A stretch of DNA of 59,426 nucleotides, the filler included, from Sphacelaria rigidula (Eukaryota): NCBI GenBank assembly GCA_964200075.2. It is 8 parts of 8 records of this genome, joined end to end, with 100 filler letters (N's around TTAATTAATTAA, not from the genome) between each part and the next. Parts side by side here need not be neighbours in the genome. Positions count along the whole stretch, not along the records: positions 14,883 to 22,223 come from CAXNAA020015353.1; 7 more parts are not named here. The stretch is one strand, 5' to 3'. Both the position numbers and the translations under genes were made by a program. A model generated the notes under the pieces. The model ran no database searches. It was not told the DNA's origin and saw nothing but the letters and a program-made list of their open reading frames with translations. Shown here in pieces: positions 1 to 59,426 of this stretch (within the stretch, counting starts at the first letter, position 1; every line of letters begins with the position of its first letter).

Positions 1-68
1 GTGCAAGACAGATATGCCACTTCAGCCCCATATTTTGTATGAACCCCAAAATATAAAATCGGCTGTTG

Positions 69-530
69 ATTGACCGCTTTTCACTCTCAATCGTATCATC
101 TACTCTCAATCTCACGAAAACACTGTTAAATATGGTTGGTTCTCCGGTAGGGGTGCACAATTCTCTCGATGACTAACATCCGGGCCTCATGTGTTCAGCC
201 TCATAATACTCCGGTCGAAAAGGGGCACCCCAACCGTAGAATCACTCGAAAACATCCACATTTTCCATGGAGGATGGGTATACACGTGACACGTGACACT
301 TTCACGTGTGACACATTTGAAAAACGCGACTTGGGGTCATTTAACGTGTGTTTGGTCCTTTGAATAAAGCCTACACTTCCCAGATGTGACAGAAACTCTG
401 CTTGTTTTTGTGAGTGTGTAACGTGACACGTGGCACGTTGCAAATTCACAAAAAGCTGCCTTTTTTCACGTAACAACGTTTTCGTGAAATTGACAGTTGA
501 TGGTACGATTTAGAGTGAAAAACGGTCAAT
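69..530. mobile_element. MITE-like element with ~60-bp imperfect terminal inverted repeats
   Basis: 69-130 (attgaccgcttttcactctcaatcgtatcatc...cacgaaaac) matches the reverse complement of ~470-530. Non-coding interior, no clear TSD. Confidence 0.55.
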
Positions 531-1070
531 TAGGGAATAAGTCGTTTCAGCTCCGAAATGCACCTCCACCAGACCCAATATTCCCTCCGTAGTAGCTTGC
601 CACTGAGGCCCTCGATACCCCTGAGTAGGATATCAACGTGTAGCTGTAAGCACGTGGCAGTGATGAGACGACGAAAAGCACACGCGGAATGAAAAATTGG
701 CCAAGTCAAAGCGAATGATCAAAGCCACTCTCAATCCGCACCCAACTCTCGATCTCACGAAAACCTTCATACATATGGAAAACTCCAAGAGACACTGCTT
801 CAACGACCGTACGTTACATCACATTACGTTACATTTGCTCCGTTCAAAAAGTCAAACCTTACCTAGCGTTAAATGACCCGAAGTCACGTTTTTTCAAATG
901 TGTCGCGTATGTCACGTGTAAAGCTATGGCATTTTCTCACCAACTGTTTTACAAAAACCGTCACCTGAGGATTTTATTTGTCTGTTGAAACTTCTCCTGA
1001 CTTGCTTTGTCGCACATTGTTGCTTCCGTGTCTGAAGTCATAGATATGTATATAGATATTTCTTTTCATA

Positions 1071-1417
1071 CATTCGGACCGGCTCTCACCAGGTGAGGGA
1101 ACCCGCTTTCATCGGATTCCCTCATCTTTGAAGAACATGATGCCGGAGTGTTTTTCGAGCCCTAGGAAAACTCGCAACGGGCAGGGATTAATGCTACGAG
1201 TTTCCCACCTATGAAATTTCCCATTTTCAGATATGTATACGTTTCCAGCAACGGGAACTCTTTTAATACTTCTCATGAAAGTATTCCACCTTTTATCATT
1301 TATTTCGAGAGAGAGGTTCGAAAAAACCCCGGAACAATCAAAGTTGCGGTGACACCCGAAGGAAGCCGACGAAAGCTCCTCCTATCACCTGCACCATGGT
1401 GAGAGCCGTTTCGAATG
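1071..1417. mobile_element. Tc1/mariner-type MITE (TA target duplication)
   Basis: TA|cattcggaccggctctcacca ... tggtgagagccgtttcgaatg|TA: ~21-bp imperfect TIRs flanked by TA. Confidence 0.65.
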
Positions 1418-1622
1418 TACCAGAGGAGATAAATATGGCTTCAAGAGATTGGAGCGACAATGCGCGACAAGGCAAGCTAGAGGAAGTTTCAACAGGCAAA
1501 TAAATCCCCGGTTATTTTCGCAAAACTGTTCCGGGGAAAATGTGATCTCTCGGTAGGTGGGTTCTCCCTCATTATTTGGAAATTCAACCCCTATTTTCCA
1601 GGATCCTCTGTTACAACAGTAT

Positions 1623-1636
1623 GATAGTAGCAGTAT

Positions 1637-1686
<50 letters not shown>

Positions 1687-1779
1687 TTGGTGGTGGTGGT
1701 GGTGGTGGTAGTAGTAGTGGTGATAGTAGTAGTAGTGGTGGTGGTGGTGGTGGTAGTAGTAGTAGTAGTGGTAGTAGTA
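1623..1779. repeat. Compound trinucleotide microsatellite (AGC)n/(AGT)n/(GGT)n
   Basis: Directly visible. It ends exactly where the LTR starts at 1780. Confidence 0.95.
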
Positions 1780-2044
1780 TGTGACGAAATTACACCGTTA
1801 CGTTGAGTCGGTAGTGATCTAGATAATGACGGGGGACGCGGGGATTCTGGAGGACTCTAGGAGGATTCTGGATAATGACCGGGGGCACTGGGATGATACC
1901 CTGAGGGGTCTATGAGGCTATGCCTGCAAGGGCACTTCTGATAATGAAACGGTGTAAAGGCTGACAACTGAAACTGAGGTCAGCGCGACTGGGGAGTCTC
2001 TTAAACAGCAATGATCCAGCAGTTGTCTTCTGGCTGGCGTCACA
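1780..2044 (+). repeat. 5' LTR of gypsy copy 1
   Basis: TGTGACG...CGTCACA termini; homologous to 49078-49348 and 44647-44773. Confidence 0.85.
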
Positions 2045-2329
2045 ATATCGATATTATTAGTGCTAGTACCTGACGGAATCTGCTGGAAGAATTCCGGCGG
2101 AAGAGTCTGGAAGCTGGGGACAACCTGATTCATCACGGATGCATGGAGGGGGCAAGCTCAGGTAGCTGCAGAAAGGCGGCTGGCCTGTGATTGATCTAGA
2201 CTGGAGACTTGCTGAAGCTGCGTGCAGCGGGAGTTTAGAGGCTCCTACGACTGTGTGGTTCGGTGCCGCAGGAAGGGTGAAGTGTGCAATTCGCGACGGT
2301 CCACTAGCCTGCGAAAGGTTCGCAGGTAG

Positions 2330-3445
2330 CCAGCTGCTGCTATGGCAACCGGCTCGCGGGCTGCGTCAAGCGTGACGCCCATGGTTATGCGGGAAGAGTT
2401 GCGACCTCCCCAAAACGGCCATAGGTACTCCGAGAATGCATCTCGCACTTTCTACACCAAGTACTTGGAGTACAAGAAGCGCGTGGAGCACGCTGACGCA
2501 GGGGGTGCTGTGTGACATCAGGTGGTGCCGATGTCTCAACAAGTGCCAACGCATATGCAGAGAGGTTTTGCTCGTGTGGAACATGATGAGAGCACAATCA
2601 CCCCGCAGCAATTGGTTGCGGCGATCAAAAAGCATGCTGGGCATGCGGCAGGCGCCGAGGTGGAGCTGACCGAAGCGTCCGCGGCCGTGGCGAAAGCTGT
2701 CGCCATGCATTCTCGGGGAAAGACGGTGCTAGAGCGGGTGGAGCCAATCTTGTCAAATCTGGAGGAGTACTTCACGGAAAACCCGAACGTTGAACTGGTA
2801 TATCGTTCCCCCGATGGTGAGTTCATTCCCGACCCTCCTGCAGTAATCACCAAGGCTTTGGTGGAAGGGTTGGCGCCGGCAAATTTAAGCGAGTCGTGCT
2901 CGTCAAGTTGCAGCATGAGACGAACTGGAAGGCCGACCCTTACCTTGTAATGGACACCGTCGTGGCCGAGGCCAAGGCGTGATGGAAGATAGAGGTGTTC
3001 GGCCAGTCGTCCACCTCCTCGCCGAAGTCTTAGCGCCACCACGGCTCGAAATTGGCCGACCGCGCCGCGATCATCACTTGCCACCGCTGTGGCCAGGTCG
3101 GCTATTACGCGCGCGATTGCCCAACGTCTTCCGGTGGGGAGTCTGGGCAGTCTCATACCGCGCGCCATCAGCATCGTCAGCACAAGGGCAGAGGACGAGG
3201 CGATCGGGGCGGTGGCGACGGCGGATCCCCCGGTGGTGGAGGGTCGCAGTCGAGTTCTCAGCAGCAGCAGCAGCAGCAGCAGCGGCGGCAGGGGCAGCGG
3301 CGTCAGCATGGGTTTGGTTCTGGATCCGGCGCCGCCGTAGATTCTGCTGCTCCGCAACGGGCGGTGCAGGTGAGACCGACTTCTACAGTGTCCAATACGG
3401 CGCCGGCGCCGGTGGTGGCGACGGTGGCGACGCCGGCAGGCAGGT
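2330..3445 (+). pseudogene. gag: gag remnant with zinc knuckle and polyQ linker
   Basis: Frameshifted segments align with ORF 50023-50877. Knuckle at ~3076-3123. Confidence 0.8.
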
Positions 3446-4510
3446 GACCGAGGGGCGGGATGAGGCGGTGGAACGCTTGGTGGAGCGCGGTCCGGAGATG
3501 TTCAAAGATCCGGCGGGAGAGGAGTCCGCTCGGAAAGTCGCGCTTGAGGAGAAGCGTGACAGATACTGTGGCGAAAGGCCTCAGTGTCTTGAAAGCGGAG
3601 CGTCTGCGCGGCATCTTGCATCGCCGCGTTAACGCGTTTCGTCGTGTGCTACGGGGTGATCCTCCTGCGCGAGTGGAACCCCTGCGTGTTCAGCTAAAAC
3701 CTGGGACGTCCGCGGCGAAGACGAAGCCGCGGCGGTACGATCCGGAGAAGTCGAGTCGGTTGGCGTCGTGTATGCGGCTCTTTTGGCGCTCTGGTTGGTT
3801 CTCCGGAACATGCAGGCAATGTGGTCCAGTCCGGCGATGTCGGTTCCGAAGAAGGACTCGTTTCGCATGGTAAGCGACTACGAGGCCGTGAATGAGCAGG
3901 TTGAGAAGTCGCCGGTTGTGATGCCCAACCGAGAGGCGGACATGCATGATCTGTTGAGTGCTCGTTTTTTTGGCAAGTTGGGCCTCCTCCAAGGTTACTG
4001 GCAGATGCCGTTGGCGGAGGAGGCGCAGGAGATTTTCACAATCACAGCGGTAGGCTTATTTACCCCAAAGCGAGTGCCGCAAGGCGTGCTGAATGCCACG
4101 GCATATTTTCAAGGCACCATGACAGAACTTGTCGTCGGCTTGAAATGCAAGAAGTTCGATTGCAACGACGCTGGCCGGTCGAGGATATGACGCATGAACC
4201 ACTGGCTTTCCTCGGTGATAGTTTCAAAGGCTCGCAGTTGCGTTGGGCCACAATTGACGCGGAAGATTTTGCTATCGTGAGCAATTTTCGTCGTTTGGAG
4301 CATCTTTTGTGGGATGGGAAGCACATTTTCACGGATCACCGGAATCTCGTGTATATTTTCAACCCGGAAACGTGCATTACGTCTGTGTCGAGGCGTTGAC
4401 ACAACGTTTGGAGGGTTGAAAAGGTGTTCTTGGTCAGTATCGTTATTCGATTTGTCACATTTCGGGTGACTGTAACGCGTGGGGTGACTTGTTTTCGCGG
4501 TTGATGAATA
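3445..4510 (+). pseudogene. pol: pol remnant: partial reverse transcriptase and RNase H
   Basis: The RT N-terminal motifs are present, then the sequence jumps at ~4150 into RNase H. No YxDD motif seen. Confidence 0.8.
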
Positions 4511-4739
4511 TTCCGGCTTTGCCTGTGCGCGCCGTGGCTGTGTATGGTCCGTGTGAACCTGATGACTCGATGCCGTCCAAATCTGTTGCCCGCCAAGCGC
4601 AACGGAAATACCTTGGGGCCGAAGCTGCGGATGTGCAATATTTCGAGTCGGACGATGGTTCTGCTGTCTTGGACAATGAAGGCCTGTTTCGTGGGCATGT
4701 GCGTGGCCGAAGTGTTTTGTGAGTCCCGAGTTCTGACAA

Positions 4740-5544
4740 GCAGGTACGTCTGATGATTTGCGCGCACATGCGCAACGCCGGGCATCGTGGTGTGGCTGCG
4801 ACGCTCGTGCGCTTGCAAGATTTTTGGGTTTGGCAGGGGATGGAAACTCATGTGCCCTAATTTGTCCGCCAGTGTCTCCACTGTGCTGACTCGAGGGTGG
4901 GCGATGTTGTTCCCCGCCCGCTCGGTGAAACGGTCTATGGGACTATCCCGAATGAAAGCGTTTATTTGGACTTCTTGTACGTGGGCGAGATTGGCCCGCC
5001 AGCTCCCCAAGATTTGTCGGAGGATGCTGGGTTTCGATACATCTTGGTAATCATGGATGATTTGAGCAACTTCGTGGCTCTGGAACCAGTAGCAGTGTGT
5101 ACTGCTGGATCGACTGCCGCATCTTCGCTAAATTGGTGCAAGACTTTGGGGGTGCCGCGTGTGTGGGTGAGTGATACCGCCACGCATTTCAAGAATGCGA
5201 TCTTGGTCCGATTGCGAGAGGCTTTGCACGTTGATCACCAGTTTGCGGTGGCGTATTTTCCGTGGTCTAACGGCACGTGCGAACGCATGGTAAAGGCAGC
5301 AGTTCGTGGTCTCCGCTCTCTTCTTCTCAAGCAACGTAGAGCGGCTTCCGAGTGGGTGGACGTGTTGCCTACGGTGCAATGGGCGCTCAATACAGTGTAT
5401 CGTCGTCGTTACGGTAGTACGCCGTACCACGTGATGTTTGGTCGTGCTCCTCGGACGTCTTTCTCGGTGTTAGCGTCTTCGCCTGCGGAGGAATGGAATT
5501 GTGATGTCTTGGATGGTGGTCAAATTGAGCGTGCATTGCAATGA
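4740..5544 (+). pseudogene. Integrase remnant (zinc finger and rve core)
   Basis: AHMRNAGHRG...CLHC zinc finger, then ORF 4897-5544 with DDE-type core motifs. Confidence 0.85.
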
Positions 5545-5906
5545 GTCTTGGACTTGCAAGAACATTTCCACGTTCAAGTGCAGGAGCGTGTTGCCGCTGA
5601 ACGTGCGCGTAGACGTGAGTGGTCCTCGTCGGGGCTGGAACTGCCGAATTTTGAGGTAGGCGACTGTGTCTTGTATGCACGCTTGCGTCGTCCGGGCGTT
5701 ACGCCCAAATTGATGGCGACTTGGACTGGTCCGTGGAGAATGGTTGGTGCTCACCATCCGCACGTGTTTGAGATCCAGTACATTGTTCCAGGTCGTGTTC
5801 AGACCGCCCATGTAGCTCGTTTGCGTTTTTATGCAGACTCGCAGCTTAATGTTACGGCTGACGTTAAGGATGTGTTTCAGATCGTTTCAATAAGGGACAC
5901 TTTCAG

Positions 5907-6115
5907 ATGGCTGGTATTGTCCGAGTGGCAGAAGCAGGCGATCGTTCGTTGATCGTGTTGGTCGACTGGGTTGGTTTCGAAGTTGAGGAGCGTACGTGGG
6001 GGCATATTGAGGATCCTTTTGAGGTCGATCCGGGATTTCTCACAAAGGAGTTGCGTAAATTGCGCGTGACTGGTGCCGTTGCTGCTCGCATTATGCATGA
6101 GTTTGGTATTCAGTT
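5907..6115 (+). pseudogene. Integrase C-terminal chromodomain-like segment
   Basis: VLVDWVGFEVEERTWGHIED resembles the chromodomain pattern LVKWxG(Y/F)xxxxxTWEP and lies at the pol C-terminus. Confidence 0.7.
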
Positions 6116-6189
6116 GCGACTTGCTCATCGTTTTGATATGCGTCACGCTTGTTGCTCGATTTTCGTCCAACAACAACGTTTTTGTGATA

Positions 6190-6495
6190 TTGAGAGTAGG
6201 CGCTGATATTTTTACGCATTGCCATCATCAACACGTGCAACATCTCCAGGAATGGAAATAAGAAGAGAAAAATAGCGATTTGAAATTTTAACAAAAGCTA
6301 GAAAATTTCACACAACACCGTGTGAAAAAACGGCGGCGTCCCCCGATACGAATTTGTATTAGCGCGCAGAAGATGCTGGTGAAATTTCGGCTCAAGACTC
6401 CTAAAAGTTGGGCCCAGCGTGGAACTTCATGTGTGACACCGCTGCACCCCGGTAATCCAAGTGATACAGGAGAATCCAGTCATGGACACATGACA
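6190..6495 (+). repeat. Diverged fragment of the ~600-bp TA-MITE family
   Basis: 6444-6490 (caagtgatacaggagaatccagtcatgga) matches 46697-46727 and 25930-25958. Confidence 0.5.
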
Positions 6496-7341
6496 ACGCT
6501 TTAGTGAGATTGAAGTAGAGCGCTGATTGAGAGTGGCTTTGATCATTCGCTTTAACTTGGCCAACGTTTCGTTCCATATGTGCTGTTCTTTTTCTCGCCT
6601 GGGCGTATTATTTTTCGTTTATTTATCCCCATCCCTTTTCTTCCGGGCCTCCTTACTTGTTAGCGAGAATTCCCTCTTGTTTGTCTCGGGTGAGTACGTC
6701 AACCCTGGTACAATATGGTTCATAACACAGAATTGATAATCAAGGAACTAAAGAACGGAGGAGAAAGGGCCATCAATTAGAAAAATATTGATTCAATCAG
6801 GGCTGCATGGGCACAAGTATTCCTCCAGCTTTGAGTTTTACACAGTTTCCTGGTCTGAAATATATGGATTATTCTGCTTTTGTCTCTTTCTGCAGTTTCA
6901 TATAATAGTTTCAAGTTCTTGGTAGCGGATCAGGTTATAACGTGCGAGAAGAAATCAACCAGCCAACTTAATCGAGCAATCAATAGATCGATCCTCACTG
7001 CCTTCGTGATGTACTGTTTCATTCACTCGATTTCTCCGGCAAAATGCTAACCCTAATGAATAGCAGACAGCGTCGAACAACTCGGGACCCTCGCCGTGCA
7101 GTAGTAGCACTAGCAACAATCCTTCAGGTACTCGAAAATATGCATCCCGTAAACCAAGCACAGCAAATCCTGTGAAAAAGCAAGCAAGCAGTACCGTGAT
7201 CACACACCCTCCCCTTTCCGTCTCGAAAGGGATGCGTGGTCAATGGTTTAACGACTGAGGCAAGCAACAAATGAGTAACACACCCCCCCCCCCCCCCCCC
7301 CCACACCTTATTTACTAGCTTCATAGAACTCATAATATTAC

Positions 7342-7441
7342 NNNNNNNNNNNNNNNNNNNNNNNNNNNNNNNNNNNNNNNNNNNNTTAATTAATTAANNN
7401 NNNNNNNNNNNNNNNNNNNNNNNNNNNNNNNNNNNNNNNNN
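7342..7441. other. Artificial contig spacer
   Basis: N44-TTAATTAATTAA-N44; the core gives stops in all six frames. Confidence 0.99.
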
Positions 7442-7785
7442 CTATAGTTTCCTGGGTCAGCCTTGTCTCCTTTTTTGAAAAGATTAACGACTACTCCTTC
7501 TCTGGAGGGGGTAGGGGGGGGGTATTAGACCACCATCCCCCACCCCCTGCCCAAACGCCATACAAAAACGTAAAAAAGTGACCCTATATTAAATCATACA
7601 CGAAGTGAGGCAGCGTCGGAGGTGGGATATCTTGGCCGTCGGGCTTCCGACCTTTTCAGGAAGGTGCAGATTGACATAATAGGGGGGATGTTCCGAGCTG
7701 TTCGTGGTGCTCTGCACAGATCGCAGAAACGTCACCACTGAACGGAGCGGGGGTATGCACGTGAACAAAATGGAGAAACTGCGTA

Positions 7786-7856
7786 ACCCCGGAGGTGTAA
7801 TGGTCCGACTGTCGCCATAAGGGTGGAGAGAACGGGTGTTCGATTCCCGGTTCGTT
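7786..7856 (+). repeat. tRNA-like Pol III head, probably SINE-derived, not a convincing tRNA
   Basis: A-box-like GGTGTAATGGT and B-box GTTCGATTCCC at tRNA-like spacing. Cloverleaf stems are poor. Confidence 0.45.
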
Positions 7857-8837
7857 GGAGTTTTTCTTCGTAATATATGATTTCCACCGTGGAAAGCGTG
7901 AAAATGTCAGCAAACAAAACAGTCGACTGGGTTTGTGTGACGTGAGATGACGCGGTGCGGTAGTGCTGACCCAATCCGCGAGACCAAAATGAAAGACGTA
8001 TACCGGGGGAGAGATGGGTTGATTTCTTGAGACCACGGATTCATCCCGAGATTGGGGAGGGGTCATAAGTGTGAGGATAAAAAAGTTTCTTGGATGACAG
8101 GGGTATACCCCGCGGCTTTGTTGACAAAACCAGGTGCTCTGAGAGGCTCATCTGTTCCATGCTCTATTTGAACCTATTCCCGTGTGTCTAAACAAGAAAG
8201 AAAGTGAGGCATATTGCCCAAGTACCTTGGGCGTGGGACTGAGGAGCTAGAGCGTGTTTTAAAGGTGCCCGCTCTGTGTGAAGCGCTGCTCCCCGCACCC
8301 AAAAGTGCGCCACCCCATGTTGTCCTTAGATCTCCGGGGTATGGGCCATTCTGCAAATCCCTTTTCAACGACATTTCGCCTAACCATTGGACACGGTTAA
8401 CCCTAAGACAGCGATCCCCCCGCTGGAAGACTGAGGTAGGTACTCCAACTTTTCGGTTCAGAATCATTTCGTTGTCACAACTCAAAACGCCTACTCTACG
8501 GCGGGAGAGACCGGGAGTGTGTGAGAGGCACATACATAGTTGTGAGAGTCATTACACAGACGGTGGTGTGAATGTCGACCACCTCATTATTACGCCCCAT
8601 ATGTTTGCTGTGCAGTCTGCAGTGTATCGTGCCGCGGCTGGACTTGCAGTCTTCAGCGTACTTGATCTTGCAGTGTTGAACGTGCCGAGTGTACGCAGCG
8701 TGCGTTTGTATATCGCACCATGACTACTGCCGCGAACGCCCCTGACTACCGTAGAGCAATTACTCGGTGATGGCGGTCGCCTCACCGTTGAAGTACTTGT
8801 CTACACACACGCGGCCACTTGGCCACACCCCAAATTG

Positions 8838-9117
8838 CCTCCGGAGGGATGCGCGGCCCTCCAGGGGGAAAACAAGCCTCTGGAGGCCATTAATCCCTCT
8901 GGAGGAAAGCAAACCCTACCCACCTGGAGGGCCGCGCACCCCTCCGGAGCAATGTGGGGGTATGCTCGGCCCTCCAGAGGCAAAAATAAGCCTCCGGAGG
9001 CGTTTAGTCCCTCTGGAGGGAACCAACAATATCCTCTGGAGGGCCGCGCACCCCTCCGGGGGCGTTTCATTCCTCTGGAGGCTCGAAACGTTTACCCACC
9101 TGGAGGAGTTTTGGAGG
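8838..9117. repeat. Minisatellite built on CCTC(C/T)GGAGG palindromic motifs
   Basis: Recurrent cctccggagg/cctctggagg with gccgcgcacccctcc spacers. Confidence 0.8.
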
Positions 9118-9731
9118 TAGCCAAATGGTCGTGTGTGCATTTTCGTGTGTAGGATGATCGTGGCCGCCGCTCGCGTGTTGCGCCATGACGTTTCATACCA
9201 GATGGAGGTGTGGAGCTAGTATTAATAGGACGCTCAGGCAGTACTGAACAGACAGATACAGTGTATCGAAGAGGCTCAAACACCTCCTTCTTGGTAATAT
9301 AATCTATAGTTGATTTGGGATGATCAAAATGACATTTGAGGGTAGACGGCCAATGTGTCTACCAAGTGTCTACCTCTACCGGAACAAAAATGCTCATTTT
9401 GACGACTGTGATTGGTTAGAATGGCCATCCCGCGCCTCTCGGGCCTCGTGCAAGGCTCATAATTTTCCGCGAGAAACTTCCGAACACACATGGTTGACTC
9501 TGTGAGCTTCTCCGATGCTCCGCGGAGACCCCCCCCCCCCCTCAAAAACCAGCCCTCCTGAGCTCTGGAAACCCCCGGATGTCTCGGGACTGTCAGCCTG
9601 TGCAACTATTCCGAGGCGACGCTCGTCGTATAAGGGTTAAGAGCCCATGTAAACATAGCCGACTTCGAATATGAGACAGAGGGGGTGAATCTGCATGCAA
9701 TATGCGGCACAACTGCCCCCGTTACCCCTCA

Positions 9732-10552
9732 GGCGGGGTCGTATCAGAAGTGATTATCACTTTTCAAAAAATCACTTTTGGAGAAGTGATTTCCCCCACA
9801 ACGACCAGAGCTGCGTCTTATCGACAAGCAGTTTTGTTCAGATCAAGGCCCAGATCTGCGCACACGTGAAAAATGCGGTGGTTCTGGAAGTGGCTGTTAG
9901 TCCATTCTCTCTGTGCTGCTGCGGACAAGACGCAAAGAGGTAGCACAGCGTCGACGCACCTAGCCACGAAAACCGACGGATAGATATTCACCACTCACGG
10001 ACATTAGCTCAAGCGCTAGATCTTCACCATCTACACACGACAGCCTTTGTTTGACGAAAATCCGTCCAGTATTAGAGGAAAGGCGGCCGCGTGCTTGTCA
10101 AATAGCAACCGAAAACGTGATGCTGCTGACTGTTTTTGAGCGTGTGCTGTGCGCGCGTCTCACGCAAATCGTCATCTCACTGAATTCTGAAACGATTTGA
10201 GCAAGGTCACGCACAGCGTGCTCAGCTGATGAGCAGCAATGACTGGAGCGGTGTGTTTTGGTTTGGGAGGGCAATGTGATCCTCAGGTTCACGTTTGATT
10301 GTCTTTACTTGTCTGTCAAGACTTCGGTTATGCTCCTGTTGACGGGATGTTTTATGTTCCCGCTCGAGGTGTCACAAAATCACTTTTACAAAAGTGATTT
10401 CAGGAAGTGTTGTTTTACTTCCTGAAATCACTTTTGCAAAAGTGATTTTTTGACACTTTTCGGGGGGGGGGTATCGCAACAACCAATCATCAGTCGTTTT
10501 TCACAAAAGTGATTTCTTGAAAAGTGATAATCACTTCTGACAAGACCCCGCC
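9732..10552. mobile_element. PIF/Harbinger-type MITE, 821 bp
   Basis: ~50-bp TIRs (ggcggggtc..tcagaagtgattatcacttttca), TCA target duplication at 9729-9731 and 10553-10555, subterminal aaagtgattt repeats. Confidence 0.85.
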
Positions 10553-11261
10553 TCACTTCGATTTAGATAACGAGATGTTTGGATCTACTCCAGCACGTTC
10601 CAAAAATCGGCGAACGGTCCGCCATGCTGACATACGTGAAGATGCTGTAGTATACTGTAGTATAGGCTCAGGGTACCGAGGAGTTCAGGCAGGTCAGAGT
10701 AAGGGTCGTTATTAGGGCCTTTATTATCGACAAATAAACAAGATGGGAGAAGGCAAGAGGCAGCTGAAAGAGAAATTCGGGACACGTAGGCCCCAAGATC
10801 GAAACTTCGAGTTTTTGAGGGGGGGGGGACTAAGCCGTGTGTCCCTTGGTTTTTTGCCGAAGCGTTGGCGGATGCGGTCAGCTGCCGTAGATAGTACAGA
10901 TCCTTCTATATTATATATTATACAAGGTTCCCCTTCGGGAGCTTGGTACGGGCCTCCCGGGGGTGACGCAAGTCGAAAAAATATATTATGTCCAGTTTTG
11001 CACGATCTTGAAGGCTTTTGTGCTTCGATATCGACACCGCGCGAAAAAGGGCCAGTGTGAGCGACTTTCGGTGGCCAGAACACACGCCACAGGTATCAGA
11101 TGGCGCCCAAACTCGAACGGTAATGTACCGTTGAGCCTTCTCGGTGCGCTGCAATAGGACGTGTGGGAAAATATGCCTTGCCACCAGAGGAAACTCGGCA
11201 AAAACGGTGAAAATGTGAAATGATACATGTACATAATATACATATCGCGTTGAAGCATGTT

Positions 11262-12275
11262 CGGGAAGCGAACAGTTTACCCATTGAACCAGTGAGCGCT
11301 CACTAGATCAATGGACTGACTGTTCGCTTCCTGAACAAAAGGTATGTTGCGTGGTCTATCCCGGCATGACACATCAGAGATCTCCGGGGCCTTCGTGCCC
11401 CTCACAAGCCCCACTGTTCACATGTCAAACTCATTCCTCCCACAAATAATCATGCCGGGTCTCGAACCGGACATCTTTTGTTCAAAAAGCGAAGAGTTTA
11501 TCCATTGAACCAGAGAGAGCTCACTGGTAGCTCAATGGTCAAATGTTCGCTTCCTGCACAAAATATATGCGGTTGGAATCCTCGTATGATCATTTGTGGG
11601 AGGAATGAGTTTGGCATGTAAACAGTGAGGCTTGCGAGGCGCATGAAGGCCCCGGAGATCTTCGATGTGTCATGCCAGGATGGACCACGCAACATATCTT
11701 TTGTTCAGCAAGCGAAGAGTTTACCCATTGAACCAGTGAGCGCTCACTGGTAGCTCACTGGTCAAAAGTTCGCTTCCTGCACAAATGGTTTGGAGTTCGA
11801 GACTCAGAGTGATTTGTTGTGGAAGGAAGGAATTTGAAATGTGGATAGTGAGGCTTGCGAGGGACAAGAGGCCTCGGAGATCCCTGATGTGTCATGCCGG
11901 GATGGATCACACAGCATATCTTTTCTTCAAGAAGCTAATAGTTTGTTCATTGAAGCAGTGATAACTGCGCTCACTGGTGCAATGGACAAACTGTTGGCTT
12001 CCTGAACAAATGCTCACTGGTTCAATGGACAAACATTTCGCTTCCTCAATCAACAAAAGATATGCTGCGTGGTCCATCCCGGAATGACACACCAGGGATC
12101 TCCGGGGCCCCTTGCCCCTCGCAAGCGTCACTGTTCGCATTTCAAATTCCTTCCTTCCACAATTGATCATGCTGAATCTCGAACTCCGTATTTTTTGTGC
12201 AGGAAGCGAACATTTAACCATTGAACTAGTGGGCGCTCACTGGTTCAATGGGTAAACTGTTCGCTTCCCGAACAA
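11262..12275. repeat. Array of four ~222-bp TIR-bounded, tRNA-like units in -,+,+,- orientation joined at palindromic nodes
   Basis: Nodes (consensus CCATTGAACCAGTGAGC|GCTCACTGGTTCAATGG) centred near 11297, 11518, 11741, 11968 and 12234. Unit bodies are homologous but flip strand. Confidence 0.85.
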
Positions 12276-13383
12276 AGCACTGACAGCGCTTGCACGACCG
12301 TGTCTCCTGAAGTGAGTACCTCTACAGGCGATACCAAGATAGGTACCGCGGAAAATGACATCATCCAGAGTGTACACACGTGGACAGATGGCACCCTGTG
12401 GGGCGCACTGTGCAGGGTCCATACAGGGTCCTCCACAGTCTTTGTGAAAAAACCCTGGCAGTGAAATGCAAAATCTGTACCCCTTGTAGCGTTTTGATAG
12501 GGTTTTTCCCAGGGTTGAATTTGCAGCCCTGTGTAGGCACGTCAGCAAAGCCCTGCACAGTCATGTGGTAGTGTTTTGGTGGAAAAGCCTCAAGTTTTCT
12601 TTTGAAAATTCCAAATATTTTGGTACAAAATCTGTAAATTAATATATCTTCAATAGCTTGCCCTCCTGTCCGAGGTAAATTCCTCTTCACCCGATTTGAA
12701 TCGAGCGAAAAGGAATTTATTTTGGACATCAGGACAAGCTCTTCAAACCAGATCCTTTTCTCGCCCAATTAGTTTCGGCATTTTTATTTATTTATTTAGA
12801 ACAGCAGAAGAAGCTATTCAAGATCGATCCTTTTTTCGCCCATTTTTGAGATGAGCGAAAAAAGGATCTATTTCGAACAGTTCCTTCTGCTGCGCAAATC
12901 CCATGCACACTGGCAGATTCGGAATTTGACCGGCAGAAGAAGCTCGAAATAAACATTTACTTTTCCCTCGAATTCATCTAGAGATTGGGGGAAAAGAGAT
13001 TTATGGCGAGCAGCGTCAGCTGCTGGGCAAATCCTGCATACTGCATCGTTACCAGCGCATGGGATCCGACACGCAGAAAAAGTTGCTGAAAGGTATTCAT
13101 CCTTTTGCCCCCCAGTCCATGTGTACATGAACTGAAGGATGAATAGCTCTCAACCGCTTCTGCTAAATAGAGATCCTACACGTTGGATACGTGTGTATGT
13201 CCACACCTGTGCTTCATCTAAAGCCCCTGGGAAGGTGGGAAGATGCCGAACAGCCCGCAGAAGAAGGCAAGACACAAACATTTACACGAAAAAAGGGCAC
13301 CCCCACTACGAAAGATCCGTATGAGACCGATTGGACTATATGAATAGTATATATGTGGACCATCACTCCGTATGTTTATCACC

Positions 13384-13542
13384 GCACACAAATCGAACAT
13401 CAATAAACGCACCCGCCCGCACAACAGTGTTATTATTCCGCCCAGCTTTACCACCACAACGCGATACACACAAAATCGAACATCAATGAACGCACCCGCC
13501 CGCAGAACAGTGTTATTATTCCGCCCAGCTATACCACCACAA
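13384..13542 (+). repeat. Tandem duplication of ~84 bp
   Basis: aaatcgaacatcaat.aacgcacccgcccgca.aacagtgttattattccgcccagct occurs twice. Confidence 0.85.
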
Positions 13543-14637
13543 CCCCGCAGCAAAGAGCACGGGTTGGGCACAGGGATATAGACCCATACACACTGCCTTG
13601 CGGGTGAATATGATGTATTTCTCGTTGGTGGAAACTTGAGCACCTACTTCTTTCATGGTCGCGACATCGCGCGGCGACGACATACGCGGGGTGCGTATAC
13701 AGGCGCGGGTGCGAGGAACAATAATCAACCGGCCGCCTATGTTATGCATATACACACTCACCATCATATGCATGCTGCGGATCGCGGACGCACCGCGATA
13801 TAACATACTGTAGTGCAGCATACAGGCCGCGCGTACGATATGCTGCACGTTGTTCAAGTCCTTTTCACGTCGCACTGTAGGTAGAGAACATACATATACA
13901 CATTGTCCTGCGCTGTCTGTACTGTATACTTTTCCCCTTCCCTTTCACGCCCTACTTACTGTGCTGCAGCAGCTGTGCGCGCAAATATATGATGTGGAAC
14001 GGGCGTGAAAAACTGGAGTTCGTGACGGTATATAACACCCGCCCCATATATCAAAATAAGCTGCAGGCATCTACATTGTATTCATAGCCAACTATCTGCA
14101 GTACGTGGCGCCGCACGTATAAGCACGGCGGGATAGCGCACTGTCCCGCATGCAATGGTATTGTACAGTCCAGTATAGTTTGTTGTTGTGAATATATATC
14201 TCGATTACGCAGTATGCGACAAGATCGATGTTTCAGTATCCCTGTATATTGTGTTAGTTTCGTCGACGCGGGACTACGGGGTTTTCATCAGGTGTATGCA
14301 TCTATTAGCGAGCTTGCGTGCAGTACATAGGACTTGACCAGCTAAAGCTGCTCGCGAGCAAGTTCTTTCTCCACCCAATCTGAGGTGTTCTTGGTGGTGT
14401 ACAAATTCCGTCTGCTTTATACAGTGTACATGGGATTATTTGTACAGCTGAAGCTCTCCGAAATGAATCCTTTTTCAACTATATTCCAAGTTTGGAATTA
14501 GGGTTTATTTCGAACAGCAGCGGCTGTCAAAATTTCAGATTTCCATTACACTTGTGCCTCTAAAAACAAATCGGGGGATCAGTGTTATTGACACGGAAAA
14601 GTCAGAAGTACAAAAATTTGATCAATCCCTAATGACT

Positions 14638-14706
14638 GCCACGCGTAGCTCCGTGTGAAAGACAATGACTGCTCAACGACGGAGGTCAGGGTTCGACTCC
14701 CGTCCA
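14638..14706 (+). repeat. tRNA-like sequence (SINE head or tRNA pseudogene)
   Basis: gtagctc.gtg A-box-like and GGTTCGACTCC B-box. No good acceptor stem. Confidence 0.4.
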
Positions 14707-14782
14707 ACCTGATCAGTTCTTTTTTCTGCCAGTACCTTGCACCCGCAGCTGCGTGTAACAGCCGATTTTCGAAAATGGGGTT

Positions 14783-14882
14783 NNNNNNNNNNNNNNNNNN
14801 NNNNNNNNNNNNNNNNNNNNNNNNNNTTAATTAATTAANNNNNNNNNNNNNNNNNNNNNNNNNNNNNNNNNNNNNNNNNNNN
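14783..14882. other. Artificial contig spacer
   Basis: N44-TTAATTAATTAA-N44. Confidence 0.99.
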
Positions 14883-17401
14883 CTCGCACTCAAACCACCA
14901 AGCGCGAAGCGCCGTGGTGTGTTTGGCGAGTCGCATGAAAGGTGAGCTGCATCCTGCAGAAAGTATTGGGCCCGAAGTCTACTGCTTATCTTGCATTTGG
15001 ATGACAGCCAACAATGAATTGCTTTATTATGGTATCGTCACTTCCAGAGACAGCCACGGCTTTTACACTGCCTCATGGGTGCCTAACCGGGACAGAGGGG
15101 GGCTTTTGGCTCCCGGTTTCGCCGCTCGATGACGACATCATTATGTACCATTTAACTGGTGAATGAGTACGCTATGCGTATCCTTTCAAATGGTTAATGG
15201 TCAGACGAACCATTTCCGAACCCTAGTGACTGGTCTCAGGTTGGAGAAGGCGTTGTTTCGGGGTTGAACATCATTGAAAGACAGAAACTTGTGTCGAAGA
15301 AACTGCCATTCCTTGTTTTGTCCGTGAACGACTTGTGTCGATAGGGCGCCAGTTGGTGGCAGCATTTCAGACGGTCCTGCTCACGGAAGCCGGTGTCATG
15401 TCGAAACAGCCCTGACCACAGTGCTCTGCTATGTCACTTGTAGTAGTCCCGGTTACGAAGAGTCACGGGTCTCCGATCGTTCATATTCCAGCCCCAAGAC
15501 AGTAACGTACTAGCACCACTTTCCGAGGAAGGTACGCTGCCGTCAACCTTCCGGGTTAAATGGTTCTACATGTTTTCGGCACAGGTGGCGGTCGGGGCCA
15601 CTGGTGCAGGGACAGTTCCCCATTATCATGCTACCCTATGTAGTCCCTGGCTGGTTACGCGTTTGGAGTGCAGTATAACTCACGATGCCCAAGGCAATCC
15701 ATATTATTATCGCCCGCAGTACGGGCCAGTCGCTGCGTATACACCCATAGTCACAAGCTGGACGTACTCGAGGTGATGAGCGGAAACACTCGCCACAATG
15801 TACTCGACGAAGGGAGAAGGCGAACCTGGAGGACGTACACAAAAATCGTAGGGTGGCATCTTCCAGAAGCGCATGGCAGCGCGCCATGATGGGATGTATC
15901 GGCGTATGCCGCCCACCTCGTGATAATCACCCGGCTGTTGTGGGCTAAAGACGCCAACCGTTGTATTACTGAGGGACATTGCGCACGTGGAACTGATGGT
16001 ACCAACTTGTATCATGTATGAGACGAGGAGCACCCATCGGAGTGGCCATTAGAGGGTGTTGGGCAAAACGTTTTCGCAACGGAAGAGTCAGAGTGGAATC
16101 ACTCCAGATTTGAAGCTTTTGGAAGTTGGAAGTGGACGCCGAATAGCTCATAGCGGAAGCTGATGGGACGTGTCTTGACGCTGATTTTTTTGTCGCAGTG
16201 ATCGGCCGCAGGTTGCTCGGCCATGTGCGATCGACCAGCATCCAGGTCGGGAATACCTGAGTTCAGCACAGCACTCACTGTACACTAAGAGGTGGGGTTT
16301 CTGTGTTGTACCGTACCCTGCGGCACCCTACCGTGCCGCACACTACGCCTCACTGCACTTTGACTACTTCACTGCACTACCGTGCATTACAGGGCACGTC
16401 AGTACTGTAGTGATGTTTATTGTGGAGTACAGGGAGAGCTGTACATACAGCGCAATGCATAGCCCTACAACAGTAAACTGCAGCACGGTGGAATACAACG
16501 ATACCGTACAGTCAGTTGTACAGTAGTGCAGTAGAACACGCAGCACTCCCAAACAACAAAGCCGCATGTGATGATTTTATGACATGTCACTCATAAGGGT
16601 GGTGCAAGACGTCATGGCCTCCAACGGAATGGCAATACAGTCAGGTGTAGTACTCCTTGTGCGCTGTAGGCCGCGAATCTTTCACACAGTCTTCTTCCAG
16701 CTGAGGTGGTCAAAAGTGGGGAACTGCATCCAAGGCAACGGAGTATACCCGCCGAGCATTCAAGTTCCACGCAACACAACCAAGCGAATGCTGGGACCAC
16801 GGCGGCGTCAGAGAGGTCCTCCGATTGCGATGCCAAGCGTCGCTACTTCAAAGCGAATGGTCCATTGTGATAAGCATGGCAGTAATAGTCAATGTCCCAC
16901 TTTGCTTGTTGGGGTATATTGAATGTGGACTGGTTGTGGCCGAAGGTTTCACGATCAAAGTCAAGCGCTGCTTCTACTGTACACTCGCCCCGCCGTGATG
17001 CAGAGACGGTAGCAGTCCTCCGTTTCTCACAAAAAATGACGTCGGTTCCTCTCTGCCTGTTAGAACCGCGGTTGGGTTGTAAGAACACCGCAGTTCACGA
17101 ATCCGTTTGTGACTAAAAAGCTGTGATAGCGGCCTATCCATTTTTTTTTTAACACGGCTTTTTGTTGAACGTGCTGATCAATTCTTTCAGGCTTTTGCTG
17201 TATTGGTCAGCTGATCAAAGCGCTCAGGGGTGTGGCGGTGTGGATTGTAGCAGCAGCAGGGCTCCCACGCCCTGTGTTGTGCTTTCAGTACCGCCGTGAA
17301 GGGGATGCTTACCCTGTGCCCGCAAGGATTTTTCGTCGAGGGCACAGCCTGGCGGGCAGCTAGAACGTGGAGTTTTACGCGCCACGCACGCTAGGGCTGG
17401 C

Positions 17402-19795
17402 ATGGTCGATGTGGAAAACAACATGTGCGGCGAGGAGGGCTCCCCCACAATGCCGTCATTCGGTGTAGCGGATAGCGGAGAGGCGGAGTTCCGCGCTGCA
17501 CACGCTCGGGCTGGCATGGTCGATGTAAAAAGCAAGAGGTGCGGCGAGGAGGGCTGCTCCACATGGCCGTCATTTGGTGTAGCAGGAAGCGGGAAGGTGG
17601 AGTTCTGCGCCAAGCACGCTCGGGCTGGCATGGTCGATGTGAAAAGCAAGAGGTGCGGCGAGGAGAGCTGCTCCACATCGCCGATATTCGGTGTAGCGGG
17701 TACCGGGAAGGGGGAGTTCTGCGCTAAGCACGCTCGGGCTGGCATGGTCGATGTGAGGAGCAAGTGGTGCGGCAAGGATGACTGTTCTAAAGTGCCGCTA
17801 TGCGGATTGGCGGGAAGCGGGGAGGGGGAGTTCTGCACCATGCACGCTCGGGTTGGCATGGTCTACGTGAAAAACAAGAGCTGCGGCGAGGAGGACTGCT
17901 CCACAAGGCCGTCACTCGGTGTAGCAGGAAGCGGGAAGGGGGAGTTCTGCGCCAAGCACGCTCGGGCTGGCATGGTATATGTGAAAAGGAAGACATGCGG
18001 CCAGGATGGTTGCTCTAAAGTGCCGCTATGCGGTGTAGCGGGAAGCGGGGAAGGGGAGTTCTGCGCCAAGCACGCTCGGGCTGGCATGGTCGATGTGAAA
18101 AGCAAGAGGTGCGGCGAGGAGGGCTGTTCCACAAGGCCGTCATTCGGTGTAGCAGGAAGCGGGAAGGTGGAGTTCTGTGCCAAGCACGCTCGGGCTGGCA
18201 TGGTATATGTGAAAAACAAGGGGTGCCGCGAGGAGGGCTGCTCGACATCGCCGTCATTCGGTGTAGCAGGAAGCAGGAAGGGGGAGTTCTGTGCCAAGCA
18301 CGCTCGGGCTGGCATGGTCGATGTAAGAAGCAAGAGGTGCGGCGAGGAGGGCTGCTCGACATCGTCGTCATTCGGTGTAGTGGGTAGCGGGAAGGTGGAG
18401 TTCTGCGCCAAGCACGCTCGGGCTGGCATGCTCCATGTGAAAGGCAAGAGGTGCGGCGAGGAGGGCTGCTCCACGTGGCCATCATTCGGTGTAGTGGGAA
18501 GCAGGAAGGTGGAGTTCTGTGCCAAGCACGCCCGGGTTGGCATGGTCGATGTGAGGAGCAAGAGGTGCGGCGAGGAGGGCTGCTCCACAAGGCCGTCATT
18601 CGGTGTAGCAGGAAGCGGGAAGGGGGAGTTCTGTGCCAAGCACGCTCGGGCTGGCATGGTAAATGTGAAGAACAAGAGGTGCGGCGAGGAGGGCTGCTCC
18701 ACAAGGCCGTCATTCGGTATAGCGGGAAGCGGGGAGGTAGAGTTCTGTGCCAAGCACGCTCGGGCTGGCATGCTCCATGTGAGAAGGAAGACATGCGGCG
18801 AGGAGGGCTGCTCGACATCGCCGTCATTCGGTGTAGTGGGAAGCGGGGAGGTGGAGTTCTGCGCCAAGCACGCTCTGGCTGGCATGCTCCATGTGAAGAG
18901 GAAGACATGCGGCGAGGAGGGCTGTCCCACAAGGCCGTCATTCGGTGTAGCGGGAAGCCGAAAGGTGGAGTTCTGTGCCAAGCACGCTCGGGCTGGCATC
19001 GTCGATGTGAAGAACAAGAGGTGCGGCGAGGATGACTGCTCCACATGGCCATCAATCGGTGTAGCGGGAAGCGGGGAGGTAGAGTTCTGCGCCAAGCACG
19101 CTCGGGCTGGCATGCTTCATGTGAAGAGGAAGACATGCGGCGAGGAGGGCTGCTCGACATCGCCGTCATTCGGTGTAGTGGGAAGCGGGGAGGGGGAGTT
19201 CTGCGCCAAGCACGCTCGGGCTGGCATGCTCCATGTGAAGAGGAAGACATGCGGCGAGGAGGGCTGTCCCACAAGGCCGTCATTCGGTGTAGCGGGAAGC
19301 CGAAAGGTGGAGTTCTGTGCCAAGCACGCTCGGGCTGGCATGGTCGACGTAATCCACAAGAGGTGCGGCGAGGAGGGCTGCTCCAAATGGCCATCAATCG
19401 GTGTAGCGGGTAGCGGGAAGGGGGTGTTCTGCGCCGAGCACGCTCGGGCTGGCATGGTCGGTGTGAGGAGCAAGAGATGCGGCGAGGAGGGCTGCTCCAC
19501 ATGGCCGTCATTCGGTGTAGCGGGAAGCGGGAAGGGGGAGTTCTGTGCCAAGCACGCTCGGGTTGGCATGGTCGATGTGAGGCGCAAGAGGTGCGGCGAG
19601 GAGGGCTGCTCCAAATGGCTATCATTCGGTGTAGCGGAAAGCGGGAAGGGGGAGTTCTGCGCCAAGCACGCTCGGGCTGACATGATCGGTGTGAAGAACA
19701 AGAGGTGCAGCGAGGAGGGCTGCTCGACATCGCCGTCATTCGGTGTAGTGGGAAGCGGGAAGGTGGAGTTCTGCGCCAGACACACCCGGGCTGGC
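17402..19795 (+). repeat. Coding tandem array of 21 x 114 bp
   Basis: Exact 114-bp periodicity with no indels. Confidence 0.97.
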
Positions 19796-20359
19796 ATGGT
19801 ATGTGTAAGGACAACCACGCGCGGCACGCAGGGTAGTAAAAAGCCCAGCCATCCGTTCGGTGCCGATCGTAGCGCGAGCGACGGTGGTCCCAGCGCCGAG
19901 ATCCGTCCTTGTTCGTGCGCCACTCGTGCTAGTCGAGGCGGTGTAGACTCCATAACCTTGCCGCCGGCCGCCCCGGGACACTTTGCAGGCGCTGTGGCAG
20001 CAGATGGGGTCTCGTCGGAGAGGGCAGCGGGGTCCATGAAAGTGAAAATGGAGATGACTCTCCCGGTCGCGCTTCTTCGTGAAGGGATAACGAGCAACGA
20101 ACTGGCTGCTGCACGATCCAGCATTTATGGTAGAATGATCAAACGCAAGTTTAGCAAGATCAAAGACGCGGGCAGCGGTAGCAGCATACCTAGTGGAAGG
20201 AGAAGCGCCAGGCGGCTCTGTGAGGTTGCGCCGGTGGAAGTGGCATTTGGTGTGGCAACGGCGGCTGATGCGATGTCTGTAGAGGAGGTCGACGACGTGA
20301 AATTGGAGTTGGAGGTGTCTGCGCCTTCTGGTCACGTGTCCGCGGTGGTATCCAGCTGA
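17402..20359 (+). CDS. EsV-1-7-type cysteine-repeat protein: 21 x 38-aa C-x4-C-x16-C-x2-H repeats plus ~187-aa tail
   Basis: Uninterrupted 985-aa ORF. Consensus MVDVKSKRCGEEGCSTxPSFGVAGSGKVEFCAKHARAG matches the EsV-1-7 repeat of Ectocarpus and its phaeovirus. The true start may lie in an upstream exon (possible acceptor ttctttcag at 17190). Confidence 0.9.
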   Translation: MVDVENNMCGEEGSPTMPSFGVADSGEAEFRAAHARAGMVDVKSKRCGEEGCSTWPSFGVAGSGKVEFCAKHARAGMVDVKSKRCGEESCSTSPIFGVAGTGKGEFCAKHARAGMVDVRSKWCGKDDCSKVPLCGLAGSGEGEFCTMHARVGMVYVKNKSCGEEDCSTRPSLGVAGSGKGEFCAKHARAGMVYVKRKTCGQDGCSKVPLCGVAGSGEGEFCAKHARAGMVDVKSKRCGEEGCSTRPSFGVAGSGKVEFCAKHARAGMVYVKNKGCREEGCSTSPSFGVAGSRKGEFCAKHARAGMVDVRSKRCGEEGCSTSSSFGVVGSGKVEFCAKHARAGMLHVKGKRCGEEGCSTWPSFGVVGSRKVEFCAKHARVGMVDVRSKRCGEEGCSTRPSFGVAGSGKGEFCAKHARAGMVNVKNKRCGEEGCSTRPSFGIAGSGEVEFCAKHARAGMLHVRRKTCGEEGCSTSPSFGVVGSGEVEFCAKHALAGMLHVKRKTCGEEGCPTRPSFGVAGSRKVEFCAKHARAGIVDVKNKRCGEDDCSTWPSIGVAGSGEVEFCAKHARAGMLHVKRKTCGEEGCSTSPSFGVVGSGEGEFCAKHARAGMLHVKRKTCGEEGCPTRPSFGVAGSRKVEFCAKHARAGMVDVIHKRCGEEGCSKWPSIGVAGSGKGVFCAEHARAGMVGVRSKRCGEEGCSTWPSFGVAGSGKGEFCAKHARVGMVDVRRKRCGEEGCSKWLSFGVAESGKGEFCAKHARADMIGVKNKRCSEEGCSTSPSFGVVGSGKVEFCARHTRAGMVCVRTTTRGTQGSKKPSHPFGADRSASDGGPSAEIRPCSCATRASRGGVDSITLPPAAPGHFAGAVAADGVSSERAAGSMKVKMEMTLPVALLREGITSNELAAARSSIYGRMIKRKFSKIKDAGSGSSIPSGRRSARRLCEVAPVEVAFGVATAADAMSVEEVDDVKLELEVSAPSGHVSAVVSS

Positions 20360-21461
20360 CGAAATAAGTAGCTTGATGAGTCCATCTGTGCGCATTTCAC
20401 CAACTGACGTCAGCTTGGTGCTGTTGGGCGACATTTCGTCGTGGTTGTGCCGGTTTATACCACGATGCATATACGTTTGTGTTAGTCCGGGCTGTGTGGT
20501 GCTGCTCTGTCGAGTGACGGATGGGGGAAACGAGGACGCCGACTAATCGCTCACACATCATTGTGTAATGAGAGGTTTTGTTCTATGCAGTATCCTCGTC
20601 CTTCCCACCTTGTTCCTCGTCCTTCAAAGCTCATCGGGCTTGTTTGTTCTAGCACCCGCATCGTTTTTGCCCGTCCTTGTGCAGGAATGGTGCCGTCGTA
20701 GCCATTTGCGCTGCTCGCAGGACTATCCCGTTCTTCGCAATACACATTGCTGGGCTCTTGATGTTTCTGATGGCAGAAGTACCCATCGGCAAGATATTGT
20801 GTCAAGCACTTGACAACGTCGACATGGACAAGTCACATACCGCGTGATCCCTGACTCTCGCGTATAAGACGTCATGATGTCACGCGAAGTAGCTTCGTCT
20901 GTATGCAAGTCAAAACCTCATATTCGCGATCACGTTTAGGCGGATACTTCGAGCACCCGTCCTCGCGTACCACCTGATGGAAGCCAAACCTTCCGGGCGC
21001 CCTAAAGTTGAATGAACGCCAACACGACAATGGGGTAGCTGTCAACTCCCCTCGAAGTCAACATGTTTGAAACCACAGAACCGCAAGTTGAACTCAACAG
21101 CACATAGTGCAAGCGGCAATCTAGCTGGATTCCCGCTGCCTGTGGGCTTCCCGCCTCCAGTAGTGTATATCGCTTGAATCACATTCCAATTCCAATTCCA
21201 ATACCAATACCAATTTCAATTTCAATTTCACAAAGTGAAGTTGGTTTCTGCTGTGGGTAAAAGTTCGACTAGGAGGTTTTTTGCAACTCCGTTTTTGCGT
21301 CCTGATTCTTGCGCTATTTTTTTCGTGTGGGGATTCTTGCAATCGGACTTTTGCGATAGTATTTTTGCTATTTTTTCCAGTCTAAATCCCTTGCAGGCTG
21401 GTTTGCGCATACCACCCAAAATGACACTCATCGGCAAAACATCACGGCGTGTTAAGGAGTT

Positions 21462-21690
21462 AGATCCTGAAATTTTGTACGAATGTTCTATGGGTTATTA
21501 CGCAACTCTGCAGGAATGTTTTTTTATTTTTACTTTACTTTTTTCACCGTTTTTCGGGGGTCGCAATTTTTGGGGGGAAACCTCGACCCAATCCGACCCC
21601 CGTGAAACGGGAAAATGAAATGTAAAAAAACACCATTCCTGCGAAGTTGCGTAATGCCCCATAAAACATTCGTTCAAAATTTCAGGGTCT
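21462..21690. repeat. Foldback inverted repeat of a dispersed family
   Basis: gatcctgaaattttgtacgaatgtt..ttacgcaact pairs with agttgcgtaa..aacattcgttcaaaatttcagggtc. Related arms at ~21960-22090 and 23870-24100. Confidence 0.7.
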
Positions 21691-22223
21691 AAATCCTGAA
21701 AACGGCGTGAAGTTTTGGCCTTTGTGCGATGAAGTTTGCCGTACCGCGGTGAAACCGTGAACCACTCGATTTTAGTACCAAAACGGCGTTTTTGGGCCTT
21801 CTTTGACGTGAACATGAAGTTCGAGCATCAATTGATCGAGTTTTGCGACGAAAAGTTGTGGAGCCCATCCTTGGGTTATGCGGAGGCAGATAGTTGGCGA
21901 AAAAATGAAGGAAACTATCGTAGTGCCGTTTTTTTGGGGTCCCTGAATGGAGACTACTTCGAAAAGCGACTTCGATCCCGTCGAACCCCCGAAAAACGAT
22001 GAAAAACTCAAGAAGTACAGAAGACATCGTCCGTAGAAAGTTGCGTTATAATACATAGCATACTTCTGCGAAGTGTCAGGATCCAACTCCTCATGAAGCG
22101 TGAAAGTTTGCGCGTTTGTGGAGGACGTGGGCTTGAAACGTGCAACTCCTAACTACTTGGTTTTAGTATTCAAACGTCGTTTGGGGTGAATTTGACGTCA
22201 AGGCAAGAAACGCTGTATGAGGT

Positions 22224-22323
22224 NNNNNNNNNNNNNNNNNNNNNNNNNNNNNNNNNNNNNNNNNNNNTTAATTAATTAANNNNNNNNNNNNNNNNNNNNN
22301 NNNNNNNNNNNNNNNNNNNNNNN
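22224..22323. other. Artificial contig spacer
   Basis: N44-TTAATTAATTAA-N44. Confidence 0.99.
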
Positions 22324-22736
22324 ATCGTGTAAAAATACGCCGCCGGCGGGGCCCCCTCACCAGCCGGGGGGGAGCCGGTGGTCGCGGCTGCGCCGCGACA
22401 CCAATGTACTGATAGGACCAGTTAAACTGGTACTGGCGCGCAGCGCCAGTCCCCAACTCTACTACTTGAGCTAAAAAAACCAAATTGAGCTAAACTTTAC
22501 GCGCGCATACGGAACTAAAGCCTACTACGGGGTCGAGTTATACATACCCGAAAACGTGGTGTTTCCATTATGTGGGTTTTGGCGTCGTCGAATTCCCCCT
22601 CATGATACGCACGAAAAAGCGATGGAGCCGCGTGGCGACTTCCCTCATATCTGCCGTAGAAAAGGTCAGATCGAGGTTAGTTTACCACTTGCGAGGGTGG
22701 GAAATTTCTCGGAAATGTATCATTTCGAACAAACTA

Positions 22737-22776
22737 TAACCCTAACCCTAACCCTAACCCTAACCCTAACCCTAAC
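22737..22776. repeat. Interstitial telomere-type repeat (CCCTAA)6
   Basis: Directly visible. Confidence 0.9.
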
Positions 22777-23199
22777 GAAGGCACACCGAAAACCCTCGGG
22801 CAAGGGGGTGCAAAGTGTTCTCTAGGCAAAGTGTGCGCTGCCAGACCTCAAATCGGCGCCACAGGAGCCGATTTCGAGAATAACGCGTTCTGCGCACGGT
22901 GGGAGCACGCTTGGAGCACAGCCCCGATAAAGTTTCGGATTTCGCTGTCCACCCTAAAATCAAGTCAAAATGAAAATCAACCATAGCACCCTCCGAAGTG
23001 GCAATCTATACAGCTCAGATCACCCTCAAACTCGGCAGTTTCGTAGGAATTGATGTTACAAACGGATAAGTTGTATTCTTGACAAAATCTCAAAGTTTCT
23101 CCGTTCTCTACCGGCTTCCCGGTAGTCTCAGCTTGATGACCCCTGGAAGGCGGTACAGATTGCTTCGAAAAAAAAAAAAAAAGCATGCGTCCCGGAATA

Positions 23200-23664
23200 G
23201 GCTGCTTCTTATGTATAAAAAGATGAAAAATGTTGAAAAGTGCTTTTTTGGCCCTTCTCCGTCGTTCTTCCCCGAAAAGAGGGCTAGGCGGATGTTGACA
23301 CCTTGGAATGACTTGCTCTACTCGCTGAGGCCATTCCAGAGCACCTTTGCGTTTTACGTAGGTCACGGTTACGTTTTTGGCCAAACTTGCATTTTCAATA
23401 ACAAACGGCCAAGTTACCAGAAAAATGTCAGTTTCCCCCCTGTTTTTTTATAGCTCACCCGTTCGTAATTAAAAATGCAAGTTTGGCCATAAACGAAACT
23501 GTGACCTACGGTAAACGCAAAGGTGCTCTGGAACCGTCTCAGCGAGTAGAGTGATTCATTCCAAGGTGTCCACATCCGCCTAGCCCTCTTTTCGGGAGAA
23601 AAACGATTGAGATTGGCCAAAAATGCACTTTTCAAAAAGTTTCTTTCATACATATGAAGTAGCC
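23200..23664. repeat. Long inverted repeat with ~210-bp arms and a short spacer
   Basis: cccgaaaagagggctaggcggatg..acaccttggaatga pairs with tcattccaaggtgt..catccgcctagccctcttttcggg, and pairing extends both ways. Confidence 0.85.
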
Positions 23665-23868
23665 CAAGTGCAACGTTCGGTCGAGAAACTCGAAAACAGA
23701 ATAGAGTTTTTCTCGCATTCGCGTTAAATACAACCCAACAGAAAATTGCATACTAAAACCAAGTGGGCAGGAGTTTGCACGTTCAAGCTCACGTCATCAC
23801 ACAAACGCGCAAACCTTCACGACCTGTTCAGAAGTTGGACCCTGGAAATTTGCACAAATGTGCTACTG

Positions 23869-24038
23869 GTCATTACGCAACTTCCGATAGACGGCGTGGT
23901 TTTACTGTTTGACTTTTTTCACCGTTTTTCGGGGGTCCCACGGGATCCAACTTTGACCAAAAACCCTGGGACCCCCGAAAAACAGTGAAAAATGTCAAAA
24001 CGTAGAAAAATCCGACCACCAAAAGTTGCGTAATGACA
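23869..24038. repeat. Foldback inverted repeat, same family as 21462-21690
   Basis: gtcattacgcaactt...tttttcaccgtttttcggggg pairs with cccccgaaaaacagtgaaaaa...aagttgcgtaatgac. Confidence 0.7.
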
Positions 24039-24348
24039 CATAGCAAAATTGGGCATTATTTCAGGATTTAACACCTAAAATCGGCGTGAAGTTTTGCGGA
24101 CGAGTGTTTAGAGATTCATAGGCGTGAACCAGCCTGTAAACAAAGTTGAAGCAGAGACGAGCACAGCCAATTCGGGCAGGGGATAAGGGCGAACGCCAAA
24201 AAAGAACGGCTGGCTGGACACACGGAGAACGACGAATCTTCGCGGGAACATACACTATGCTCAGCAACGTCAAACGAGAAAAAATGCGCTCCTCGTGCCG
24301 CACTCAAAATGGCAACAAGAACGCAAAATCACAATGCTGTATGTGTAC

Positions 24349-24900
24349 CTCGCCAAGGCATCGCTCGTGGGGTGGAGCCATTGCGCCCTTTTTCGCCTCA
24401 CTTCTTCCGCGTCCATCCCTTCTCTTTGAGCATCACCATCCCCTCTCTCGTCTCCTGCCTCTCCGCTCTCCTCCTCCTCCCGTCGCGATCGCTCCGGCCT
24501 CACGAAAGGGTCCCCCTCGGTCAGCATAGCCACCATGGCAACGGCGTGCGCGAGTACACCACCCTGCACCGCAAGCAGCAGCATTTTTGCGTAGCGCGCT
24601 CCTACCGGCAGAAGGGCAAGCGCTTTGCCGACGGCCGTGATCTCCTGCCCGGTGTCGGCACCGCTTCCACTGCCGCCGCTGCGGCCGGCGGCGCCGGCTG
24701 CGGTCGCTCCGAGGTTCGACAGGAGGCTGACCGCCGCACGAAGGCCAGCAGCATCCGGGGCGGTGGGAAACGGGAAGCGCGATACGTCCACGACGCCCAT
24801 GGCTTTCATCTGGAGCGTGACATCTTCTAAAGGGCGCGTGAACACCTCCGGCGGTGCGAAGGGCTCGAGAGTCTGGGAGTACAGTGCGCTGCTGTACAAC
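24349..24900 (-). CDS. DHX37: DHX37/Dhr1 helicase internal exon (end of motif VI region, HA2 domain)
   Basis: LYSSALY..PPEVFTRPLEDVTLQMKAMGV..FPFPTAP..GKALALLPVGARYAKML. AG and GT borders; phase matches the upstream exon. Confidence 0.88.
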
Positions 24901-25582
24901 CTGGAGGGGGAGGAGGGGAATAGTGGATTGATCGGCGGTGCGCGGACTCACTTGACGCTCAGCGTATGAAACGTGTCACGCGAACACGGCGCGCGCGCGT
25001 GTGTTTTTGTTCTTCATCTATTTTGTACGGCTTCTTTACCTGAAGCCGTCGGGCAGGGGTCCGGCCGTTCCTTTTTTTCAACGGGGATCTGTATTAGATT
25101 TTTGATTGATTGATTGATGGATTATCGCAAATTGACTCATCTCTCAGGAGTCATGATCCAGCCGTGGTCATTATCCACATGATCGACGTAACCGAGATAA
25201 AACAAAAGGGAAACAATCGCTGAAGGAAAGTGATCAAAACAGAAAGGTGAAATAGACATGAGGAGTAGACTGAAAAAAAACATGTAGAACAAAAAGAAAT
25301 AGCCGGCCTTTGCAGCATGGCTTCAGGTGGAAAAGGTCTTGCACAAAAGCACACTCATCCATACCCAATCGAGGAACAAACAAGTCTATCCTGACACTAA
25401 TTATTTTCCTCCATCCTTTCCTTTCGTTTCATTTTCCCTCATTTTTCGTTCTTCTTGCTTTCTGTTTGTTTCTGTTCTGTTTCTCGTTTTAGAGCTTGCT
25501 TGGCTTGTTTTTTCCATCCTCAATTTCCCCGTTATCGAGCTGCCTTCGGAAAGTGTTTTTTCTTTCATTCACCTTGTGGGTA

Positions 25583-26184
25583 CGAGCTGGGCCAGCCAAG
25601 AGTAGGTGTGAATCTCGCTCAGGCGACGCACGGCGCGATATTAGGAGGTGGACACTGAAATTTTGACAGCAGCTTTTTATGAAGGAAATGCAGAAGATCA
25701 CGTGACCAGCAAAGAAAAAAGAGAAAAAAACAGATAAGTCATTGGCATTTGAAATTTCAGCAAAAAACAGATAATGTCAGAAGTCCAGGAAAAAAAAAAA
25801 ATCTGTAGCTGCTCACGTAAAGTATCAGTACCTTGGGTGCACAAGGTCTACCTGAAATTTTTAGCTCAAGAGTCGTCGGCTTGGGCCGTGCGTTCAACAT
25901 TTTCCGTGATGATGCTGCACCCCTATAAATCAAGTGATGGGAAACTCCAATTATGGACGTCATGAGTTCGAATCCCGACAGATTCTCTTTTTTTTTTCGT
26001 CCGTCGTTAAGGTTACCCATTATGTAATACATTTTTTTTCATTCCTTTCTAGTTCAGGGGCGGTACCGTGTGTTACCAAGTTGGTCTACCCTTCACAGTG
26101 ATATGCTTACATCGGGTTCATTCGGGAAACTGGGAAAGCTGTGGTGTGAGCAACTTTTAGCCGCTCTCAAGCTGGCCCAGCTCG
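25583..26184. mobile_element. Tc1/mariner-type MITE (~600 bp) in a DHX37 intron
   Basis: TA|cgagctgggccagc ... gctggcccagctcg|TA, perfect 14-bp TIR. Second copy at 46354-46955. Confidence 0.85.
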
Positions 26185-26567
26185 TACATCATTATTGTGA
26201 CCATGGCTTGTTTCCGGGGGGGGTGGGGGAGTTTGTGTGCGACAATCAATCACTCAATCAATAAATCAACCAATTAATCTTCAAGAATCTGGCAGGCGCG
26301 AATTGACGAAATCTGGCGTGGTGTGTTTTCGCGTCCAACTTGACATCGCACGTGTTATGGCGAATGCTCGAACGTAAAACGCGCACAACAGCAGCTCGAA
26401 GCATGCAACGATACCCGGTCGCCACCAAAGGCCGATTCTCACGTCTCCTCCACACGCACTGCACGGACTAACGTCAACGTCAACATCTACAGGACAAAAA
26501 AATCCCAACGGCGCCCCAGTTTCACCGCGACGGTGTTCCCCCCCCCAATCTTGGAATCCTTACTCAC

Positions 26568-27441
26568 CGGTAGCAATGACCCGGTCCGGTTCGACCCGCT
26601 CGACCCGCTCGCTGATCCGCCGATGCCCGCGAAACCCAGCCCACCTCGAACTGGCTAATTCCGCTGCCGCGCTGCACGACACGGCGCTTCTGTCGCCCGC
26701 AGTCTACGACATACGATATGCCGGGGATTGTGATACTGGTCTCCGCCACGTTGGTCGCTACGACCACGAGTCGATGTCCCTCCGGCGGAGCCGAAAATAC
26801 CCTGGATTGCTCTTCGGCAGTGAGCATCGCGTATAGCGGCACGACGTGCACCGGCGGTAGTTGTTCCTCCTGTGGTTTCTCGTTTCGGTCTCCGTGCAGA
26901 CTCTCTTCGCCATCACCGCCGTCGCTATCGCTGCTCAGCTCCCCCGCGCAGTCAACGCTGCCGCCGCCGCTGGTGCCTCCGCCACCTTTCACTGCCATTT
27001 GCGATACCTCGTCGTCGTCATCCTGGGCGTCATCACCATCATGGCCATTGCCGTCGTCCTCATGAACCATGTCTGCCAGGAGAGCAGCATCTTCCTCATC
27101 ATCGTCCGCTTCTCGAAACAACAGCTTCTCCCTGTCGGTCTCCCGGGGTTTCTCCCTCGGCACTCCTCCTTCCCCCGGTTGCCCGCTGTAACTGGCGTCG
27201 TCCTGAACTTTGGATACCACCACCGCCGCCGATACAGAAGATCCTGGCGCTACCGAAATGGATGCAGAAGTTCCTTCGCCGCCTTTCCCTACCTCCTCGA
27301 AATTTGCCCGAGCGCGCTTCTTTTTTTTCTTTTCCCGTGCCCTTTTCTTGCCCTGCCCGCTGGACGCATCCTCGGCCGTCGACGGCGGAGTCTTGTCCTC
27401 CGCAGGTAGTTCTTGCTTGCTGTTCTTGCTTTTGCCGATCC
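26568..27441 (-). CDS. DHX37: DHX37/Dhr1 internal exon: long charged insertion plus RecA2 motifs V and VI
   Basis: [53 protein letters not shown]. Acceptor cttcacag, donor gtgagt, 874 bp, phases consistent. Confidence 0.92.
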
Positions 27442-28086
27442 CTGTGAAGGTATCGCGTGAGTAGTTTGTGCAAGAGCACAAAAAAGTGGACAGAAAGCCC
27501 GGTTGTGCGTCATCCATGTGAACAGCAAAATCGAATGACCAGCGGAGACCCGAAACTGACGCTCCTTACAGTACACAAAACGCGGGGACGACAGTAGAAT
27601 GGTCGACCAGATCACTATAATACTATAGTACGAATCGCCTGTGGCCATTTCGGCTACTGACTGCCATAATGCGTCTTGCCCATAATATAGTGGCCCCGGC
27701 CACAAGGGTCTGTATTATATGCCTGCTCAATGAAAGTGTGGTACGTGCAAGGTCTTCCGTCGTGTTTGCGGAGTACTGCTGTAGTGTGTATGCACACTGG
27801 CCATCATGCTAACTACTTCAACCTCGCGGAAGCGGACAAGAGCGACCAGGAGATGGGCAGAGGATGAGCAAGGTGACGACACACAAGCGTATCGCTGTAG
27901 CCGTACCGAGCAAGTAGACCACACGTCTACTGCGATGAGACTGGGATGCGCTTGCTACACACTTCTCTCTCTGTATCTACCCCCCCCCCCCTCTCTGCCC
28001 TCTTCTCCCTCTGTCACTGTCTCTCTCGACAACAGAGAGATAGTAAAAAGAGAGGAGAAAAGCACCCAAACACAAGAGCAACTCAC

Positions 28087-28237
28087 CGCTCTCACGACGA
28101 TTATCCCTCCGCCGACCTTTGGCCTTGGGCGGCGGGAATTCTTTCCGGAGCTTGTCACACATGTGGAGGATCTCGCGCTTTCCCGTCAGAAATACCAGAA
28201 TCCCGCCCTCTGGTAGTCGCCGGTGTACCTTGCACAC
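28087..28237 (-). CDS. DHX37: DHX37/Dhr1 internal exon (motif IV)
   Basis: VCKVHRRLPEGGILVFLTGKREI; AG and GTGAGT borders. Confidence 0.88.
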
Positions 28238-29387
28238 CTTCATGAACGATAACGTATTCAGCGGCAATGTACAATAGAACACCTCCATTCAATGCCCGAT
28301 GGCAAAGCTCGTCAAAGTGGGGCATCAAGACAAGCTTGGAGGGGTTCAATGAATCCGTCTCCGGGAGGTGCATTTTTCCTTATTTCTGATCCCGTCTCCC
28401 GACTACGCGATACCACGAGCTGTCGAAGTTACTGGGTGAAAGTCGCCGGGCTGCGGGAGGGCTGATTTCCAAGCTCGAAAATAAAAGCGCAACGCAAATG
28501 CCAACGGAATGATGGGCTTCCTATCCGTTGAGACGGCGGAGTCGATCCGAGGAAAAAAATGAGGAGGTTTGGAAGTGTCGACGGATGAAACAAAAGGCAG
28601 TAGGGGAGGGAAGGAGAACGCTTGTACGTCTAACGGTGGGGGCAAAAACATGCGAAGAATATGCAGAAGGCAACGACGAAACTCACACCGGGGCCATGCG
28701 CGGTCGCTCTTCGGTTCTGCTGGGGAAGTCCGTGACACATAGAAAAGCGACCGCATGCGCGCAAGACTGTTTCACCAAAAAAAAACATCGGCCTCCTCAC
28801 CATCCGAGGCAGCACTACAGTAGAGCACAGCTGCGCACAGTCACAGGGATGCAAAATATAGACGAACTTCCGCGTTTCCAAACGTCAAAACGCCTTTTCT
28901 CCGTAAACTATCCCGCGCCACGATGTCGATGCGAAGTACGAAACCTGAACGGTAGAGTCACCCTTCCAATCTTGCTTCAACTACCCATGTGTGGCGATAA
29001 TACTCCCCCTCCTTCCCCCAAACGTCAAGACACCCACGAGGCAGTGTATAACCCACGGCTGCCTCTGGAAGAGGCGATACCAGAAAATAAAGCAGCCCAT
29101 TGGAGGCTGTCATCTATTCCAAAAAATCACTATGCTTCGGGCGGAAAAATCTTATTGTAGCAGGATTCAGCTCACTCTTCATGCGACTCGCCGAACACAT
29201 CACGGCGCTTCGCGCTTGGTGACTGATTGTGAGACTGGTCCGGCTAAAACCCGACGCGCTCCATCCCGGTTTTGTAGGGGTGCGAGGTCAATGATCATGC
29301 GAGGTCAATGATCATAAGACTACGGCATGCAACATCATGAGTACCCCCCCCCCGCCCCCCCTCCCCCCAAACGCACACCCACTTCAC

Positions 29388-29576
29388 CTTCTTGAAAGTC
29401 TCCCCTACGTAGTCGTAGAGCTCCGTATGCTTGCTGAAGTGGACGGTTACAGGGTGCTGCCTGCTGGTCGCGCTGATCACCGGCGGCGGCGTCGGAAACA
29501 GCGCCGAATTTTCCGTGAAGTCCGTCACACGAAGAGTCGCCGACATAATCACCAGTTTCAGCGGTTTCAGCGGCGG
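29388..29576 (-). CDS. DHX37: DHX37/Dhr1 internal exon (motif III SAT)
   Basis: [39 protein letters not shown], characteristic of Dhr1/DHX37. 189 bp with AG/GT borders. The 5' and 3' parts of the gene were not found in this contig. Confidence 0.9.
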
Positions 29577-29664
29577 CTGAGACAGTACAGCAATGGAGGG
29601 GGGAAGGGGGGGAAGGGTAGGGAGGGCGTACTCATTTGTTGCTTGCCTTAGTCGTTTGACCATT

Positions 29665-29764
29665 NNNNNNNNNNNNNNNNNNNNNNNNNNNNNNNNNNNN
29701 NNNNNNNNTTAATTAATTAANNNNNNNNNNNNNNNNNNNNNNNNNNNNNNNNNNNNNNNNNNNN
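29665..29764. other. Artificial contig spacer
   Basis: N44-TTAATTAATTAA-N44. Confidence 0.99.
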
Positions 29765-30818
29765 GAGACTGCACGCGTTGAGCACCCACATTGTGGGAAG
29801 AGTGTTGCGTTTCGCTCGAAAAAAACTACATCAATTCCTAGTTCCACGAGCTGGGCCGCCTGAGAGGCTCACTTTTCTTCAGCCTGTTCTAACTGACGAT
29901 GTACAGCGAGTTGTGCCTACTACAACACATCGTGGTAACCGGCACATCAGCGCGCGTCTTTAAATCCATGTAACCCTGCGATCCGACAAGGTCTCATCAA
30001 ACGAAATACCCAAGTGTAGTCAAGTGCCGAAGTGTAGAGAGTTGACGGTACCATGTGCGGCGGAAACAGCAAAAAAAAAACGGCCGAAATTGCACTCTCG
30101 GTTTCAGTCCGTTGTGCCGCGCGGTGCCGCACGACCTGCGATCGTACAACAACACATGTCGCACTAGGCGCACAGTCTCTGAGATGGCACGTAGACGAGG
30201 CCCCCAGCGCGCCAAGGCGTCTGATAGTCTAGCGTCGGTAGATTTTGGTGAAATGAACAGATCGTCCCCCCCCCCAGTGCCCAAGTTGGTGTTAGTTGGT
30301 TTTCTCGGGCGATGCGAGTAGCTACCCCGTTTATCAGGAGGGTGTTACTGACCGTGAAACATAGTTTTTCGGCTCTAGTGCAATAAGTAGGTAGAATTTT
30401 AAAGAAAAACTGTACGTTTCTCCACAAATACGATCATGACAGGCTCGATCGACCGAAAATACCGAAGACTTAGCATCTGGGCTGAAACGTGTCAGGAGCC
30501 CTGATGATCGGTCAGCCCGAAGTTACTCAATATTGAGTACAGATGATTTATTTTCTTGGAACATGGAGCGAATACAAGTATCTTGAGATCCCCAACGTGA
30601 TGGGCGGCGGCAAGTGAAGGAGCCTGAGAAAATCGCCAAATTACGAAAAAATATATAACATTATCAGTTCAGGCGCCCAGTACTCTAGGTACCTTACTGT
30701 CAGTACCTCGAATGGTTGCTGGCTTCCGTGTAGTGTGTTCTACACATTGCACCATTTTCTCCATTTCTCGTCATTATTTCCATGTTCTTCAGCGTGTCCA
30801 ATACTTATGATGCATTAC

Positions 30819-31002
30819 CTCGGGTTCATAGCTATCCCCCCCTCGAACAAGGTGTAGTGAACGTCCGCCACCAGAGAGCAGACGTAAACCAGGTCGAACT
30901 TCTCGCCGCTGCGACCAGCGCCCGTTTTCATGTCGCTGATATAACGCCGTAGACCATCCGGCCAGTCGGGCTCTCGTGCCTCGTTCAGCGAGTATGTTCG
31001 TC
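30819..31002 (-). CDS. Fructose-1,6-bisphosphatase class I-like, internal exon 4 of those visible
   Basis: GRTYSLNEAREPDW...DLVYVCSLVADVHYTLFEGGIAMNPR aligns with YSxNE and RYxGSxVADVHRTLxxGGI. AG/GT borders in phase. Confidence 0.85.
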
Positions 31003-31524
31003 CTATGTATCGCGCACGCGAAAAAGGTTGTGCGAGCGAGAGCAAGGAGCACGGAGGACGGAACATCGTCCGATTCTGAGGGAAGGAGACGGGGCGGGGG
31101 GATGTACTCATTTGTTGCTCGCCTCAAGTCATTCGACGATTTACCACGCACCCCTTTCGAGAAGGAGCACCGTTCCTACTTCTAGTGGAGACACCTCCAA
31201 CATTTCATGTCACATCGTGTAGTTCCCTGGTAGGGAGGGGTATACTCAAGTCTTGCATGTCGTAGTCACAGGAAGATTTACCTCTCGTCCCTACAAAGGC
31301 GGGACGGAGTACGTCGGGTTTTCGCCGGACCAGGATAGGGAGGGAGGGGCGGGGCTGCCCAATACATCAAGGGGCAGAAAACATGAACAGCCGGAGACCA
31401 CTATTGACGTGATTGGTAAGGCACTGACATCATTTACAGTGGAAAGTAATCCAGAAGTGAAACCTCGGACACACTTTTACGCCCATCAGGTGCGGCATGT
31501 ACGTCCAGGCGTCCGAGAATCTTC

Positions 31525-32017
31525 CAAGGACAAGTCGGGTAGGGTATGCACTTTTGAATACTCGGGTAAAATACCCGGGTAATTACTCTACCCAAGATTT
31601 GGGTAGATTGGGTATGACCTCAACTACTCTGCTCAAGTTCCGGGTATATTGGGTACGACCTCAATATTCTACCCATATATTGGGCAAGCACTCTCAGCAA
31701 GACCTGGGTATAGAGTATAACTTATACATGACCTCAATACTTTACCCAAAAATTGGGTATGTTGGGTATGATTTTAAATATTCTATCCAAAAGTGTTGGG
31801 TAGATAGGTTACGACCTCAACTAATCTACCCATACTTGGGTAAGCACTCTCAGTAACACCTGGATACAAAGTATCACTTGGGTGTGACCTCAACACTTTT
31901 CCCAAAAATTTGAGTAAGTTGGGTACGATTTTAATACTGTACACAAATGTTTGGGTACCAAGAGTATGACTTTCCAAAAAACCGAGTGTCGGGTATACCC
32001 GACCCGACCTGCCCCTG
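31525..32017. mobile_element. hAT-type MITE in an FBPase intron
   Basis: Perfect 8-bp TSD GAATCTTC (31517-31524 and 32018-32025). TIRs caaggacaagtcgggtagggta / tacccgacccgacctgcccctg. Internal ~40-bp gggtatgacctcaa repeats. Confidence 0.85.
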
Positions 32018-33268
32018 GAATCTTCCTTCGGTATCTGAGCAACTGAGAACAATGAATTCGTGTTCAAAGGTACGGAGTGGAACTTCAGGGGGTCGGGCAG
32101 GGTACATTGAGCTACGGGCGCTATCCCCTCTGATCCTTCTATGTGCTACAAGGAAGGTTGAGGTATTTCATAACTGACTACAGTATTTTGATGGGAGTGA
32201 GCGTGGATCCTTGACAAAAATTCAAAGGTTCATGGATGATACTCAAGTACGTTTCGTTTGAGGAGACTGGAGGAGGCGTTGATCAAGTATAGAGGTTGCA
32301 CCATCTTCGTGCATGATCCGGAAAAGTAGTTGGTGCTCCATTCTGGAAGAGTGCAAGGCGCGTAAGGTCGATGCCAATGTATAGTCTCCACAGGGAAAGC
32401 AATGTTCATTAACACGCCTCCCTCCCACACGCCAAAAACATAATCTTGAATATTTCAGTGACTGCGTCATGTTGATGTTCCTGACATGAATAACGTCATG
32501 CTGTCTGGACGGCTTAACTGGTGCTCTTTGCTATTGATTCATCTTCATTCCAAGCATATGCAGACCTCCGTAGGGCATGCTTCATGCAGTAGGGCACACC
32601 CGTCGACAAAAACTCGCCATCCGCGGGCCGCTCGCGTAGGGTGTGAAGGGTCGTACTTTCTGAGATACCGCGTCACGACAGTAACCGAAACCGTTCCCTC
32701 AATACCTGAATTGCAAAGAAGCTAGAAGTTGAGTGGCGTAAGTCTTGGCAATAAAGTCTAGAAGAATGAGTGCTGAAGTAACAGAAAAAAAAAACGGGAA
32801 GGGGGGGTGTACGATTGTATTGTACTGGTACACGGCAATATCCAGCCACGAACACGGCCACGCAGGCAACAATCAGACTTCAAGATATTTCAAAAGTGGC
32901 CGACCAGAGTAATGATCCTGAGCGGTGTCTCTAGTCCCGCACGAGTCGGGCGTCAGCTTCTCGTGGTATGGGTATACATTTAAGGTCATGCTTGTAGTGG
33001 GCTAGGTTCAGGGTTCGCATTCCGGAACATGTCTTTCTTTGTCTGAAACAAATCTCGCTCCCGTCGACGAAGAGGGGAGGACGTGCATAGCGTAGGTAAC
33101 TTGACGAACGTCGCCGCAGTGTTCACAAAAACGTGACGCACGCAAGTCTCGGGGAAAGGTGGATTGATTCATCGAGATTATGGAGTTGTCCTCAAAAAAA
33201 GGAGGGGTTGGGTGTGTTACGAGAACATGAAAAGAAAAACAAGATGTGTGTCATCTCCTCATGCACAC

Positions 33269-33371
33269 CTCGCGCAGGCATCCGTATCCGTTGTCGCGAC
33301 AGCACGAACTCTCCCAACTCTCTGTCCAAGTGGAACACGTGCGTTCCCGCTCCGAGGCTGATAACCATCAC
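33269..33371 (-). CDS. FBPase-like internal exon 3 (not in the ORF track)
   Basis: VMVISLGAGTHVFHLDRELGEFVLSRQRIRMPAR(G) matches the FTLDxxxGEFxL segment. cgcag acceptor, GT donor, phases fit both neighbours. Confidence 0.85.
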
Positions 33372-33794
33372 CTGCGTCAGGTGTGCAGGTTAAACCGCAG
33401 GGTTAATGAAATCGTCGTCACGGGTGCAAAAAGGGAGACCGCACATCCCGGAGAAAGTAGAATATCTATAGATGTATATATATATATACTTCCTCCATCC
33501 CATTAGTTAGCTCAGGTATGCTTACACGGACCCTTAACCGTGTCCGATGTAAGAGGCGATATATATTTTTGACTCTTGGGGCGTTTCTTTGGTCAAAAAC
33601 CGTTTTCGTTTGTTTGTGCTTACGCACTAAGCTACGTGGACGAAGGTCCGAAAAAAAAGCGTCGGTCCAAAAATGGCTTATGTCGATGTTTTCGCTGCCT
33701 CCCCCCTCCCCCTGAAAGTTGGAAATTCAAACTAAATGCCCGAAAAACGAAATATTCCCATATTTTCGAGCTCCCTTCTTGGATCGAAAGGGAG

Positions 33795-34024
33795 CACACG
33801 TCGGACAGATCATGATCTGTCAGAAATAACTATTCTAATAAAAAGAGAAGACTCTCAGATCCGTTGGCCCAAAAACATAAAAACACGAAAATATGTGGCC
33901 ACGGAGTCGGAAAAGCCAAAGCACAGCCTCGGCTGTACTCGGCGTGTTCGACGTCCGGCGCTGTACGGATCAGTATACTGAGATAAAGTAATTTACAGAC
34001 AGATCATGATCTGTCCGACGTGTG
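33795..34024. mobile_element. Small MITE with perfect 27-bp TIRs
   Basis: cacacgtcggacagatcatgatctgtc (33795-33821) and its exact reverse complement (33998-34024). TSD unclear. Confidence 0.7.
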
Positions 34025-34542
34025 ATAAGAAGTACGCCTTCCAAGGTACTGCAGAACCGTGTGACGACCTGTATCCGACGTACTGCGGACGAAAATCAGC
34101 CAACATCACAATACCCGGCAAATTTTCGACCCAATGATTCAGAACGAATTTTACCTGGATCTGTCTTTTTTTCCAATGAAGATCTCCATAATTTTGAATT
34201 TCTAATAAACGTGCCTGTGGTATCAAAGAACCTCCGTTGTGGAGATATCATGTTTACCCTGAAAACCAAGTATATTCTGAATGCGGACAACAGCCGTTTT
34301 GACCAGCTGCTCTCTTTCCACTTCCTCAAGGCCCGTTCAACGGGAGCGCCCAATTGCGAGTCGTGCAAAAACAACCGGGTCGACTATGGCGCAACAGGGT
34401 GGAATTGTTGTCAGCTGGCATCACTTGGAAGACAGAGTGCAACAGCAACAGAAAAGTTGATACTACTCGAGCGCAAACCACGGCTTTGAACAAAAAAACA
34501 CGATGAGTACGGCATGCATTTGACGGACAACCCAGGCCTAAC

Positions 34543-34655
34543 CGTAGAGGAAGAGTAGAGACAGAAGCCGCCAGCGACGAGATTTCTCCCCGGCTGGAGA
34601 GCGTTCTCCGTGGAGTTCTTGCTTGGGTCCGCCAAGTAAACGCCAAAAATAGTGC
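34543..34655 (-). CDS. FBPase-like internal exon 2
   Basis: GTIFGVYLADPSKNSTENALQPGRNLVAGGFCLYSSST; AG/GT borders. Confidence 0.88.
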
Positions 34656-35187
34656 CTGCAGCGGTATCAACGACGCTTGGTAAGATCGAGGGGGCGAAGC
34701 GTTCACGCTGTTTTGGTCGCTTGCGCTGCGAATCACGAAGTATCTCCATCAATCAGGGGGGTCAGTCTGTGTACCACCGAACTGAGCGAGTGGGGCTGGT
34801 TCTGCGTTCCCTAGTTTCGAGGGATATTCTCCGATATGTTCATTCTTTCGCTTCTTTACTTTTGCCATTATTGTCGTCGAGGTACTTCTCTTTAGCCAGT
34901 AGTCCCCGCATATTTACCTCGGCTGTGTCCATCTTGTGTGGCCACGGCTGGATTGGCGGAGGATGACGAAATGTCAGTCAAATGAGCTCACGCGAATCAG
35001 CAGCCAGCTCCCTCCGGTTTATTCTCATTGACTTCAGGTCCACTGCAACGCCGTCAATAGTCATTCGACCACTTCGGCCACTCGTAAGGTGCGAACAAGA
35101 CTCACGTCATACAAGTCAACTCACCTTAACTTGAGTTAACTCATTTTCTTGTACTGTACAGTAGGTCAGCAGTGCCTAGTTCCGTGG

Positions 35188-35335
35188 CTGAGTTATACCA
35201 TTCAACTCATCGGTACCCTTTCTCACTGACTGCGTTATACGGTATAACTCAGCGGTACATATTTCCATCGGATGAATTATACGGTACAACTCAGTGGTAC
35301 CTGTTTCCACCGGGTGACATATACCACATGACTGA
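35188..35335 (+). repeat. Degenerate ~40-bp tandem repeat
   Basis: ttatacggta.aactcag.ggtac recurs three to four times. Confidence 0.6.
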
Positions 35336-36521
35336 GTTGACTCATGATTTGCCTGGCGTGCACAGCACATAAGAGTGCCATCGGGAGAATAGGGGGGACG
35401 GCCATCAAAGACGCTCTCTAGGCCCTCTATCAACATTGGGCGAATGCATGCGTTTCTGTTGTGATGTTTGATTTTCGCTTCGTGCGAATATTTCTCACGC
35501 CATATAACAGGTCATCCACGACACCCATCTTCCGCTCAACTTCCAGATCGCAGCCAAGACCTACCCCAACGACCGCAAATGACTGTCACAGGAAGTCAGT
35601 ACACTATTGCCACGCCTCTAACGTCAATTTTACAAGTGCACAGAAGGGTACCCCAAACCTGATGAATCCGAACAAGTTATTTACGTGGAAGCTTGAGTTT
35701 GCTTAGGAATCGGATGACTTTAGATTCCTAACTGGCTGGACAAGCGAAACATCTGCTTGACAGGAACCGGGCGCTCCGAGCTACAAACGCCGATGGCCCG
35801 CGTTTCTACGTGGAATTCAAATTAGTGCTTGGGTCTTGGGGACTAGAAAGGTACATATGAATGAATCACGGACACTGCATCGTATTGTCACCACTCAACA
35901 CGAGCTAACCTGACTCAGCCTATACACGGTAACTGCGAAACATGGAAGATGACAAAAATGAGTGATGGGGCGACTCACCTGGGTGCGAGTACAAGTAGCA
36001 CGATATAAAAGCGCAACATATGTACCAGAGTAAACTACGAAAGACTGGGATACAAGGATGCTTAGCGGATGGGCAATCCAGGCGTACATCTAGTACTGGG
36101 AAAATGGGGAGACCAGCATGGTTAATCTTACTACAAGCTAAGCGGGGGTGGGGGGCAGCGAAACACACCAATGCACTGTACCCTGTCCGTATAAAAATAC
36201 GTGACGCCTGCTTGTAGCTACAGATGGCAACCGGAATCGTGCAGGCAGACCACAAAAAATTAGCAAAACCAAAGGCGGTTAAGAGGGGACATCGTGACCT
36301 AGATACCCTGGGTGGCTCCTAGGCTATTGGTATCAAATGACTGCAATATTGGGTTCTGTAGGGTACCTGGGGTCAGGAGATCCCAGAATACTAGAACCAG
36401 CACCCTACCCTGCCCTGTCCCAAACCATCCATCGTACAAGCAAGCCAACGGAACGAGCGACGTGATGCAACTAAATTTGTACCGGGATACGCTTGAGCTT
36501 TCCAAATTTCTCACAGCGTAC

Positions 36522-36621
36522 CGGTGGGAATGGAGGCATCGATGTTCGAAGATCCGTCAAGGGGATCGAAAACGACGACGTACTTGCTGCCGTCGCCCTC
36601 GAGCAGGACCGGCACATCTTC
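36522..36621 (-). CDS. FBPase-like internal exon 1 with metal-binding motif (not in the ORF track)
   Basis: EDVPVLLEGDGSKYVVVFDPLDGSSNIDASIPT(G) contains the DPLDGSSNID signature. AG/GT borders. Confidence 0.92.
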
Positions 36622-37105
36622 CTGCGAGCAAAGTTTGACGGAATCGAGCGAGAAAATGTGTGCTTAGGCTCCCGAGACCAAACCAGAATAATAGAGGAAA
36701 GAGGGAAGGAACCGAAGGGGCAGCGCTAGCATAAGCTTACAGCAGCAAAACTCCACACATGAAAAAAGCTTCCACGGCAGGAAAGCAGCTCCGTATGTGT
36801 AGAAGTGGCGATTGGGTATGGAACTACTCGTAGATTTGTACTCGGAGAGAAGCGAGGGGACAACGAAGCCAAAGCGTACCCAGAGACCAGGAAACGCCAT
36901 GACGGCAAGAAACCGGTTGCGACACCGTAGACCGTGTCTTATCGAGATCGATGAATCTGTTTGCCGAAAATCTGTTTCATTTGCGTCCCCCGTGATGTCA
37001 ATGGTCAAACGACTATGGCTGGCAACAAATGACCCCCGCCCCCCCCCCCCCCCCCCCCCCCCTCCACGGCCCGCCCCAACCGCCCCCCCGCACGCGCAAA
37101 AGACC

Positions 37106-37205
37106 NNNNNNNNNNNNNNNNNNNNNNNNNNNNNNNNNNNNNNNNNNNNTTAATTAATTAANNNNNNNNNNNNNNNNNNNNNNNNNNNNNNNNNNNNNNN
37201 NNNNN
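37106..37205. other. Artificial contig spacer
   Basis: N44-TTAATTAATTAA-N44. Confidence 0.99.
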
Positions 37206-38444
37206 CACTAGACCAACCACCCCTCCGTGCCACCTGCACCGCCCTCTCCCTCTTCGGGTTTTTTCCCCCCCCCCCCCCCCCCCCCATCCATCCACTGGCC
37301 TTCTGTTGGAGACCCCGGAATCCTGACAGCCCATTTCACGTTACCCTCGGAATGATTCTTTGCCGTGCGGCAAGGGTCTGTCGATTGATTTTTCGTATTG
37401 TGGCGTTGGTGTCTGATCCGTACGCAAGAAGCGAATTTCCACACTTGTGCAATTTCTCAGCGTGTTATTTCCTTTTCTGCCGGCAATTATCCGTCAGCTA
37501 ACCATGCCCCAAAGTCTGACCTATATCTTCAACTTCATTTGATGGGAGTTAGAAAGTATTGAATTTCATTTTGAAAAGGCCGAGTTTGAAACTAGCCTTT
37601 GAAACTTGTATCTATCAAACATGAACCTCACCCGCATGATAACCAAGGTCGTTCACGTTCGATTCATTTCACCAGCGAAGGAATGAGCCATAGCACCGGT
37701 TTCACGTGAGGTGTGGAATGGTTTGAGTGTAGTTGCACCGCGTTTTGGAGTTTTGAATGGGTGCACTGGCGTGCAAGTGCAGCAAGTGCCATGCAGTTCC
37801 ATCGCCTATCGAAGGAGTCGATGGAACTATGGTGAATATGGGCTTTAATGTGACCCATAGTGATTTCGGTTGATGTAATTGTGAGAAATGCTGTTTCGAA
37901 GCTGGTCCATTTCCCCTCGAAGACAACCAACTGTGAAAAATGAGGAGGGAAATCATCCACTTATGGCATGGGTCCTTTTTTTGCGCCATGCAGATGTTCG
38001 ATGGTCTTCATAAATTTACACCGCATTGTGGAATCTACCCCGAAAAACAGTAGGATTATATCTAGAGAGCGAGGTGATGTGCGGGGTATGAATAACCGCC
38101 TGGAGTACAAGAACACATCCTGCTGATCAAACGGGAAGTAGGTGTCCTCTTGTACTACTTTCGCCTATACTGCCATAGTCATGAACCATTTCGCTCGGAA
38201 ATAAAACCGGCATTTGATTATTAGGAAATATAACGAACATTTTGCGATTCTGCCCCTAGATCGAGTGCACTATGTTGAAAAATTCTCAAAACGATGCAAA
38301 CGTGATTGGGTGATGGTCCAACGATATCCCCTGGGGGTAGGAGATGATTACGTTGCATCCCCAGGATTTCGCAGTTTATGCGTAAGCTGCCGTTTTTTCT
38401 TGTTAAATTATGATCAAAAGCTCCTTTCCGTTACTCGCTACACC

Positions 38445-38800
38445 GGTCACCCCGATGGCTCAGTTGGTATCCTCGAAGCCTTCTGACGGTGGGGTCGTGG
38501 GTTCAATTCTCGGAGTGATCTGGGATTTTTTCTCACACCAAGCCCAACAGTGGAGAACGACTATGTCGTGGGTACACAAAATTTGACTCAACGGTGGACG
38601 AGGGAAAGGGACTGCCAAATACCTCTTGCGATAGAAGAATGAAGGCAAGCACCGCAGAAGGAAGGTGGGGTAGTAACAAAAAAGAAAGAAGAAAAAAGCT
38701 TCTGTGTTGACCCTCTTCCTGTGTGACCCCGGCTGGTGCGTTCACATATACCGGAAGGTTTAGACCGGCGCCCAGAGTAGATGGGACGAGAACACACACA
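38445..38800 (+). mobile_element. tRNA-derived SINE
   Basis: A box TGGCTCAGTTGG, B box GGTTCAATTCT, ~280-bp body, (CA)n tail, imperfect flanking duplication actcgctacac / attcgctacgc. Confidence 0.75.
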
Positions 38801-41800
38801 TTCGCTACGCTCCAAACTCAACGACGACGCCACGTACAGCAACCATGCACCTGCCATGCAGTAGCAGCAGTACCATCTGCAGCACTTGATTACCCGTAAA
38901 CTACCGCTAACGGTAGCAGAAAACGAAAACAACACCTGTACTCGTACAAGCGCAATGTTTTACTACTCCTGTGAATATTATCGCTCTCCGCGCTCAAGCC
39001 GTCTGAGCCGCAGCCCATGCCTCGTAAAATTAGAATCTCCGGCGAACTGTCTTCCGATAGTCTGCTCACCATGTCAGTCGCTGGATGCGCTACTGGGACG
39101 GTATGCAGAGAGGATCTAAACGAAAATGAGAGACGCACTTTGATCGACGAGCTCCTTGAGGGCAGCAAAAGCGGCAAAAGTTCACCGGAGGTGTTACTTT
39201 TCGAGTACCGAGTGCCTCTGCTTCCGTTGCTGTTGTGGACACATGTTGGGTGTCATGCCGAGATTTTTTTTTTCTGACAGTCTCGCTGGAGGACCCCGGA
39301 ATATGCAAAACAGCGTTGGAAAAAAATACGGAATGTGTTGAAATGCAGAGCGGTACCTACAGTTTATATAGTTGTATGGCATCGACACATCACAAGGACG
39401 CGTATCATCGCTTTCAAAGAAGAAATTTATCGCTCTCAAGCGAGAGTTTTCCTTATTCATTTCAACGCGTCAGTAGTACAATACAAAAGCACTACCATAT
39501 TTCATTTTGACTCACGCCATATCGTGACCGACTTCCACCCCCCGCGCCCCTTCACCCCCTGGTTGCAGGAATGCGCAAGGCTACGTCTTCGCCGTAACGC
39601 AGGGCCAGGGCCAGGGTTGAGCACAACTGGGATGAGAGGTTGCCATTGTGCATTCTGCTTCTATTGGCAGCACTTACTGCCACTGTTTGCCCCCGTCGTT
39701 CTCCTGCTCCAAATCCTGAATCGCGGGCGCTCTGCCGTTGGGATTAACAGAGTACCAGCGTACACGTTGACGTGAACCAATGTATACATGTGTGAGAGCA
39801 ATTGCTGCGTGCTGCTAGGCGCTCTTCTGCAGCGGCTGATGTCGATCTTGGAATCGAATGGGGGTGAAATTCGCATGCTGGCATGGTTATGAGAGCGTGA
39901 ATTGGTCCGGATTGCACCTCCAGCGACGGTTACGTGGTTTTGGATTGAGAGTACGTGCTGTTCAATGATTGAGGTGATGATTGGCTGTTGACAGCGGGGG
40001 GCTACGCTGACGATTCCGCTGGCGGTTGCCCGAGGGGTCTGGAATGTCTCGGGGAAAGTTTATATAGCTAAAAAATAAAAAAATATTGTGATATCGACGA
40101 CCTGAGGCATGAGCGACTCTTGATGAAAATACACGCTGCTGTTGTTGGCAGAGCATGATGTGCGAAGATTCGGGGGTGCAGTAAACGACGCTATGCAGGT
40201 GTATCAGTGACTCTAGTTCCTCTCATCGGCCGTCGTGTCCCGGTGGTCAAACTGAGACATCATCGGCTAGTTTGGGAGAATGGTGGGTTCAAATCCCGAA
40301 ACGAGTGCTTCATTTTGCAGAGGTTCGCAGACCTAACCCGAACCTGAGACAGCACAACATGATCGGTCGCCCGACCGGCATGAACGCACTGTGCGGAGAC
40401 TCCGCACCGTAGTTGTACAATGCAATTTATTGAAATAGGCGTGGCAGACTGTACTTGTAACAATTTTGACTAAGCTGTGATGGACCCCCTACTTTCGGAG
40501 ATTGTGCTATGATGAAATCCCCACCATACTGTTTTCCATCCCAGAGGGTGTTATGACTGACGTGATTTGACAGCAAAACGTCGATCAAATTGACGGGTTG
40601 TGACGTGGAGACCCGCTCCTTGAAATTGAATAGATCGCTCTGCTTCGCATCACACCTCCAATTTTCCTATCATTTCTCACATTGAAATGGAATGGAAAAG
40701 GAACAGAAGAGACAGACGCCCTCAATGAAGAAAAGGAAGAACGCCATACAAGCAGAAGAAGGAACGGAAAGAAAGTAAGGGCCATAGATTGACGATGACA
40801 ACTATTTCGGGCATCGCACCACGCAAGTTCCAGACATCATCGTTGTAGTCCGAGTGACGTCCTTCCACGTGCGCAAGGGTGCGCAGGAAGGAGGAGCTGA
40901 GACCGGAGTCGTCGCTCGGCAAGTTCCCGCTAGATTCTCTCCATCTATCCCTGGCCACTACTTGTAGATCCGTCTTGACGTACACGTACCTCCCGGAATG
41001 CCAGTGGGCGTCGAACGAGGCAAACGCGCTAGTGCCAACCCCAGTAGTGCAATCGTATTTGAGCCATTTCCACTGTAAACGGAACTGCGTGACGTATTGG
41101 GCGCCCACCCAGATGAGTTACACAACCGAGATCAAGGAGTACTCTACGCCTGAAGAGAGAGTCTCGGACGCGTCGGGGGGAACGCCAACGACTGCGTCGA
41201 CGGCAGCAGCACTCGACGAAATAAATAGGCGGTCGGGGGCGTTGGTAGCCGAGAAAGGCAGGAAATTCCAAAAACACATGTCCGTTGGGATGATCCCGCA
41301 TGACGGACAAACTCCCGCCCCGGGGTAAGAAAAGTCAAGACAAGTGCCTCCCAAAAATCAATCAATCACGGCGGCCTGCAGAGCTCTACTATTTCCGTGG
41401 GGAACCATGAAGACAGCTGGGTCACGCAAAGCCGTAGATTGCTCGGGCGTTATAGTCCGCACGCTGTGGTCGTCTACGGAGCAAGTAACGTGGCGCCTCC
41501 ACGAGATCCCTACAGATTCTCGCGTAAGCAAAACCAATTGGAGGTTGCTGGCGCGTGTCCGGCCAGTTCGCTGGCACGTGAGGCTTGCGTCTTTGGCAGA
41601 TGGCTTTGAACACACTCGCCGTGTCGCCTATTTGATCACCGCTTCCGGGTAAACCGCCGTCTGACACGACGAAGTCACGCGCTTCCGCCAACTTCACCTG
41701 GTGAAGATTAGTTGGCATTTGGGAGAGTTGGACGATGAAAGAGAGCTACGTAGCCGAACCGATCCCAGGGTGGTTGGATTCAGGAAGTGCGATTTAGTGA

Positions 41801-42206
41801 AAATCTACCCGGCCAGTCAGAAACAAAGGATTCGTTCGGTCGGTCAGAATAGAGCCGCAGAATTGCAGAAGGCCATCTGCAGGAGGCCTGCGGTGCACCT
41901 TTCCTAGCTCTGCTGCCTCTTTAGGGCCAAGCACCTTTGATCCATCGGCTCTTTGGAGCTCTGATGGCGTGTCTTAGCACTTTAGTTTTCGATCGAAAAA
42001 TTGCGGTCGAATTAGTTTTGCTGATCTCATAGGCCACGCATTCACGATTCTTGAAGGCTTCAACTCAAAATTATAACTAGCGGCGCGCGGAGAAGAATGC
42101 AACGAGGTATAAAACAATCGTTTGAGATTGAAAACATGCGATCGAAAGGCACAAAGCGGCACTTGTTGACTCCTATCTTACAAATAGGCTTCCACTTGTG
42201 ATGCTA

Positions 42207-44345
42207 GGTGGTGCCAATGGCTCCGCAAGTGCCAACTTATGTGCGCAGAGAGTGTTTGCTCGTTCGGAACATGAAAATATCACAATCACCCCGCCGCAAT
42301 TGGTTGCGGCGATCAGAGAGCATGCTGGGCATGCGGCGGGCACTTGCCACTGTTGTGGCCAAGTCGACCACCACGCGCGCGATTGCCCACCGTCTTTCGG
42401 TGGAGAGTCTGGGCAGTCTCATGCCGCGCGCCATCAGCATCGTCAGCACAAAGGCAAAAGACGAGGTAATCGTGGTGGCAGTGGCGGATCCTCCGGCGAT
42501 GGAGGGTCGCGGTCGAGTCCTCAGCAGCAGCAGCCGCAGCCGCAGTCGCAGCCGCAGCAGGGGCAGGGGCAGCGGCGTCAGCATGGGTCTGGTTCTGGTT
42601 CTGGGTCCGGCGCCGCTGTAGGTGCTGCCGCTCCGCAACGGGCGGTGCAGGTGGGACCGACTTCCGCAGTATCGAACACTGCGCCGGCACCGGCAGCAGC
42701 GCCAGGCGCGATGCCTGCTGGCGCTCTGGTCGGAGGTTCCCCAAATTCTTGGTCTGCTGGCTGGGGGCGGTCATACCCGCCGGCGGTGCCGTTTGAACCT
42801 GCCGGGGTTTCTTCGCCTGCGCAGCTTGCGCAGCTGTGGCGTCAAGTGAGATTAGCGGCGCATCGGTCGGCCAATACATTCGCAGTGGAGTTTGCAGACA
42901 ACTACGTTCCTGCGGACCTATGTCTTCCAAGCCAACGGGAGAGTGAAGCAATCGCGGTTCAGGCTAAGTGGGATTCTGGCGCCCACTTGACGGGTCATGT
43001 GAGTCTGCTGGTACAGATTGCAGAGATATTGGAACGTCTGCTCCCGGGTGTGCCGCTGTGCATTCCGTTTTCGCTCGGGGCGCGGCAGGCCATCACCGCG
43101 TCGGGTCAGCATCTTCACGTCACAGAGCGTACTGTTCCACTGCAGCTGACTGTCACGACTTCCTGGGGGCCGGCGTAGTTGCCTCCGATCTCGTTTGCGA
43201 TCATGCCGGGGTCGAGTGGCGTTGTTCTTCTGGGTTCGCCGATGCTTGAGAATATTGGAGTCAACGCTCGGTGGTTTTGGCACTCCATAAAGACGCGGAT
43301 GTATCCGCCTGGTCCGCGCTTGGAGACGCCCGCCGTTTTTAGCAGTCGTCGCGTGAGCTTGTCAGTGGGTGCCTTTTAGGAGACTGGAGGGCAGGTGACC
43401 GAGGAGCGGGATGCGGCGGTCGAACGCTCGGTAGAGCGCGGCCCGGAGATGTGAAGGATTCCGGCAGGAGAGGAGTCCGCTCGGGAGGTCGCGCTGGAGG
43501 AGAGCATGACGGATGCTTGGGCGACAGGCCTCAGCGTCTCAAAAGCGGAGCGCCTGCGCGGCATATTGCATTGCCGCGTCAACGCGTTTCGTCGCGGGCT
43601 GCGGGGTGATCCCTCTGCGCGCGTGGAGACCATGCTTGTTCAGCCAAAACTTGGGGCGTGCGCGGCGAAGACGAAGCTGCGGCGGTACGATCCAGTGAAG
43701 TCGAGTTGGTTGGCGTTGTGCATGGCGGCTCTTTTGGCGCTCGGGTTGGTGTTACGGAATTTGCAGGCGGGGTGGTCCAGTCCAGATGGCGTCCCCGAAG
43801 AAGGCTGCATCGTCGACGGAAGGCAGGCTGCAGGGGTGGGCGGCAGCGAAGGATCCGGTGGCTTATGCCGTGACGCTTTTCCATCTTCGTCCTGGATATC
43901 AGGTGTTAATGTTCCCGAATGCATTTGAGTGCCATTGGGATAGTTTGGTCATGCACGTTCCTACAGTTGAAATTCAAATGCCTGTTCGCGCTGTGGCTGT
44001 GTATGGTCCGTGTGAACCTGATGACTCGATGCCGTCCAAATCTGTTGTCCACCAAGCGCAACGAAACGACCGTGGGGCCGAAGATGCGGATGTGCAATCT
44101 TTCGAGTCGGACGTTGGAACTGCTGTCTTGGATAATGAAGGTCTGTATTGTGTACATATGCGTGGCCGAAACGTTTCGTGGGTTCTGAGTTCTGACAAGC
44201 AGTTGCATATACGTCTGATGATTTGCGCGCACATGCGCGACGCTGGGCATCGTGGTGCGGCTGCGACGCTTGTGCGCTTGCAAGAGTTTTGTGTCTGGCA
44301 GGGGATAGAACCTCATGTGCGCGAATTTGTCCGCCAGTGTCTTTG
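42207..44345 (+). mobile_element. Internally deleted gypsy fragment (copy 2): gag, protease, RT start, RNase H start, integrase zinc finger
   Basis: CHCCGQVDHHARDC knuckle, WDSGA protease-like site, AHMRDAGHRG..VRQCL. Collinear with copies 1 and 3. Confidence 0.9.
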
Positions 44346-44546
44346 TTACAGATTTATTGGTCATGTTCCAGTCGACTGGGTTCCATTTGTCATACTTGTC
44401 ATGCTTGGTACCCGACGGGTCATACTGCATTGTTTGATTGAATCCAGCTGCCTGCTCCCTTTGGGTCAGAGTCGTTTTGGACCATACATCTCAACTAGCA
44501 AAGCACAAGTTAGCCTGTACGCCAATAATACAAGAGCATCTACGCC

Positions 44547-44646
44547 NNNNNNNNNNNNNNNNNNNNNNNNNNNNNNNNNNNNNNNNNNNNTTAATTAATT
44601 AANNNNNNNNNNNNNNNNNNNNNNNNNNNNNNNNNNNNNNNNNNNN
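44547..44646. other. Artificial contig spacer
   Basis: N44-TTAATTAATTAA-N44. Confidence 0.99.
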
Positions 44647-44773
44647 GGTTTCACTCCGAGACAATGATAAGGTGTTGTGAAGGCTGACAACTGAGACCTT
44701 GATGCCAGAAGAGCTGGGGAGTCCCTCAATAGCATTTTGACGCTGCAGTAATAGCAAACCTGCTAGCGTCACA
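44647..44773 (+). repeat. 3' half of a gypsy LTR (3' or solo LTR), cut by the contig start
   Basis: Matches 49228-49348 and ends in GCGTCACA. It is not followed by the internal leader. Confidence 0.85.
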
Positions 44774-45946
44774 GCCCACTTTCAGGTTTTGCGGTATAAC
44801 TCCTGCCTATGTTCGACTTTGTCAAACATTTGCTTTTTGCTGCACTCGTAGAGTTTTGGAAAAGAGCTCAAAAACGAGGCCTTTGCTGAGAGTCCCCAGA
44901 AGACATTCACCTACACTTACGGCAACCAGAGGGTGTCCGTCGCGCCGAACGAAAATCTACCGGTTGACAGCCTTCCCATCAATTTTTGGAAAGGCTGTTT
45001 CGCTAATGTTTTTGTTCCGAATTTATCGGTTATTGTCCAGTCGAGTAGACTTCATGTGTCATACCCTTGCTTTGTTTAGCCCGACAGATCATGGGCCATT
45101 CTCCGAGTCTGATTGGTTTCCGGGTTTGTCCCCAACTAGGCCCACAGTCTTTTGGGAACTCATATCAAAGTGCGATTAGCAGCCACCAGCCTGTTGCCAA
45201 TAATACAAGAAGCATCAACACTATCACAGACTGCGATCTCAGAGGAGTCTCTGGTCTTCACACACTGTAAGCCTGTCTTTCACGCAACATATGTGTTTTG
45301 CCTCCGGTGCGAACCACGGGCATGTCGCCTGATCATTGGTGCGTGGGTTGACTCCCCACATGATGAAGCCGAGCTCAATGGCTTCGATACCCATGATTGT
45401 GTTTGGGCCCCATAGCCCCCGGTGCCCACTGAACTGGCACCTTCCCATCTAGGTGGTGAGTATCGAACCATGACATTTTTAAAGGCGTTTCGGAGGATCT
45501 CCCAAAACCGTTGTTTTCGAAAATCGGACCACCACAGCCCTATGTGAGCACACAGTAGTCAGCATACCATCAGGCGACAGCCGTCAACAAACGTTGCACT
45601 ACTGCTGTTATTTGACAACGCGCCTACCGCTGCCGTAATTTGGCGACAAATTCATTGTTTTCTCACTAAACCGTCGTGACCGTGTTTTAAACCGAAAGTG
45701 TCCTGCTTTGGGTTGGTCGTTTTCGTTAAACGGTCGTGCACCTCCGAATTTGGGGTATAATTACCCGTCTCGGGGGGCAATATGATGTTGTCCCCGGGTC
45801 TCTAAGGTTACTTTTTTCTCATACACGTTCCCAATCACTTTAAAACACACTACGTAGATCTGAACATCGACAATAAAGGTTCTTCGCGCCCGCCGTATCG
45901 CACATCGGCGCAACTTTCTGCGAAAACCGGTGTCCTCCTGCGAAAA

Positions 45947-46162
45947 GGCCTATTAGATAAGCTCACTTCGTGCTGTTTTCACGCCGGGGACGATAACTCG
46001 TCATCCCTGTATCATTTATTTTTATTTTTTATGTGATGCCAGCCATATGTGGGACATATGTTGGCGGTTGGACGGTCAAACACATCTGTTTGGCTGAGTT
46101 ATCGTAATACAACAAAGTGGGCTTATCTTATGGTCTTGTGAAAGTGAGCTTATCTAATGGCC
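45947..46162. repeat. Small inverted-repeat-bounded element
   Basis: ggcctattagataagctcactt pairs with aagtgagcttatctaatggcc. Confidence 0.5.
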
Positions 46163-46353
46163 GAGAGGAAGTACATGTTATACGCAACACATACACGTGG
46201 TTTACTGTACCGTCCTACAATGCACGACAATCATATGAACAGGAGTTTTTCACCTGTTTATTCATACTTATTAATCATGCTTAGCAACATTTATTTAAAA
46301 TAGCAGGCCTAACATAAACATGATACACACTATACTGGTGTGTCTTTGTCGTA

Positions 46354-46955
46354 CGAGCTGGGCCAGCTGACAGTGATTTTTGAACGAAGAGTGGAGATGC
46401 CGTTAGTAATTCGAAGAGTTAGGCGCTGGAGTTTTGACGCGAACTTTTTATCATCAACCCGCGCAACCCTATTGGGGGTGCAGAGAAAAACAAAAGCAGG
46501 AAATTAGAGCGAGTTAACGTTTCAGCAAAAGCAGGAAAAATGATGTAACTTCCTCAAAAATTGATAACAACGACACCAACGCTCCAACACATACGGGCAC
46601 TGGCGTCAACGACACTCTGGTGAAGTTTTGGCTAAAAATACCTCAAATTGGGCGCGGCATCGCACTTTTCGTGTGACACGGTCACGCCCCTTTAATTCAA
46701 GTGATACAGGAGACTCCAACTATGGAGGTCATGAGTTCGAATCCCGACATATTATCTTCTGTTTTTGTCCGTCGTTAAGGTAATATATTATTCACTACAT
46801 TTTTTCCCGTTTTGTTTCCTTCATTCAGCGGCGGTGCCGTGTGTTACCAAGTTGGTGTGCACTTCACAGCGATAGGCTCAAGTCGCGCTGATTTGAAAAA
46901 GTTGAGAAGTTGTGATGTGGAAAGCGAATGCGGGATTTACCGCCGGCCCAGCTCA
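46354..46955. mobile_element. Tc1/mariner-type MITE, second copy
   Basis: TA|cgagctgggccagc ... gccggcccagctca|TA. Interior homologous to 25583-26184. Confidence 0.8.
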
Positions 46956-47458
46956 TATAATTTGTTTTCTGCCCCAACGCTCATGAGCGGTACTGTGACA
47001 GCTAGTATATACTCGACTTCAAAGCGGATGGGCGTATTGCGCAATAAAAAAAGATCCACCCTTGTACGGTACAATACTCGCGCTAGACAACTTTCAAACA
47101 AAGCAAGGTCCTGCATACAGACCGATGCAGTAACAAAAGTAACGACACCTCCATTCAACTGCAACGTGCTTGCAAACCATGCGGTATGGTGTACAGTAAA
47201 GCCAATCTCTTCTCCAACACTGTTTTGGGAAAATTCCTGATACTTGTGTATAATCGTCAAACGAGCAACAAAATGCTACACGTCCATACCATGTTTTACT
47301 GCGCTACCAGACAAGCATTCAGTAGCAAACGGTGAGTAGTGGCGTTCGATGATTTCGTTCGGTTCGTTCTCGGTGGTGATGCTGTAGTTCTCGCCTCAGT
47401 CGGTGCCCTCACTCAATCGTAGTTGCTACTGTAGTATGTAGTGGTTGTGTAAAAATTC

Positions 47459-47628
47459 CACACCTTGGACAATATATGGTCAATAGATGCAATAGACGAG
47501 AAGTGTACTGCATAAAGTATAGGCCTATTGCAAATATTGCCGGCCGACCTTAGTCGCAATAGGCCTACACTCTATGCAGTACGTTTCTCGTCTATTGCAA
47601 CTATTGACCATATATTGTCCAAGGTGTG
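47459..47628. mobile_element. 170-bp hairpin MITE
   Basis: ~73-bp near-perfect arms, 24-nt loop, CACAC..GTGTG ends, near-identical 8-bp flanks aaaaattc / gaaaattc. Confidence 0.75.
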
Positions 47629-49077
47629 GAAAATTCTAAACAGCGAACTACTGCGACCTGATCGCACGAACAAGTGTTCCGTTTCAAACAAGACGGAACG
47701 TCCAAGTAACATGATGGTGCAATACGTCCTGTGCTTCGAGAAGAGCGATGTTACTGGTGATACTCGAGTGCGCTGAAGATGTGCCCCTGGATGCTGGCTT
47801 CTCGATAGTGGATGCTTCCCTTGGGTTTGCTGGTGGAGTCACTTGGGGTGGTTGCTTCTTTAAAACACAGCTGATCTTCGTTTGTGCTGATGGCTGATGG
47901 GGATTTTCAGTACCACGTCTCCTGCGCTCGATGTTCCGGGGATGTTGAACCTCCCCGCTTTTCACGTAGGTAGGTGAGGTAGCCTCAATAGCCCCTGCTG
48001 CAGTACTGATGAACCTGTTTTCTTGATGCCAAGCACTTCTCTGATGTACCTGTTTGTAAGACAGGTGCTTGGACGAGGGAATACACATATATAAAAGGTT
48101 GATCCAATTCCTGGTTATTGACATAGTATGCGTGCACTCAGCACGCATACCCCGGAGGGTAATCGCCGTCGAGTGACCCCCGGTGAGTGAACCCCGGTGA
48201 GGTCAGCTGATTGTACTCCTCGCTACATAGTCATGCTCCACGCAATTTTCCGACTACAGTACCCGTAGGTCATAATCTCGGACCGATTACCCCAAACAGC
48301 CCCCCTTATCGGGATGGGATACTAGAGAGTTTCGGGAAAACGTTTTACAAATCTGAGAGTCAGAGTGATGCAACGACAAGTGGTTGATCGTAGAGCACTC
48401 TTGTCCCAGCTTGTAATGCATGATCTCCTCACATCGAAATATTTCTTGAAAGCTACTTGTACTGTACCGAGGTGTTCACGCGACCAGCGTGTGCTCCAGA
48501 TTGTAGCATGGACGGACTCCTATGCACCACACGAGCAACAGTTAGGTCACCGCCATAGGTATCTTCTTTCACTCCGCATATCACGAACGTCTCTACAAGT
48601 GTTTGATCGCTCATACACCCCCCTCAACTGGCCTGTGGCAGGCTGTTCTGGTCGGGCACCCAGAGGGTCAGATGTGGATAAAATCAACGATGAATAACAC
48701 CCCAAGTTCGAATTGAATCTATTTGTTATCGCCGCACCACCGCCCTTGCTGGCATGTGTGTGACAGAAAACAGTAGTAGCGGTGGCGGGAACATTGCCCT
48801 GTTTTTCAACGACATCTTTTTCAGCGCACAGAGGCGCGTCATGTCCAAAAGGAGAGGCAGAGAGAAATCAATCTTCGCATTGGTGAGATCGACAGGCAAT
48901 TATTGTAAGACGAGAGAAAATCTCTCCGCAGCTCGATGTTTCGGCACATGAAAAATTGGGCACAAGCTGGTAACATCGATGGTGCCAGTCTCTCGAGAGT
49001 TTGGTACTCGCCAAGCGAGGACATGTAAAGAACACGGGCGAGGAGCTTCCTCTCTGTAGTTGCTTCTCTCTCTAGTG

Positions 49078-49348
49078 TGTGACGAAATCACGCCTTCACG
49101 TTGAGTATATGGTGATCATTGGATGGTGACTTGGGATCTGTAGTGATGAGATGGATGATGAGATGGGTGATGACATGGACACGGGGATATTACCCTGATG
49201 TGGTTTATGGAGCGTATGTGCCTGGGACGCACTCCGGGAATGATAAGGTGTTGTGAAGGCTGACAACTGAGGCCTTGAGGCCAGTGGAACTGGGGAGTCC
49301 CTCAACAGCATTTAGACGCTGCAGTACTAGCAACCTGCTGGCGTCACA
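49078..49348 (+). repeat. 5' LTR of gypsy copy 3
   Basis: TGTGACG...CGTCACA; homologous to 1780-2044. Confidence 0.88.
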
Positions 49349-49663
49349 ATATCGATATTGGTGCTAGTCGTGCTAGTCGTGCTAGTTGTGCTATCGTTAG
49401 GAGACTGCTGGAATTTTTTCAGCAGGTAGGAGTCTGGACGGCTTGTGAGAGCTTCGGGCATATAGCTTCACGGACGCGTGAGGAGGTTTCAAGCTGAGGC
49501 AGCTGCAAAGGCCGCTGGCCCGTGATTGATCCAGACTGGAGACTTGCTGGAGCTGCGTGCAGCGGGTGTTTATAGGACCCCAGGGCTGTGTGGAGCGGCG
49601 AAGAAGGCGGGTGAAGATTGTAAGTTCGAGAAGCTTCAGAAATCTTCGATTTTCCGCTCGAGA

Positions 49664-50877
49664 ATGTCGACTACCGAGGTACCGGCAATAGAGCCAGCAG
49701 AGGCGACTGTAACCCCAGCCGTTCTGAGGGAAGAGTTGCGGCCGCCCAGTTACGGGAGTTTGTATTCTGAGGGTGCTCCTCGTTCGCTCTACACGAAATA
49801 CGTGGAATACAAGAAGAGGGTGGAGCATGCGAATGCGGGGGGTGCGGTAAAGCATCAGGTGGTTTCTATGGCGCAACTCGTGCCTACCCCCCTCCGACGC
49901 GTCTTCGCGAGAAAATTGCATGAAAAGCATACCATAACGCCGCTGAAGTTGCCCGCAGCGATGAAGAAGCTCGCAGAGCATGCGGCAGGCGCGGAGGTAG
50001 AGTTACACAGGCGTTCGCGGCCGTGGCAAGGGCTGTCGCAATGAACCACAAGGGGAGGACCATGCGTGAGAGGGTGGAATCCATAATGGGTAAGTTGGAG
50101 ACGTATTTTTCGGAAAATCCCAACGTCGCGATGGTTTGTCGTTCCTCCGATGGGAAATTCCGCCCAGGGCCCGCTGCGGTGGTCACGAAAGCGATGGCGG
50201 AGGGTCTGGCACCGGCGGAATTTAAGCAGGCCGTGCTTGTGCAGTTACAGCACGAAACAAACTGGAAGTCAGACCCGTATTTAGTCATGGATACCGTGGT
50301 GGCTGAAGCTCAGGCATGGCGGCGGGTCGAAGTATTCGGAAAATCATCCACTTCGTCGCCGCAGTTTTCGAGCTCGCGTAACCAAGGATCAAAATCCGCA
50401 GGCAGTGCCGCGTCCAATACTACTTGCTACCAGTGTGGCCAGGGAGGCCACATCGCACGGAAGTGCCCAACGCCTACTGAGGAGGAGTCTGGGCAGACGA
50501 GTGCCGCGCGCCCTTGCAATCACAAAGGAGGGGAAGGTAATCGGGGTGGTGGCGGAGGCGGATCCTCCAGCGGTGGGGATGTACAGTCGAGTTCCCAACA
50601 GCAGCAGCAGCAGCAGGGGCAGTGGCGTCAGCAAGGGTCCGGTTCTGGGTCCGGCTCAGCCGCAGGGGCTGCTGCTTCACAACGGGCGGTGCAGGTGGGA
50701 CCGACCTCTGTAGTGTCGGGCTCGGTGCCGGCGCCGCCGGCAGCAGAGCAAGGCGAGACGCCTGCCGCGGAGCCGGCCGGTTTCCAGCTGAAATTTGGAT
50801 CCACTGCTGTTCCGGCCGGGATACCGCTGCATTTGGTTCTGCAGGCGGGGCTTCGTACCCGCCGGCGGTGCCGGTGA
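49664..50877 (+). pseudogene. gag: gag (frameshifted)
   Basis: ORFs 49526-50044 and 50023-50877 join across a frameshift; CCHC knuckle present. Confidence 0.8.
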
Positions 50878-51000
50878 CCCCAGCGGGGGCGTCTCTGCCT
50901 GCGCCGCGCGCGCAGCCGTGGCGCCAAGTGGGGATCACGACCCATCAGCCGGCGGAGCAGGTGCCGGTAGAGGACCAAGACAATTAAATCCCTGCAGAGT

Positions 51001-51986
51001 TATATCTCCCCGGCCAACGCGCTGTTGGATTCAGGTTCCCACTTCATGGGCGTGTCTGTGCTAATTGTGGAGATGCTTGAGTGTCTACTCCTCGGTGAGA
51101 AAATCCGAATTCCCTTCTCGCTCGGGGCGCGGCAGGCCATCACCGCGTCGGGGCAACGTATAAATGTCACGGAGCGTACGATTCCCCTACAGTTATTGGC
51201 GTGCAGGACGACCTGGGGGCCAGCGACATTACCCCCGATATCGCTTGCGATCATGCCGGGGACGGATGGTGTCGTTCTGTTGAGCTTACCGGCGCTTAGG
51301 GGACTCGGAGTCGATCCGTTTGATCGGCTGTTAGATTTCCTAAAAACGCAAATGCCGTCGCCCGGTTCGAATATCGAGACGCCTGCTTTTTTGGCTAGTC
51401 GCAGAGTGAGCTTGTCGGTTGATGCTCTCCAAGAGGTGGGGGGGCACGTGTCCGAGGAGCGTGACGAGGCGGTAGAACGCTTGGTGGAGCGCGGCCCCGA
51501 TATGATTATAGAGCCGGAGGAAGAAGAGGCCGCACGCAAGGCTGCGCTTGAGGAAAGCGTGACGGATGCGGTGGAAAATGGCCTCGGAGTCTCAAAACCG
51601 GAGCGCTTGCGTGGTATACTGTATCGCCACGTTGACGCGTTTCGTCGTGCGCTGAGGGGTGATCCCCCTGCGCGCGTGGAACCCATGACGGTTAAACTGA
51701 AGCCAGGGGCGGCCGCGGTGAAGGCAAAACCGAGGAGGTATGATCCGGTAAAGTCCAGTTGGCTAGCTTCTTGCATGGGAGCTCTTGTGGCGTTTGGGTT
51801 GGTGTTCAGGAATCTACAGGGGGTGTGGTCCAGTCCAGCGATGGCGGTGCCGAAGAAGGACTCTTTCCGTCTTGTTAGTGATTACGGAGCCGTCAATGAT
51901 CAGGTGGAGAAGTCGCCGGGTGTCATGCCCAATCAGGAATCCGACATGATAGACTTGCTGAGTGCGCGATGTTTCGGTAAGTTGGA
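51001..51986 (+). CDS. pol: pol fragment: aspartic protease and RT N-terminus (partial)
   Basis: Open frame running to the contig end, with a DSG catalytic motif and RT motifs. Confidence 0.8.
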
Positions 51987-52086
51987 NNNNNNNNNNNNNN
52001 NNNNNNNNNNNNNNNNNNNNNNNNNNNNNNTTAATTAATTAANNNNNNNNNNNNNNNNNNNNNNNNNNNNNNNNNNNNNNNNNNNN
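51987..52086. other. Artificial contig spacer
   Basis: N44-TTAATTAATTAA-N44. Confidence 0.99.
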
Positions 52087-53059
52087 TGGCCACGGGCAGG
52101 GAGGCTAATCGATTTTGCCCGCACCAATTTCCCCGCAAGTGTATGATGGTTGATTGTACCCTGAATGTGACGGTCAAACAGGGGTACTATGGTCACGGGT
52201 AATTGTCGGGTATGTCGGTGTTTTGTTTCACACGAGGGCATGATGAAACCGATAAGTTGGAAGGATGTCAAACCATGAAGGAGTGTGGCTATGATTCGAC
52301 GTATGAGGAACCGGCTGTATGGTGGATTACCAACCCGAGATGTGGACTGTGGATCAGGCCGAGATGTGGGGCTGTGGATCAACTGGAGTGTGATCTATCA
52401 TGTGTTTGAGGTACGTTGGCTAATTGCATTTTCGCTTATGGGAAATTATGTTCGGTGGGCTTGATGAGGTTGATACGCAACCCACTCCACCTTACTCCAC
52501 CTCACTCCACCTTGCTCCCCCCGACTTCAGCTTCTTGCTCCACTTTTCTACTCCTGCTTGCACCGTCGTCTTACGGGTTTCAGCAGTTAGTTAGTGAGTT
52601 TGTTGTGTTGAGCTTTGTGTATTGATTTCCAGGGTGATTGAGCACATTATTTGGTGTCGAGCATTTTTGTGTATTGGTTTTCTGGTGTTGAGCCTTCAGC
52701 GCTGAGATGACATATAATAAAAACAATTGTGTGTATCTTCCAACCAGTTTGTTTTTGTATACGGACCTGCTTTGCTGGCCGTGACCAGCTGCACAGCAGA
52801 GTTTGTATCGTGACACCCCAGCCACGAGGCACGAAAGTGCCCCTCTTCGACTTACCATGTAGCCCCCGCCCTCTCACTATCGCCAACAGCAGCAGCAGTA
52901 TCACCCATACTCGCTGCAGCCGCCACCTTTTTCTCAACGCACTCCTGAACTGCAACAGCGGCAGCTGAGCGGCCTGCAGTCTGCTCGAGCGGCGTGACAT
53001 ATTCGCCCTCTCCAGCAGAAATACCAGCAGCATCTAAACGAATTCTTACCGTGGTACTT

Positions 53060-53480
53060 TCGGCGGGCGCGTACTCATGCCTCCCCGCTTTGATAGACAC
53101 GTGTTGTGTCTCCTTCCCGCTCTGCACAGTGGAAACAGCTGCCCTGTATCGTGGGTTAAGACGTGCCCTACCGACTGCACGTTCAGCGGTTGCACTATCA
53201 CACCTAACCCCTCGGGCACACACATGTTTCTCAGCTTTCACAGTGTAAGCATCTGCCCTGTATCGTGGTTTCAAACGCGCAGCACCTACTGCACATTCGG
53301 CGGGTGCACTGTCGTGCCTGTCCCCTCGGGCAGACACATGTTTCTCGGCTATCACAGGGCAAGCAGCTGCCCTGTATCGTTGTTTCAAATGCGCAGCACC
53401 TACTGCACGTTCGGCGGGTGCACTGTCGTGCCTGTCCCCTCGGGCAGACACATGTTTCTCGGCTGTCACAGGGCAAGCAG
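53060..53480 (-). repeat. About 3.5 x 114-bp tandem repeat inside an unidentified ORF (52852-53661)
   Basis: ctgccctgtatcgt recurs near 53139, 53253 and 53367. It translates as ACPVTAEKHVSARGDRHDSAPAERAVGAAHLKQRYRA. Confidence 0.8.
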
Positions 53481-54411
53481 CTCCACCAGACAGCGCATGC
53501 TTGCGCAAAGCGAAAAGTAACTGCTCGTCCTCAACATCATAATCATGTTTCAAGAACGTGTCACACAGACATATCACAATATGTTTCGGCATGAGCTCAG
53601 AAACTACTGCCACCTCAAAGAGGTTTGTCCACCGCGCGTTCACCTGTTTTACATCTCGCAAATATTGCTCGTATTTGCGTAAACCTCGGCCGATTTCTCG
53701 CTCGAAAACTTGCGGCCGTAGTATACGGCATCTCCAGCGCCATTACAGGAACAACACGACCATCGACGATGGCATATTCCTGCGCCTCGTACATTTCAGT
53801 CAGCAGTACAGTACTCCACACGCCTTTTTGAAAAACGAAGTCGCCTCCCACTCACAAGAACAACAACTCTCTCCTTATACCGAGACGCGCTGTACCACCT
53901 TACAAAGACAATGGCCACAGCGCCTCTTCCTCACGCAGGTCTCACCACGTATTTGAAGTCCTTAGACTCCTCTTCCTGGCCGTACCTGGCCAAGCGTGGA
54001 ACAAGCAACTCTCGCTGGCCCCACCAGGCAGTAATTTCGCCGCTTTTCTGGAACGTGCACGGGCTCGCCAGCTGTCGGTCAACCCCCCGCACCTCTCCCA
54101 CGAGCGATACCACAGCCCACCCTAGCATTGCCTTAGAACCTCCTCGGCTCTACTTCTCCAACTCCTCGCGACGTTAACACGCCTTGAGCTGGTCTTGTTT
54201 GCTGCAGACTGATCAGGCCTGCAGGCTTTCCTATCTTGAAATGTCAGCTGTTTTTCAGCGGAACTACCGCCTCAGCGGACTCAATGAACGTTCATTATAG
54301 ACTTCTGTCACTCAAGATCAGAGTGCCACGTGGACTCTTCCATCACGGGCACATGTACTTCAGCAGCTTTAGTTATTGATGTATTAACCCTCAGCATAGT
54401 AGAGGAGAACA

Positions 54412-55966
54412 GGGCCTGTGGCAGGTTAAGGGCATCGCCTGGTTAAGGGAATTTTCCCGGTTAAGGGCATCCGGTCCGGGTTATGAGCATCCGCCCCTGG
54501 TTACGGGCGTCCGCCCCTGACTATGGGCAACCGCCCCTGGTGAGGGGCATCCGCCCCTGGATACGGGCGTCCGCCCCTGACTACGGGCAACCGGTCCGTG
54601 TTACGGGCAACCACCCCTGGATACGGGCATCCGGTCACCAAGTTATCGGCGTACGATTATGGGCGTACAATACAGGTGTGTCCCGGGTATGGGCGCTCGA
54701 TACAGGTGTGTCCGGGTTATGACCGTTCGATGCAGGCGTATCGTGGTTATGGGCGTACGAAACAGTTGTGTCCGGGTTATGGGCGTACGATAAAGGTGTG
54801 TCCGGGTTTTGGGCGTACGAAACAGGTGTGTCCGGGTTATGGGCGTACGAAACAGGTGTGTCCGGGTTATGGGCGTACGATACAGGTGTGTCCTGGTTAT
54901 GGGCGTACGATACGGGTGTGTTCTGGTTATGGGCGTACGATACAGGTGTATCCTGGTTATGGGCGTACACCTGTATCGTACGCCCATAACTAGGACACAC
55001 CTGTATCGTGCGCCCATAACGAGGACACACCTGTATCGTACGCTCATAACGAGGACACACCTGTTTCGTGCGCCCATAACGAGGACACACCTGTTTCGTG
55101 CGCCCATAACGAGGACACACCTGTATCGTACGCCCATAACCGGGATACACCTGTATCGTACGCCCATAACCAGGATACACCTGTTTCGTACGCCCATAAC
55201 CAGGACACACCTGTATCGTACGCCCATAACCAGGATACACCTGTATCGTACGCCCATAACCAGGAGACACCTGTTTCGTACGCTCATAACCAGGGGACCT
55301 CTATCGTACGCCCATAACCGGGATACATTTGTATCGAACGCCCATAACCGGGATACACCTGTATCGTACGCCCATAACCAGGACACACCTGTATCGTACG
55401 CCCATAACCAGGATACACCTGTATCGTACGCTCATAACCAAGATACACGTGCATCGTACGCCCATAACCAGGATACACGTGTATCGTACGCCCATAACCA
55501 GGATACACGTGTATCGTACGCCCATAACCAGGACACACCTGTATCGTACGCCCATAACCAGGAGACACCTGTTTTGTACGCCCATAACCAGGACACACCT
55601 GTATCGTACGCCCATAACCAGGACACACCTGTATCGTGCGCGCATATCGTGCTGACACCTTGTGCGCTCCTGCAGGGGTGATTGCTTACAAACAAGGGTG
55701 GTTGCCCGTACACGGGGGCCTTGCCGGTTGCCCTTGGTCAGGGCCGGACGCCCGTTACCAGGGGCGGATGCCCCTCACCAGGGGCGGTTGCCCATAGTCA
55801 GGGGCGGACGCCCATAATCAGGGGTGGATGCCCCCTACCTGGACCGGATGCCCATAGTCAGGGGCGGACGCCCGTGACCAGGGGCGGATGCCCATAACCC
55901 GGACCAGATGCCCTTAACCGGAAAAATGCCCTTAACTAGGCGATGCCCTTAACCTGCCACAGGACC
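54412..55966. mobile_element. Foldback-type element: long TIRs enclosing inverted arrays of a 30-bp repeat
   Basis: Ends gggcctgtggcaggttaagggcatcgcc / ggcgatgcccttaacctgccacaggacc. About 10 units of ggttatgggcgtacgatacaggtgtgtcc, then a strand switch at ~54967 and about 22 reverse units. Confidence 0.85.
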
Positions 55967-56329
55967 ATAACCTCTCCCCACCAGAGTAGCAAAACCAAGC
56001 GTACTCGTCATGGAGGTCACCATCACAGAGTCCGGCAATCAGACCCGCAACTCCACCTAAAATGTCCCTGACCTTAGGTAACAATGATGGCTAGAGTCTA
56101 CAGGTCATGGCAAGATACGAGGAGGACGAGCGTCAAAGACGGGACGAAGAGCAAGCAAAGGCCGATCGTGCCACCGCACGGCTAGCCAAGAAGGCAGCAC
56201 GGGAGGCTGCCGCTGCCGCTGCAGGCCATGGTGAAGGACGGGGCATGGGTCGTGGTGAAGCTCCGGTTAGTGGTCAAGGAGGAAGCCGTGATGGGTATGG
56301 GATGGGTGGGCATGGAGTGTCTCCGAAAG

Positions 56330-56630
56330 GGGGTGGGCGTGAGGTACCTGCGAGGGGTGGGCGTGGGATGCCTACGGCACGGGGTGGTCGTGAGGTGCCT
56401 GCAGGAAAGGTGAAACGTGGTTTGCCTGCGAGAGGGGGGCGTGAGAGCCCTGCAAGAGGAGGTGGGCGTGGAATGCCTACGAAAGGAGGTGGGCGTAGGA
56501 TGCCTGCGAGAGGAGGCGGGCATGGGGTGCCTGCTACAGAGGGGGGGCGCGTGGTGCCGGCAGGAGAAGGTGGGCGTAGGGTACCTGCAGGAGAAGGTGG
56601 GTGTGGGGTGTCTGCGAGAGGGCGTGAAAG
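56330..56630 (+). repeat. 27-30-bp G-rich minisatellite inside a Gly/Arg-rich ORF (56107-56670)
   Basis: Repeated ggtgggcgtg.g.tgcctgc.agagg, translating as GGR(E/G)(V/M)PAR. Confidence 0.7.
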
Positions 56631-56735
56631 TGACCTATCAGGACGTGGAAGGGTTGCGCCGACTACATAAGTTAGCCGCGGTGCAGTTGCTACAGGAGGT
56701 GGACGTGGACGCGGTACGTCCACGACAGTAGGTAC

Positions 56736-59426
56736 TGTTCGAGTGATTCAGATACCCAGTAATGCTGGATCTACGTAGAAACCGGGGTCGGGGTGACGTA
56801 CGAGTACCGACAGTCAAGTGTGTGCAACTGTGGTACAGTACGGCTGAGAGCAGCGGAGCAGTCCGCCTACCTTGATCATTCTCATTAACCTACTCACCAT
56901 CTCATCAGCACTCTCCCAAGTTATAGTAGAACTTGGGTGCTCTTCAATAGAAGAAACTGAAACCATTACCCTGTGCCTGAGCCAAGTGATACACTAGTGA
57001 TCAATCGATTGGGCAAGTATGGCTAGGAACGATGGTAATGCTCCGTCTTCAGAAGAAAGATTAGACGGGCTCACGAGTCAGCTTGAAAGTATGATGAGTC
57101 TATTCAGTGGTCAGTTTAACACACTGACAGAGATGGTAAAAGATGTACAATCTACACATACTGTAATACAGGGTAGGGTAGATGGCATCGAAGATCGAGA
57201 ATCCGGAGGCGCGAGGTGGAGCGGCGTCGTCGAAAGCGAAGAAAATCAAGCAACACAACAACACCGGGCTGACAGCGCAGCCAACCAAAGCACACCTCAA
57301 GGCCGAAGACATAGCCGAGAGGGCGGGCGGGGAGCTCCGAGCGGGAGCGACCACAGGACAGCGAGCGACGGAGCAAGGGGTGTAGACCCCGCAAGTGAGT
57401 CCGTCGCAATGTTCGATCACGACCGACAAGGTGTCCAAAGTATTTCTGGGTTCCCGGTTTTCAAGGCAACTGTACCCAAGTTCTCTGGAAAGGGTTCAGA
57501 GTTCAACCACTACAGTCACGAACTAATCATGTTTACTAGGAGCGAAGCAGTTGATTGGGTGTTCACCATGCCAGAAAATAGTGCATACGGTGTGGAGGTG
57601 GGAAACAAGGCGTTATCCCTAAGTTATCTTAAAGCAAGGCACGGAAAGGGCACTGTAGCTGCAAACGTGAGAGCGAGGCAAATGTTGGTGGCAAGTCTCG
57701 AACATAAGCGGGACCGGGATGTTTTGTTCCGAATTCCGTCTCCAGCAGCTGTGTGGCGCAAGTTAAATGATTTCTACAGCCCCAAGACCAACGGAGCTAG
57801 ATTAGCTCTTCTAGAAAAGTATGATCACGTGAAGATTGGAGTTCGCGATGATCCTGTTCGAAAACTAATCGAGACGGAAGAGGTGGCGAGAGAGTTACAA
57901 TCACACGACACCAACATCATCCTGACGGAGGCGCAAACCCTCCTCGAATTTGTCAATGCGCTTCCTTGCGAGTATAACTACCAAAAGCAGGCGTTAAAGG
58001 AGCGCGAAGGTCCACTCACGAGGGAAGTCGTAGTGACGTCGGTTCGAAAACGTTTCGAATCGGCACTTTTCAAGCAGGAACTCGCCAAGGGGAAGATGGC
58101 TTCCTCGGGCGACCAGGCCCTTGTAATCTAGGGCCATCCCGGGAAACCTAACGGTTCACACCGGATAGGTAAGCCGGGAAAGACCCCAAACCCGGGTTGC
58201 GCAGGTGACGGGAGGCAGGGCAAGGACAACCAGTCGCCGGCTTCATCGTCAACGAGCCCGTCGGGGGCTGCGACGCCGTTTAGGTGCCACGTTTGTCAGA
58301 AGATGATCACACATCGAGCGAGAGATCGGCCAGACAGGCGTTGTGTTAAGTGCGGGGAGAGAGGACATAGTTTGATTGACTGTCAAAGCACTGTGGAGGA
58401 CGCGGCGGCTGTGGAGGACGCGGAGATTGTGATGGGCGTGGCGAGAGACGTGGTGGACGACGACTCCGTCTGTTCGGATGCTGATGCAGAAGCGTTAACC
58501 AGCCCCGACATGACGGTGGACGAGGTCAACACAGGCGAGTATGCGTTTGCAACTGGGGAGGGGAATGTAGAACAGTCAGATGGGGGCGACCCGTGAGTAC
58601 TTGACACGGGGGCCACTGCGCATTTTTCTCCTGATTCAAGTAACAGGACGGACTATAGAAAATGCAGTGGAAGGGTACTACGGTGTGCGGGCGGTGGTAC
58701 CTACCCGATCGTGGGAAGAGGAAACTTGGCTCTATCTTTAGGATCTGACGGACGCGATAAAGCCTTGCATTCGAAAAATGTAGACCACGCAACTTGTGTC
58801 CGTCCCCATCTGTTGTCACTGACCAGGATGTCCAACGCGGGTCACACCTACATTGGGTCTAGTGATGGTTCCCGGGTTGAGTTGAAGTAAGGCAATACGC
58901 TGAAGATCCCCGTTCAACACAGACAACTATTATTAATGTACACCCACTGCATTTCTCCGAATGGTCATGACAAGCATGCGTCAGCATGCGCTGTGATTGC
59001 CCTGGGGAAACTTCCCAACCCCCAAGTTAAAGACATAAATGATTTCCATTGCAAACACGCGCATGTTCACGAGGACCTGCTCCGGCGGACTGCAAAACAG
59101 CTCGGAGTGGAGCTGCGCGGCGAGTTGAGACCGTGCCGAGGATGCTCGGAAGGAAGGGGACTTCGGCAGCCCATCCCAAGATCGACCCATACACGAGCAC
59201 AAGCGATCTCGACGCCCGACGGAGCGAGGGATGCCAAGCTCGAGGGAGGGACGGCCGGCAGCGAGTCCGCGGAACGGCAAACTCCGGCGGCGCGTGCTTC
59301 ACCCCGCGGTTCACGGCACGTGTCGTTCTTGCTCCCCAACCGAGAGCTGGACGCAGAAGCGGCACAACAGACCCCCACTATTGGCGGGGGGATGAGATGA
59401 CCTCGCCGCTTCCTTGCAGAAGCAGG
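56736..59426 (+). mobile_element. Decayed Ty1/copia LTR retrotransposon, cut by the window end
   Basis: Putative LTR TGTT..CCCA (56736-56918), gag, two knuckles (CHVC.., CVKCGERGHSLIDC), protease (W>stop)VLDTGATAH, GAG-pre-integrase HCKHAHVHEDLL..CRGC. Protease followed directly by integrase is copia order. Confidence 0.88.
57019..58131 (+). pseudogene. gag: copia gag (UBN2-like), prematurely stopped
   Basis: 370-aa ORF with PKFSGK, AAVWRKL and FVNALPCEY motifs. The reading frame resumes after the TAG into the zinc knuckles. Confidence 0.75.

Follow-up and report, generated by a model that had tools for sequence, protein, structure and literature searches.

The locus considered here, located in the genome of the brown alga Sphacelaria rigidula, encodes a long array of zinc-finger-like units that differ from one another mainly at a few positions. 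It raises the question whether such units are modules of a recognition system, each with a binding identity of its own, or whether their differences were scattered by mutation and duplication with no bearing on specificity. The window, i.e., the whole stretch of DNA analysed, comprises 59,426 nucleotides, filler included, in eight joined parts of assembly GCA_964200075.2; the array lies in the part derived from CAXNAA020015353.1.

The array gene and its family

A single open reading frame (ORF) of the plus strand, 17402..20359, encoding 985 aa, holds the array. Tandem Repeats Finder (TRF) placed the repeat at 17379-19800, with a period of 114, 21.2 copies, 85% matches, 0% indels, and a score of 3276, and cutting of the ORF yielded 21 units, which bears out the 21 indel-free 38-aa repeats counted in an earlier sequence-only reading of this DNA. 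The motif C-x4-C-x16-C-x2-H is present in 20 units, and a regular-expression scan of all six frames of the whole window revealed no second EsV-1-7 array. An in-frame stop codon, 17297-17299, precedes the first ATG (translation of 16901-17515). The parts of the locus are as follows:

17379..17401, plus strand: partial unit upstream of the first ATG, encoding ..THARAG, with which a decayed unit 0 ends (from the TRF array start at 17379 and the in-frame translation of 16901-17515)
17402..17515, plus strand: unit 1, degenerate (C14 replaced by S, C31 by R), carrying the first ATG of the ORF
17516..19795, plus strand: units 2-21, 20 canonical 38-aa EsV-1-7 units, C9-x4-C14-x16-C31-x2-H34, with variable codons 3, 6, 8, and 17
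19796..20356, plus strand: C-terminal tail of 187 aa, non-repeat, without a Pfam family, conserved in the subfamily
17402..20359, plus strand: whole ORF, 985 codons followed by the stop codon 20357-20359
20360..20790, plus strand: candidate 3' untranslated region, a weak hint; contigs of three small sequencing runs end at 20755-20790

Membership in the EsV-1-7 family, proposed earlier from the sequence, was confirmed with the profile HMM: PF19114 (IPR043822) matches the protein in 21 stretches with a score of 898 bits (cut-off 25; E 2.4e-278), and no further Pfam domain was found in the 985-aa ORF at E <= 0.01. EsV-1-7 repeats are present in the phaeovirus EsV-1 and in an enlarged brown-algal family that includes the developmental regulator IMMEDIATE UPRIGHT (IMM). 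The window protein shares with IMM and with EsV-1 gene 7 both the above motif and the 38-aa tandem period, the latter being the commonest unit spacing among homologues. Its array is an unusually long representative of this known family, with 21 units as against at most 16 Pfam stretches in ten scanned homologues and at most 14 in 17 viral ORFs. It is also basic (K+R 126, D+E 85, net charge +41, pI 9.04). A further difference from the family is the additional 187-aa tail, which has relatives in 12 proteins at E <= 1e-3, the best five matches all coming from Sphacelaria rigidula. The family is common to brown algae and Nucleocytoviricota; 35 giant-virus loci encode EsV-1-7 relatives, and a metagenome scan yielded one locus, of the viral type.

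In the accessible text of the literature the EsV-1-7 family ranks among the largest brown-algal gene-family expansions, with up to 335 genes in one species, and IMM is described as having five repeats after an IMM-specific N-terminal domain (10.1101/2024.02.19.579948). The repeat has been called a possible new zinc finger (10.1101/2024.02.19.579948; PMC12477816), the family has been hypothesised to consist of zinc-finger transcription factors (PMC12629598), and a Tc1/mariner transposase has gained an N-terminal EsV-1-7 domain (PMC12477816); in their accessible portions, the sources on the family give no ligand, mechanism, or nucleic-acid binding for EsV-1-7. The window protein is a member of this lineage expansion and resembles the Ectocarpus members, which, according to the available part of a 2026 preprint, carry no other Pfam domain. 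It differs from IMM, compared here by its published description, in having 21 units instead of five and, as far as the ORF reaches, in lacking an N-terminal non-repeat domain, the ORF beginning within the array and consisting of the 21 units and the C-terminal tail; an upstream exon is possible. From the invariance of the four ligands and from this literature we infer that the Cys3His set probably binds zinc.

An ORF of this kind could be a mere accident of a GC-rich, stop-poor tandem repeat, i.e., part of a decaying or non-functional expansion. Open stretches of 416-599 codons also exist in the remaining frames and on the array's opposite strand, decay is seen in unit 1 and in the partial unit 0, a paralogue (P0182) has lost several ligands, and no run carrying the locus is recorded as RNA. 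Against this, 20 of the 21 units retain the full set of four ligands and eight positions are invariant, dN/dS outside the variable positions is 0.35, and 985 codons remain open through an 85%-identical repeat, the frame running on into the tail, itself conserved across 12 further proteins. The contigs of the three small runs, two of which are RNA by guess and one of unspecified kind, cover the tail at 99-100% identity and end ~400 nt past the stop codon, while a genome-sized run extends beyond; giving neither strand nor level, these contigs provide a weak hint of transcription and weigh lightly against decay. An accidental ORF is regarded as highly improbable. The reading of the locus as an intact nuclear brown-algal gene forms part of the explanation preferred below.

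Variable positions within the array

Every one of the 21 units has C9 and H34, and C14 and C31 are absent from unit 1 alone, as stated in the sequence-only reading. The residues given there for position 17 over units 1-21 (M,W,S,V,R,V,R,S,S,W,R,R,S,R,W,S,R,W,W,W,S) were identical on re-reading, and the toggling described at positions 3, 5-6, and 8 agrees with the residue counts in units 2-21. In these 20 units position 3 is occupied by D (9), H (5), Y (3), G (2), or N (1), and position 8 by R (12), T (5), or, once each, W, S, and G, with positions 5-6 forming the pairs KS, RS, KN, KR, KG, RR, and IH. Entropy over the same units reaches 1.98 bits at positions 3 and 6, 1.90 at position 17, and 1.59 at position 8, and eight positions (4, 7, 9, 14, 21, 30, 31, and 34) are invariant. 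On the maximum-likelihood tree of the units, 82 amino-acid steps are spread over the 34 non-ligand positions with a dispersion of 1.76 (P 0.006 versus equal rates), and 32 of the 82 fall on the top five positions (P 0.003). By per-position entropy as well as by unit-tree dispersion, the picture of a constant scaffold with few variable positions holds, and the concentration of variation at positions 3, 6, 8, and 17, above the equal-rate expectation, is confirmed.

Such a picture might arise by neutral shuffling, in which positions 3, 5, 6, 8, and 17 would be the least constrained surface positions of a zinc knuckle, and single-base mutations would be spread by duplication of units and blocks, unequal crossing-over, and gene conversion, with no specificity involved. 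The W, S, R, and V of position 17 are each encoded by one codon (TGG, TCG, AGG, and GTG, respectively), the first three residues being connected by single-base steps via TGG; the earlier remark that TGG, AGG, and TCG differ by one base is correct for TGG-AGG and TGG-TCG but not for AGG-TCG, which are two bases apart. Phylogenetic signal is present at position 17, which requires 8 steps on the unit tree versus 10.9 under permutation (P 0.02), and this partial following of the tree, together with the single codons, indicates that much of the pattern was inherited by duplication. Units 13-14 and 16-17 represent a recent two-unit block duplication, units 13 and 16 differing by 5 nt and units 14 and 17 being identical. 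Synonymous homoplasy on the unit tree is heavy too, with, e.g., 6 steps at Cys31. All this is in keeping with neutral shuffling, whereas the behaviour of positions 10, 25, 29, and 36 is not: they are equally free family-wide (mismatch 0.83-0.88) yet nearly fixed inside the window array (0.10-0.19).

Selection in the window array and in giant viruses

Purifying selection acts on the scaffold: among the units of the window array dN/dS is 0.52 for the unit as a whole and 0.35-0.41 once the variable positions are set aside. Positions 6 and 17 taken together have an omega of 2.68, versus 0.35 for the 33 positions outside 3, 5, 6, 8, and 17; pN reaches 0.47 at the latter of the two and 0.42 at the former, versus a pS of 0.216 in the window. 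A nonsynonymous diversity exceeding the synonymous one at these two positions counts against neutral shuffling. Diversity at codon positions 1+2 amounts to 0.57 at codon 17, 0.42 at codon 3, and 0.36 at codon 6, as compared with 0.21 for the ten four-fold sites and 0.12 for the remaining codons. In a step test on the unit tree, with the neutral rate calibrated on the ten four-fold sites only, position 17 showed 8 amino-acid steps against a neutral expectation of 3.3 (P 0.009), and position 6 showed 8 against 4.1 (P 0.023). The five picked positions summed to 32 steps against 20.3 expected, with P 0.005 at the calibrated rate and 0.084 at a neutral rate of 2.0. Two further results favour neutral shuffling: with all 34 non-ligand codons assumed neutral, 32 steps at the top five positions would be unremarkable (P 0.70), and dN/dS at the five positions is 0.70 when set against the few synonymous sites that they themselves contain. 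In the window alone, the nonsynonymous excess is not robust.

The same positions can be followed in other arrays. In 15 other protein arrays of at least five units, positions 6, 5, and 17 are the most variable within arrays, with a Spearman correlation of 0.72 with the window profile. Arrays available as DNA comprised 15 from giant viruses, the window array being the sole algal one. Among the viral arrays pN exceeded the pS of the array in 12 of 15 cases for position 6, in as many for position 17, and in 14 of 15 for position 19; for positions 6 and 17 pooled the excess was found in 11 of 15 (Wilcoxon P 0.006), with an omega of 0.15-0.61 for the rest of the unit. Since 111 of the 115 viral units have their nearest DNA neighbour within their own array, the viral arrays diverged internally and independently, and an excess recurring in 11-12 of 15 of them argues against neutral shuffling, under which equality at most is allowed. 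The signal does not come from misalignment, because the viral flanking positions 18, 20, and 21 are conserved (pN 0.08, 0.11, and 0.00). Omega values of this kind may be distorted by Nei-Gojobori counts, AT-rich viral third positions (GC3 is 0.13-0.25 in 10 of the 15 arrays), and gene conversion; the viral excess stands against four-fold sites too (P 0.0008, 0.004, and 0.0002).

Positions 3, 5, and 8 did not replicate in the viral arrays (4 of 15 each). The nonsynonymous excess sought at the variable sites thus exists at positions 6 and 17 and fails at the other three in viral arrays. Position 19 is the most variable in the viral arrays and is mostly S in the window array (17 of 20 units; 33 of 39 Sphacelaria units). 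Fast evolution marks positions 6 and 17 family-wide, and positions 3 and 8 additionally in the Sphacelaria lineage. The omega excess at 6 and 17, seen in the window and in the viral arrays, suggests selection for repeat-specific identity, as for ligand-contact residues.

What these residues are, and whether they persist, bears on the idea of a code. The small alphabet noted earlier at position 17 applies to the window array with its W, S, R, and V; family-wide, across 507 units, the position is broad, with R 27, Q 24, I 13, L 6, K 5, and H 5 percent, among others. The residues at positions 6, 17, and 19 are mainly S, N, H, R, Q, K, and T, and mutual information in 389 units showed no covariation between 6 and 17 (rank 80 of 703). 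In five groups of relatives, possibly paralogues, the same-repeat difference at the variable positions equals the between-repeat difference; with the variable positions not kept between relatives, a conserved code is not visible in these groups. Variability between relatives also tracks between-repeat variability (Spearman 0.66-0.97 in the five groups), as neutral shuffling would have it. In view of all these data, neutral shuffling is considered unlikely as the full account of the array, though it keeps an appreciable share of plausibility.

Fold, fusions, and a possible mode of recognition

AlphaFold2 run with 52 homologues gave a fairly confident per-unit model of short strands and a one-turn helix (mean pLDDT 79.6); the inter-unit arrangement is not predicted because pTM is 0.38. 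With 16 window-only rows pLDDT was 27.9. In the PDB, Foldseek had no match to the model at E <= 0.001. Of the 48,161 chains compared by VIA-align, RING domains scored highest, with a Z of 3.3, too low to be meaningful. A PDB sequence profile search gave a single chance match (E 0.94), and the ESM Atlas, with three units as the query, no usable match. Neither Foldseek nor VIA-align matched the model to a known nucleic-acid-binding fold.

Likeness to better-known modular proteins is partial. C2H2 arrays of the KRAB-ZNF and PRDM9 type are tandem strings of modules holding one zinc each, in which the scaffold is constant, a few contact positions evolve fast, and duplication of units reshapes the array. 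The window array may work similarly without being a member of that class: its ligands are CCCH, spaced x4/x16/x2, instead of C-x2-4-C-x12-H-x3-5-H; zf-C2H2 has no Pfam match in the window protein at E <= 0.01; and the modelled short strands with a one-turn helix differ from the beta-beta-alpha finger. TALE, PPR, and PUF proteins are built of helical, zinc-free repeats with demonstrated residue-to-base codes. The window array is like them in its length, constant scaffold, and few hypervariable positions, and differs in that the model contains no helical superhelix but short strands and one-turn helices (pTM 0.38), the variable residues are not kept among relatives (in groups that are possibly paralogues), and the family alphabet is broad.

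More can be drawn from natural fusions. EsV-1-7 repeats are joined to a RING finger (P0107, E 7e-10) and to a Tudor domain (P0029, E 1.7e-08), and in one protein (P0057) to a reverse transcriptase scoring 28.4 bits, below the Pfam gathering score of 29.6. A C-terminal domain with invariant RPD..ExDExxH..RxNPD is present in 16 of 17 viral array ORFs and in locus L036 (the loci being L001-L035 of IMG/VR, and L036). Searches for its identity (Pfam at E <= 1, PDB profile search) brought no convincing match, Hjc coming closest, for 1 of 15 domains at E 0.05; judged by its motif, the domain appears nuclease-like. The window protein, which shares with the giant-virus arrays the repeat unit and the fast evolution of positions 6 and 17, differs from them in being devoid of this domain, and its tail, aligned with 15 viral domains, received an hhalign probability of 0.4%.

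The units could instead be protein-binding fingers of the LIM, RING, or B-box kind, with the fast positions facing partners, possibly in a host-virus arms race. The only fold resemblances, weak ones, are to RING and B-box-like fingers (Z 2.0-3.3), the RING fused in P0107 is an E3 domain, W, V, I, and L occur at position 17, fast change between relatives with an omega above 1 fits conflict genes, and the family is shared by the algae and their large viruses. Those fold matches, however, lie far under a meaningful level, the arrays are strongly basic, no partner is known, and the fusions to a transposase, to the sub-threshold reverse transcriptase, and to the viral RPD..ExDExxH domain point to nucleic acid. 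A protein-recognition or conflict interface is considered rather improbable.

The explanation that we prefer, with a probability of about 0.45 for the whole, is that of an intact array gene whose fast positions are putative ligand contacts and whose product would bind an extended polymeric target module by module. The 21 tandem units arose through recent tandem and block duplication. Each unit would fold around a single zinc as a small finger; the MVDV strand of the unit that follows would pack on the FGV strand (positions 20-22), resulting in fingers arranged as beads on a string. The fast positions would adjoin a conserved basic cluster (K5, K7, R8, K27, K33, and R36), contact the ligand, and give every unit its own identity, so that the array would act as a modular binder of an extended polymer. 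The most likely target would be nucleic acid or chromatin, in line with a transcription-factor-like role; the hints are the basic array, the RING, Tudor, reverse transcriptase, and transposase fusions, the viral domain, and the residue types at positions 6, 17, and 19. On such sequence features the reading of the units as recognition modules is plausible. Weighing against the preferred explanation are the excess that is not robust within the window alone, the single codons and tree signal at position 17, the variable residues that relatives do not keep, the missing covariation of 6 and 17, the lack of a matching nucleic-acid-binding fold, the low pTM, and the absence of the viral C-terminal domain from the window protein.

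A bolder version, which we consider doubtful, would make EsV-1-7 a new class of modular nucleic-acid-reading zinc fingers with two to three target-setting residues per unit: 6 and 17, joined by 19 in the viruses or by 3 and 8 in Sphacelaria. In hosts, arrays of the 21-unit type would then read long DNA or RNA sites, and the viral fusions would be natural programmable cutters. What is new is that two fixed positions of the unit, 6 and 17, outpace synonymous sites in independent viral arrays and in the window array; as likely contact points for a ligand they offer a concrete handle, and the viral fusions to the putatively nuclease-like domain might allow a target site to be read out directly. 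If the units are sequence readers, they would constitute a new recognition scaffold, and the way in which the family furnishes regulators of brown-algal development would be explained.

It is also worth mentioning PF24906 (Zf_WRKY19), which has no match in the window protein at E <= 0.01. Some EsV-1-7 arrays match it by summed score, below or at the threshold; P0016 (E 5e-13) and L007 (E 1.2e-23) do so with no single passing stretch, and these matches suggest a distant likeness of the EsV-1-7 knuckle to Zf_WRKY19.

The array gene and its genomic setting

A single tandem array with a period of 114 nt, 21.2 copies, 85% matches and no indels was delimited by Tandem Repeats Finder at 17379-19800, and one frame, an ORF of 985 codons preceded by an in-frame stop at 17297-17299, contains it. 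Cut from its first ATG, the ORF yields 21 units of 38 aa, as the sequence-only reading of 21 indel-free repeats had it. Residues C9 and H34 are present in 21/21 units, C14 and C31 are absent from unit 1 only, and position 17 reads M, W, S, V, R, V, R, S, S, W, R, R, S, R, W, S, R, W, W, W, S; both the ligand pattern and this series agree exactly with what had been claimed. The proposed family assignment was borne out by a profile search, in which PF19114 (EsV_1_7_cys) matched at E 2.4e-278 in 21 stretches; three other Pfam families listed for the protein had no passing stretch. The gene adds a new and very long member to the known EsV-1-7 family, and a six-frame pattern scan found no second EsV-1-7 array in the window.

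Features of the window.
17379-17401, plus strand: remnant of a further unit upstream of unit 1, of which the final 23 nt alone survive
17402-20359, plus strand: array ORF
19796-20356, plus strand: non-repeat tail, 187 residues in frame beyond unit 21
24273-27565, minus strand: exons of a DEAH-type helicase (HA2_C, Helicase_C)
34414-34752, minus strand: one exon-like fragment of fructose-1,6-bisphosphatase
3660-4396, 49924-50874 and 57001-58128: retrotransposon remnants (RVT_1 and RT_RNaseH, CCHC zinc knuckle, copia-type gag)

A Pfam search of 128 stop-to-stop ORFs, each 110 codons or longer, matched only families of retrotransposons, a helicase and fructose-bisphosphatase, with no virus-typical protein family among the matches, and the window resembles ordinary nuclear DNA of a eukaryote. 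The helicase and fructose-1,6-bisphosphatase are ordinary host genes located in other joined records than the array gene. The 616 N of the window form paired 44-nt runs at the record joins, every 7441 nt, and are not assembly gaps.

Variation among units and its recurrence in other arrays

Variation is focused at a few positions of the unit, as had been proposed. Among units 2-21 the entropy of positions 3 and 6 is 1.98 bits each, that of 17 is 1.90 and that of 8 is 1.59, and eight positions never change. On the maximum-likelihood unit tree, the 34 non-ligand positions account for 82 amino-acid steps, which are over-dispersed (1.76, P 0.006), 32 of them falling on the top five positions (P 0.003). 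Duplication history accounts for part of the pattern: a two-unit block was duplicated (unit 14 is identical to unit 17, and 5 nt separate unit 13 from unit 16), a single codon encodes each residue found at position 17 (TGG, TCG, AGG, GTG), and this position tracks the unit tree beyond chance, with 8 steps vs 10.9 under permutation (P 0.02).

By Nei-Gojobori counts, dN/dS among the window units is 0.52 over all 38 codons and 0.35-0.41 over the 33 codons outside positions 3, 5, 6, 8 and 17. The expected excess of nonsynonymous change was found in part: omega is 2.68 for positions 6 and 17 against array-wide dS, but 0.70 for the five positions when their own few synonymous sites are used. When neutral codons were simulated on the unit tree at a rate calibrated on ten four-fold sites, position 17 had 8 steps vs 3.3 expected (P 0.009) and position 6 had 8 vs 4.1 (P 0.023). 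The five picked positions pooled had 32 steps vs 20.3 (P 0.005, or P 0.084 at a neutral rate of 2.0), a top-five sum that would be unremarkable were every one of the 34 non-ligand codons neutral (P 0.70). By itself, the window array is suggestive of excess change, not decisive.

Within 15 arrays of homologous proteins with at least 5 canonical units, variability is highest at positions 6, 5 and 17, and its profile correlates with that of the window at Spearman 0.72 (0.43 for the family-wide profile). An IMG/VR scan gave 35 giant-virus loci, 15 of which, with arrays of 5-12 canonical units, formed a test set at the DNA level. Since 111/115 viral units have their nearest DNA neighbour inside their own array, the units of each array diverged from one another independently of the other arrays. 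At positions 6 and 17, chosen beforehand from the window, pN exceeds array-wide pS in 12/15 arrays each (Wilcoxon P 0.0008 and 0.004, respectively, vs four-fold sites), and pooled they do so in 11/15 (P 0.006); position 19 does so in 14/15 (P 0.0002 vs four-fold sites). Positions 3, 5 and 8, also named as variable sites, did not hold up here, with just 4/15 arrays each. Omega ranges from 0.73 to 6.5 for positions 6 and 17 pooled and from 0.15 to 0.61 for the rest of the unit, values obtained by crude counting with few synonymous sites per array and AT-rich third positions in most arrays. Register slips are ruled out as the source of the signal because the adjacent positions 18, 20 and 21 are conserved. 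In Sphacelaria (39 units from 14 proteins) the ranking is 6, 5, 26, 17, 8, 11, 3, and position 19 is conserved, so the variable set of this lineage is slightly unlike the viral one.

Recognition, predicted structure and candidate targets

The recurrence of excess change at positions 6 and 17 in independent arrays lends real but indirect support to the idea of a recognition module; the tests of a code do not. In five groups of relatives (30, 9, 7, 5 and 4 members, which may be paralogues) residues at the variable positions change from one relative to another, for a given repeat, to about the extent that they change from repeat to repeat (Spearman 0.67, 0.97, 0.93, 0.66 and 0.74 by group), and no conserved reading of the variable residues is visible. 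Over 507 units the position-17 alphabet is broad and includes R, Q, I, L, K, H and T, among others; the W/S/R set seen here seems to have arisen by single-base steps from TGG. No covariation of positions 6 and 17 was found. None of these three results supports the suggested code.

AlphaFold2 reached a pLDDT of 27.9 with window rows only and a mean pLDDT of 79.6 (pTM 0.38) with 52 homologues; single units are modelled fairly confidently, their mutual arrangement is not. In this model, DSSP places strands at 20-22 and at positions 1-3 of the next unit; between them lie a bridge at 30 and a one-turn helix at 32-34. The strand of the next unit, MVDV, would pack on the preceding finger, which would bring the next unit's position 3 near positions 19-21. 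Searches of solved structures by structure and by sequence profile returned none resembling the EsV-1-7 model or profile.

Several features are hints towards nucleic acid or chromatin as a possible target. The array is basic (net charge +41), and homologous proteins fuse EsV-1-7 units to a RING finger (P0107), a Tudor domain (P0029) and, with a score just under the Pfam cut-off, a reverse transcriptase (P0057). A C-terminal domain of ~175 aa with an invariant RPD..ExDExxH..RxNPD motif occurs in 16/17 viral array ORFs and in L036, a viral-type locus from a metagenome scan. This motif presumably resembles the Vsr/DUF559 group, a likeness left unconfirmed by Pfam and PDB sequence searches, which gave no convincing match. 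The window tail is unrelated to this domain. The viral domain also has two Cys pairs (e.g., L012:3853-4374 and L003:3973-4497, both giant-virus loci). In the literature, passages describe a Tc1/mariner transposase with an N-terminal EsV-1-7 domain (PMC12477816) and mention a hypothesis that family members are zinc-finger transcription factors (PMC12629598). The portions of the EsV-1-7 literature covered deal with family expansion, the viral link, IMM (IMMEDIATE UPRIGHT of Ectocarpus) and the zinc-finger hypothesis, and contain no ligand, structure or variable-position analysis. Two homologous proteins (P0016, P0006) and two giant-virus loci (L007, L001) gave summed matches to PF24906 (WRKY19 zinc finger domain) of up to E 1.2e-23 with no passing stretch, which may reflect a distant link between two knuckle motifs.

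The tail, a possible transcript end and copy number

The full-length relatives are at best 38-51% identical, and the best relatives of a five-unit query are Sphacelaria rigidula proteins (57-65% identity over part of the query). Searched against 1.84 billion representatives, the tail alone matched 12 proteins at E <= 1e-3, the top match being 81% identical; all five looked up are S. rigidula proteins. In those inspected, 4 to about 8 units precede the same tail; some of the units are decayed, and some have lost zinc ligands. On the sequence of this shared tail, the gene is assigned to a Sphacelaria-type subfamily, among whose inspected members the 21-unit array is by far the longest. Tail blocks such as MKVKMEMTL and DVK.ELGVSAP are conserved in the subfamily, and a possible nuclear localisation signal is the basic segment IKRKFSKIK.

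None of the sequencing runs containing array sequence is recorded as RNA. Two studies provide three small runs, two guessed to be RNA and one of unknown kind, whose contigs cover 19560-20790 at 99-100% identity and end at 20755-20790, ~400 nt past the stop codon, where the genome-sized run continues; these ends hint weakly at a transcript end. In each of four runs, including the genome-sized one, a contig connects 20120 with 20192, leaving out 71 nt of coding sequence in the tail. As the junction is also present in the DNA-sized run, an intron is ruled out; an allele or paralogue could account for it.

In all four runs, summed contig depth over the last units (19560-19819) exceeds that of the unique tail by a factor of 50-150, so very many near-identical (95% or more) unit sequences must exist elsewhere in the organism. 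At 21183-21314, depth in the genome-sized run reaches 45,305 over an ATTCCA microsatellite (7.5 copies) and 13,392 over what follows it, which suggests a high-copy dispersed element.
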